Shown here piece after piece: positions 1-64,000 of a DNA stretch of 64,000 nt. The notes under the pieces are model-generated. The model saw nothing but the letters and a program-made list of their open reading frames with translations. It made no database searches and was not told the DNA's origin. The translations under genes and the position numbers were made by a program. The stretch spans positions 3,410,001 to 3,474,000 of the forward strand of contig OZ281498.1 of NCBI GenBank assembly GCA_965637545.1. The letters are read 5' to 3'. This DNA is from Phallusia mammillata. Its lineage: Eukaryota. The first letter of the stretch is position 1, and each line of letters opens with the position of its first letter.

Positions 1-12656: not shown

Positions 12657-15600
12657 GCAAATAAACCAGCTTGCACAACAACAAGCTCAAAATGCACACA
12701 CAACCTATGGCTCAACACAGCAATTTCAACAACAGCAAAATGTTGCCCAGCAATCCATGAAACAGACCATCACAGTTGTAAGTGTGTTTTTGTAATATTA
12801 CAACCGCTTGCTATTTTATTGCAGTGAATTATTAATTTTTCCTGGAACTCACAGTTTCAAGTGCATATTCAACTGGCAACATGAGGTTTATTATTATTAC
12901 AGTCCCACTAACTGTACTTAACGCCTTGGTATTTTGGCCATGTTGCCTTATTGGTCATAAATATTTGATGTTGTGGAGGCAACAGCCATGTTCAAATTCT
13001 TACCACCATGGCATTTTAGTTTATGTGTTCAAAACATATCAAAAACATGCATTTAATTACATGTTAAGCCATAGTAAAGATGTTTAGGTGGTGTTGGCGT
13101 AAAGAATGTGCTTGACTAACACCAGCAATCTTGTTATTGTGCAGCCAAGCAACACCCCGCATGTTCGCTACGTTCAACCGTGGCCGACCAATGCGTACAC
13201 CCAAATTCCGTATTATCAGGTAGACACAGGCTGGCACATTGCTTTCATTGTTTTCTTTACCTACTTTTAAGTTGGCTTGATACCGTTACCATTGTCAAAC
13301 TGCTTAAGTTGTGAAAACTTTAAGCACTTAAGTCCCAAGTTTTCATTGACCTGTAATAACCCTTTGAAATGTCCAATTAGGAACCAGCGTTTGTTACTTT
13401 TTATTGCCGTTTAAAAAACGCTATTTTAGGCAGCACATTTCTGCAAGCGTTTTAGTTTGGTCTGGTTGCAAATGTAATCACGTTTAATAATCACGTTAAC
13501 GTCATCACAGAGAATGATTTGACGCGACCCTCAATTATATGTCATTTACAGCGGACGTCCTAACTACGCAAAAACCTAATTGCACTGTCCCTGTGTCAAT
13601 TGTAGCAGGAACTTTTGCGAAGGATTGTGGTAAAAACGGCAATAAACCGGACGTTTTGTTTTACTCCTAAAACGTCGAGTGTAACAATATATATAGTTTT
13701 GGGTATCGGTGTTGACCCTACATTGTCTGGCCATTTATCCTTAACTGCAAGAAAAAAAGAAAACGAGATCAACAACCGCAAAAATTTCATTAGGTCTCAT
13801 TTTGAGCGTCTTGAAATCAATATGTCGATATGAATTGTTATCTGACTGTTTAGAAAAGCATCATAAACACATAGTATGCTAAAAGGAAGTGTGACCATCC
13901 AGTTTGGCTATTACACAAATAAAGTTTGTATTGTAATCATCAGTATTTTGTGTCATCTTTTTGTAGCAACCTGGATATGAATCACAGGCCCGTACAGATG
14001 AGATGCCCACTGAATCATCTACTATGTTTGTCCCATCTGCAAATCAAGGCAAGTGGAATTGACAAGTTGACGTGGTCTATCTTCGCAATAATGACGGTGT
14101 CTCTGACAACGGCATGACCACTACTATGCAATATTTAAAGATAAACCTATTTGACTCACGTCATATGTAAATTTTATTTTTTTGCAGATGGCCAAACTGT
14201 CAATGAGTTGGATCAAGGCAAAGCAACAAACGACGCTTCAGCTAAGGAAAGTACGGCTGGCGCAGAGAGGTCCAAGAAAGAACATAGGGGCGAAAAAAAG
14301 AGAAAACCTCCTAAAAACAAAGGTCGTCATGACAACAAGTTCCGGGTTTTACTCTTACAGGTAAAAACTGATCCGTCTGATGTGTGGTTCCCAGCAATAA
14401 ACACGTAAACAGACTTTACATGGCTTTCCTAGGCCTGTTGTGTTTGTTTGCATATCACACGCGTACAGTATACATCTGCTACATGACCTCTTTGACACTG
14501 ATAGTTCATGTTGGTCGTGTTCATCATTTTGCCTTGGTATACACACTTCAAAACCGAATTGTAAAGTTTTATCGAACACAATCTTTGTGTTGGTTCGTGC
14601 AGGGCGCTGTCTGTGTTGCTAAGGTTTTTTGTTGTTGCCTTTTCAGGTCGAAGGAGTGGACAAAAAAACGAAACATGAAACCGAAAGTTTGTCGGGCGAA
14701 GGGAAAGAACTTGAGGCCGAGATTGGTTCCAAGCCTGTCCCAGCAGAGGAGGAAGCTACAACTGACGAAACAGTTCCTGGTGAATCCCAACACTTGTGTA
14801 TTGAGTGTCAGATTGAAGTACAAGGAAACGTAAGTGCCTCCACCGGCCGTGTTCCTGCCCAACACAATAAAACATACGTTTTCATTTATGTCCGAACACA
14901 AAACAGTGGCATATGCCAACTCTTAAACCGTCTTAAATACGAGCAATAAAGATGCTTTCGATTTAACGTATTTGCAAAACGTTTTCCGTAGGAGTTTTGT
15001 CGCTTAAGTATCTTTGCTACCAGCAGTGACAAAGAACGGTGTAATAAATGCAAAAATTTGTAATAAATGGTACCTAACTAGTGGGGGAATATGTTTAATT
15101 TATAGAGGACCGGATAAATTGCATACCGTTCCAACGGACCTCAAAAACTTTGTTTTTCCTTAAATGAATGGATCGTTTAGCAAATTTTGGCGTCGTAATA
15201 TGATTAGGTGTTGAAAACAAATACCAATATATCAAAGTTTTCTCATTCAACGTGCAGTTATTTGTGTTTAAAAATTCAATACAAAAATTTAAAGTGGGTC
15301 TAAATATCCAGCGGTCCCCTTTTATACACCTTCCGAAGTGAACATAACAACGAAATATAAGCTATCTCAAACTTTGTGGCAAATTTCAAGTCCTGTTTTA
15401 AAACTTCAAAAATAAACTACCTGTGTCCCCCTATGAATAGTCAGACAATACTTGGCCACTGGTGATGAGTGCTGTGGTTGTTTGTAGTAGGGACACTTGA
15501 TGCTAGTTTAAATACTACGCTGCTTTATTACTAGCCTTTAACGGATTGTTAATGGCTAAGCTGATCGCATGCTCAAAAATAGTTCAAATAAACGAACAAA

Positions 15601-18600
15601 TTTTGTGAACAGAAATGAGACCTCCTGTTTAATTGCAAACTAAACACCAGTAATTTAACATTGTTCAATGCACTTGTTAATATAATGGGTATCTTTTGGA
15701 TTTTTTCGTGTACTTGGGTGGGGTATTGGCGTTTTGGTCATCCCAAATTTGCAAACACCTAAATATTGAAATACCACTAAACAATCTATACTTTTTTATG
15801 CTTTTATAAATACGTTAAACAATTCAGGATGTACTGCCAAATTTTACAAAAACTGTCATATGCAATATTTCAAAAAGAAACGAATTTAAAGCACTTTAGT
15901 TTGAAACCAAGGATTGAAAAAAAAACTTAGGTCAGCCTTTTCAGCATGTGAAGGCTTCATATTTTTTGGTTTTCAGCTGGAGGGCATTTTCAAAATCGAT
16001 GTAAACACGGAAACAGCAAACGAAACAGCGGTAAGATTGATCGACTCCGAAAAACTAACTGAGGGCAACAAAGAAATTTTTGTAGAGCAGCTGAATGGGA
16101 TTTGCAATAGGGTAGGTGCTATTATTGATTACGTTAACTTTGCGCAATATTTTCTGCACAAGACCAACTCCAGCAACATTAGTGCAGCGAAATGCACGAA
16201 CCTTGCTTGTGAATGTGATTAAAGGCCGATTACAGGGCCGTGTTAAAGCGGAGAACCTGTAAATTGGGGTTAAATGGTTTACAATGTTGATTGTTAGATT
16301 TCAAGCATTTACTTAATGGACATAGTAATCTATATTTGGAAACAAAATCAACTCACTCAAAAACTCCAGCTGTTTTGAAATCCGAGCCACTTTCTCTTTT
16401 GAAAATGTTGCCTCAACGTTAAAACAATAGTTCCTATTATATACAGCTATGTGTAGTCGACACCCAATCCCATACACTAATGTAAAGTCATTCCGAAAGG
16501 TCATCATTGATACACACTGGGTATATTGGCTCGCCGTTGTCACTGGGGTACAGCCTCCATTATACGTTTAACACACTTGTGCAGTAGGTTGAGTGACGAT
16601 AGCTGAAAGAAGGTTCTAATCACATAGTCAGCTATACTACTAGTTGTAGGGACAGCAACACGCTAATGGTGTCCACTGTGTAGCCTCGTAATGTTACCAG
16701 TCCTGTTTTAAAGGCCCTGATTTCTAGTTGAATGGAGGTGGTTAGTATGAAGTGTTGTGAATTTTCTCAGGTGCGCAAGGGTGAATTTGATGGAAAACCG
16801 CGGCTGACCATTGTCAAGTTGAACCGCATCGAGGAAAATCAAGTTGAAGTTGAATGTCAACTTACCACCTACAACTTGAAGACTGTTACGTTCAAGGTAT
16901 TCTGCTTTATATTACCATCTCTTGCTTGTTTGGAATAAATGTTTGGAAATTTTTTTCGCACTTGAATAAATGGCAGAAGTAACGTTCCAAAAAATCTAAA
17001 CAAAAGCTTCGATGCACATATCTAATTTTTGTTTTTGCTAAACTGCTACTTTAGCAGAAAAGTTTATATTTTTGACCCCTTTCGTGGAGCTAGGAATTAT
17101 GCTGCTTTTGTCTTGCAACCAGTGCAGCATGTTCGAAACATATGTCATCCAATTTTCAATTGCACAGTAAACTAGGAAGTAGATACCACAAAGACAGGGA
17201 ATGCATTGTTTTACTACTTATTTTCTGTCGCACAGACTAACATGTATTTCCTTGTTAAAGCCTTTTTAACCCCTACTATTTGTGTCTACAGTTTATTATA
17301 GACGAAGACACTCCCTCTGAGATTGCGGACAGCATGAACCAAGCGAACTATCTTAAGGAAAAGCACATGGAGGTTTTTAAAGAGGAAATCAGATTAGTCG
17401 TTATCAAAGCGAAGGAACTAATAGTTGCCGGTGTTGTCGACATCGACAAACTCAAGCAGGAAGTCTCCTCCTCCGAAACTCTTCTTCCCCTTAACGACTC
17501 CGCATCCACGACGTCTCTTCCCCAACCGGAGGGCGCCAAAGAGCAGGATAGCGCTGCAATTCCTGCTCGACTTGAGGAGATGGGAAGTGAAGTGGATTCA
17601 GTTCTTGGTTCTCCGCGTGTTAACCAAACTGGGGACATCACTGCCGAACAGCAGCTGGACTCAGCCATCAGTTCGCCAACCTCCAACTTAAATGGAAAAA
17701 ACGGTGACGAGGAAGTTACACACATCCCAAGTGACGTCAAACCCACCAGCAGCGCACAAAGTGCCACGGCAATCGCTACCAGCATCGCAGGTTACGCTCT
17801 CCATCGCTCGCCAAGTGGATCAAGCGTCGCCAGCATCGGCAGTGTCGGTAGCGCGGCGAGCTCGACAGCGGCGATGATGCCACAGAACAAGCAGGTGGTG
17901 TCAGGTGGCAGTGTCACTTCAATGGGAAGCACGAAGAGTCAGAATACATACGGCAAGGAAGCCGACACCATGGTGACTAATACGTTTAGCGGTCAGAAAC
18001 CAGCGAACCATGTTCAGGGTGCTCCTTACTCTGCTACACACCCGCCTGCAGGAGTCAGCACTCAGTTGTCACAACCGGTTTCACGAGACCCGTTGCTTCA
18101 CACAGAAAGTGTGGAGATTAGTGAAGATCAGGCCAAGGCCCCGTACAACCCGACCGATACTGTTACAAGTCTTGGTGATTTGGAGACTGGCAGCGAAAGT
18201 GGCGGTCATACCAGCAGCGCGGCATCAGACTTGTCAAAAGGTTTGCCTCAACCTGGAGAGCAAAATCCCGCTGAAAACCAGCCCGCGAACACATCTATGA
18301 CAACTCCTGTAGCCGTCCTTTCGATGGCCCAACCTGTGGTTTTGCCGCAAGCAAATGTTGCTCCCCATAAAGAAAAGCCGAAAGTAATGAACACGAACGA
18401 TTTGGATAAGCAGCTGACAAGGATATTGTCGCATGCTCAGACCGGTTTCTCGCCGACCGAAGTTGGAGTTGTGCCGATTTTGATTCCCGTGGCCGTTCCA
18501 ACAACCGGTGGTCAGCTGACTTCCGACAGCCAATCACCGTTTCCCATTCAAGACATTGACCCCTTGTCAGTCATTACCAAGCTCACCGGGTCGAAAAGTT

Positions 18601-21600
18601 TGAGCAATATGCCAAGCGATAATCCCGAAAATCAATCACAACCCCCTGTGTTGTCCCCGCCTCCTGCCAACCGCGCTACTTCAGAAAGCGAAGTCTTTAA
18701 TAACTCAGTGGTAAAGACCTCCACAGGTACAGCACGTGAAGGTGAATCCACTGAGACCGCCGATATACACACGAGCGCTGCAACAGCCGGTCACGACGTG
18801 GGAAGAATTTCGGACGCTGAGAGTTTGATCGAATCAGTTTCCTCGCAACACTCCGAGCAGACCAAGAAAGAATTACCCGCCGATGAAAGTCACCCAACTA
18901 GTGAGACTCAAGCTCAAGACACCAGCGAACCGTCTCGTTTTAGTCGTTTTCAAGTGACGAAAGTTTCTGACATAAATGCCAATGACGTCAGTGAATCTGT
19001 CGATGACGTAAGCGCTGGAAAACCGGCGGAAAATGCGCAAAGCCCTCCCTTACAGACCTTAGGCAGATTTCAAGTGTTGCCAACTGTTCTACAAACGGAC
19101 GACGAAGACTCACCAACGGACGCAGCATCAACAAGCAGCACTCACCGACAACACAGCTTTGATTCTGACAAACAATCGACGCCTGCGAAGATGCCACCAA
19201 ATTCACAAATCACCAGTGAAGATGCTAACTTTAAGGAAAGCTTCCTCGACACTTCCGAAATATCTGAAAACGCCTTCCCAACGACGACGTTACACCAGCA
19301 GCAACAGCAGCTACAACAACATCAACAACAACAACAATTGCAGCAGCAACAGCAGTATTACGACCGCAACGCATTACAGCCCATATACATTGCTCCCTAT
19401 CCGGAACAAAGTCTCCCGCCCGGCTCTGCCCAACACCAATACAATCAAACTGTGTACGGTTACCCATACTCAAACGGCCCAATGTACCACGATCAGCGAA
19501 TCGACAACCTGCCCTATGGTCAGTCCCTGCCCCTTCCCCTTCACTTTGCGCAGCAACCTCCCAGACAGATGCCGCCCAACGTGCTGCCCACCGGTGACAT
19601 CACGAACAAGGAGAGCCAGTCAGAGACAAGCCTCCTGATGCAAACGGGTGCAGCGCTACGCCAGCGGACGTACAGCAATAATAGTGAGAAGAGCATGTCA
19701 TCATTTGTGGGTGTGTGCCATTTTTTTCGCGAAAACCGCAACTCGGTTTTAAACCAAGAGCTCATTCACTTTACCACGCTTATGGAAGCACAGGTTTTAA
19801 CATGGTTTATCGTAATTTTCAGGTTCCGACCACGGACTTCCGCAAGACGTACCAACCGACTTGTCTTTACCCAAATCCGCTGTAAGTTTCATTAATCTTT
19901 TTTTAGTCGCGTAAACGAGGTTGCATTTTTTGAAGCAGAACATAATACGTGTAAAATAACATAGTCTTTTTGCACTTTTGCAATACTTTGAAACATCCAC
20001 ATGTTTTAATGGTGTGTTTATGACGTCACAGGCACGTGACGCGATGACGCGACATACGTCAACAAGCAGCAAACATTCAAGGTTCGGTGACGATCGGAGG
20101 TCGAAGCTTGTACTTGATTCTCCCACCCCTTCACAACACGGTGATCTGAGCGAAGACGAAACGGATGGAGACGGAATGGAAGAAGATGATATCGATTTCA
20201 AGGACCTGATGAAACGGTAAAATTGTGAATTATGTAATATTGGTTAAACCAACATGCTGGCTGGCAGTTGTAGATCTTTAAACAAATTTGATTCTGCGTT
20301 TTGTGTATAAGTAGGAGATTTTTATAAACATTTGATAGGCGGTAAGCTCAGTTTATCAAATTGTACGAATGACTAAACTAAATGAAAGATTTGCAAAGCG
20401 AAATTGTAAACCTTCCAATAACATTCATATTCTGCTTAATAAGCATGAGGCAGCAACTATTCTTAATTAAATCGCATCATGATGCTGTAATATGTGCATG
20501 TTGTGCAACATATTGTCAAACATGTTACAAAAATAAATTTGAATCTCCCAGCAACATAGCATATAGAAAACTCCGTTAACCTAAACAACCTTTTCCGCAG
20601 CCACCAACGGGAGATTGAGGCGTTGATCCGCAAACACAGACAGCAGCTGGATAAGTTGCGCAAGACCAAGAAACGGCAACGCGTCAAGCAGCAAGCGCAA
20701 AAACAACAACAACAACAATTGCAGCAGCAACAAGCCGCCGCGGCAGCTAACGCTTTTCAAGTTCCCGGGCCTAATAACGGTATGGCTCCCATCGAGCAAC
20801 AGCAGCTACCTTCCCAGTCAACAACGAACTTTGCAGAGAGTGGGAATGGTCGGGCAATGATGGAAGGCATGGTTAATGCTTCAACGTCCCACGTGAGTTT
20901 AATGACCCCGACTGATGCAGACGTTACGTGTTATTTGCAGACCGCGAGCGTCCTTCAGTGAGTGTAACAAACACGCCATAAGGAGCTCGGTTTGCAGACT
21001 ATTAATGCAGTACAGTTACTGAGAGCTCTGCACCAAACGCTCTCAAAAGATATATAGTTGATATATGCAAAAATTTAAACCATACCTATTTCAAACTAGT
21101 ACAAGTAAAAGCTTATGAAACTTTCAAATGACAGATGAAAACTTGCATTTAAATTTGTTATCGCGTGTAAAAATGTAAAACATTGCAAAAAATTCAACAC
21201 AGCTTCCTGTGTAAAATAGTCAGGCATTTTTTGACCGGTATAAAATTTTACACACTTGCTTGTTACTTTAAAATGATATTAATGACAATATCCGCTTACA
21301 TAAACCCGGAAATAATTAGAAATTTCACGAAGCTGAATCACCAACTATGTGCTGGTGCAGAGCACGCCGTACAGACACGCCCACCACTTCCGAATGCCAC
21401 GCCCCCTTTGCAACGTTGCCAACCAACTCGTGATTGGTGGCTAATTTTCAGTCATTACGTAAAACACGATACATTTCCATTAAACTCTATTTTTTTGCAA
21501 AATTTAATGTTTTCGACGGCGTCTTGTTAAGAATCATGTAACATAGTGGTTTCCAACCTGTTTTGACGAATTCCTCCCTTAACAACCCAAAACATTTTAA

Positions 21601-24600
21601 TTCCTTCATAATATACTACATAGTAGATGCTAAACCATATAATTGTATACAAAAACTATTTAAATTTGGATATTTTATCAACTTCACAGGTCGTATTCCC
21701 AGGAGTATTTGTTTACAAACCATATAAAAAACGCAACGTAAATTCCTTCCCTCAAGTTTCAAAAATTCCTCCCGGTTGGGAACCACTGGTGTAACAAACT
21801 GAAATATCAGCGTATATAAATGCTAACATTCCTTATACTGACGGAATTATTTAGTTTTTAACCATTGTTTAGCCAGTAGTTTGACCAATTTAACATATCA
21901 AATCTCTTCTACTTCAGGCAACAGGATCAGTTCCGTCGTCGGAGAAAAACGTTTATTCTCACCATGTTTCGAAACAGGACTCAGTTGAAATGTTGTCATC
22001 ACGAATTAACAGCCAAGTTGCTGAAAACTCGTCAGGTTGGTGACACAGAATTCTAAAAATATTATGTTACATATCAAAATCAATTCACATGGCAAAGCAA
22101 AGTGCTATTGTGATTTATCGCTTTCAACAAATTGTTCTTTGTTAATTTTCTTTTGACAAGCATAACAAACCTAAAGAAGTGTCCAGGAAAATCAATGCCA
22201 CCTCACATTAAGTTATGCACATACCAATAACATATCTAACTTTCGTACCCGGCTAACAACGGCACTTGTATGTATGTATGCTACCAATGCTTCGTAATAC
22301 CACGCTAATAATCATGCTGTCGTTTTTTATTCTTTTCGCTTACTACTTCAGACTTTTAGAACAAAGGTAAACCAAGTTCTGTGATCATGTGACGTTTGTG
22401 TGGGTAAATCATGGCCTGAACGACCTGAATGTTGTCAATAACTTTTGTTCGTGCGCCACCTCCTGTATTCCTGTGTGTGGTGAGCTATTTTTAGACTGTG
22501 CGAAAATGCAGCACAATTTGCATTTAAGAAGCAATTTCCGACAAAATACTTAAAAAACACTTCCCTACCCCAAAGGATTTTGAAGCAACACGTCTCACTT
22601 GGTTACAAGAATGTGGCCCAGAAAAAATGAAATTCAAAGTACCTTAAAAACGCATTTTGATTTTTTGGCATATTTTTTAGCATTTGATACTAAACATTTA
22701 TTTATCCCTAGCTGTGGAAAAGGCACTGTAGTTTAAAAGAATTTTCGGTTGTACACAACTGTTACTCCAAATTGGCTTTTCAGAGTTAAATTAATTCAAG
22801 CATTTATCAAGTAATTGTGTTGTGTTTAATACAAAATGCATGGCATTGTTGTTAACAACACAATGCGCCTGCGTTTCGTCGTAGTTGTTTGTTATACCTG
22901 CACGATCCCCGTCTCGGTAAGACTCCTAACTTTGTCGCTTGCCAAAGATCGCCCCAAATCGCGAACATCCGACCTGACCCTGGAAGCTTACAGCCGAAGT
23001 ATCTCAATGCCAGATGAAATACAAGGCCGCTTTAGGGCTGCAAAATCTTGCGACAGTCGGCCTCCGATCAAAGTGATAAACTCTTCCCCTCCTTCGCACA
23101 ACCCACCGCCTCCTCGCTTCCAAATCGGCGGAGACAACGAGCTCCCAATCCCTCCTCCTCCCAGTCCTCGACGTTGGAGCGAAGTCTCGCTTCATCCCAT
23201 GCAGCATCCAGTCAACATGAGCGATAAATCTTACTTACTCTCCAACGAGTCGTCAGTTCGCCGCTGGAGCGATGTTTCGTCAGTGTTCAAGACCAACCGC
23301 GGGGTTTGGCGAAACCAAAACGCTGGCAACTTTAGAGACGCAACTCCGCTTGATGATTGGGACATCCGTTTTCACCGCACGATGGCACCCGAGGACAGCA
23401 ACGGTGAAGACTGGTGACGTGGCGACGCTTACTTTTGCTGTGGCACGTGCTGAGTCATTGCAAGTCTTGAACAAAATGCATGCGGAATATCTATGGAATG
23501 CGTCTCTTAGTTGTCTGTAGTGAAGCAATCAGTCGAGTGCAATTAATTCCATATTACGCGTGTTATGCGGTGCCATTTAAACGCGCTTTTTTTTGCAGAA
23601 GCATATGCTTGGCCTTGCCTATTGCAATCGCCTGCTTATAATAATCTAACCCACAGCGTAATCATTTTCCGACAGGTGGCGATCTTGTTCCGCGTTTTCG
23701 CCAGCGAAGGCCGGCGTCGCTGAGGCTTCGGCGGCAATCGGCCGTTCCTGCCCCACCAAGCTTTTCAAGCTCGGGCCCTTCCTTGGAGCAGGGCCCACGC
23801 ACTGCAGGCTTCAACGACGTGTCTTCGGTGTTTGAGGCGTCGTTTCGAAGTGAGAACATTGGGGCGTATCTCGAGTCGATTCAAGGTGTCCGCCGCACGT
23901 AGTTGAGCTTGTTTGCCCGAAAAATACATAACATAACACGGCCAGCAAGTTTGGCGGCCTTTAATTATTCATGGAGTGCTTCGTAGAGACGTTTCATGGA
24001 GATGTTTTGCAAGTGGCCGTTTTGTCGCTTGTCAGGGGCCCCGCTTAGCCGATATTCTGTCACATGCAAAATGCCTGTTTGATGACGGGTGCATCTGGCA
24101 GTTGATCGGCTTATGACGTAATATCTCAGTGATTTTACTTTTGTGCTGAACAATTCTTCACCCAACAATTTGCCAACGATTAGCTGCATGTCAATTTGTG
24201 AACGAAACCCTAGGTTAATTGTTCACTTCGCGTATTACATAGCACTACCTTCGTGGCAATTTCGGCAATTCGACATCTCAATGCAACGCTTAGGCTTTAG
24301 TTACGGTGATAGAATAGCGTCAGGTGGTGGTGAACTTCTTTAGTTCAGTCTGTACTACTTTCTTTATCCTTTACCGGACGCTTGTTGTCTTTTCTTCTTT
24401 TTATCACCTGATCTATTTTGCTTCTCCGCAGAACACGTCGTGTTTCGGTGAACTCGACTTCACCACTTTATTTTCTTCAGCGGACGAGGTACCTCTTAGC
24501 AATGCAAACATCCCAGTGTGTTACCACTTTAACCCATTCAAACCTGGCATTGCTTTACCGTAACATGGATCGCATCGCAATAGCTACAAATGTCCATCTT

Positions 24601-26302
24601 TCCTTTCAGTCCTTGCTTATCACGGTCGTGCATCTGCGACATCTAACCAATGTCCATCTCTCATCTATTCCCTTCAACCTTCCATGTTTTCAATTATGAC
24701 TACTCATTGATACGAACCTACGTGTCATGTCCCATGTAACTTATTTGAACAAATTTTTGGTTCCATTTTATAGAAGCCGTTCTGAGTGAATTTTAAGGGC
24801 CTTCCGTTTTAACACTGCAGTATTTTCATATCTGAACTTCAACCCAAACTTTGCTATGCGCTTGACTTGACCATCGAACAAATTGCAAGCTACTTTTAAA
24901 TACAGCCCGAAATTTGCCAAGCAAACCTTCTTGGGATCATATCTAAAGCTTTGGCTCCTTTTGAAAAAAAACACGCATTTTTTTGCTGTATACTAACCCT
25001 TGCGAATTTAAGATGCGTGCATGTGCAGTTTGGTAAAACTTTGTCAGTCGTCGCACCAGGACCGAACTACGATGGGAGTTTCGGCCGTCTCCATGCACTT
25101 TGCACCCCGCATCATTTCTGTGTAATGTATTTTTGCATGAATATGTTCGCGCCCATTTGTCATCGCATGTTTAGACCGAAAATGTGACTTTGCCATACAG
25201 GTGAAGTCCGCCGTGCATGTGCAACTACAATCTCCACACATAGTTTAATTTATCACCATGCCATATTTCACTGTAGTTTTAGCTCTGTTTAAAGGATGGA
25301 GTTATGTGTAATCATACATATTGCGCTTTAATCTCAACAATAATGTATTTTTTCGCAGATAACAACAACAAACCTACAGCAGACCCGTCCGGTTCCGTGT
25401 ATAGCATGTTACCCTCTGCTTACCCCGCCAACCCGCAGCCCGCTGTGCCGGGATTCATGGATGTAAATTCGGGCAACGCAGCGTCTGTTCCCCAGGGCCT
25501 CTACCGCTACCCGCAACCGAGCGCCTTCTACAACCCTCGCGAAATTATGGCGAGAAACAATGCGCGAAATGTCCCTGCTCATAATAACACTGCAGCCTGG
25601 AGCAGGTCGTATCAGCCGGTACTTGTGCAGCAGCAAGGACAACAACAGCCCACTGCGCACGATTATTCGGTCTCTGCTGCCAATGAGGCTGACCGTGGCC
25701 AATATCAGAATCGCCCTGCTGAGCAAAGTGAAGTAAATTCACAACAGCAACAGCAACAGCAACAACAACAACAACAGCAGAGGAATGACAGCGGTTACGA
25801 AACGTCACGGACAAACACAACCTCCGGCTCACGTGATTCGCAGCAGAGTGACGTCGGTGCCTCACGTCGTCGTTCGACAGGGGGTGGCGATATGCCTTCA
25901 CACACCTACCACCAGCCGTACATGATGCCTGTCACTTACATGCCTTATAACGGACCTGGCGGTTTCGCACACACTCCAGTTGTAGTGCCGCCGCAGTGGG
26001 CAAACCACTTCATGCGTCAACCGCTCGCTATGTATCCACCAGTGGACGTTTCCGCACTCGCAGCCCACCAACAAGTTCCACAACAACAGCAGCAGCAGCA
26101 ACAGCGGAACCAAAACGCCCCGCCCAACCTCCCTTACGAACAGCGAGCCCCGATGCAGATGTACAACGACGCTGGGAAGAATCACAATGACTTTGCATTA
26201 ACAACTCCTCTTCGGGTGAATCGCGTCGCAAAAGATCTGCAGGAGGAGTGGGAGACGATGAGCAACGCGTCAGATCGATCGATGCATCGTCCAGCGATCT
26301 AA
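668..26302 (+). CDS. WNK: WNK (With-No-Lysine[K]) serine/threonine kinase, ~2340-2560 aa depending on cassette exons
   Basis: Kinase motifs [13 protein letters not shown] (catalytic Lys in subdomain I), AWCELQ (Cys at the usual Lys position), [34 protein letters not shown]. Also an autoinhibitory/CCTL1 domain, CCTL2 (VECQL..TVTFKF), two RFQV motifs and a C-terminal HQ coiled coil ([10 protein letters not shown]). Phase-consistent exons: 668-1346, 1562-1881, 2018-2193, 2261-2481, 2546-2703, 2891-2979, 3049-3313, 12466-12777, 13145-13219, 13967-14048, 14188-14360, 14647-14829, 15977-16111, 16771-16896, 17292-19710, 19823-19881, 20032-20216, 20601-20892, 21918-22035, (22948-23403), (23676-23885), 25359-26302. 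Kinase exons are certain; start codon and 3' exons are less so. Confidence 0.95.
5550..5828. repeat. Tandem duplication, 138-bp unit x2, in WNK intron 7
   Basis: CACAAGACTATAATCTAAAATTTTCGG...CATGGCGC starts at 5550 and again at 5688; only two transitions distinguish the copies. Confidence 0.9.
9141..10323. mobile_element. Non-autonomous hAT (Buster/Charlie-type) element, 1183 bp, containing a second internal left end at 9826
   Basis: Perfect 16-bp TIR CAGGGGTGGGCAAACT; perfect 8-bp TSD TTTTAAAG (9133-9140, 10324-10331); GCGGCCC subterminal repeats; internal CAGGGGTGCACAACC. Confidence 0.9.
12592..12660 (+). repeat. (CAA/CAG)n polyglutamine tract in WNK exon 8
   Basis: Encodes [23 protein letters not shown], mostly pure CAA. 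Confidence 0.9.
13145..13219 (+). CDS. WNK: Small symmetric (phase 0-0) WNK exon, [25 protein letters not shown]; possibly alternative
   Basis: 75 nt open frame, TGTGCAG acceptor with GACTAAC branch-like motif upstream, CAG|GTAGAC donor. Confidence 0.6.
14049..14187 (+). other. WNK: Non-canonical GC-AG intron in WNK
   Basis: Exon 13967-14048 runs into a TGA unless spliced at AAG|GCAAGT. This donor gives the phase 1 needed by the TTTTGCAG|AT acceptor at 14187/14188. Confidence 0.7.
19296..19355 (+). repeat. CAG/CAA polyQ tract in the large WNK exon
   Basis: Encodes [20 protein letters not shown]. Confidence 0.85.
21544..21788. mobile_element. hAT MITE (Buster-type), 245 bp, in a WNK intron
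   Basis: TIR TAGTGGTTTCCAACC / CAGTGGTTCCCAACC (13/15); TSD ATGTAACA / GTGTAACA (7/8). Confidence 0.8.
22948..23403 (+). CDS. WNK: WNK C-terminal cassette exon A (phase 1-1, 456 nt); alternatively terminal, with stop at 23415-23417
   Basis: CTAAC branch-like motif and CCAAAG acceptor; open frame DRPKSR...PEDSN; ACG|GTGAAG donor in phase 1; encodes RSISMP, RFQI and RRWS twice. Confidence 0.6.
23676..23885 (+). CDS. WNK: WNK C-terminal cassette exon B (phase 1-1, 210 nt); alternatively terminal, with stop at 23900-23902
   Basis: TTTTCCGACAG acceptor; open frame [25 protein letters not shown]...[10 protein letters not shown]...ESIQ; CAAG|GTGTCC donor. Not in the supplied ORF track because it has no start codon. 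Confidence 0.55.
25742..25780 (+). repeat. CAA/CAG polyQ tract (13 Q) in the last WNK exon
   Basis: Read directly; further Q runs near 20700 and 26080. Confidence 0.85.
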
Positions 26303-27073
26303 CCACGCCCAGGTCGTCCAATATGTTCCCTTTATGTTACCGTATAGCGTTCCCACATGCTGCTCGTATTGTTGCTGCGCCGGCGATTGTCCACTGAAAC
26401 AAGTTAACGTGGTATCACGTTTAGTGCGTGTCAGAAGGGGATCTGTTCACCGATTTTAGTCGCTATATGAATTTGTTGACAATAATAAACTAACGCTTGC
26501 AGACGTGCTTTTGTTACCCCACCAATCAACTCACAAAACAAAATGCAAACAAGAACGTTTGTGTTTTGTGAAATCGCCATATGAAACTGTGCTACTATTG
26601 TGTCGCTATGTTATACATAAGTCGGAAAGCCGCTTCGCTGTCCACCATTCCGATTCAGTTCAGTTGTATTTCGCCATACTTTGCAGCGGAGTGGGCTTTC
26701 CAATGACGCGATTTTGATGAAATTGACGTCATCCACCAACTCATTGATCGATATTCGATTCCGAGGCATCACAGGTGCCCGATGGATTGCGTTGAGCCAC
26801 TTGTACCGCAACATGCCCGCTATATACACGCTTCCTATTTATTCCAATGCACTTGACGGCTTTCAGGCCAAGTGCATTTTACACACACACCTCTCACGCC
26901 GTCATTTTGTCATGACGTGGTCTCTAGTTTTAAGGTGGCTTGCTTCTGAATGTGGCGTCGGTGGTTTTCCCTTCTTTTTGTTTTAGTTTCTTTTTCTCTT
27001 TTTCCCGGTTGTTTTTCGACCAGTTTCCTGGATAAACAAAAGTATTACGTTCGTTGTTTACTGTTCACAATAT

Positions 27074-27079
27074 AATAAA
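27074..27079 (+). terminator. Candidate WNK polyadenylation signal (AATAAA); a proximal one lies at 26484
   Basis: AATAAA hexamers downstream of the stop at 26302; usage untested. Confidence 0.4.
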
Positions 27080-29872
27080 GTTTACAGAGGTTGCGAATCT
27101 GCACCTGCATCAGAAATCCACAAAGGGCCTATCCCGGTTTACGACAAGAAAAATGCCTTGATGACAATTGCGACATAAAAAAAATGTACCAAAACGAATA
27201 CTTTACTTAAATTCAAATTCAGTGGTAAAAACGAGTTTTTTCAATACTGTCTTTTTTTGTAGGTTTAGTAGACTATAAAAAACAAATTTGTAACTTAGAT
27301 ATGCTGTTTTAGTTCAACTTGTTAGCAATTAACTAAAAGCAGGGGATGATTACCCATGACTAATGCACTATTGAAAAGTGTAGCCCGTGATTGTGGTAAA
27401 GTAAGCCCTGTAACAACGATCTCAGTGTTTAAAATTTGAAAACTGTTATTTCAAAGGAATTCTAGAAAAACGCGTTATTTTCGGCAAAATTGTCAATGAT
27501 TGTAGAACTTAAAAATTTTGCTTTGTAAGAAGTGACAGAGATACAGTAGATTATGATAAAAGACAGTCAATATTAATCTTTATAATCTTGCGAAAAAACT
27601 GTGACGCATATGTGTTTTATAAATGAGAACAGAAAAAAAATCCAGTGAAGTGTAGGTGACATTGTTTGAATAATCGGTTGTCAATTTTAATCTCAATTTA
27701 GATCAAAATTATTGTTACACAGCCGAGTCCAGGTCGGTTGCTAGTCTGTTCTTACTACTTGAACCAAACGTTCCGAATTTTAAACTTTATGATTCAAAAA
27801 TATGTAACCGTCGTTAAAAGTGTTTTGGTCTACGTAATCGCGACGATGACAAACGCTTGAGCACTTAAGATCTCACGGCACAAATTCAACGCATTGAAAA
27901 CCACATTTTCGACCCAAGTGCAGAAGCGCGCCTTTTTCTTACGACTTGATGCCATCACTTGAATTGAGCGTGGTCGGTGAGTTACTACATTTGCGTTTCT
28001 GTCAGCGTTCTTTGAATGACATTGGCTTAGTTTTGTGGCATTGGAAGCATGTATACGGTCCAACAGTGGCTTAGTAGGTTTGTAATGAGGAAATAGGCAT
28101 ATAACAAGGATTAGGAGCAATTTTGACCGGAGATAAAATTAAAAAGTTAAAGCGATTTGCCAGTGGTTTCCAAACGAGATCAAAAAGGTGTCGTAAGAGC
28201 TTATCTGTGTTCGTAAAATGTATTACAACAAAAAAAAGATAATGAGGTTATTGCCTAAATTTTAAGTAAGTAAAGGCTTGCTCCCAAAACGTGATGTCTT
28301 CTAATCATTTAACAAACTCGTAAGTTTAGAGCACAATGTTTACTTAGATGATGGTTATAAAATCTGGTACATCTGCGAATCTATTTTAAAATTATTTGTT
28401 GTCTGTTTTTAGTGAGCATGACCTAACCTCAATTGTTTGAAATTTTCCAACTAAACCATCATTCGTTTTATCTGATAGCAACAATTTTGGTCGCAGTGTC
28501 GTAAAAAAGTATTGAGAAGTGCGCACAATACTGTCATAAATTATTTGAAATAAAGCCGTTTTCGAGTGTAGATTCAGATAGTAGGCTATACTTTGCGATG
28601 TTATGCAGCAAAACAGGCCAAGAAAATTACCCCATTGTAGCACACGTTTACCATCAACTAACATGTCTCGTGGTCAAGTTTACGCCCAAACGTTCCTATT
28701 TGACGGGAGAGACTGGGTGCAGTTTGTAGCTATATCTTCTATTCGTCCCAAGGGATTGCCCAAGTTCACAAAGGTGCAGTATATTTATCAAGCGGCCGTT
28801 ATACAAAATACATGGATACCAGGTGCCACACAAAACCATGCAGTCGCGCTCGTGACCTATGCAAGGCTTGACAAGTAATTACGACGCCTCATAATAACAA
28901 CACGGGCGGCAATCTGACATCTCAGCATCAAATTTCAGAGGCCTATGGGCAATAGTTTGGCACGGCTTGCAAGATCGATCTTTTGTTTACGCCTCAATAA
29001 ATGCTGGTGAGAAATTGGTCCTGAACGAATGCAAAAAAATCGTTTGCCACTGGCTACGCGATGGAGTACGTCTCATTGGTCGCAGGTGATATATCGGTCA
29101 GAGCGAATGCGCTAACACGTAGTTGTATGCTTTATGTTTAAGATCCATTTGAATCCCTCGACTTAATGGCTTCTATCATCAGCGAAATCTCGCAACGTGT
29201 AAAAAATATACTCCACAGGTTGATCGATTTTCCACGCGTAATGCGATTTTCCGGGGATTTTCGTGGACATTTAAGGCGGCAACTTGAGGACCACAAACCA
29301 CTTGGGTTGTCTTAAGGTCGCACTGACGTATTCTTGTTCGTTCTAACTTGGTAATGAAACCCAGACCAGGACAATGACTTTGGGATCGTTGTGTTGTTTC
29401 AATACAGACAATTCCGTCACGTTTTTCCAACTCCAACCTTCGTGTTTGTAAATTAGTCGTTCAGTGTGTTGGTTGAAGCCGAAATGAGCAGTTTAACTTT
29501 TTTCTGTGCTGTCCTGGGATCTATTGCTAAGGTTGACATCTCCTGCTAATTGAGATATTTGTCAACTAAAAACGAAGCGTTCAGTGGCAGCATTTATCAA
29601 GTGGAAATAATAAAATCAATATCAATTGTTTGCACTCCAGCGGCATTCCTGTCTTTAATTGTCCACAGATTGAAGCACTTTTATGTCCTAGTTTAGCGGC
29701 TGTAAATATCTTTGCATAAAACTTATTTGATTTTAAAATTTTCTTTCAGTTTGTAAAGGAGTATTTCGTGAAATGAGTTCATAGCCAGCGTGAAGGTGAT
29801 CTGGCCGATATAATCGGTCAAACAAGCTTGTTTATTCTGCAGCAGAGGCGAGAGTGCAGGTGTGTTGCCAAG

Positions 29873-33581
<3,709 letters not shown>

Positions 33582-35227
33582 TGTTGTCTCTTCTGCTGTT
33601 ACTTGCACGACGAAATAGGAGCAATTATTTAACACAACAAACCGGTTGGCTATCTATATTTGTGGAATGATTATTGTAACCAATTATACGTGTTAATTTT
33701 TTATGTGCCTTTTGGTGTTGTGAAACGCAGAATAGTTATCTGTCCCAATGCGACATTTTTCTTTTTTTAAGATATATTTAACGTTGTATTGCAACTGCAC
33801 CTATACCCGCAGCATACTTTTCGGGGATAACTGGTTGAGAGAGCACTTCTATATTATACACATATACAAAGTGTCTATTCCTAGGGGCATTAAATACTGC
33901 ATGTTGCGTGTCTAAAAATACCCAGGCTAGGAATAAATCAAGCGCTTTTTTTAAAAAAATACCCAATTTGATTGCTAAAGATTTTGCAACATCGTGAGGC
34001 ATAAATCAATCAGCACCAGGTCGATTTTAATTGGTTTTATACCCGCGCAGTATCCATTTCATTCCGTGCATCGATTTAGGGGCCGTGTATTTAATTTGTG
34101 AGTCCTTACGTAATGTGTTTCAGTCGAATGCTTTTCAAGTGTACTTAGGTCGTCTCGTGATGTCTTCTGCGTGTCGTATCGATTCATTTGATATTCTAAT
34201 CCGATTTATTGCATGTTTTGTGTACATAAATTAATAAATACCTGTTAGAAAAGAGCCTGATCCTTATGTTGTTGCAGCAGAGAAATGACGGAACGTCTCT
34301 TATTCTGTTTTGGCCCGAAACCGTCAGTAAGTGGGCAGGGTGCTGAGGATAATTACGAAAGCGTGATGATCGATAATACGTTTGCGAAACGCCCATAGTA
34401 ATTATTTTTCGTTCCTGCCGTTGTAATAAAGATACAGCAGAAGGGCGTTGTTTGGTTAATATCGGTGCTACCGGCTTTTGCCTGCTATTGACTTATACTT
34501 TTTATTATTGATTTCATTTTAACAGTCTTTAGGTTTTTGCAATTGTTAAACCAAAACGAAATGAAAAATCGAAATTAACATTGGACAGAAGAGTGCTGAT
34601 GTAGTTAGCAAATGCTCCTGAACAGCATCAAAGATACACATACGTTTCTTTTTGTTTTTAAAAGAGGAACAAGCAATGGCATGTTTTTTTTCATTTTTGT
34701 ACCATACAATCTCTCGTGGATTATTGTTGCGGTATTTTCCTCTAAATCAGTAGTTCTTGAAGTGGTTGCTGCTTGCTAGCGCCCCCTGGAGGCGTTAGCA
34801 ATCCATGAGTGTGTTTTTTGGTTTTTATCCTCAGGGGCGGCCGTTCTGTCCCTTACATCATGTTTTATTGCATAATATTTTGACTTAAGAAGCTGGTGAC
34901 TTCAATTTTGTTCGACCTTTCGGATTCCACTGGGTTGGAGCAATGCCGCTCAAATTACAGAATTTGGACTTTGAGAGAAAAGCGGACATAGATAATTACA
35001 AAAATATGCAACGACAAAGAAATTTTAAAAGATATTCCCTTCAGCGACAAATGTTGGAAATTTGAACAAATCATTGCACTATATTGAACACTTCTGACTT
35101 AAAACCTCAACTGGATAAACTCATATATGGCCTTCAGAACCATTACCATATAATCGTTAGGTTGAAGCAGAGCAAAGGTACCAACAAGACAATTCACAAC
35201 AGAAAAGTTTGATAAATACCCGTAGGT

Positions 35228-35765
35228 CAGTGGTTCTCAAACTGTGGTAAGCGTACCACTAGTGGTACGTCGGAACTTTTCAGGTGGTACGCGAGTAGCT
35301 TTCTGTGATATAATTTACCTAATTTAGGTTTGATCTATAAAATTGCAACTCAACTGACCCAACTGATCAGCGTTCGTGTTTTAAACCTTCATTTGAAATT
35401 GTTAAATGCGCTAACCAGGTTAAGAAAATGGGTAGAGCTACTAACACTGAGCTTCTGCTTTGGCCCGGTCTGAGAACTTCTGGTAGGTGGCGCAACAGAG
35501 CATAGGCGTTTATGGTGCTGACTCAGCAATTATTCTTACGTTAAACCCAAACTGCTGTAACAGCACCATAAACCCCTATGCTCCGTTGCGCCACCTACCA
35601 GAAGTTCTCAGACCGGGCCAAAGCTGAAGCTCAGTGTTAGTAGCTCTACTAAGAAAATGGGCCTATTTCTTGGTCCTATTTCTGTTCAAACAGGGTTTAG
35701 GTGATACGCAGCGATGGAAAAAGCTGTCTGGTGGTACGCGATCCATAAAAGATTGAGAACCACTG
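35228..35765. mobile_element. hAT MITE (Buster-type), 538 bp including a nested fold-back element
   Basis: TIR CAGTGGTTCTCAA(A/T)C; TSD CCGTAGGT / CCATAGGT (7/8); GTGGTACG subterminal motifs. Confidence 0.85.
35432..35649. mobile_element. Fold-back (long-TIR) MITE, 218 bp, with 11-bp target duplication; Mutator-like by TSD length
   Basis: Arms 35432-35520 and 35561-35649 are 86/89 identical as reverse complements; TAAGAAAATGG at 35421-35431 and 35650-35660. Confidence 0.85.
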
Positions 35766-35911
35766 CCATAGGTGATTAGTTAAGACATGGATGACTACTA
35801 TGTCTTAACTGGATACTGGTCAATCTGGCGATATACTGCGAAGCTGACATGTGCAGCATACGAGGCAGGCAAAGGTGTTTGTGATTCGACTTTCGGCGGG
35901 TTCTCCACTAA

Positions 35912-35985
35912 GCTTATGTAGCTCCGCTGGCAGAGCGCGAGTCCTGGAAAGACTCATGTCGTAGGTTCGAATGCCACCGCAGGCA
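35912..35985 (+). pseudogene. Degenerate tRNA-like sequence (GGA anticodon loop), probably the head of a tRNA-derived SINE
   Basis: A-box TAGCTCCGCTGG, B-box GGTTCGAATGCC, D stem GCTC/GAGC, perfect anticodon stem GAGTC/GACTC with loop CTGGAAA. T and acceptor stems are mismatched. Followed by ~115 bp and an A-rich tail at 36102-36114. Confidence 0.6.
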
Positions 35986-37369
35986 AGACCATATGGTGAA
36001 TACTTGGTGATAGGCTGATTCGGTATGACGTCTTCAACAGGCCTGGTGCAGCCTACGATGATACCCATATGGGCTATAGGTGACGCTTAAAGACCATTTG
36101 CAAAAAAATTAAAAGCAACTTGTGTGAAAATGCTGACGGTAAGGGCTATTGTGGTTGGGGTGAAGTTAAAAAACTAAGTTCCTAACCTTACATAGTCTCA
36201 CTGATTTTAAATATCTTAGCTCTTTACGCCATCTTTCGGTATTGAGCAAACTTTTCTGTTGTGTGTTCACACGTCAGTAGTACTTGCGATCGCAACTAGT
36301 CAAAAAGCAAAAAACGTACAATCGGAAATTTTTTTGTTTGTTTTTGTTACAAAATCGGCTTAAATAAAAATTTCGAGACTCTCGAGATTCTCGAGAAATG
36401 GATTTTTAATTTCTAGTTCTCGAGAAACGAAAAAGTCGAGAAATATTCAGTAGCTCGTTAGCTCCACTGCTTATCCTAAATCATCATGATGATATCTGCA
36501 GATTAATTTATTATTTACACTGTGAATTTTACACTACGTTCTATTTTGTAGGCTGCTCACTTTGTAGGCTACTTGTTATGTTATTGATTTAAAAAAGATA
36601 TGTTACATTGATTTAAACTTGTTGTGAGAGAATACACGCGGCCACGCCATTACCTAGTACAAGCTACAACACAAACAGTGAATCTAAGGTGACAAAATAG
36701 GTTGCGACGCAAACAATGGACGTGTGCCGATACATGCAGCTGTCTTTTGATAAGTCTTACCAGTGATAATCCACTCAACAATGATCAAAATTCGGGATGA
36801 GTACTGACTACTGAGTACTGACCTTTTTATAATATTTTGATTTTTCACAGAACAGTAACTGTAACTCTACTATAGAGTTAGCTATAGCTGCAGCTATAGG
36901 ATATTAGGCTACGCTACTTGAGGACTTATAACTGCAATGTTTACATGGGTATATAGCACACTCGGAAAGTATTGGGAATTTTCTAAATTGTTTATTTGAA
37001 AATGTGGCTAATCAGAGTCATAGAAACCACTTTGTATAACAAGAGAAATATTTTTTTCTGTTTTTGACATGTGGATCGCTGGCACTGTTTGAAAAATGGT
37101 AGATACTTGAAGTACTTGTTTTAAAATAGAATGTAATTTGTATGGTGTCGTAGTGATCTGATCACTGTAAAGGTGTCATGTAGCTATTTTAAACTAGCGA
37201 AACAAGTAATTGTAGTGTGGACATGTATTGGATAATATCCTAGCGTTAAGAAGTCAAAATCATTTGTCAAATTATAACAGCTGCTTGGCTTGAGCTTTTT
37301 TTCAACTCAATACATTGATTGACTTGTTGTTTTGAAACTAATATTAATTTGCAAAAGAGTAGTTTAGGC

Positions 37370-37720
37370 CAGGGGTGTCCAACATGTGGCACATGTGCCA
37401 AAAATGGCGCGCAGAGCATTTGAAAATGACACACAAGCTTTTGCAAATTCAGATGATTATCCTCACTTCAGTAAAAATTAGTAAAAGTTACACAACCCAC
37501 TAATTAAATTGTTCGTTTTTTGACAAAACTTAAGCCCCGTTACAAACTATTAGCATCTTGTGTCGCATTAACATAATAAAAGGTTTTTGGAGTATCATAA
37601 ATTGAGCCCGTCATGTTAGGACGTTTAAGAAATGGTATGGAAAAAATACCAAACGTTGGCACGCGAGTTTATTCTAAAACAAAATTTGGCACGGCGGTGT
37701 GTTTGAGTTGGACACCCCTG
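37370..37720. mobile_element. hAT MITE (Buster-type), 351 bp, just upstream of the NDUFS7 coding exon
   Basis: Perfect 14-bp TIR CAGGGGTGTCCAAC; TSD GTTTAGGC / GTGTAGGC (7/8). Confidence 0.85.
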
Positions 37721-37888
37721 GTGTAGGCCAATTCAATGACCTATCTGGAAAAAAGGATTGTTCCAGTGTTGCTTGTTCTGATCCAGATTGTGGACAACAG
37801 TCACAAAAGTTTTGTTATTTTTTACAGGTTAAAATTTTAAATGATTATGTAATTTGTATAATATCTGTTGGAGAGCAAGAATTAAACG

Positions 37889-38617
37889 ATGTCTCTGGCT
37901 TTAACATGCAAAAGATTAATGTTCAAGACTCCAAACTTTCTTTCATGCACTAGTAGCAGGCTTTTGCATAAAACAGCTGTTGTTCACAAAGATGATGTCG
38001 ATCGTGAACCAGCTCAAGTCATGCAACCAGTACGTACAGAAATTGGCAGCCTTCGTAACGCACCCAACAAAGCTGAGTACATTGCAACTCGAATCGATGA
38101 CCTGATTAACTATGTAAAAACCAATTCACTTTGGCCCATGACATTTGGCTTGGCATGCTGTGCAGTGGAAATGATGCACTTTGCTGCCCCACGATATGAC
38201 ATGGATCGCTTTGGTGTGGTGTTTAGAGCAAGCCCCAGACAAGCTGATCTAATGATAGTGGCCGGAACACTGACTAACAAGATGGCACCAGCTTTAAGAA
38301 GAGTGTATGACCAAATGCCAGACCCAAAGTGGGTTTTATCAATGGGAAGTTGTGCAAATGGTGGTGGTTATTATCACTATTCATATGCAGTTGTCCGTGG
38401 ATGTGATCGGGTGGTACCTGTTGATATTTATGTACCAGGATGCCCTCCTACAGCTGAGGCGTTATTGTATGGAATCTTGCAACTGCAAAAGAAGATACGC
38501 CGTTCAAGGATGCAATCCTTTTGGTACAGGGAGCATTCACCAAAGATTGACAGATGGAGTGAGGTTTACAAGAAAACTACATCAGTTTCTGAATCAAAAC
38601 AGCTCGAATCACATTAA
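37889..38617 (+). CDS. NDUFS7: NADH:ubiquinone oxidoreductase core subunit S7 (PSST), single coding exon, 242 aa
   Basis: Motifs [57 protein letters not shown]; basic presequence-like N-terminus; upstream acceptor TTTTTTACAG at 37827; AATAAA at 38676. Confidence 0.97.
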
Positions 38618-39509
38618 ACTTTAAATTGTAAAGTTATGTCTTATGAAAACTTGTTTCTATTTTTTTGTTGTGAAGAATAAACTGGGGGCATAAGTGATTT
38701 TGTTGCGGTATTGTACAACCCAAACAACATACAACCCAGAATAAGCAAAGGCAAGTGCATTTTATCAAGTCTGTACAACTTACAGTGGGAACCATAGTAC
38801 ATGTTTGCTTCATCAGGCATTTTAAACCATAAACACAACTTTTGTTTCACTAAAAAAAGAAGCGAAGTGTTTTTCTTACAAGGCAAGATAAAATTTTAGT
38901 GCCACCCAATTGTGCCTGAGCTTGTTCTAATGTGCATTGCTTTGAAATCTTCACATACACTGGGAACAGACTTGTATTTATGATGTGAAAGCACATAAAA
39001 ATCCTAAAACAATGTACTGTCAGCAAAAGTTTGTGTATCATTCAGGATTTTGCTTTAGTAGGCAAAATGGCCTCTAAAAAACACTACACTGAAGATGCAT
39101 TGAAGTAGGAAACTAATCTCTTTACATAACATGAAAATTAAAGCACAGCACATCACATAGTACATAAAATATGCAATACATGTATTACCCAAATTATGCC
39201 AAAACAACTACGACACCTATTAAAAAGCTCTCTGTTAAAAAAGTTGAAACTTGATAAAATGGTGGTAAACATGGCATGAAATGCTTGTGTACAGAATAAG
39301 GCAAGAATCGTTAGAAAAACTTTTGGCATATAATTTAAAGCATACAAGATGTAGTAAATTTAAATATTGTGTACACAAAAATGCAGCAAATTTATGGGCT
39401 TACATACAAATATAAAAACGATTTAAAACACTTCGGGCAATCATAATATCGACAGGGATAATACATAAAGCCAATTGCACATTTAATTCAGAGTTGGCTT
39501 TTGAATAAA

Positions 39510-40534
39510 TCAACCAAAACAACACGATGTTCCAACTGATTTTGTGTTATTACTTATATTAAATCCTTGATCATCCTTTGAATCAGCTAAATCTTTGACA
39601 TTACTTTGTTGCTTTAACAGTTCTGTTGCCATTTTGATGAAGGCATCATTTACATTTGTGTTTTCCTTGGCTGATGTTTCCAAATACTCCAGAACTTCAA
39701 ATGACTTGCCTTGAGCTGATGCAACTTCATGGCTGACCTTCCTTCTGTCAATCATGTCACATTTGTTTCCTAAATACACAACACAAAACCCAATTTCCAT
39801 CAGCCTTATTTAGGTAAATTTGTGGTTAATAAAAGTTGCAGGTTTATAAAGGTTTGTCTTGACAGAACAAAAATACACATACCAACAAGCAGTTTCACCA
39901 CGTTTGTTGAGCAAAATCGGGAAACATCATCCATCCATTCCACTGTACTGTCAAATGTGCTTTCTTTCGTTAAATCAAAAGTGCATATGACGCCATGTGC
40001 ACTTCGGTAGTATGCTTGAGTAATGGTTCGAAAGCGTTCTTGTCCAGCAGTATCCCATACCTAGAAAACATGAATAGGCAGATTCAATAACCTGTTAGAC
40101 ATACAAAACAAAAAAAGGCAAATTTTATTTCTTAAATGAAAAACATGAAGCATTGTTGCAATTTTTGCACAGCATAATGTATAACATACAAATTATTATA
40201 TTAGTGTTACAGATTAACTTTGGTATTGAGAAAATTTCAAAATAACTTTGTAAAATTCAAAATAATTGATTCATGTTCACAAAAATCTAAACATTTGAGA
40301 AGTGGTTACTTTAAAATGTGTGTAATGTACTGTGTCAGGCCCACAAAAACGTACCTGCAATTTAATTTGTTTTCCATTAATTTCGCAAGTTTTAAGACAA
40401 AAGTCCACGCCAATGGTGCTTGCTTGTGACTCAAACCAGGAACCAGTCTTGAACCGTTGGACGATACAGGTTTTTCCTACACCCGCGTCTCCAATCAGTA
40501 TAATCTTAAACAGATAGTCACATTTGTCTTCCAT
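39510..40534 (-). CDS. RAB43: Rab GTPase, Rab43/Rab19 subfamily, 205 aa
   Basis: Exons 40534-40355, 40060-39883, 39769-39510; motifs [39 protein letters not shown] and C-terminal CCFG prenylation site. Assignment to Rab43 versus Rab19/Rab30 is from recalled similarity. Confidence 0.85.
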
Positions 40535-40864
40535 GGTGCCTATGCGCTTAATACAACAGATATGAACAGGTAAACATATATATTGAGTACTATTTATCAC
40601 GTGGCAGCGTACAACATGGAAGTGGGCACGTAATCTGAAACGACGAGTCTCCCAACTTCCAACCATCGCAATCAAACTGTCGTGTGGACTGCCTGCTGGT
40701 TACTAAAGGAAAAAAATACACGTCAACCGGGAAGTGTTGTCAAAATTTTCGAAAACATTTGTAATGGCTAGTTTTCATATCGTTTGCTTTGGTTAAAATT
40801 GTATTTAGGAACATTTCGCCGAAACCACAAACAACTTCAGGTGTGTCGACTTTTCCTCAAATTT

Positions 40865-40872
40865 TGACGTCA
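40865..40872. promoter_or_regulatory. Perfect CRE palindrome TGACGTCA in the CpG-rich upstream region of the Rab gene
   Basis: About 330 bp upstream of the Rab ATG; motif only, function untested. Confidence 0.3.
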
Positions 40873-41279
40873 TAAAGAAAAAAAAGTATCGAAACAGGGA
40901 AAATCCAAAAATAGAAATCATGTAGGCCTGATACAAATAATGAACAAATATATTTATTACTGTCAAAGACAGTATTTCTCAAACCGATGGCCGTGGCAAA
41001 GTAGTGTGCCGTGAGTGAGTCTGCCGCGAAATATTCCCTGATGTTTTAGGACTTCATCTAGAAATTTTTGTGTGCATGACAACGTTTTGAAACGTATAGT
41101 TGTTCGTAATGAAAAGCATCCTTACTCACCACACTGAAGTTTAAAAGTTCTGGGGGCTCGATTACAGTTCATTCTCTCACAAGCCAAAACTTTAATTTGA
41201 CAAAACTTTGCAAATGGATTGGTGGTGTTGGGGTTGGCATTATGAGGTTTTAATTAGTGATGCACCGAATCGGCTAAAC

Positions 41280-42168
41280 CAGCGGTTCCCAAACTGGGGT
41301 CCGCGGACCAAATGGGGTCCGTACAGCAGTTTTAGAGGGTTCGCAAGCAGAATTAGTCTTTAAAGCATGGGTGTGTAACATTTTTCGCCGGTGGGCCATA
41401 TAACCAATTTCGGACATCAAGCGAGGGCCATACAATTTTATTCATGTGTACGATAAATTTGAAATTCTTCCAAAGCAACAATAAGTTACATGCTTTCACA
41501 ACAAATTAATTGTTTATTAGACAAAGGGAATTAATACGTCACATTCGGTTTAGTACTTGAAAACTGGTTGGAAAACGCTGGTTTAGCTCATACTATAGTT
41601 ATGTATAGTATAGTAACTTTGGAGATTTACCAAAAACTAGTGAAAAATTCTGCTGAATTCTCAGAACAATTGCATTTTTCTCTGAATCAGTGTGTTGGTG
41701 AGGGCCACATTAAATAGCTAGGCGGGCCGCCTGTTGCACACCCCTGCTTTAGTTTCAAGGGTACGCAATGTTTCTCAAGTGTAATGCTTGCTTTATATTG
41801 GTCTTTAGTTAGCGAATGTTTTCAACATTATACCTGTACTGTTATGCTATGCTAAAAAAAAATATTAAAAAGTTATGAAATATATTAGGCTTTAGCGAAA
41901 TACCGAAACCGACTGTCTGTTGTACACGACATGAGAGTTGCGCAATTCTAAACCAAAACCAAACATTGATGAGTAATTTGCAGCAAAACCAGTGCACCCA
42001 TCTCATTTAACGTCTACCGTATTTGATAGTTTTTTTTCTTTTTCTTTCATTGGTGTGGTTTTTGTATTTTTCCTAGAGCATTCTTTGGTTTTTATAGGGC
42101 CGCGACATAACAAAATAATTGCAAAGGGTCCACCAGGCAAAGTTTTTTGAAAAGTTTGGGAACCGCTG
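41280..42168. mobile_element. hAT MITE (Buster-type) nested in the Ac-type element
   Basis: Perfect 16-bp TIR CAGCGGTTCCCAAACT; perfect TSD GGCTAAAC (41272-41279, 42169-42176). Confidence 0.9.
41366..41746. mobile_element. hAT MITE (Buster-type) nested in the 41280-42168 element
   Basis: TIR CATGGGTGTGTAAC / CAGGGGTGTGCAAC (12/14); left TSD CTTTAAAG, right CTTTAgtt (partial). Confidence 0.7.
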
Positions 42169-45100
42169 GGCTAAACAAAGTTTCGCCCGACACCGAATGT
42201 TTGGCAGTTGTTGTCGAATACATTAATCTAGTCTGTTCTTTACACAACTTGTAAGCTATGCTTTCGACAAAATCACATGAGCGGTTTGCCTCGGCCGTCG
42301 GTGCTTGCCTACGAATGAATTACTGATCGTTTGTGTGGAATGGACAAAACATTATTATTTGTAAAATGATTCTCGTTGACGCGATGTTTGTAGCGTGCGA
42401 CTCAGCATTTCGATTGAGTCGTCTCAATTTGTTCGACAAACCTGTCGAATAATCGGTTTTCGGTCCGTCGGTGCATGACTAGTTCTTAATATTTCGACAT
42501 AGTTGCGTTTTATGAAATACATTTTTTTCGTGTAATATTCATAAAGAAGGTACACAATTTGTCTCATTTTTTCATTGCTACTTATTGTCCAGCTAAAAGA
42601 TAACAAACGGTGAATAACATACGTTGCAGGCCAGTGGTTCTAATTTTTTTCATAGTTAATGCTAAATGTATATATCACAAAAGCTTGATTTGACAGACAG
42701 AAGTTAGCATGCCAAATTACGTAGCCTGTGGTATTAAATCTTTTGTTTTTCTTTTTTATGTTGTAAAACTTTCAGGTTCAGTCGTCACTATGTTTTTTGC
42801 TGCACCCTTCCTTCCGTCGCCGACAACTCTCCAACAGGGTTTCTTTTGGTGGTTTCTTTTCCTGTTGAACCCCACCCTCCCCCGCCAGTCTTGATGTCCC
42901 AATGCGCCAACCTCACCCTCTGATGTGAGTCCCTGCCACATAACGCTATTAGTAACGGTGTAGCTGCAGCGCGTTTATCATCGTTCCACCAATTGTGCTC
43001 TTACCTTTGTCGCACTTTATAACGTCCCGACGTTGCGCAGCTATTTCCGGCTTGGTGAATATTTTAGCGCAATTGTGCGGCTACGATTTGTATCACCGGC
43101 GAAATAAACTCAACTCAAATTGTGCAATATTCCAAGCTCTTGGGGATCCCACCAAAGTTTTTTTGCCGTCCCCAGAAGGACAGCTAAACCCAGATTGGTA
43201 ACTGCTAGTATTACCAATGCATTTTTGTCCATAATGTTATTTGGTCGGCCCCATACACATATTCCTAATGAGGCCTCCACAGGAATTAGAAATCAACGAC
43301 TTGCCAGACTTTCCGGCGGTGTTTTAACACGGAGTGGCGCCAATCACATCTGCAAGGCCCTATCCAGTTTCGCTTTACTTCGCTGCCAGTCGCCGTTTGT
43401 ACACGGGACAGGGGAGTAATCTTTTTCATTGCGGGTTAAAACCGGCTGCAACGAACCGTCGAACCTCAACGCAATGTTGCTGCTTTCCCACGAGGTCCGA
43501 TGCCCTCACGTGGGAGAGTGAATTCCTCTCCGAGTTATTTGACTTGTATCGATGCTCACTAGAGATATCGTTCAGTTAACACTTGGCCAATTGAGCTAAC
43601 CTGATGGTCAAAGGATTTGACCTCTAGGTGTGATCTTTAGCAGCGATAAACAATAGCTCAGATACTGAAAACGTGCCGTTGCCAGCGACGCGTGTTAAAC
43701 TATGGAAAAAACGTATGAAAGTTTTTTAACTATTGTTTGTATCCTAAAGTTGACACGGCATTCTGCTTCACTTCAGTGAATTTTAGATCGGCCCGCCGCA
43801 CGAGACAGTTTAGTATGTAGCGGCCGAAACACAATTACACACTGTTCTTTTTTTTATATATATTGACTTTTTTGCGTAATTTTAGCTACATGAATTGACA
43901 CCATGTCATTTAACAATATCTTGATTTAACCAAACTGACACAGCATGCGAGGGATTTGAACAGAACACTTTCGAATCTCGAGGGGGCGCTGTTTCCTCGC
44001 ACTTGCGCAATTTTGCTGATGGAAGTAAACAGCGGTTTCCTTTGAGAATTAAAAAACATTGGAACCCGAATCTTGTGCGACCGCAATATTTTTTTCATTG
44101 ACTTCCCTAAGGGGCAAACATTCGATAAGATTGACCAATAATAACTTTCGAATTTAGCGCAATGACGCACGCTTACCTCCCAAGTGTTCCGCTCTAACAC
44201 AAGTCACTTGCCGAAAGTGCAAACTCCATTGACCCTTTGTAGTGTTTTTGTGGGGCGGAAAAACAAATGATGTGCCAACTGTCTTACGCAATGAGCCCAC
44301 TTATTTAAAAGGTGTTTTTTACATAACGAACATAACAGGATGAGAGCATGTTGGATGTTTGTTCAAAAGCAGGCATGCAATTCAACTTCGATCGGAAAAT
44401 TTTGCAAGAAGACAGCGATTTTTATTTTGGGTAAAATATTGTAAAACTTGATACGGCAAGGATTTACAGAAATAAGTTCTTGATTCATCGAAACGTTTTT
44501 TGCAAACTGATCAGTATTATTTGTCCACTTTAACTAAGCTACTTACTGTCCTGCTGAACAAATGTTTTGTTAACACGCGCTGCGGGATAGTTGCCGCGAA
44601 GGCCAAGAAAAAGACATTCCATTGGCCCTAAGGCGTTTATCACTTATCAAATAGATTACTGGAGGGTCGCGTTGGGAGCGAATCTATTTGTTTAGACGAG
44701 CACGCCTTCTTCTCTTTGAAGTTGTTGCTGGCTTAGAGAAATTTCAAAGTCAGCGGGTTGGCCTCGGTCCCTCGACCGGCCACTTAGTCCAACTGCTCAT
44801 GAACAGAGGGGACAACCTTCGTTTATTGCAGGCTCGTGTATATTTAATTCTAGAGTCCAGGTAATAAAAAATATTGTTAGGCAAACATATGTGAGATACG
44901 AGACACAGCTTGATTGCGTTCGCAGAGTAGATTCGTGCCGCGATTTTGAATGGCAAGAACGAAGTTGTTTTCTCCTCACTTAAAATTTTATTTTTTTATC
45001 ATAAGAATGAGTTTTCTGTGACGATGACCTGTTTGCCTGTCTGTGAATCATTGTTTTGTGCGTAAATTTTCGTTCCGGGGGCTACAGTGATAGAGCAACA

Positions 45101-48100
45101 GTGCAACACCAAGAGATTACATCGCCAAAGCTTTTTGTTACGTTCACGTCGGTTTGTCAGGTTAATACAAGTTCCGTAATTAGGTTGGAGACCGTGCACT
45201 TCAGCTTCTTAGCAGCTGAATTGCCTGCAACTAGTAATTATATGTGGACCGAACGTCTCATTAACTTACTGGTTCGGCGTAAATGCTCTCTACCGGTTTA
45301 ACAGTTCGCTATCATGTAATTGTATGTCAGGCCCTTTTCCGTAACTGAAAGATCGACGAACTCGGGTATGTTTGATTTGCTGCTGTTTGGACATGGTTCT
45401 GCTGGGCTGTTGTCGGTTTATGTGCCCTTGTTTAACAAGACAGGAGTCACGGGGTACAGGAAACTCGTGTTATCCTGTACTGTACACGAATATACTTGAC
45501 TTGTTTCAATATTACCATGACCGAAATAGTAAATACGTTGGACACTTAGCTTTGTATGACTCTGAACGTGAACATTGTGGCATTGACACAAGTGGATGGA
45601 ATGTTAGTAACAGGTTCAGGTGGAAACAATTCGTGTATACTTTAAAGTTTGTGGCAAGTTGGCCATCCTTTGCACAAATTAGTTGTAAAGGGAACTCACG
45701 GGACAGGCAGAAATATCAGACAGTATGAGGAAGTCGGCTCAGGTTCACAGCCCGAAACGTTCCACAGTTGATGAAGCGCGTCGTGGAACGTTTGTCGATA
45801 CGGGCTAGTCGTTATTGCACCACCGCAGGTTAACGACAAGCATGCATCCCTTATCGCTAGTTATCGCATGCCCAAACCGTGAGATTTTGGCAGAAACTGG
45901 AATTTAATCGACGGCTTTAGGATGTAAAGTGAAACGGTACGTTAAATACAGGCATTGCGCCATTGTTGCAGTTGTTTTTGTGTATTAGTGGAAAGTCATG
46001 TCGTGATGTGTTATATTTAGTTTGAACGGTATAAACTTGACTGTAAGTTAAATTTGGAGTTTGATACCTCGTAAGACAACCTTTACGTAAAGTCACTGAA
46101 GTAATTTTGATAATAATCACTTTTATGCAGCCAACAGCCAAATGTTTGCATGTCAAAATAAAAACCGAAATGTGCAATAAGTCATTGCCGGCTTTGTAGG
46201 TTTCTAACGCTTAGTGGCGATTGGCGAATCGTTGAACGATGATGATGTCAAGTACGCGTTGGCCTTGTGTGGGCGAATGACACATATGACGTCATCTCAT
46301 CCAAGCGTTGTCGTTGACAAAAGAGGCGCGCGTCAAATCAAGAACAAGCAACAGATTTTGCCCAACTTCTGTGTTGTTGTACCTGTAATTATGGGGTTTC
46401 CGGCTGCTGTAACTTTGACGCGTTTTGTCTTTTTGTTGTCAAACATTGGGTTGAATAGGCGCGGGTAGAATGTAACGTTTGTGATGGAAAGTGAAACTGT
46501 AGGTGCTTCTGATTGTGGTTAGGATTTGCTTACAAATGATTCTAAGGCAAAACAATTGTGTCATATGGTTGTTTATTTATATTTCGCCGTAAAATTTTAT
46601 TTTCCACAAGGCCAATAATGGTTTATTTTTTGTGTCAGAGATAGTTTTTCGTTTTGTTGTCGTTTGCCATCTGCCGTGATCCCCAAAGGAAATGTGGGTT
46701 GAATTTGAATGGACGTTGGATTTCGGCGACTAGCGAATTGGCAGATTCCGTGGATTAATTATTTATATCTGTCGGTTTAATTTTTCTGCGCCACAGCGTC
46801 AATGATTAGAAACCAGATGCTTTTATACTTGAAACAGAAGGTTTGTGTACTAACAGGGGGGCGAAGGTTCGGCAGATAACAAATACGATTGCAGTCGGGT
46901 GAGGAACTGCGTTAGAGACAGAAGGGTAGCATTTGTAACAAAGATTACAGAGTTAAATACACGATGATCGAGATAAAGGAGATTGAGAAAAGCAACTTTT
47001 GTTGTCTGAATACGCATCATATTTACTTTTGGCAGTGGCAAACTAACCTTTCTCTTTGAAGAGCACCGATCGGCACAGTACATTCATTTGCCTATAACAT
47101 GTCAGTGGCAAATGTTGGCAACTGCTCTAACAAGGCCGTCAACCCTTCGGGCAAAGATGCGATCGATAGGTTCGTGGTCGTTCGGTAGTCTCTATCCCAC
47201 CCCTAGGTTACAGGCAATCCGTTGATCCGCCGTCAGTGTTATAGTTTCCATAATTTTCTGCTGCGCGGGCGCCGAACTTCTGATAATAACGGTAATAAGG
47301 ACAGAGGGCTCGTGGTTGGCACGTTGAAACACGAACCGCGTGTCAAGAGCAGCTTTAACCCTAAACACCGTCCGCTTCATTTTGAGCTACACAGTAATTT
47401 TCCACACCTTGCAACAATATACGTATTGAGTGCATTTGAAACGGCTAGGAACCTAAGATCGAATGCGTTTCACTTACAATTAACTGTAAGTATAATTACA
47501 TGTTTTCACGACCACATTTTGTCATTCGGCATAAACAAAACTTTGTCTTTACCGTTGATATTAAATCAGGTGCAAATTAGGTGTAAATCGTTTTCTTGAC
47601 TAAAACTATTCAATCGCTTGTCAATTTTGAAACAAAACATTATCATGTGGTTCATTGATAATATCACAGGGTTAATCTTTAACGGGTGACGTCATACCGA
47701 TCCCGCATAACACAACATACATTGCGTTATGCCAACGGCAAAGCGCGCCCAATGGCACCCGGTAATTTTCCTCTCTGCCGTGGATGTCCAAATTTAAAAC
47801 AGCTACACACAGCTCCAATGACGTGTATTTCGCTCGCGGTGAGAAACTTGTTCACACACAAAAGCATTAAGAGCCTCTTTGGTCAGACCCGAGCGGAACT
47901 CATGTAAATGATCGACGGTTGCGCTTAGGTTATGGCGCCATGAAGTTAACAACAAAAAGAGATTAAAGCCTTGGTGATTATATATGTATGTCAACCGCAA
48001 TTGCAACTGTCAAGTTAACCTACTAGTACTACTACAGAACTGCCAATTCGCGCCTTGTTGCAGATAGGTAGGTCTGTATATGAGTAGCCTAGACCCTAGA

Positions 48101-50062
48101 TCACTAGACCATTGTTGATGTTCGAATTTATAACAGTTAACAATAGGTTTAGAAACCACATGTGGCGTATAAGGAGTAAGAACCAACCAAATGCTTGAGT
48201 TAGTCGATTTGAGCACACTGTTTTTTTGGTTAAGTTTGAATGGATAGTAGGATACATAGCCTACGTTCTAAGTAAGGTATTTTGTTCCGCTGACAGGGTG
48301 TTCGCCGAAGTAGCATGTCAGCGATCATAGGTCGTAGCTGTTGACTGACTTTTCAACTTTATTACCTCGAACGACCTAGTCTGTGACACTTTACTTAAAT
48401 TATGACACTGTCATAAAATGACAAAGATCAGGATGGCAAGATCGCAGTTGTGAGGGTTCAAAGATTGACTTTTTCAGGTTAAGCAAAAGTAGAAACATTT
48501 CTTTTGGGTTTGTACTCTACTGTGACAACAATTAGCTTTATTTGACAGAAAATCTGTAATTCGTATTTTTCTAAAAACGAAATCGCTTCCTCTAAATTGG
48601 ATACACTTGACTGTGCTTTTTAATTCGGTATTAGCAATACGAGTGTGGTTTAGTCGTCAACAAATCCGATTGTGATGTTTACGCTAAGGACGACCTAATT
48701 GGCCTAGTTTTAGAGAAGGAAGGTCGACTCTGCTTCTTATGCCAATCAGATCAGCTACAATCTTCCAATTTTATGTCCAATTAACTTCTGCCTGTTAAAT
48801 TGATTTTCGTTTCCCCAGCGCATTTAAAATTGTGACAACAGATTGTTTTATTCGGTGGTCATCGACATGTGCTAACTTTAGTAAACCGAAAAAGGTCAAG
48901 GTTTCAAAATTTTAAATCAAAATTGAAATCAATAGCTGGTTGACTTTTTACCCAGCCAAAAACTCTGTGCCGAGGAGAAATGCACTTTTTCCAGGGTCCA
49001 AGTATCATATGTAGACTAAGCCAAGTTACCACATACAACATTCGGTAGTGTCACTATGTTGATGTTTTCACATAAATTTGAATTGTCGCGTCAAATCATC
49101 CACTAACAACAGAGTGGCGTTAGCTTCGCGTCGGCCTTTGTTTTGTAACTAAAACCAAAACTTGGATCACAAAGCCAAAATTCCTAGCGGTGCTTATGAA
49201 TGAACAAACATAACGTGAGATCTGGCTGTAATTTGAAGCGAACAGATTCGAAAAAGCAACTGCAGGTGAATAGCTCCAATCTGCACTGATCCTGGCGTAT
49301 AAGCCACAGCAGAGCAGCGAGCACGGTCAGATAAATTGCTCTTTACACAGAGCTTTAGGTATGCCTTGGTTGCTTAAACTGTTTTTGTCTGTGAAGGGGT
49401 AAAGGTAAATAGTCGATTTGGAAGTAGACCTACTTTTGCGTGTTAACCGAGCATAAGTTAGGTCTGGACATTATTGTTTTTTGGACAAAAGTCCTTTGAC
49501 GCTGTGTCTGTTTCGGTTTAGCCATTTTTTCGATCGATATTGTCATAAAGTGTTCGAAATGATACTCCCGATCAGCTGTATCTGAGCAAGTGGCGCGACA
49601 ATGGGCCGCTGATTAAAACGCTTTTGTTTCCAGTGTGTTGAAGCACTTCCAGTGTTGCCGTTCCGCGCGGGCAACTCGAGCACCACGGTGTTCTTTCCTC
49701 GATGACACAGACCTAGTTCATTCGGCCGTTTACTTGGAGGGTTAGGTTGACTGTTTTTCGCACTTGTGTGCCAAGATTAATCGTTTGGGTTATACAAGCT
49801 CATGACTTGTTTGCCTAGAGCGCAGTGTCTTTCTCATTTCTGTTTATGTAAACAGACAATTTACACCAGTCTTTAGAAGAATGGACGTGCTTAGCCCTTG
49901 TATACAAGTTATCTTAAAAAAATGTATTGTGCATAACGTATTTAATTCCAAGTTTTATTGTCTGTTTTAGACTTTGCTGATTGTTAGTGTTCAGTTTACA
50001 CCAAATACATGTAGTGGTTTTGTGTTGCTGTTTGTTTTACACAAATAATCATAAGGTTTAAG

Positions 50063-53000
50063 ATGACGGCTGTGGAATGTACACCAAACATCAGCTATGG
50101 AAAAACACCAACTCGCATGATGAATCGAAGTTCGGATTATTCCCGTGGAAACGTCATTCACAAACAAAGTATGTTTTTATGTTTGTGTTACACTTTGTGG
50201 TTGCCTTTTTGTTTTAATTTGCGACTATTCTTGCGTGTGTATCAAATTATCTCATGTCAACATTGTGTTATTACAGACCCCGAAAGTAGAAGAAAAACAG
50301 CAGCTGAGCGACTTGAGGCAGACAAGCTAAAATATGTTAAAAGCTCAAAAGCAAGACAACGAAGGTTTACATTAGGTATGATTTGTAAATGACTATTCCA
50401 TGAAACTTAACACATGAACAACAAAACATTACAATGTAATTCTTATCACAGAGTTACATAGCACATCACCTCACAATGACAGTACTGGAACACATTCAAT
50501 GGGGACTGCCTCTACAGGGTCACCTATCAATATGGATGAAGATGATGTCAGTGATTATACTGGATGTGATGTTACTAATGACATATCGAAGGATAGCATC
50601 CATAGGTCACATAGCAATGGGACATTTTACAGTGGTATTCATGCAGTTCACAAGACAGTGGTCCGGTCTTCAACAGACAATGACTTTTCCAATAGACTGA
50701 AAGTTTTATCTACTCCTACTCAAAGTCCTAAAGTTAGTGTATCCAGTCATGCTGGTGGAACTGTGGACAATCAGGCAAGGAACAAACCAAACAGTCGCAA
50801 AGATTTGTCTCAGGGGCAATTCCAAGAACCTGTGCCTAGTTCTTCACCAAAAGATAGTCGGCGGGGCAAATCATTGTCCAACTACTTAAACAAGGCAAAA
50901 GAGGGTATAAAAGCAGTCACTTCAACAATTGCTGGAGCAACATCCAATGAAGAAACTGATTCTAGGTCGAGACAATCACGATCAGCCACTTCTAGCAAGT
51001 CGAGCAAAGTACGCTCTGCTAGTGTTGGTGCCAGTGTATACAGAACCAGGGAACATGCACCAAATCGAGGTACAGATCCACAAAAACTGAATGTCAACAA
51101 AACTGTATCTGACAACCCTGTTATGAGCCCAAGGTCCCAGTTAAAACATGCCAGACAAAATCTGAAAAAGGTAAACAGCATGCCAAAATACAGCACAAAA
51201 AATTTCACAACAAAGACTGCTGTTCAAGACGAGAATCGGACTACTTTTTTGTCACCATCTGCCAGACCAAAGTCAAACACATTTACTGTTATACCAAATC
51301 AAACAAAATCTGAAAGAGAAAAAGACTTGAATCGACACTCTGACAATGTTCAAGATTCTAAACAAAACACTTCTTATGAAAAGCCAACGCCATCAAACAA
51401 ACCAGCACATTTAAAAACACGACCTTTGTCTGTGATAGAGAACAGGGATACTCGCAACAGTTTGGTATACAATATCCATAGCTCAGTAAAATCAGATTAC
51501 GAAGGACGAGGAGTTGTACGAAGAAGAAGTTCATCAACTAAAGATGAAGATCAAGATGAAGGTGATTTTTGATGTACTAAAATATTTTGGAGTGAAAAGA
51601 TTTAAAATATAGTTGAGCTATTAACTTTTAACAAATACATCATAGTGTTTTGGAATCGTTAACCAGAGGTTGTTTAATAAAAGTTTTAATTTAGGTATTT
51701 TGTTCTAAAGATGCATGTTATATATACCTGGTGAAACTCAGTTATGTTTTTACCACTCTTTAAAATAGGCAATGATGTGGATCTGTCATCACCTACCCAA
51801 AAGCGAACAGGCATTCGTAGAGTTTCCTCCCAGCGTTTTAAACGACGTTCATGGGACCTTGCTCACACAATGGATACAAGTTTGCAACTTGCAATGGTTA
51901 GTTTAGTGCCATTTACAGCTACAAAGTCAATCATTAACATGGGCCAATTTAGTATAGTTGTGACTAGTCACTTAAGTTTGACAAAGAATTGATATGTTTG
52001 TACTGGCTGTTTGTAGGACAAGCAGAATGCTCCCACTTCATTAACTCCAGATCCTGATATGGTTTTGGCTTCACCCTTCAGCAACCTGCCAAAACAGAGA
52101 AAGTCATGGAGCAGAGTGCCTCCAACTACTGATAACAGAAGGTTACAAAGCAGCAGAACCTCTTATCATGAAGGTAGAGTATGATGTGATGTCAGAACTA
52201 CCAAACAATATTTAAATTGTAAAGTTTAAGATGTGTTTTCTGGAATGAAATATTTGGCTCGCCAATAGACTACCGAATCAATGATAACGGTGAAAATTAG
52301 AAAAATACTGTTTTTTTTTGTTTTAATACCACTTGACTGTTTAATTTTTTGGTAACTTGATGATGGTAGTCAGGGAAAATATATATTCTTTCAGCTTTAA
52401 TATGAGCTAATTATGATTAAAATCAGTACATAGTTGTCTAAAACTGATTTGCTTTCAATAGAAATGAACAAACCTGGTGCACGAAAAAGCATTACTGAAG
52501 CATTGGAGGAAATATTCAATCCCCTTGAGCAAGATGAAGGTATTACCCTGAACAATACGTCTCCTGATGCCACCGCTGAGGCAAATACGTTGGTTGGACA
52601 AGAAACAAACAATACCTCACATACTGAAAACTCAGTAGCTGACAACATCAATAACTTGCTACGAGGAGCTGATGCAATTGGAGAAATGGAATATGAAAAT
52701 TTGTCACGATCTAAAACACCAGAAAGTTCTCGATCCAAGACACCGACTGGCGATCAAAATATGGATTGTTTTGGTGGAAATGATGTTGACATTGGTTTAG
52801 GAAACGTGAAATACTACACAACATCATCATCTCATGCAAGGTCAAAGAGCTCTGCAAATTCCTCACCAGACTCGTTGCACCGAAGGCACAGTAGCTACAG
52901 GGAGGATGGTCACAAAATCCATGACCACAAATACTCAGAATCAAGGCAATGGACTAATTACACTGAAAATCAGGGCACAGCATCACAGCCGTTAAACAGA

Positions 53001-54909
53001 ATTGATTTAGCCCCTGCAGCTGATCACCAAACTGCAGGTGGGAGTTCAAGTTCACCAATGTTGGCACCAAGGTCCCGACGAGAAGTTGCACCTGATTGTG
53101 GCATGAGGTCAGTTTTGAAACGAAACTTTTTTTATCTTGCCACATGAAAAGCAAATCTGTACAGTTCAAGGGCAGATTAATGTAACCAAAATTTATCTAT
53201 TTTGCAGAAGCAATACGAACTCTCTCAGTCGAAATGGTCCGAGCACAGATGAGCACGTCAACACCATGCGGTCACAAAACACGACAAGTTCAGCCTCAGC
53301 GGATGTCACCAAGCCATTTACTGGTAGGTTTTTATTTTTTTGTAACATTTACCAAAGGCACTAAAAAAACATTTTTTTACACCAATATACTGGCTCTGAT
53401 TTTTTTGCTCAGAACATTTTTTTTATTTTAGCACTGACAGCAAATGACTTGAAACCCCGAAGAGCTAAACATGGCTATGTCAATCCTGTGGCCCCACTGA
53501 AGCCAACACTTCCTTATGCAATGCAACCTCCATCATCCAGAGGCAATAGCAAGCGACATACTAATGCCCCTGTATCCCCCACTATATCACCACACAAACA
53601 GGTAAAATAAGATTGGAAAAATGTTACTATGTTAGTTTAAACTAGTGAGTTTTAACAAGCGTTAAGAGATGGAAAACAATTGACCTGATTTGTCTTTATT
53701 GCTTCTAAATGTTATGCATATATGCTAGTAGCAAACTGTTAGCAGGTTTGTAGACAATAAATTTATGATGGCCTAGTTTTGCAGGACAAGTTTGTTAGAA
53801 AAAAGTTGGTTTTGATAAGGTTAACTGTTAAATATATCTGTTAAAAACATTAAAAATAGAAGCAAGTTAATGATTTTGCATTCGTTTACGCAGCAAGCAA
53901 GGATGACACCTCCACACAGTTCCAGGTCAACCTCATCAACTCCTTACTCTTCCCTTAAGAGGACTCCAACATCTTCAAGGAGTTCATCATTGAAAAGAAA
54001 TAGACAGAGGTTTAAATTAAAATCTATTTTCTTTTTCTTGAAAAATGGGCCCCAGTATTTCATGTTCCTTTCTTTTGTTTTAGATCAAAGTCCGATGTGA
54101 GTTTGGTTCAAACAGAATTAGATAAGTTCTTTTCCACCATGGGCATGGGTGAATACATTATGTCCCCCCTCCCCAACTCAACGGACACTCTGTTTACCAC
54201 TGCTCATGTCAGCAGTGAATCTGACTTCTCCTTTGCAGGTAAGCGTTTTATGTTACTGCTACAAAGCATTTATCAAGATAGATGGAAAGTTTAGTTCAAT
54301 TGATTAACACTACCGCTTGGTCACATAAGGCATCAATGTTCATTGTGGGTTTTATGCACTAGTGATAACATGGGCTATATTGGGCAACAAACAACACCAT
54401 TTGTTTGGCCAAACTGAGTTACATCAATTTTTTGGCGCTTCTATTCAGCAAAACCTAATTTTTTTGCAGGCGCTTCGGCGTACGTACGCGACGGCCCTGA
54501 CGAGACTGTGCCAATGGATATCGACCCGATGACAGCCAGCTTATCACAAGTACCAGCAGTCAGCATCATCGAAAAGAACGCACGTATAATGCGATGGCTA
54601 GTAGCGTGCAAGAAGAGCAACCCAGTGGTGCAGTCATCCAGTAACAACCCACCAAGGTCTCCTCGTATGCCTGTTTCGGTTCCCCACAAAGACAGTATAA
54701 TGTCCTCCAGCCATCGCAAAAACTCTTCACCAAATCTGCCTTCCCGGCACGCAGTACGAACTTACGGCGTGGAGCCTACCCATCACAAGGTACATACCCG
54801 TACTCAGCATGGCATGAATGCAAGGCACCACACACCTCACCAGCCATGGACCACATCACCTCCACCCATTCCACCTAGAGTTGGACTGCCCAAAGAGTCT
54901 GATGTGTAA
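50063..54909 (+). CDS. FAM110: FAM110-family protein, ~1080 aa, 11 coding exons
   Basis: N-terminal PTRMMNRSSDY...TAAERLEADKLKYVKS; C-terminal RSKSDVS..ELDKFFSTMGM and SIIEKNARIMRWL match recalled FAM110 motifs. Exons 50063-50168, 50277-50375, 50452-51561, 51769-51896, 52017-52173, 52462-53107, 53208-53323, 53432-53601, 53894-54009, 54084-54238, 54470-54909; total 3243 nt, phases consistent. Confidence 0.8.
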
Positions 54910-57901
54910 GGAATGCGCCTGCAAAGTATGCATTGGTAAGCTTTGCTTCACTTGCTTTTGTTTTACATCTTAAACTAAGCTTGCGGCTTCTGCGATCGCA
55001 TGTATGGGCTCAAACTGGCAATACTCGATGTATGCCATCATGACATTTCATTACCAATCCGAATCTAATGCAAAAAAGACTGTCAAATCCGAAAAAATGT
55101 ACTTTTCCCATGAAAACTTGCTGGTATAAATTTTTTTAAGCAAGTCGAAAAATAGGAACCCCAGTCTCTAGCGAGATCAGCATTTCAATTTTAACAGTCG
55201 TGTTTATTGTTTTGATCTTGTTGTCTATGTAGCAACTTTTGTACTTATCAGTCCGCCATAGCTCTCCCCAATTAGTGGTCTGCCAGACGCGGCGGTTTTA
55301 AATCGTAGCTTCCGATCACAAAAGTCGGTGTGTACAATCGTCGCTGGTTTGTTTTGACAATCAGTGAAGGTGCAAAGAAACCCAAACCGGTTCGCTAGCC
55401 CGACGCGCACAAAGACAAGTGATGAGCCCCCATTGATGCATTGCCCAGTTAGGACTCGTCCGGAATTTAAAATATTTTCCTGTAACAATCGAAGCATGTA
55501 TAGCTCAGGGCAACTACTCGAGTCGGGCTGTTAACAGCTAACCCATGTCGCAGCGGGTTTCCTGTGAGATAAGACCACGGCATTTTTACACAGCGTTATT
55601 TGGTTGTTAGTTGTCACTGCAAATTTTTCAACGACCTGCAGTTCAGATGTGTGCTACTTAAACGCATGGTGTGTGGTACTTAAATAAAAGGGGGACCATG
55701 CATGTTTGATAGTACTTTTTAAAACCCTAATCCAAAAGTGGTTTAAAGTGATTGCAGTAAAGAAACTTCTAGAATAATTTTAGACAGACAACCTTTGGCC
55801 TTATGCAGCTGGTGACGCGTTGCGGTTTCCGAATTTCCTTTTAACTTTTCACGTTTAAATGTCGATCTTGCCGTTCGCATTTCGTTGTTTAGCCTATCAA
55901 CACAGTGTGCATTGGTGCATACGGCCAACTTAGCCATTAGCGCTCCCAATCGCATGGATTCGGCGCACACCCAAACGCCAATTTCCTCAATAAGCTTTTG
56001 TTCCGCGTCTGTCATGTGGAAAAGTACAAACTTTGTGCCCGACTGACAAACAAGGCGGGTGTTAACGTGCTTGTATAATGTTCACATTTTCGCCCCACTA
56101 CTGTTTAAGCAGAACCGTCTGTTTTATTTAAAAAAAACATTTTTGCGCAAGTGTAACACCCACATAAAACTGAATCGCGTTGCTTTGCCGAAGGCTATAA
56201 TACTTCAAATGCAGAGTCCAAGGGAGGTCTTCAATCATCATGTTATGTTTCCGAGACACGGTGCTCATTTTTAAGCACCCACGGCAGATGTGTGATCTCC
56301 CACTAAACCGCTAATGCATCCGACTCTGTCAAAACGAAACATAAACTCGTTGTCAAGGCTTGGTTACGGGCAAGACGCATATCAGTTTACACAATGCGCG
56401 GATGCCTTGAGCCTTGTCATGTGTGTCAAAACATTCAGCGTTTTGTAAAACTGGCCACAAAAGCGCAGGGGGAAAGTCGGTTGCTCGAGAAATTAAGACG
56501 TGCCTTCAATGCACGGTAGTGGGCAGCAGCATGCCGCAGACGCTTTGCGCATGGCTGAAATCGTGATCCTGCAGCTAGCCATATAAGGCGTGAAGTTATG
56601 CCTGACACAACGCACACAGGGATTGCTTCTCAACAAGCCGTGACCACTAAAGAGACGCTTGCGATTTTAATTTGAACTTGTTACAAAAAAAGGCCGAATA
56701 ACTTTTAAATATATCGTCACTCAGGTAGGCAAAACCACAACACAAAGTCTAACCCTCACTGATAAAAGTTTGTGTTTTCCGTTCCTTTGTTGTACATCTG
56801 TCAGTGTGTTGGATTACCTCAGTGGTATCTGGTTGCGTAAGCTACATCACGCTTGAAGTCACAAGGCCTTATATCCCTTCCAGTCAGGAAACAAGTCTAA
56901 ACCATGTCGAAATATCAGCCAGTCAAAATTTAGCATTGCGTGAAACAGCAGCAAAAACGGAAAAGCGCTTGATCTCCAATGACGTTAATTGACCAGAGTG
57001 ACGTAGGCTAATGACGCCAGCGCCCAAGTAACGCACCCTTTTGTGTTCTGTCCAGGTGATAGAGCCTCCAAACGATGTTGCACATGCAGAGATCTACCTC
57101 CGCCAGATGGCGCTGTGACCGTCGCTCAATGCTGCTTCTGGTGTCCAATCGTATCTTTTCTTGTGCGATACCTTCCAAACTGAACGCTGTGCAAATGTTG
57201 CGCACATGCATTCTTGTTATAATTACTTACCAGTCGTAGGTGTCTAAACTGTTCGTTACGCGTTTTGAAAATCAACACACCGAAAATATCCCGCCAGGTG
57301 ATTTTCTTGTTCCATGTTTTTATGGCGGTTGAAGGCGCAATTCCACTTTTTCTAGAGTGTGCTGCCTGTTTCATAACCACATACAGTATTATACATGTAT
57401 CTTGTTGTTAGTGTTGTAAGGTGGCCACAATTCGTTTGTCCGCGGTTTTCGACGATTTCTTCCTGTGAAAGTTTTACGTTTTTGTGTCATTCGCCAAAGC
57501 CACATGCAAGTGCATCTGTGCAAATATCGTTTTTATACATTTTCAACCCCCTTTTTCCGCTCAAATCAAGTTCTCCAAATTAATAATGCTGCTAGTTAAA
57601 CAATCCAATCAAATAAACCCATAAGCGTAGCGTCTTGCAGTTTGATGAGTCCTAGTCGGTTTCACTTGGTATCTGTTTTACGTATCGCCTCTTGTGCGCC
57701 ATCATGTGGTGCAAATCATCTTAGTTTTTCGCCTACATTTCTTTTTTCGTTTGTTTCACGCTTTCGGCTTTCGAGCAAACTACAATAAAACCTACTTTCG
57801 ATATCGCAATGTTCTAAATCTAATAAAACAGCGGGTTAACTTGGAAAGCAAGAGCAACTTGAATGAATTTACATTGTGGTAGGCCAAAATCGGGACGCGG
57901 T

Positions 57902-58127
57902 TGGACCAAAAAAATGTCCGGATCAGGCGAAGATCCGGATTAACCGATGTCGATTAGTTAAACCACATTACAAATAATATGTATCTCAATTTTTGTCCGA
58001 ATTAGACGAAGACCCAAATTAAACGAATCCGGTTTAACAGAGGTCTACTGTATGTCATTTGTAATGTGGTTCTAATCGACATCGGTTAATCCGGCCCTTC
58101 GCCTGATCCGGATATTTTTTTGGTCCA
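57902..58127. mobile_element. Fold-back/MITE-like inverted repeat with ~72-bp arms, downstream of the cathepsin C stop
   Basis: 57902-57975 versus the reverse complement of 58057-58127: TGGACCAAAAAAAT(G/A)TCCGGATCAGGCGAAG..CCGGATTAACCGATGTCGATTAG..AACCACATTACAAAT; no clear TSD. Confidence 0.75.
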
Positions 58128-58681
58128 CTTTTGGCAGCAGCACTGGTAAAATTGCCTCAGCAAGTAAAAACACACGGAGAGAACATTGGTTATATGAGAG
58201 TTGAACAATGTTTGCACGTGTGTGTGACAAAGAAGTCGATAAAAAAATCCGACCAACAACGGTACACAACTCTCACAGCAGCTCACATATATTTTGTCAT
58301 TATCTACAAAACTAATGGCTACATCTGCAGGAAAAAAAACGAAAAAAGGAAATGTTTGTATGACCATAATTTGTTTGCATAACATGGGGAGGTCGTTGCG
58401 ATTAAACTAACGCTACTATTATGGGATTTTTCAGAGCCTTGTGAAGTTAATGATGAACACATAATAATGATATGTCGTCTTACAAGTGAATACTTCCATT
58501 GCCGCTGTGTCACATAAAACATTGGTTTGCACAGTAACAATAAATCATAAACACAACAACAACAACAAAATGACATTCATATGTGTAGTAGAATTTTGCA
58601 CATGTGTAGTGGAGAGATAACTCAAATCAAAAATCAAAAATGAATGAATATAAGCACAATGGAATGAATATTGCTGGAAAT

Positions 58682-61600
58682 CTATTGCAACTGGGGAATA
58701 GGGAAACTTTGCTGAGCAAGACTTTCAATTGCTATTTCGTCAGTTCCACGCCGAATTCGCACAAACCCATTTTCACCCCAAGCTTCTCCCCAGCTGTTCT
58801 TTACGATCCAGTATTTTTCACCAGTCTTTTGGTCTGCTCCGTATCCCACCACCAGTACGGCGTGATTGGTCAGTTCAAACGGGTTGAAGCCCTCTGTGAC
58901 CGATGATTGGTCGACACTGGTCACGTGGTGGTAGATACCAGATTTGTATTGCTGGAAGTCGGGGTAAACCTGAGAGCAAAATGTGACATTAAATCAAAAA
59001 AAACTTTAAGGGAAGAGTTTACTTTAGTTTTTACATGTGGTATGCAAATAGACACGACCTGTGAAGTTGATAAAAGACCCAATGTTAAATGATATTTCTA
59101 TGTGGTTTAGCAAAACTATGTAAGAAGGAACGAAAATGCTTTGAATTGTTAATGGAGGAAATCGTCGAGAAAGCACTGCTTTGAATTGAACTGTTTATAT
59201 CTTGTTTTGGTTAAACGCGACGAAAAGAATACGCCTTGTGCTAAGGCAGTGGTCTTCAACCTTTTTTAAAGGCGACCCCAATTTAAAAGAAAATTAAATC
59301 AACATTTACATGCGACCCCATTTTTTCCGATAGGGAGAAAAATGTTTGTAGTAATGCAGAAACTGAAACTATTTTTATGTAAATATGACCGCTCAATTTT
59401 CCAGTATACTTTAACTATTTGCATTCAGCGTGCGTTATTACGCTCAAATGTTAGAGCCCAAACGTTTTATTTAATTTGACCAGTCTAATTCGCTTTATAA
59501 AGCTCATCAGTTTGCAGAAATCAGTAAATTCATGTATATTTCCCTGTACCCGCTGTATTATTTTGGACACAATATGTCATTAATGGGGCTCTATGGCGTA
59601 ACAATGGGTTAGATGACTTGTGTTTCATAATGGATTACTGCATTACAATGATTAGATTGTGACCTGAGCTACCAAGTTATACTGCAGAACATGAGCAAAG
59701 GTTGCGAACTAGAACAAAAACGTATCATTTTTTGGTAATAAATTTAAACGCTGATAAATTGAATTGATAGCGACCCCAGAAAAAGTTTAGGCGACCCCAC
59801 TTGGGGTCGCGACCCACAGGTTGAAGACCACTGTGCTAAGGCATGCCCGACATTGGGGCCTGTACTCAATATACCCAAGAAAATGGTAAATTAAGCAAAA
59901 CAACATTTCGGTCAGTTAGAAATAAGGAAGCTCATTGTGCAACTTGGGCAGGAAATAGTGAAGGAAAACAAAAATACGTTTTGATATCACGTTTTTAAAT
60001 CGGCACTCTTCCGAGCAATTTAGGCTCAGATTAAATATTAACAGCCAGGGAAACAAATCGCTTTTATTTATGGCATAACAATCGCCTTGTTGTAAGCCTG
60101 ACAACTTGGTTTTGGACGTATTTTTTTCATAAAAATCGTGTCTAACATACAGCAGTTGGTAACTTTTCACACGACACAAATCTAGATTACGCGTTTTACG
60201 ATGTTGATAGTTCCGTTGCGTGCCATGTTGCCAATATCACGTGACTGTCACGAGACTGTACCTAACAGTACCAGTACATATCACATGACACAGCCAGCAA
60301 CCTATTGTTCTCCAACAAAACACATACAGAATAATAGTCACATGTGGTCACCATAAAACAATCAAGTGGGTAGGAAACAATTCCCTTTAGCCTACTGGCC
60401 TTTTATAATACATTTAAATGGTTTACCTCAATTGCAACAGCCATTGGTCCATAAGCCACTAGGTCTTCCATCATTTTGGCTTCTGAACAGGCTCCATAAT
60501 AACCACCAACGTACTCATACTTCTCAACATAATGCCTCTTGCAGTTTTTAATGGCCATAGAGCAGGTTGGTGTGTCCTTGCCCTCATAAGGATAGCAATG
60601 CTCCTCAACAACACCAAAGTCCTGAGCATATTTGCCAGCAATAAGGTAGGGAAAGCCACCTTCACAGCCTGATATACATAACAGTTTTGTTAGAGTTATG
60701 AAAAAAGCAAAATATAAATGACTTGTAAACATACCTTGTGCATATTGACTGCAAGAAACAACTTCCTGAGGTGAAAACACAGGTGTCTGTGTGTTGTTGG
60801 TCATAATACGAACTCTGGCTTCCAGCATACCCATAGAGGCAAAAGCATAACAACTGCCACATTGTCCCTGCAAGTTTTCAAGATCATTTGACAAGGCTAT
60901 ATATATCTTGCAGACTTGAATTACAGTTAACACAAACCATAAGAACATGACAACAATATTTTAGATTTCATTGCAACCCCAGATCAGCTGCAAAGTTGAC
61001 ACAATGTAAAGATACACATATTCCTTTTTTTGCACTAAACAACAAACCTGATTGCGAACTGGTGACACAAAGTCTTGATTATTTACTTTTCTCCAATCAA
61101 AAGACTCAGGCAGCTTAGCCTTGATGTATGCCTGCTTTGCTGCATCCAATTCTTTCACATGGGTGGGTCTATAAAAATGCATTGACAATTTGTAGTATAT
61201 TTGTAGATTACCTCATTTTGCAACTAAATAATGTTACCTTACTATTCTTCCATTTCCATACCCTGATCTTCTTAGTACTTGCTCGTAAGTCATTGTGGAC
61301 AATTCAGGATAGCTTGCTGCTTTCCATGAATTTTGGGCTTGATTTAGTTTCTCAATAAATTTTAAATCATTTTTATATGGAAGCTGAAGCACCTTTTCAA
61401 CCCTGCGCATAAGTTGCAATGATGAATTAATATGTGTACTATATTGCCTTTGTATGTCAGTTTTTGTATTATATTTTGCCCCTTGTTACCTCAACATCTC
61501 AGGATGTAATTAGGTCTTTAAACAATTACATCCAATACTTTGAACAATTACATCAAATACCATAAAACATCTTTGCAGAGATATAACATGAAAATGTCAT

Positions 61601-62383
61601 GACTCATGAGTTACTAAGCGATTTTGATAATGTTTTTTTGTTGAAGGGTATTGTGTTTTCTTAAGAGTGTAAATAAAAAAGCTGCAATGTTTTTTAATTC
61701 CACAAACTTACTCAGGTGATGAGTATTGATTTGGCACAATATTTCCTTTCCAGTTGGCCATTTGAAACTCCTGACCAGGAAGTTTTGGGGCCTGTTTCAC
61801 AGCAATGAAACATGCCCAGTCATTTCCCAAGAGGTCATGGGACCAACCATACATTGTTCTGTTGCACCAGAAAATTGACTGTGATTTGTCCATTGTTTTC
61901 CACTCAAAGAATGCAAACAACTTTCTGTAGGCAACAGTTACCTCAAAACCCTAAAAACAAACACCAATTAGAGAAACATTTTAAACACAGTTTAGTCCGA
62001 ATGGTACAAACTACAACACTGTATATAAATGGGCCTAAATGTTATAAATGTAAATATGAGGTTTAACCTGGTTGTAAATAAGATTGAAGGTTCCAATCTG
62101 CTTATCATTCTCCTTCACAGCAGTGTTATAACTGGACAGAGTAAATGGAATCACCATGGTGACTGGTCCTGAAATAAAGTGTATACAATTAGTTGAAGAG
62201 ATTAACATAAGTTTGTACTACCATACCTGGATTAGAACAGTCCAGCGTGTTATCGTGTCCTCCTTCAGAAAAGTAGAAATTCCAGGTTCCTAGCAAATCA
62301 TCATGTGTGCAATTTGCTGGTGTGTCTGCACATGATGTGGCAAATAGTCCGCAGAAAGTAACAAACAAAAACGAAATCAGCAT
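58682..62383 (-). CDS. CTSC: Cathepsin C (dipeptidyl peptidase I) preproenzyme, 481 aa
   Basis: Signal peptide then DTPANC exclusion domain; [18 protein letters not shown] (catalytic Cys), [17 protein letters not shown] (His), WIVKNSWG (Asn). Exons 62383-62227, 62168-62068, 61950-61712, 61402-61238, 61168-61048, 60867-60735, 60668-60427, 58969-58682; total 1446 nt. Confidence 0.97.
59247..59833. mobile_element. hAT MITE (Buster-type), 587 bp, in the last cathepsin C intron
   Basis: Perfect 16-bp TIR CAGTGGTCTTCAACCT; perfect TSD TGCTAAGG; GCGACCCC subterminal repeats. Confidence 0.92.
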
Positions 62384-62994
62384 GTTTATTTTTAAATTGG
62401 CTAAAATAAAATCTATACTTGACAAAACCATATAATCTTTTTAGTGAACTTAAAAAATACACAAGGCATTTTACCCTAAGGCGTGCAAATTGCTAAAAAG
62501 AATGTGCGTTTTTAAGATGCATAAGAAATAGTGAAAGGTAAAATAGATTTTGATTTGAACTAATTCAAAAGGGTATGCACACTTGAATTTAAAACAAATT
62601 AAGTTAAAGTGATAAAACAATAGTTAGAAATACAATATTTGTCAAATATGTTTACAGCAAGTTGCAATATATTCACTTCTTTATGCAAAAAAACAGCAAT
62701 ATTGGCATGAAAATAATAATTGAGGTGTTAAATAGCCTGAGTTTGAAGTACAGATAATATTCGATTGAGTAAATTTAGTGAAAATATGACACAACAAAAT
62801 CATTCCAATAACAAAATGTGCATAAACCTATAAAATCAACATAACCTACTATCACACCATAAATAAAGGCACAAACTAATAAGTTGACAAGGTGGCAAGA
62901 GTTGTTATGCAGTTGCAATTATATCTTGTTTCCTGAGATAAAGTTTTGTTAATATTTACACATATTTAAATAGTAGAACTGTATTACATCTAAG

Positions 62995-63819
62995 TTAAAT
63001 GTTTGTTCCCCTTCCAAGCAATGTGCGCTTCCACCCTTCGGTGTCAACTTCTGGGCCTGTGCCATTATATGCTGCAGGAAGTTTGGCTGGATCAACAACT
63101 TCATGCAGTTTCTCATAACTGTTTCCAATCACCCTTAACCTCTTTCTAGTCTTTTCTTTCATGAAGGGCTGAACTATCTTAAAGAGGACATCAAATACAG
63201 TTGGTTCATTCACAAGACTCACACACTTGACACGGACAGGCAAGCAATCCTGAAGCAAGTTTAGAAATCGTTTGGCTGAGGCTGGGCCCATCTGTTTTGC
63301 TAAATCTAGGTCCATGTAAGATAGATCTTCAATGACAGTCAAGCCATGAATTTGCATTTCTTCATTTTCTAGCATTTTTTCCACAGTCAAAAATAAGCCA
63401 GCTACAAAGTCTGTAAATATCATGTCTTTTTGTTTACCAGGCCTCCCCATAAACAATGAAGTTCCATCTTTCCCTCCAGAAGGCATGCCAAAAACACATC
63501 CAGCATCAAGGAGAGGTGTCAGAAGTGTTGGATTGTTGACCTTTTCAAAAACTTCTGACCAACTGTTTCTTTGTTTGTGGTAGTTCAACAGCATAGCAAG
63601 GGCTCGATCATGATCGAACTTCCTTGCCCGCAGAAACCGCAAAATGAAAGCATCATCAGAACAGTGCAACTGATAGCCTTTTTGGTTTTTCGAAAAGCTT
63701 TCTCTCAGTTTGTCAATAGCTGCAAGTCGTTCTGTATTGTCCTCTGGTTCATTTAACTCTTCCATAGCTTTGGCTAATAAAGGTGCACTCAGTGTGCATT
63801 CATAGCGCTTAACAGACAT
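62995..63819 (-). CDS. CRAL-TRIO/Sec14-like lipid-binding protein (alpha-tocopherol transfer protein/CRALBP/clavesin-like), intronless CDS, 274 aa
   Basis: CRAL-TRIO_N motif DAFILRFLRARKFD; Sec14 domain EEMQIHGLTVIEDL, LQDCLPVRVK, PFMKEKTRKRL, LPAAYNG; splice acceptor ~18 nt upstream of the ATG. Confidence 0.9.
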   Translation of the reverse strand: MSVKRYECTLSAPLLAKAMEELNEPEDNTERLAAIDKLRESFSKNQKGYQLHCSDDAFILRFLRARKFDHDRALAMLLNYHKQRNSWSEVFEKVNNPTLLTPLLDAGCVFGMPSGGKDGTSLFMGRPGKQKDMIFTDFVAGLFLTVEKMLENEEMQIHGLTVIEDLSYMDLDLAKQMGPASAKRFLNLLQDCLPVRVKCVSLVNEPTVFDVLFKIVQPFMKEKTRKRLRVIGNSYEKLHEVVDPAKLPAAYNGTGPEVDTEGWKRTLLGRGTNI

Positions 63820-64000
63820 TGTTGCCTATTTACAGCCCTGTAAACAAAAGTCATACGGTTACAAAAAAGGTTTCTTTCCAAATCAATACAGACACCAAGT
63901 GTAATATCACTACAGCAATACAGAGTTGAAATTTTAGGTTTGAAACAGAATAGCAGTGGAAAGAAAAAAAGATGTGTAAGTTGCACCTATATAGGTTATT

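What the first reader, a model, noticed from the sequence alone, without database searches (positions are those of the whole stretch)
14320..17410. WNK carries a tandem extra CCT-like (PF2) domain: three instead of the usual two
Seen: exons 16771-16896 plus 17292 onward encode a standard CCTL2 ([59 protein letters not shown]). Directly upstream, exons 14188-14360, 14647-14829 and 15977-16111 encode a second copy ([14 protein letters not shown]-[~45 aa acidic insert][57 protein letters not shown]). It aligns residue-for-residue with the recalled human WNK1 CCTL2 pattern (RHEK..RPKLRILNV, VECQLE, FKFDL, EIATIMV, ESFVDQV). Established: vertebrate WNKs have two CCT-like domains, and CCT folds bind RFx[V/I] peptides in the WNK-SPAK/OSR1-TSC22D-NRBP network. 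Inference: a lineage-specific duplication adds another docking module, with an acidic loop insert that could alter specificity or auto-docking to the protein's own RFQV motifs.
Basis: partly seen in the sequence, partly recalled or inferred. Interest (0 to 1): 0.8.

Follow-up and report, generated by a model that had tools for sequence, protein, structure and literature searches.

The report
WNK kinase with doubled CCTL2 domain
This (probably sea-squirt) WNK kinase gene carries, and transcribes, an extra and much-changed copy of its second docking domain (CCTL2) directly in front of the normal one, giving three CCT-like domains instead of two; two related species have it too, so it is a real lineage variant, but its function is unknown.

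Summary

- **Copy B** (16771-16896 plus 17292-17420) is a canonical WNK CCTL2. It scores 73.6 bits against a CCTL2 profile built without it.
- **Copy A** (14337-14360, 14647-14829, 15977-16111) is a divergent CCTL2 paralogue.
  - Pfam PF24889 gives 24.2 bits on its last exon alone.
  - Profile-profile probability is 97% against the CCTL2 family and 2.7% against CCTL1.
  - A copy-A profile has CCTL2 as its best site in 188 of 190 other WNKs.
- **The insert.** A 47-residue acidic stretch sits in the β1-β2 hairpin loop of copy A.
- **Conservation.** Two other species, known only from metagenome contigs, have the same five exons with the same intron positions. Copy A core is 43-62% identical among them, the insert 12-24% and copy B 74-81%.
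- **Distribution.** About 150 vertebrate rows, 32 molluscs and a nemertean have one CCTL2. The brachiopod Lingula has an independent, non-adjacent second copy.
- **Binding pocket.** Copy A keeps three of the six OSR1 peptide-pocket positions and replaces the L473 equivalent with Lys or Asp, so canonical RFxV binding is doubtful.
- **Not done.** No structure prediction, because the spliced sequence has no reference. Named tunicates, amphioxus and echinoderms were not reached.

The parts
3047..3337 (+). Exon with the end of the WNK kinase domain and CCTL1 (the autoinhibitory, PF2-like domain). This is the first of the three CCT-like domains.
   Evidence: PF12202 scores 44.2 bits at 3191-3331. 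The exon is 75% identical to the relative's exon P0001.
14292..14336 (+). Basic leader in front of copy A, in exon 14188-14360.
   Evidence: 56-71% identical among the three species. The exon is joined in transcript contigs.
14337..14360 (+). Copy A, first beta strand, at the end of exon 14188-14360.
   Evidence: With the insert removed in silico it aligns to the first strand of the CCTL2 family (hhalign 97.2%, 66 columns). Kept in both relatives.
14650..14790 (+). Acidic, Ser/Thr-rich insert of 47 residues in the beta1-beta2 hairpin loop of copy A.
   Evidence: Position follows from the hhalign gap. 14 D/E against 5 K/R. Length is kept (47, 47, 41 residues) but sequence is only 12-24% identical between species.
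14791..14829 (+). Copy A, second beta strand, at the end of exon 14647-14829.
   Evidence: hhalign alignment to the CCTL2 family. The motif is conserved in both relatives.
15977..16111 (+). Copy A, third strand, pocket loop and both helices. This is a whole exon.
   Evidence: PF24889 scores 24.2 bits, E 3.1e-5, profile positions 28-67. 53-56% identical in the relatives. Language-model neighbours are OSR1_C/CCTL clusters.
16771..16896 (+). Copy B (canonical CCTL2), N-terminal half.
   Evidence: PF24889 scores 23 bits, profile positions 2-29. 78-90% identical in the relatives.
17292..17420 (+). Copy B (canonical CCTL2), C-terminal half, at the start of the long exon.
   Evidence: PF24889 scores 28.3 bits, profile positions 30-71. 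Aligns to PDB 5G3Q, WNK1 CCTL2. The spliced copy B scores 73.6 bits on the independent CCTL2 HMM.
18936..19079 (+). Two RFQV motifs, the SPAK/OSR1-type docking motifs, in the disordered tail.
   Evidence: Regex search on the translation. Both are kept in the relative, as RFQV and RFQI.

Best explanation
The single WNK kinase gene of this genome encodes kinase, CCTL1, a polyQ linker, and then two CCTL2-type domains about ten residues apart. Other agents of this scan call the genome a tunicate. The downstream copy (B) is the orthologue of vertebrate CCTL2. The upstream copy (A) comes from an internal duplication that predates the split of at least three related species. Since then copy A has evolved two to three times faster than B. 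It has gained a disordered acidic loop of about 40-47 residues in its first hairpin, and its peptide pocket has been remodelled. It stays under purifying selection and is constitutively spliced in. Inferred, not shown: copy A still has the CCT/PF2 fold. Also inferred: it acts as an extra scaffold or docking surface with changed specificity, or as a structural partner of copy B, within the WNK-SPAK/OSR1-NRBP-TSC22D assembly, rather than as a canonical RFxV reader.
For: - **Splicing:** transcript contigs of four studies join all exons.
- **Homology:** PF24889 hits the last exon of copy A. An independent CCTL2 HMM gives copy A 22.5 bits (i-E 2.9e-7) here and 30.7 bits in the relative. hhalign gives 96.7-97.2% probability and E down to 4.5e-11 against CCTL2, but 2.7% against CCTL1. 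A copy-A HMM has CCTL2 as its best site in 188 of 190 WNKs and hits no other site.
- **Conservation:** the same five exons with identical intron positions occur in L010 and L023. Identity is 43-62% for the copy A core, 12-24% for the insert and 74-81% for copy B.
- **Tree:** the A copies form one clade and the B copies another, with 100/100 and 99/98 support.
- **Copy number:** one WNK/CCTL2 locus in the genome.
- **Pocket mapping:** it follows the six OSR1 residues named in bioRxiv 10.1101/2021.08.19.456998 and the hhalign alignment.
Against: - No structure model of copy A was made.
- The Pfam score of its one detectable exon (24.2 bits) is below the 27-bit family cut-off.
- The tree does not place clade A as sister of the tunicate B clade, because of a long branch, so the age and source of the duplication are open.
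- The runs are only guessed to be RNA, and contigs hide rare isoforms that might skip copy A.
- There is no binding data of any kind.
- The organism's identity as a tunicate rests on other agents' notes and on copy B grouping away from lophotrochozoans.
Confidence: 0.85

Rival explanations
1. Copy A is a working RFxV (or R-Phi) docking domain. It would add a third motif reader to WNK. The acidic loop would tune its specificity, or let it dock on the protein's own RFQV motifs.
For: The equivalents of OSR1 F452, D459 (an acidic residue in all three species) and L468 are kept. Two RFQV motifs lie downstream and are conserved. CCT-like domains are said to share a primary pocket (PMC12413468).
Against: The I450 equivalent is Gly or Ser. 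The L473 equivalent is Lys, Lys and Asp in the three species, and L473A abolishes binding in OSR1 (bioRxiv 10.1101/2021.08.19.456998). The E467 equivalent is Arg or Gln. Even canonical CCTL2 bound TSC22D2/4 independently of their R-Phi motifs (PMC12266122).
Confidence: 0.2
2. Copy A is a decaying relic of a duplication. It would have no function of its own and would be tolerated as part of the disordered scaffold.
For: It evolves much faster than copy B, sits on a long branch, has lost pocket residues and scores below the Pfam cut-off.
Against: Its core is 43-62% identical among species whose flanking insert (12-24%) and tail (about 30-33%) have nearly randomised. Reading frame, intron positions and insert length are kept in three species. 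It is included in all transcript contigs.
Confidence: 0.1
3. There is no real extra domain. The exons would be alternative or mutually exclusive versions of CCTL2, or the match would be chance.
For: Exons 14647-14829, 15977-16111 and 16771-16896 are all multiples of three, so they could be skipped in frame.
Against: Single contigs in four studies carry both copies in series. The statistics exclude chance.
Confidence: 0.03

Closest known systems
Vertebrate WNK1-4 CCTL2 domain (Pfam PF24889; crystal structure PDB 5G3Q)
   Same: Copy B is its orthologue. Copy A aligns to the family over 66 columns at 97% hhalign probability. It lies at the same place in the protein, after kinase, CCTL1 and a disordered linker, and is preceded by a basic stretch.
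   Different: Vertebrate WNKs have one such domain. Copy A is an additional adjacent one, with a 41-47-residue loop insert and changed pocket residues.
WNK CCTL1 / autoinhibitory PF2-like domain (PF12202; PDB 2LRU, 6FBK)
   Same: The same superfamily of fold. This gene also has one, at 3191-3331.
   Different: Copy A is not CCTL1-like. hhalign gives 2.7% probability against the CCTL1 family and 97% against CCTL2.
OSR1/SPAK CCT domain (PDB 2V3S, 7O86), the RFx[V/I] reader
   Same: A homologous strand-loop-helix pocket region. Copy A keeps the F452, D459 and L468 equivalents.
   Different: Copy A lacks the I450 and L473 hydrophobic equivalents and the E467 acidic equivalent. The two C-terminal strands of true CCT domains are absent, as in other CCTL domains.
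Lingula anatina WNK (P0202, RefSeq LOC106172880 isoform X4)
   Same: The only other WNK found here with two CCTL2 domains, so it also has three CCT-like domains.
   Different: Its copies are about 320 residues apart, both score as full domains (58.5 and 71.3 bits) and have no loop insert. Both sit in the lophotrochozoan part of the tree, so this is an independent duplication.

Membership tests
WNK CCTL2 domain (PF24889), copy A | Sequence match to the family profile | tested here: inconclusive
   Pfam could only be run exon by exon. The last exon scores 24.2 bits, E 3e-5, below the 27-bit cut-off for a whole protein. An independent CCTL2 HMM on the spliced protein gives 22.5 bits, i-E 2.9e-7. 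hhalign gives 97% probability, E 4.5e-11. The reciprocal copy-A HMM picks CCTL2 in 188 of 190 WNKs.
WNK CCTL2 domain (PF24889), copy A | [quoted passage not shown] | tested here: met
   Kinase exons at 1717-2700 and CCTL1 at 3191-3331 are on the same strand. Transcript contigs continue from 12667 through both copies.
WNK CCTL2 domain (PF24889), copy A | CCT/PF2 fold (beta sheet packed on two helices, as in PDB 5G3Q) | not tested
The fold is inferred from profile homology only.
CCT-type RFx[V/I] readers (OSR1/SPAK CCT), copy A | Six primary-pocket residues: OSR1 I450, F452, D459, E467, L468, L473 | tested here: not met
   Mapped through the hhalign alignment, copy A reads G/F/E/R/L/K here, S/F/D/Q/L/K in the relative and S/F/E/R/L/D in the third species. 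Three of six are kept. Copy B reads V/F/D/S/M/Y and the vertebrate CCTL2 example reads V/F/D/I/M/F.
CCT-type RFx[V/I] readers (OSR1/SPAK CCT), copy A | Binds RFx[V/I] peptides | not testable with these tools
   Needs purified domain and peptide assays.
WNK CCTL2 domain (PF24889), copy B | Sequence match to the family profile over the whole domain | tested here: met
   The two exons cover profile positions 2-29 (23 bits) and 30-71 (28.3 bits). The spliced domain scores 73.6 bits on the independent HMM. hhalign gives 99.6%.

The most novel reading that the evidence does not exclude
Copy A is a neofunctionalised CCT-like module with a new ligand, not RFxV, or an intramolecular clamp on copy B or the tail. 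It would be gated by its acidic and possibly phosphorylatable loop. That would give this tunicate clade a WNK regulatory input that vertebrates lack, and a natural handle on what CCTL2 domains do.
Probability: 0.2. Interest if true: 0.55.

Novelty: new variant of a known kind. Interest (0 to 1): 0.42.

Why it matters
CCT and CCT-like domains wire the WNK-SPAK/OSR1-NRBP-TSC22D osmosensing complex. The role and ligand of CCTL2 are still open (PMC12266122). Reviews up to October 2026 state that WNKs have two CCT-like domains, and the held full-text library has no paper with the term CCTL3.

A conserved natural WNK with a second CCTL2 whose pocket is remodelled, plus an independent duplication in a brachiopod, shows that this module can be duplicated and retuned. 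Comparing the two copies gives a ready-made contrast for working out which CCTL2 surfaces matter. It does not change the picture of the pathway, and the organisms are not standard models.

Tried and rejected
- A word search with the long exon (residues 1-300) found nothing, so no stored protein gave a reference for the spliced sequence.
- The Lineus CCTL2 region returned only Lineus isoforms.
- A profile of a Lineus scaffold plus tunicate kinase exons returned molluscs, Lingula and vertebrates, but no tunicate, amphioxus or echinoderm.
- A first version of that alignment misplaced the CCTL rows and was discarded.
- The JGI metagenome scan with copy B exon 1 found only the same relative.
- A PDB phmmer search with copy A's last exon alone gave only chance hits.
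- Two papers, Taylor and Cobb 2022 and Villa 2007, are not held.
- **Structure prediction and fold search** were left out. The domain is split over three exons whose introns carry stops, so it has no reference, and long letters must not be typed.
Full report
**The gene.** The window is G000:C5:3410001-3474000 of a 240-Mb eukaryotic assembly. A WNK kinase gene runs on the + strand.
- An N-terminal exon lies near 600-1369, and kinase exons lie at about 1717-2700.
- An exon at 3047-3337 ends the kinase domain and holds CCTL1 (PF12202, 44.2 bits).
- A 9-kb intron follows, then a polyQ exon from 12466, then the exons of this finding.
- A long disordered exon follows with two RFQV motifs (18945-18956 and 19065-19076), then coiled-coil exons near 20600.
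- Genome-wide scans with PF12202 and PF24889 find no second WNK.

**Observation.** The five exons (14188-14360, 14647-14829, 15977-16111, 16771-16896, 17292 onward) have canonical acceptors and donors and read in one frame.
- Fifteen runs hold about a fifth of the sampled words of the stretch, which fits exon-only coverage by the exons.
- I laid the contigs of four of these runs, from four studies, on 12400-18300. Each contig covers only the exons.
- The contigs join 12777|13967, 14048|14188 (a GC-AG intron), 14360|14647, 14829|15977, 16111|16771 and 16896|17292.
- Both domain copies therefore sit in series on the same assembled transcripts.
- Caveats: the runs are only guessed to be RNA, and contigs cannot exclude minor isoforms.

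**What the copies are.**
- Exon by exon, Pfam PF24889 (WNK CCTL2) matches 16771-16896 (profile positions 2-29, 23 bits), 17292 onward (30-71, 28.3 bits) and 15977-16111 (28-67, 24.2 bits, E 3e-5).
- I spliced the protein in a script and built a CCTL2 HMM from 73 CCTL2 domains of other WNKs, without this gene. Copy B scores 73.6 bits and copy A 22.5 bits (i-E 2.9e-7). In the relative, copy A scores 30.7 bits.
- A against B gives a local score of 68, against a shuffle mean of 26 (sd 4.8), and 0 of 2000 shuffles reach it.
- A profile of copy A aligned to the CCTL2 family gives 96.7% probability, E 3e-10, over 56 columns. Against the CCTL1 family it gives 2.7%.
- With the insert cut out in silico, the alignment extends to 66 columns and includes the first strand (97.2%, E 4.5e-11). 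The gap falls exactly in the β1-β2 hairpin loop.
- A copy-A HMM from three species has CCTL2 as its best site in 188 of 190 other WNKs, and no significant hit falls anywhere else. Vertebrate and lophotrochozoan WNKs therefore hold no cryptic copy A.
- Language-model neighbours of copy A's last exon are OSR1_C/CCTL clusters. This counts as a lead only.
- PDB 5G3Q is the solved WNK1 CCTL2, and copy B's C-terminal half aligns to it.

**Relatives.** The only close matches to the CCTL1 exon were exon-sized ORFs on unannotated contigs. I walked along those contigs.
- Species 2 is ena:ERZ27241785:k141_12251, also present in JGI samples (loci L004, L009, L010). It has all five exons with the same splice positions.
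- Species 3 is ena:ERZ25067576:ctg10482 (loci L016 to L023). It has them too.
- Identity among the three species:

| Region | Identity |
|---|---|
| Basic leader | 56-71% |
| Copy A core | 43-62% |
| Insert (47, 47 and 41 residues; always net acidic and Ser/Thr-rich) | 12-24% |
| Copy B | 74-81% |

- The disordered tail is about 30-33% identical between this genome and species 2.
- This pattern fits purifying selection on copy A's core and a free-running loop.
- In a small tree the three A copies form one clade (100/100) on a long branch. The three B copies form another (99/98), which sits with the vertebrate sequences, apart from a lophotrochozoan group (93/89).
- Where clade A attaches is unresolved.

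**Distribution.**
- In 71 long WNK representatives each protein has CCTL1 plus exactly one CCTL2. The ones I looked up were all vertebrates apart from Lineus and Potamilus.
- In 120 further rows (32 molluscs, Lingula, Lineus isoforms, many vertebrate WNK1) the same holds, with one exception.
- The exception is Lingula anatina WNK. It has two full CCTL2 domains at about 1097-1172 and 1490-1559 (Pfam 167.6 bits in total), 37% identical over 182 residues. This is a separate, non-adjacent duplication.
- No named tunicate, amphioxus, echinoderm, arthropod, nematode or cnidarian WNK was reached. The depth of the duplication within tunicates is unknown.
- That the genome is a tunicate comes from other agents' notes. 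I only partly checked it, through the tree.

**Mechanism.**
- The six OSR1 residues that hold RFQV are I450, F452, D459, E467, L468 and L473, and L473A abolishes binding (bioRxiv 10.1101/2021.08.19.456998).
- Through the hhalign alignment these positions read as follows:

| Domain | I450 | F452 | D459 | E467 | L468 | L473 |
|---|---|---|---|---|---|---|
| Vertebrate CCTL2 (example) | V | F | D | I | M | F |
| Copy B | V | F | D | S | M | Y |
| Copy A, this genome | G | F | E | R | L | K |
| Copy A, species 2 | S | F | D | Q | L | K |
| Copy A, species 3 | S | F | E | R | L | D |

- Copy A thus keeps the Phe, the acidic loop residue and one hydrophobic position. It loses two hydrophobic wall residues in all three species.
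- I therefore think a canonical RFxV reader is unlikely (about 0.2).
- More likely is a conserved CCT-fold module with changed specificity, or a structural role beside copy B.
- The ligand of canonical CCTL2 is itself unsettled. In PMC12266122 CCTL2 was unoccupied in the AF3 model, and its binding to TSC22D2/4 was independent of their R-Phi motifs.

**Literature.** Papers and reviews up to October 2026 describe two CCT-like domains per WNK. The term CCTL3 occurs in no held paper. The Drosophila domain study mentions only CCTL1.

**Verdict.** The interpretation of an extra tandem CCTL2 is supported. "Lineage-specific" is supported as clade-specific, with unknown depth. The docking or auto-docking function is unsupported. 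The feature is a new variant of a known kind and of moderate interest.

**Left out.** Structure prediction was not run, because the spliced sequence has no reference.

Noticed in passing
P0202 (Lingula anatina WNK), residues about 1097-1172 and 1490-1559: This brachiopod WNK has two full CCTL2 domains about 320 residues apart, 37% identical over 182 residues. It is an independent internal duplication, apparently undescribed.
   Followed up: partly
window 14049-14187: A GC-AG intron with the donor AAG|GCAAGT. The transcript contigs of all four studies use it.
   Followed up: partly
window about 3338-12465; L009 364-11888; contig ERZ25067576:ctg10482 about 243672-265275: The large intron right after the CCTL1 exon is large in all three species, at about 9.1, 11.5 and 21.6 kb. 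Another note of this scan suggests internal promoters there. I did not test that.
   Followed up: no
window 18936-19079: Two RFQV motifs about 40 residues apart in the disordered tail. Both are conserved in the relative, as RFQV and RFQI.
   Followed up: partly
window 12611-12666: A polyQ-coding CAG/CAA repeat. The read tool skipped it as a repeat, and contigs break there, so its length may vary between individuals.
   Followed up: no
window 17570, 17738, 17855, 18077: Single-base differences between the assembly and transcript contigs of different studies, most likely alleles. 17855 G>C appears in three of the four runs.
   Followed up: no
L005, L016, L017 against window 2223-2483: One kinase exon is 96-97% identical to species 3 and 4 but only 78% to species 2. 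The CCTL1 exon shows the reverse, at 57% against 75%. Either the rates are uneven or the relationships among these species are not simple.
   Followed up: no

What the first reader, a model, noticed from the sequence alone, without database searches (positions are those of the whole stretch)
22036..25358. Block of swappable phase-1 cassette exons that would rewire the WNK tail with docking and phospho-motifs
Seen: between exon 21918-22035 (ends phase 1) and the last exon (starts phase 1) lie two symmetric open exons. Exon A (22948-23403) encodes RSISMP (a perfect mode-I 14-3-3 motif), RFQI (23115-23126, a third RFx[V/I] CCT-docking motif) and RRWS twice (PKA-type). Exon B (23676-23885) encodes RRPAS, RRQS and repeats A's DVSSVF hexapeptide. 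Each can also read through its donor to a nearby stop, acting as an alternative last exon that removes the Q/N/P/Y-rich tail. Established: WNK1 activation involves condensate formation through its disordered C-terminus, and SPAK/OSR1 dock on RFxV/I. Inference: splicing here may switch condensate propensity, cAMP/14-3-3 input and SPAK docking together.
Basis: partly seen in the sequence, partly recalled or inferred. Interest (0 to 1): 0.7.

Follow-up and report, generated by a model that had tools for sequence, protein, structure and literature searches.

The report
Optional exons in WNK kinase tail
Two frame-preserving optional exons sit in front of the last exon of an invertebrate WNK kinase gene: the first is shown in RNA to be included or skipped, the second is conserved in a distant relative but was not caught spliced, and what they share across species is a cluster of RRxS kinase-target motifs, an ordinary kind of isoform variation already known for mammalian WNK1.

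Summary
All coordinates, AG/GT borders, phases, motifs and read-through stops are as described.

**Exon A (22948-23403).** It is a real alternative cassette. RNA-derived contigs carry joints 22035>22948 (two studies), 23403>25359 (two studies) and the skipping joint 22035>25359 (all four runs).

**Exon B (23676-23885).** No joint was seen in the four runs. Its frame, phase and both splice borders are kept at homologous positions in the only relative found. That relative's constitutive tail exons are 32-34% identical, against 47-48% for B. Third codon positions are near saturation while residues are kept, so B is a coding exon under selection.

**Interpretation: partly supported.**
- The RRxS-type motifs (two RRWS, RRPxS, RRxS) are conserved column for column. 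The 820-residue big exon has none.
- RFQI and RSISMP are not conserved at their aligned positions.
- No poly(A) signal follows A or B. The read-through RNA looks like intron retention.
- Including a cassette does not remove the Q/N/P/Y-rich tail, so the condensate switch is unsupported.

**Most likely function (inferred).** An optional, disordered phospho-regulatory insert, analogous to the C-terminal RRXS cluster of vertebrate WNK4.

This is a new member of a known kind.

The parts
21918..22035 (+). Constitutive exon before the block (118 nt, phase 0 in, phase 1 out)
   Evidence: Joint 20892>21918 in all four runs. Joints leave from 22035 to 22948 and to 25359. Frame read.
22036..22947 (+). 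Intron between the constitutive exon and exon A; retained in run X1
   Evidence: X1 contig 22006-23403 runs unbroken from the upstream exon through this intron and exon A. Reading through gives a stop after 6 codons.
22948..23403 (+). Exon A: alternative cassette, 456 nt, 152 codons, phase 1 to 1
   Evidence: Joints 22035>22948 (X5, X17) and 23403>25359 (X5, X1), with skipping joint 22035>25359 in all four runs. The relative matches at 40% over 77 aa, E 3e-5, with a similar donor cg|gtgaa in the same phase.
22995..23012 (+). RSISMP (RSxSxP pattern)
   Evidence: Present. Not conserved at the aligned column; the relative has RDRSSP about 17 residues further along its exon.
23115..23126 (+). RFQI (RFx[VI] pattern)
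   Evidence: Present. The relative's exon A has no RFx[VI].
23169..23180 (+). RRWS no. 1, inside the conserved block SPRRWSE[VI]S
   Evidence: Invariant columns S72-S77 in alignment A1.
23259..23270 (+). RRWS no. 2, inside the conserved block RRWSD.S.FK
   Evidence: Invariant columns R104-D108 in alignment A1.
23404..23675 (+). Intron between A and B
   Evidence: No similarity to the relative. Covered only by the unspliced contig of X1.
23676..23885 (+). Exon B: conserved candidate cassette, 210 nt, 70 codons, phase 1 to 1
   Evidence: The relative matches at 47% over 68 aa, E 8e-12. Its copy is 204 nt, with cag|GT and AAG|gtgtc borders at homologous positions. Differences by codon position are 16/14/29 over 43 codons. 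No joint is listed; X17 contig 23676-23927 starts at the exon's first base.
23705..23740 (+). RRPAS and RRQS, inside the conserved block PR[FY]RQRRP[AS]SL[RK]LRR[QH]S
   Evidence: Alignment A2 invariant columns R10 R11 P12 S14 L15 L17 R18 R19 S21. This stretch is one of only three that blastn detects between the two species in 6.8 kb.
23886..25358 (+). Intron before the last exon
   Evidence: No conserved block, no poly(A) signal, and only low-level or X1 contig coverage.
25359..26302 (+). Last coding exon (Q/N/P/Y-rich tail), phase-1 acceptor, stop at 26300-26302
   Evidence: Joints into 25359 from 22035 and from 23403. The relative matches at 34% over 317 aa, with acceptor ttccacag|AT in the same phase. 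AATAAA at 26484 and 27074.

Best explanation
The interval holds two optional, frame-preserving coding exons of a WNK kinase gene, placed between the exon ending at 22035 and the last exon.

**Exon A (shown).** It is an alternative cassette. Some samples splice 22035 directly to 25359, and others splice 22035>22948 and 23403>25359. Inclusion adds 152 residues.

**Exon B (shown to be conserved; its use is inferred).** It is a protein-coding exon under purifying selection with conserved splice borders. Its use was not caught in the four runs laid. It is probably included in a restricted tissue, stage or condition, and would add 70 residues.

**Structure.** Both inserts are predicted to be largely disordered.

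**What selection keeps.** It keeps four basophilic serine motifs: SPRRWSE[VI]S and RRWSD in A, and RRP[AS]S and LRR[QH]S in B. No such motif exists in the 820-residue central tail exon of either species.

**Mechanism (inferred).** The cassettes are an optional phospho-regulatory module. Including them gives WNK extra target sites for an RRxS-directed kinase (PKA, SGK or PKC type), possibly with phospho-dependent partner binding. This is analogous to the C-terminal RRXS cluster whose phosphorylation activates vertebrate WNK4. The constitutive SPAK/OSR1-docking RFQ[VI] motifs and the Q/N/P/Y-rich last exon stay in every fully spliced isoform.
For: **The gene is a WNK.** Pkinase, OSR1_C and CCTL2_WNK hits. 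The hallmark [11 protein letters not shown]...VAWCEL is visible in the ORF at 1552-1911.

**Cassette A.** GT..AG joints lie exactly at the predicted borders, in runs of different studies, together with the skipping joint in all four runs. Word shares differ between runs of one study: P2 gives 0.39 and 0.36 against 0.21 and 0.20. That fits sample-dependent inclusion.

**Conservation**
- One relative was found through the big exon (P0001, 32% identity). Its contig carries A, B and the last exon in the same order.
- Identity is about 40% for A's conserved half, 47-48% for B, and 34% for the last exon.
- B's borders and phase are identical in position. The relative's last-exon acceptor is also phase 1.
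- The codon-position pattern is 16/14/29 differences, and 19 of 24 identical residues are encoded by different codons. The flanking intron is 27-30% identical.

**Motifs.** The RRx[ST] motifs sit at homologous columns in both species, and the big exon of either species has none.

**Disorder.** pLDDT 54 with pTM 0.14 for A, and 61 with 0.18 for B.

**Precedent.** RRXS phosphorylation activates WNK4 (PMC8819348, PMC9496095). Mammalian WNK1 has eight alternative exons, including 26, 26a and 26b near the 3' end (PMC3365125).
Against: - No joint into or out of exon B appears in the four runs. B's open frame alone is not statistically unusual.
- Only one relative species was available. Whether it is an ortholog or a paralog could not be settled.
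- The codon-usage score of A and B in the proposed frame is the best of the three frames but weak: 0.00 and 0.12, against 0.35 for confirmed exons.
- No homolog of A was found in two large protein searches. The exons are therefore lineage-restricted or unannotated, and homology to the vertebrate RRXS cluster is untested.
- The +1 residue after RRWS is acidic, which is not the preferred PKA context (own knowledge).
- All RNA evidence is from assembled contigs, not raw reads. No phosphorylation data exist.
Confidence: 0.7

Rival explanations
1. Splicing of A and B jointly switches condensate propensity, cAMP/14-3-3 input and SPAK docking, and each exon also acts as an alternative last exon that removes the Q/N/P/Y-rich tail.
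For: - The motifs exist in the window and read-through gives nearby stops.
- Contigs do run across A's donor (X1, 23374-24666) and B's donor (X17, 23676-23927).
- WNK1 condensates are established (PMC13686953).
Against: - RFQI and RSISMP are not conserved at their aligned positions, while the constitutive RFQ[VI] motifs are.
- There is no poly(A) signal in 23404-25358.
- The short read-through tails are not conserved in the relative, which has about 45 and 19 further codons.
- The read-through coverage is part of a coverage of the whole interval.
- Spliced inclusion keeps the tail.
Confidence: 0.08
2. Exon B is no longer used in this species. It would be an ancestral exon whose sequence has not yet decayed, or one transcribed only as part of retained intron.
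For: No B joint was found in four runs from four studies, while A's joints were found. The A-containing contigs of X5 and X1 splice from 23403 straight to 25359, skipping B.
Against: - The frame is open, both splice sites are intact, and G+C is the highest of the region at 0.60.
- B is the best-conserved piece of the tail, with third positions saturated. At this divergence that needs ongoing selection in at least one lineage, and most simply in both.
- An X17 contig starts at B's first base.
- Contigs drop rare forms.
Confidence: 0.15
3. The main regulatory event is retention of the 22036-25358 interval, as a detained intron or unproductive splicing. That would end the reading frame 6 codons after 22035 and lower the output of full-length tail. 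The cassettes would be secondary.
For: - In X1 the whole interval is covered by contigs at about a quarter of the exon figure, and the contig is continuous from inside the upstream exon.
- The preceding intron 20893-21917 is not covered, apart from a repeat.
- Runs X1-X4 of study P1 hold 0.72-0.82 of the words of the stretch.
Against: - It is seen strongly in only one study. Contig depth is a poor measure, and it could be nuclear pre-mRNA or a splicing intermediate.
- It does not explain the protein-level conservation of A and B.
Confidence: 0.12
4. Inclusion of A is splicing noise at a chance open frame and has no function.
For: A has a weak acceptor (gcttgccaaag|). There are two non-synonymous variants within the species (23160, 23320). 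No database homolog was found.
Against: - The joints appear in independent studies at depths comparable to the skipping form in X5.
- The frame, the phase, the donor and two RRWS blocks are conserved in a relative with about 33% tail identity.
- The open frame has P of about 0.005.
Confidence: 0.03

Closest known systems
Alternatively spliced exons of mammalian WNK1 (8b, HSN2, 9, 11, 12, 26, 26a, 26b; PMC3365125; Roy et al. [quoted passage not shown]
   Same: - Frame-preserving cassette exons in the disordered part of a WNK kinase downstream of the kinase domain.
- They are used in a sample-dependent way.
- One group (26, 26a, 26b) lies just before the 3'-terminal exons, as A and B do here.
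- The cassettes carry short linear motifs.
   Different: - No sequence similarity to anything was detected, so homology of the exons themselves is not shown.
- The conserved content here is RRxS motifs, not proline-rich motifs.
- The tissues are unknown because the samples are coded.
C-terminal RRXS cluster of vertebrate WNK4 (mouse S1169, S1180, S1196; SGK1/PKA/PKC; PMC9496095, PMC8819348)
   Same: Several RRxS serines are clustered in the C-terminal non-catalytic tail of a WNK kinase. In WNK4 their phosphorylation promotes kinase activation.
   Different: - In WNK4 the sites are in the regular protein. Here they lie on optional exons.
- No phosphorylation evidence exists here.
RFx[V/I] docking motifs for the SPAK/OSR1 CCT domain
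   Same: The window's WNK has two RFQV motifs in its big exon, conserved in the relative as RFQV and RFQI. Exon A has a third match, RFQI.
   Different: The exon-A match is absent from the relative's exon A. It fails the conservation test that the two constitutive motifs pass.

Membership tests
WNK protein kinase gene (context of the finding) | Protein kinase domain with the catalytic lysine moved to the glycine-rich loop (GxGSFKTV) and Cys in place of the usual beta-3 lysine (VAWCEL) | tested here: met
   Pkinase hit, E 3.4e-16. The ORF at 1552-1911 reads [11 protein letters not shown]...VAVAWCELQ.
WNK protein kinase gene (context of the finding) | CCT-like (PF2) domains after the kinase domain, and RFx[VI] motifs in the tail | tested here: met
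   OSR1_C at 44 bits, above the 22.4 cut-off. CCTL2_WNK at 23.5 and 26.3 bits, just under the 27 cut-off. Two RFQV motifs in the big exon.
Alternative cassette exon: exon A | RNA joints at both borders plus a joint that skips the exon | tested here: met
   Joints 22035>22948 (X5, X17), 23403>25359 (X5, X1) and 22035>25359 (all four runs), all GT..AG.
Alternative cassette exon: exon A | Length a multiple of three, with the same phase at both ends and an open frame | tested here: met
   456 nt, phase 1 to 1, open.
Alternative cassette exon: exon B | RNA joints at both borders | tested here: not met
   No joint at 23676 or 23885 is listed in the four runs. The only hint is an X17 contig that begins at 23676. 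The evidence is contigs only, 26 records were not shown, and only one call was allowed, so absence is not shown.
Alternative cassette exon: exon B | Frame-preserving, with the splice sites and coding frame conserved in another species | tested here: met
   210 nt here against 204 nt in the relative, with AG and GT at homologous positions and phase 1. Identity is 47-48%, and third positions take 29 of the 59 differences.
RFx[V/I] CCT-docking motif (RFQI in exon A) | Pattern match in a disordered region | tested here: met
   RFQI at 23115-23126. Exon A is predicted to be disordered.
RFx[V/I] CCT-docking motif (RFQI in exon A) | Conservation of the motif in relatives, as for functional WNK motifs | tested here: not met
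   The relative's exon A has no RFx[VI], while both big-exon motifs are conserved.
RFx[V/I] CCT-docking motif (RFQI in exon A) | Binding to the SPAK/OSR1 CCT domain | not testable with these tools
   Needs a peptide-binding assay.
Mode-I 14-3-3 site (RSxpSxP; RSISMP in exon A) | Pattern match and conservation | tested here: inconclusive
   The window has an exact match. The aligned column in the relative reads AINHP, but the relative has RDRSSP (RxxSxP) further along the exon.
Mode-I 14-3-3 site (RSxpSxP; RSISMP in exon A) | Phosphorylation of the serine and 14-3-3 binding | not testable with these tools
   Needs phosphoproteomics or a pull-down.
RRxS basophilic-kinase sites, as in the WNK4 RRXS cluster | RRx[ST] pattern conserved at homologous positions | tested here: met
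   Two RRWS motifs in A and LRR[QH]S in B are invariant, and RRP[AS]S in B is conserved. Neither species has any in the big exon. P is about 0.011 for three such motifs given the composition.
RRxS basophilic-kinase sites, as in the WNK4 RRXS cluster | Sequence homology to the vertebrate WNK4/WNK1 C-terminal sites | not tested
RRxS basophilic-kinase sites, as in the WNK4 RRXS cluster | Phosphorylation by PKA, SGK or PKC, with an effect on kinase activity | not testable with these tools
   Needs an experiment.
Alternative last exon (intronic polyadenylation) | A poly(A) signal and RNA 3' ends downstream of the read-through stop | tested here: not met
   No AATAAA or ATTAAA in 23404-25358, while the true 3' UTR has two. 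Contigs cannot show RNA ends.

The most novel reading that the evidence does not exclude
The A/B pair is an old, selectable input module. Splicing would decide whether this WNK carries a cluster of RRxS sites, and so whether it responds to cAMP/PKA- or SGK-type signalling. The constitutive C-terminal RRXS cluster of vertebrate WNK4 would be the fixed descendant, or a convergent equivalent, of such a cassette. A weak acceptor and retention of the flanking introns, as seen in one study, would add a second layer of control.
Probability: 0.15. Interest if true: 0.55.

Novelty: new member of a known kind. Interest (0 to 1): 0.35.

Why it matters
WNK kinases control ion transport and cell volume. 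Their long disordered tails are where hormones and partner proteins act, and in mammals isoform choice by alternative exons is known to change that wiring. This result shows the same design in an invertebrate WNK. The optional exons are kept over a divergence at which the rest of the tail is about 33% identical, and what is kept in them is a set of RRxS motifs. That gives a compact, testable hypothesis: an optional kinase-input module. It also corrects the gene model, because exon A was in no protein found by two large searches. It does not open a new kind of mechanism.

Tried and rejected
1. **Protein homologs of exon A.** The word-index search found 19 candidates and none scored. The exhaustive HMMER search of 1.84 billion representatives gave 0 hits at E up to 0.001. 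Pfam found nothing for A or B, and the ESM Atlas gave no usable hit.

2. **More relatives.** A third word search, restricted to the RFxV region of the big exon, found nothing. Only one relative species, present in five metagenome assemblies, could be used.

3. **Walking downstream in the relative through its called genes.** This failed because those prokaryote-style gene calls contain in-frame stops. It was solved instead by an exact 42-nt DNA pattern scan.

4. **A Logan contig whose product equals exon B plus its read-through tail.** None is on record.

5. **Exon A or B as a duplicate of something else in the window.** None was found. A against B gives only a weak 45-residue alignment around DVSSVF. 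The two DVSSVF copies differ at five of six third codon positions, so they are not a recent DNA duplication.

6. **Other hidden exons in 22036-25358.** No other stretch scores as coding or is conserved.

7. **The RNA depth at 21585-21781 as a further exon.** Rejected. It is a short element with inverted ends, that is, a repeat.

8. **dN/dS.** Not computed, because synonymous sites are saturated at this divergence. Codon-position counts were used instead.

Full report
**Context**

The window carries a WNK kinase gene on the + strand. Pfam finds the kinase domain, the OSR1_C/CCT-like domain and two near-threshold CCTL2_WNK matches. The ORF at 1552-1911 shows the WNK hallmark [11 protein letters not shown]...VAWCEL. 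An 820-residue central exon (about 17301-19760) holds two RFQV motifs. The gene ends in a Q/N/P/Y-rich exon at 25359-26302. I did not test the taxon.

**Observation**

- Exon 21918-22035 is 118 nt and ends in phase 1 at CAG|GTTGGT.
- Exon A, 22948-23403, is 456 nt, lies between aaag| and |gtgaag, and is open in the phase-1 frame.
- Exon B, 23676-23885, is 210 nt, lies between gacag| and |gtgtcc, and is open.
- The last exon begins at 25359, also in phase 1.
- Any combination of the exons therefore keeps the frame.
- Reading through either donor meets a stop within 4-5 codons.

Against chance:
- A's 585-nt open frame occurs in 0.5% of shuffles of the interval. B's 255-nt frame is unremarkable.
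- Both exons stand out by G+C: 0.54 and 0.60, against 0.36-0.44 in the introns.
- The proposed frame is the best of three by codon usage, but only weakly.

**RNA**

One search for runs and one lay of contigs were allowed.
- The runs are coded and recorded only as 'RNA?'. The GT..AG joints show that they derive from spliced RNA.
- Joint 20892>21918 is present in all four runs laid, each from a different study.
- The skipping joint 22035>25359 is also present in all four.
- Joint 22035>22948 is present in X5 and X17.
- Joint 23403>25359 is present in X5 and X1.
- In X5 a single 513-nt contig holds 30 nt of the upstream exon, all of A, and 26 nt of the last exon.
- X7 has only the skipping form.
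- Across the run list, word shares cluster at 0.20-0.21 (constitutive exons only) or at 0.36-0.44. Both classes occur within study P2. That fits sample-dependent inclusion, but this is an inference from shares.

Exon A is therefore a real alternative cassette.

No joint at either border of B is listed. The A-containing forms seen skip B. The only hint for B is an X17 contig, 23676-23927, that starts at B's first base. In a de Bruijn assembly that is what a branch at that base produces. The contig has low depth and runs through B's donor.

**Conservation**

- Exon A has no detectable homolog in two very large protein collections.
- The big exon found one relative, P0001, at 32% identity, on 60-65-kb contigs in metagenome assemblies.
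- I extended that contig downstream with an exact DNA pattern.
- The relative carries the coiled-coil exon, an A-like frame, a B-like frame and the last exon, in that order.
- A matches at 40% over 77 residues (E 3e-5). B matches at 47% over 68 of 69 residues (E 8e-12). The last exon matches at 34% over 317 residues.
- B's copy is 204 nt. Its acceptor (cag|GT) and donor (AAG|gtgtc) are at the homologous positions and in the same phase.
- A's donor (cg|gtgaa) is likewise kept in phase. A's acceptor in the relative is ambiguous: phase-1 candidates lie at 19866, 19911 and 19932, and the first has the best pyrimidine tract.
- The relative's last exon also opens in phase 1 with AT.
- Over B's first 43 codons the differences fall 16/14/29 by codon position. 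Of the 24 identical residues, 19 use different codons. The introns on either side are 27-30% identical, which is random.
- B's 5' end is one of only three stretches that blastn detects in 6.8 kb.
- The constitutive exon 21918-22035 is not detectably conserved.

B is therefore a coding exon under purifying selection, and A is too in its central and C-terminal part. Caveats: there is only one relative, and I could not establish whether it is an ortholog or a paralog.

**Motifs**

The conserved cores are SPRRWSE[VI]S and RRWSD.S.FK in A, and D.VPR[FY]RQRRP[AS]SL[RK]LRR[QH]S in B.
- All RRx[ST] motifs of the cassettes sit at invariant columns. The 820- and 856-residue big exons of the two species contain none.
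- RFQI is not conserved, and the relative's A has no RFx[VI]. Both constitutive RFQ[VI] motifs are conserved.
- RSISMP aligns to AINHP. The relative has an RxxSxP (RDRSSP) elsewhere in the exon, so that point is inconclusive.
- DVSSVF is shared by A and B in this species only (P about 0.002). It is encoded by different codons, so it is not a recent duplication.
- AlphaFold models from the two-sequence alignments are low-confidence and nearly free of structure, apart from a helix at B residues 49-68. That fits carriers of linear motifs.

**Alternative last exons and condensates**

- There is no AATAAA or ATTAAA between 23404 and 25358. The real 3' UTR has two.
- The short read-through tails are not conserved.
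- Read-through RNA does exist. In X1 it is part of a coverage of the whole interval 22006-25327, at roughly a quarter of the exon figure.
- That coverage includes a contig that runs from inside exon 21918-22035 through the intron and A. This is intron retention or a splicing intermediate, not a defined terminal exon.
- The preceding intron shows no such coverage, except over a short inverted-repeat element.
- Spliced inclusion of A or B leaves the Q/N/P/Y-rich exon in place. The proposed switch of condensate propensity therefore has no support from the anatomy.

**Explanation**

- Shown: a cassette block with A used alternatively, and both exons conserved in frame, phase and motif core.
- Inferred: the cassettes are an optional, disordered phospho-regulatory insert that supplies RRxS sites.
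- The nearest functional precedent is the C-terminal RRXS cluster of WNK4. Its phosphorylation by SGK1, PKA or PKC promotes activation (PMC9496095, PMC8819348).
- The nearest structural precedent is the set of alternative exons of mammalian WNK1, including 26, 26a and 26b near the 3' end (PMC3365125), and the spliced proline-rich cassettes named in the title of Roy et al. 2015 (paper not held).
- Homology to either precedent was not tested.

**Verdict**

This is a new member of a known kind, of moderate to low interest.

Noticed in passing
window 22006-25327 (run X1, study P1): The whole interval between exon 21918-22035 and the last exon is covered by contigs at about a quarter of the exon figure. 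In this run exon A is seen only with its upstream intron retained, which puts a stop 6 codons after 22035, yet it is spliced from 23403 to 25359. The preceding intron is not retained. It could be a splicing intermediate, a detained intron or an unproductive isoform.
   Followed up: partly
window 21545-21790: A short element with inverted ends (GTGGTTTCCAACC... / ...GGTTGGGAACCAC) lies in intron 20893-21917. RNA contigs with loose ends pile up here in three runs, as expected of a dispersed MITE-like repeat rather than an exon.
   Followed up: partly
window 23160 and 23320: Two non-synonymous variants in exon A appear in RNA contigs: C>T (Pro to Ser; X5, X17) and A>G (Asn to Ser; X5, X1). Both lie outside the conserved RRWS blocks.
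   Followed up: no
L001-L006 (relative's contigs): The relative's WNK locus sits on 60-65-kb contigs in five metagenome assemblies, so it is host DNA in metagenomes. The gene calls stored for them contain in-frame stops under table 11, so they are prokaryote-style calls on eukaryotic DNA and cannot be used as proteins.
   Followed up: partly
window 23825-23884 (exon B residues 49-68): The only predicted secondary structure in either cassette is a helix at the C-terminal end of exon B (pLDDT about 56-70). It is partly conserved (F52, A54, S55, R57, S58, N60, A63, E66).
   Followed up: no
window 29828-32906, 37889-38617, 39510-40675, 60403-60948, 62995-63819: Neighbouring genes: a carboxylesterase-family gene (+), an apparently intronless NADH-ubiquinone oxidoreductase 20-kDa subunit ORF (+), a Ras-family small GTPase (-), a papain-family protease (-) and a CRAL-TRIO protein (-).
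   Followed up: partly
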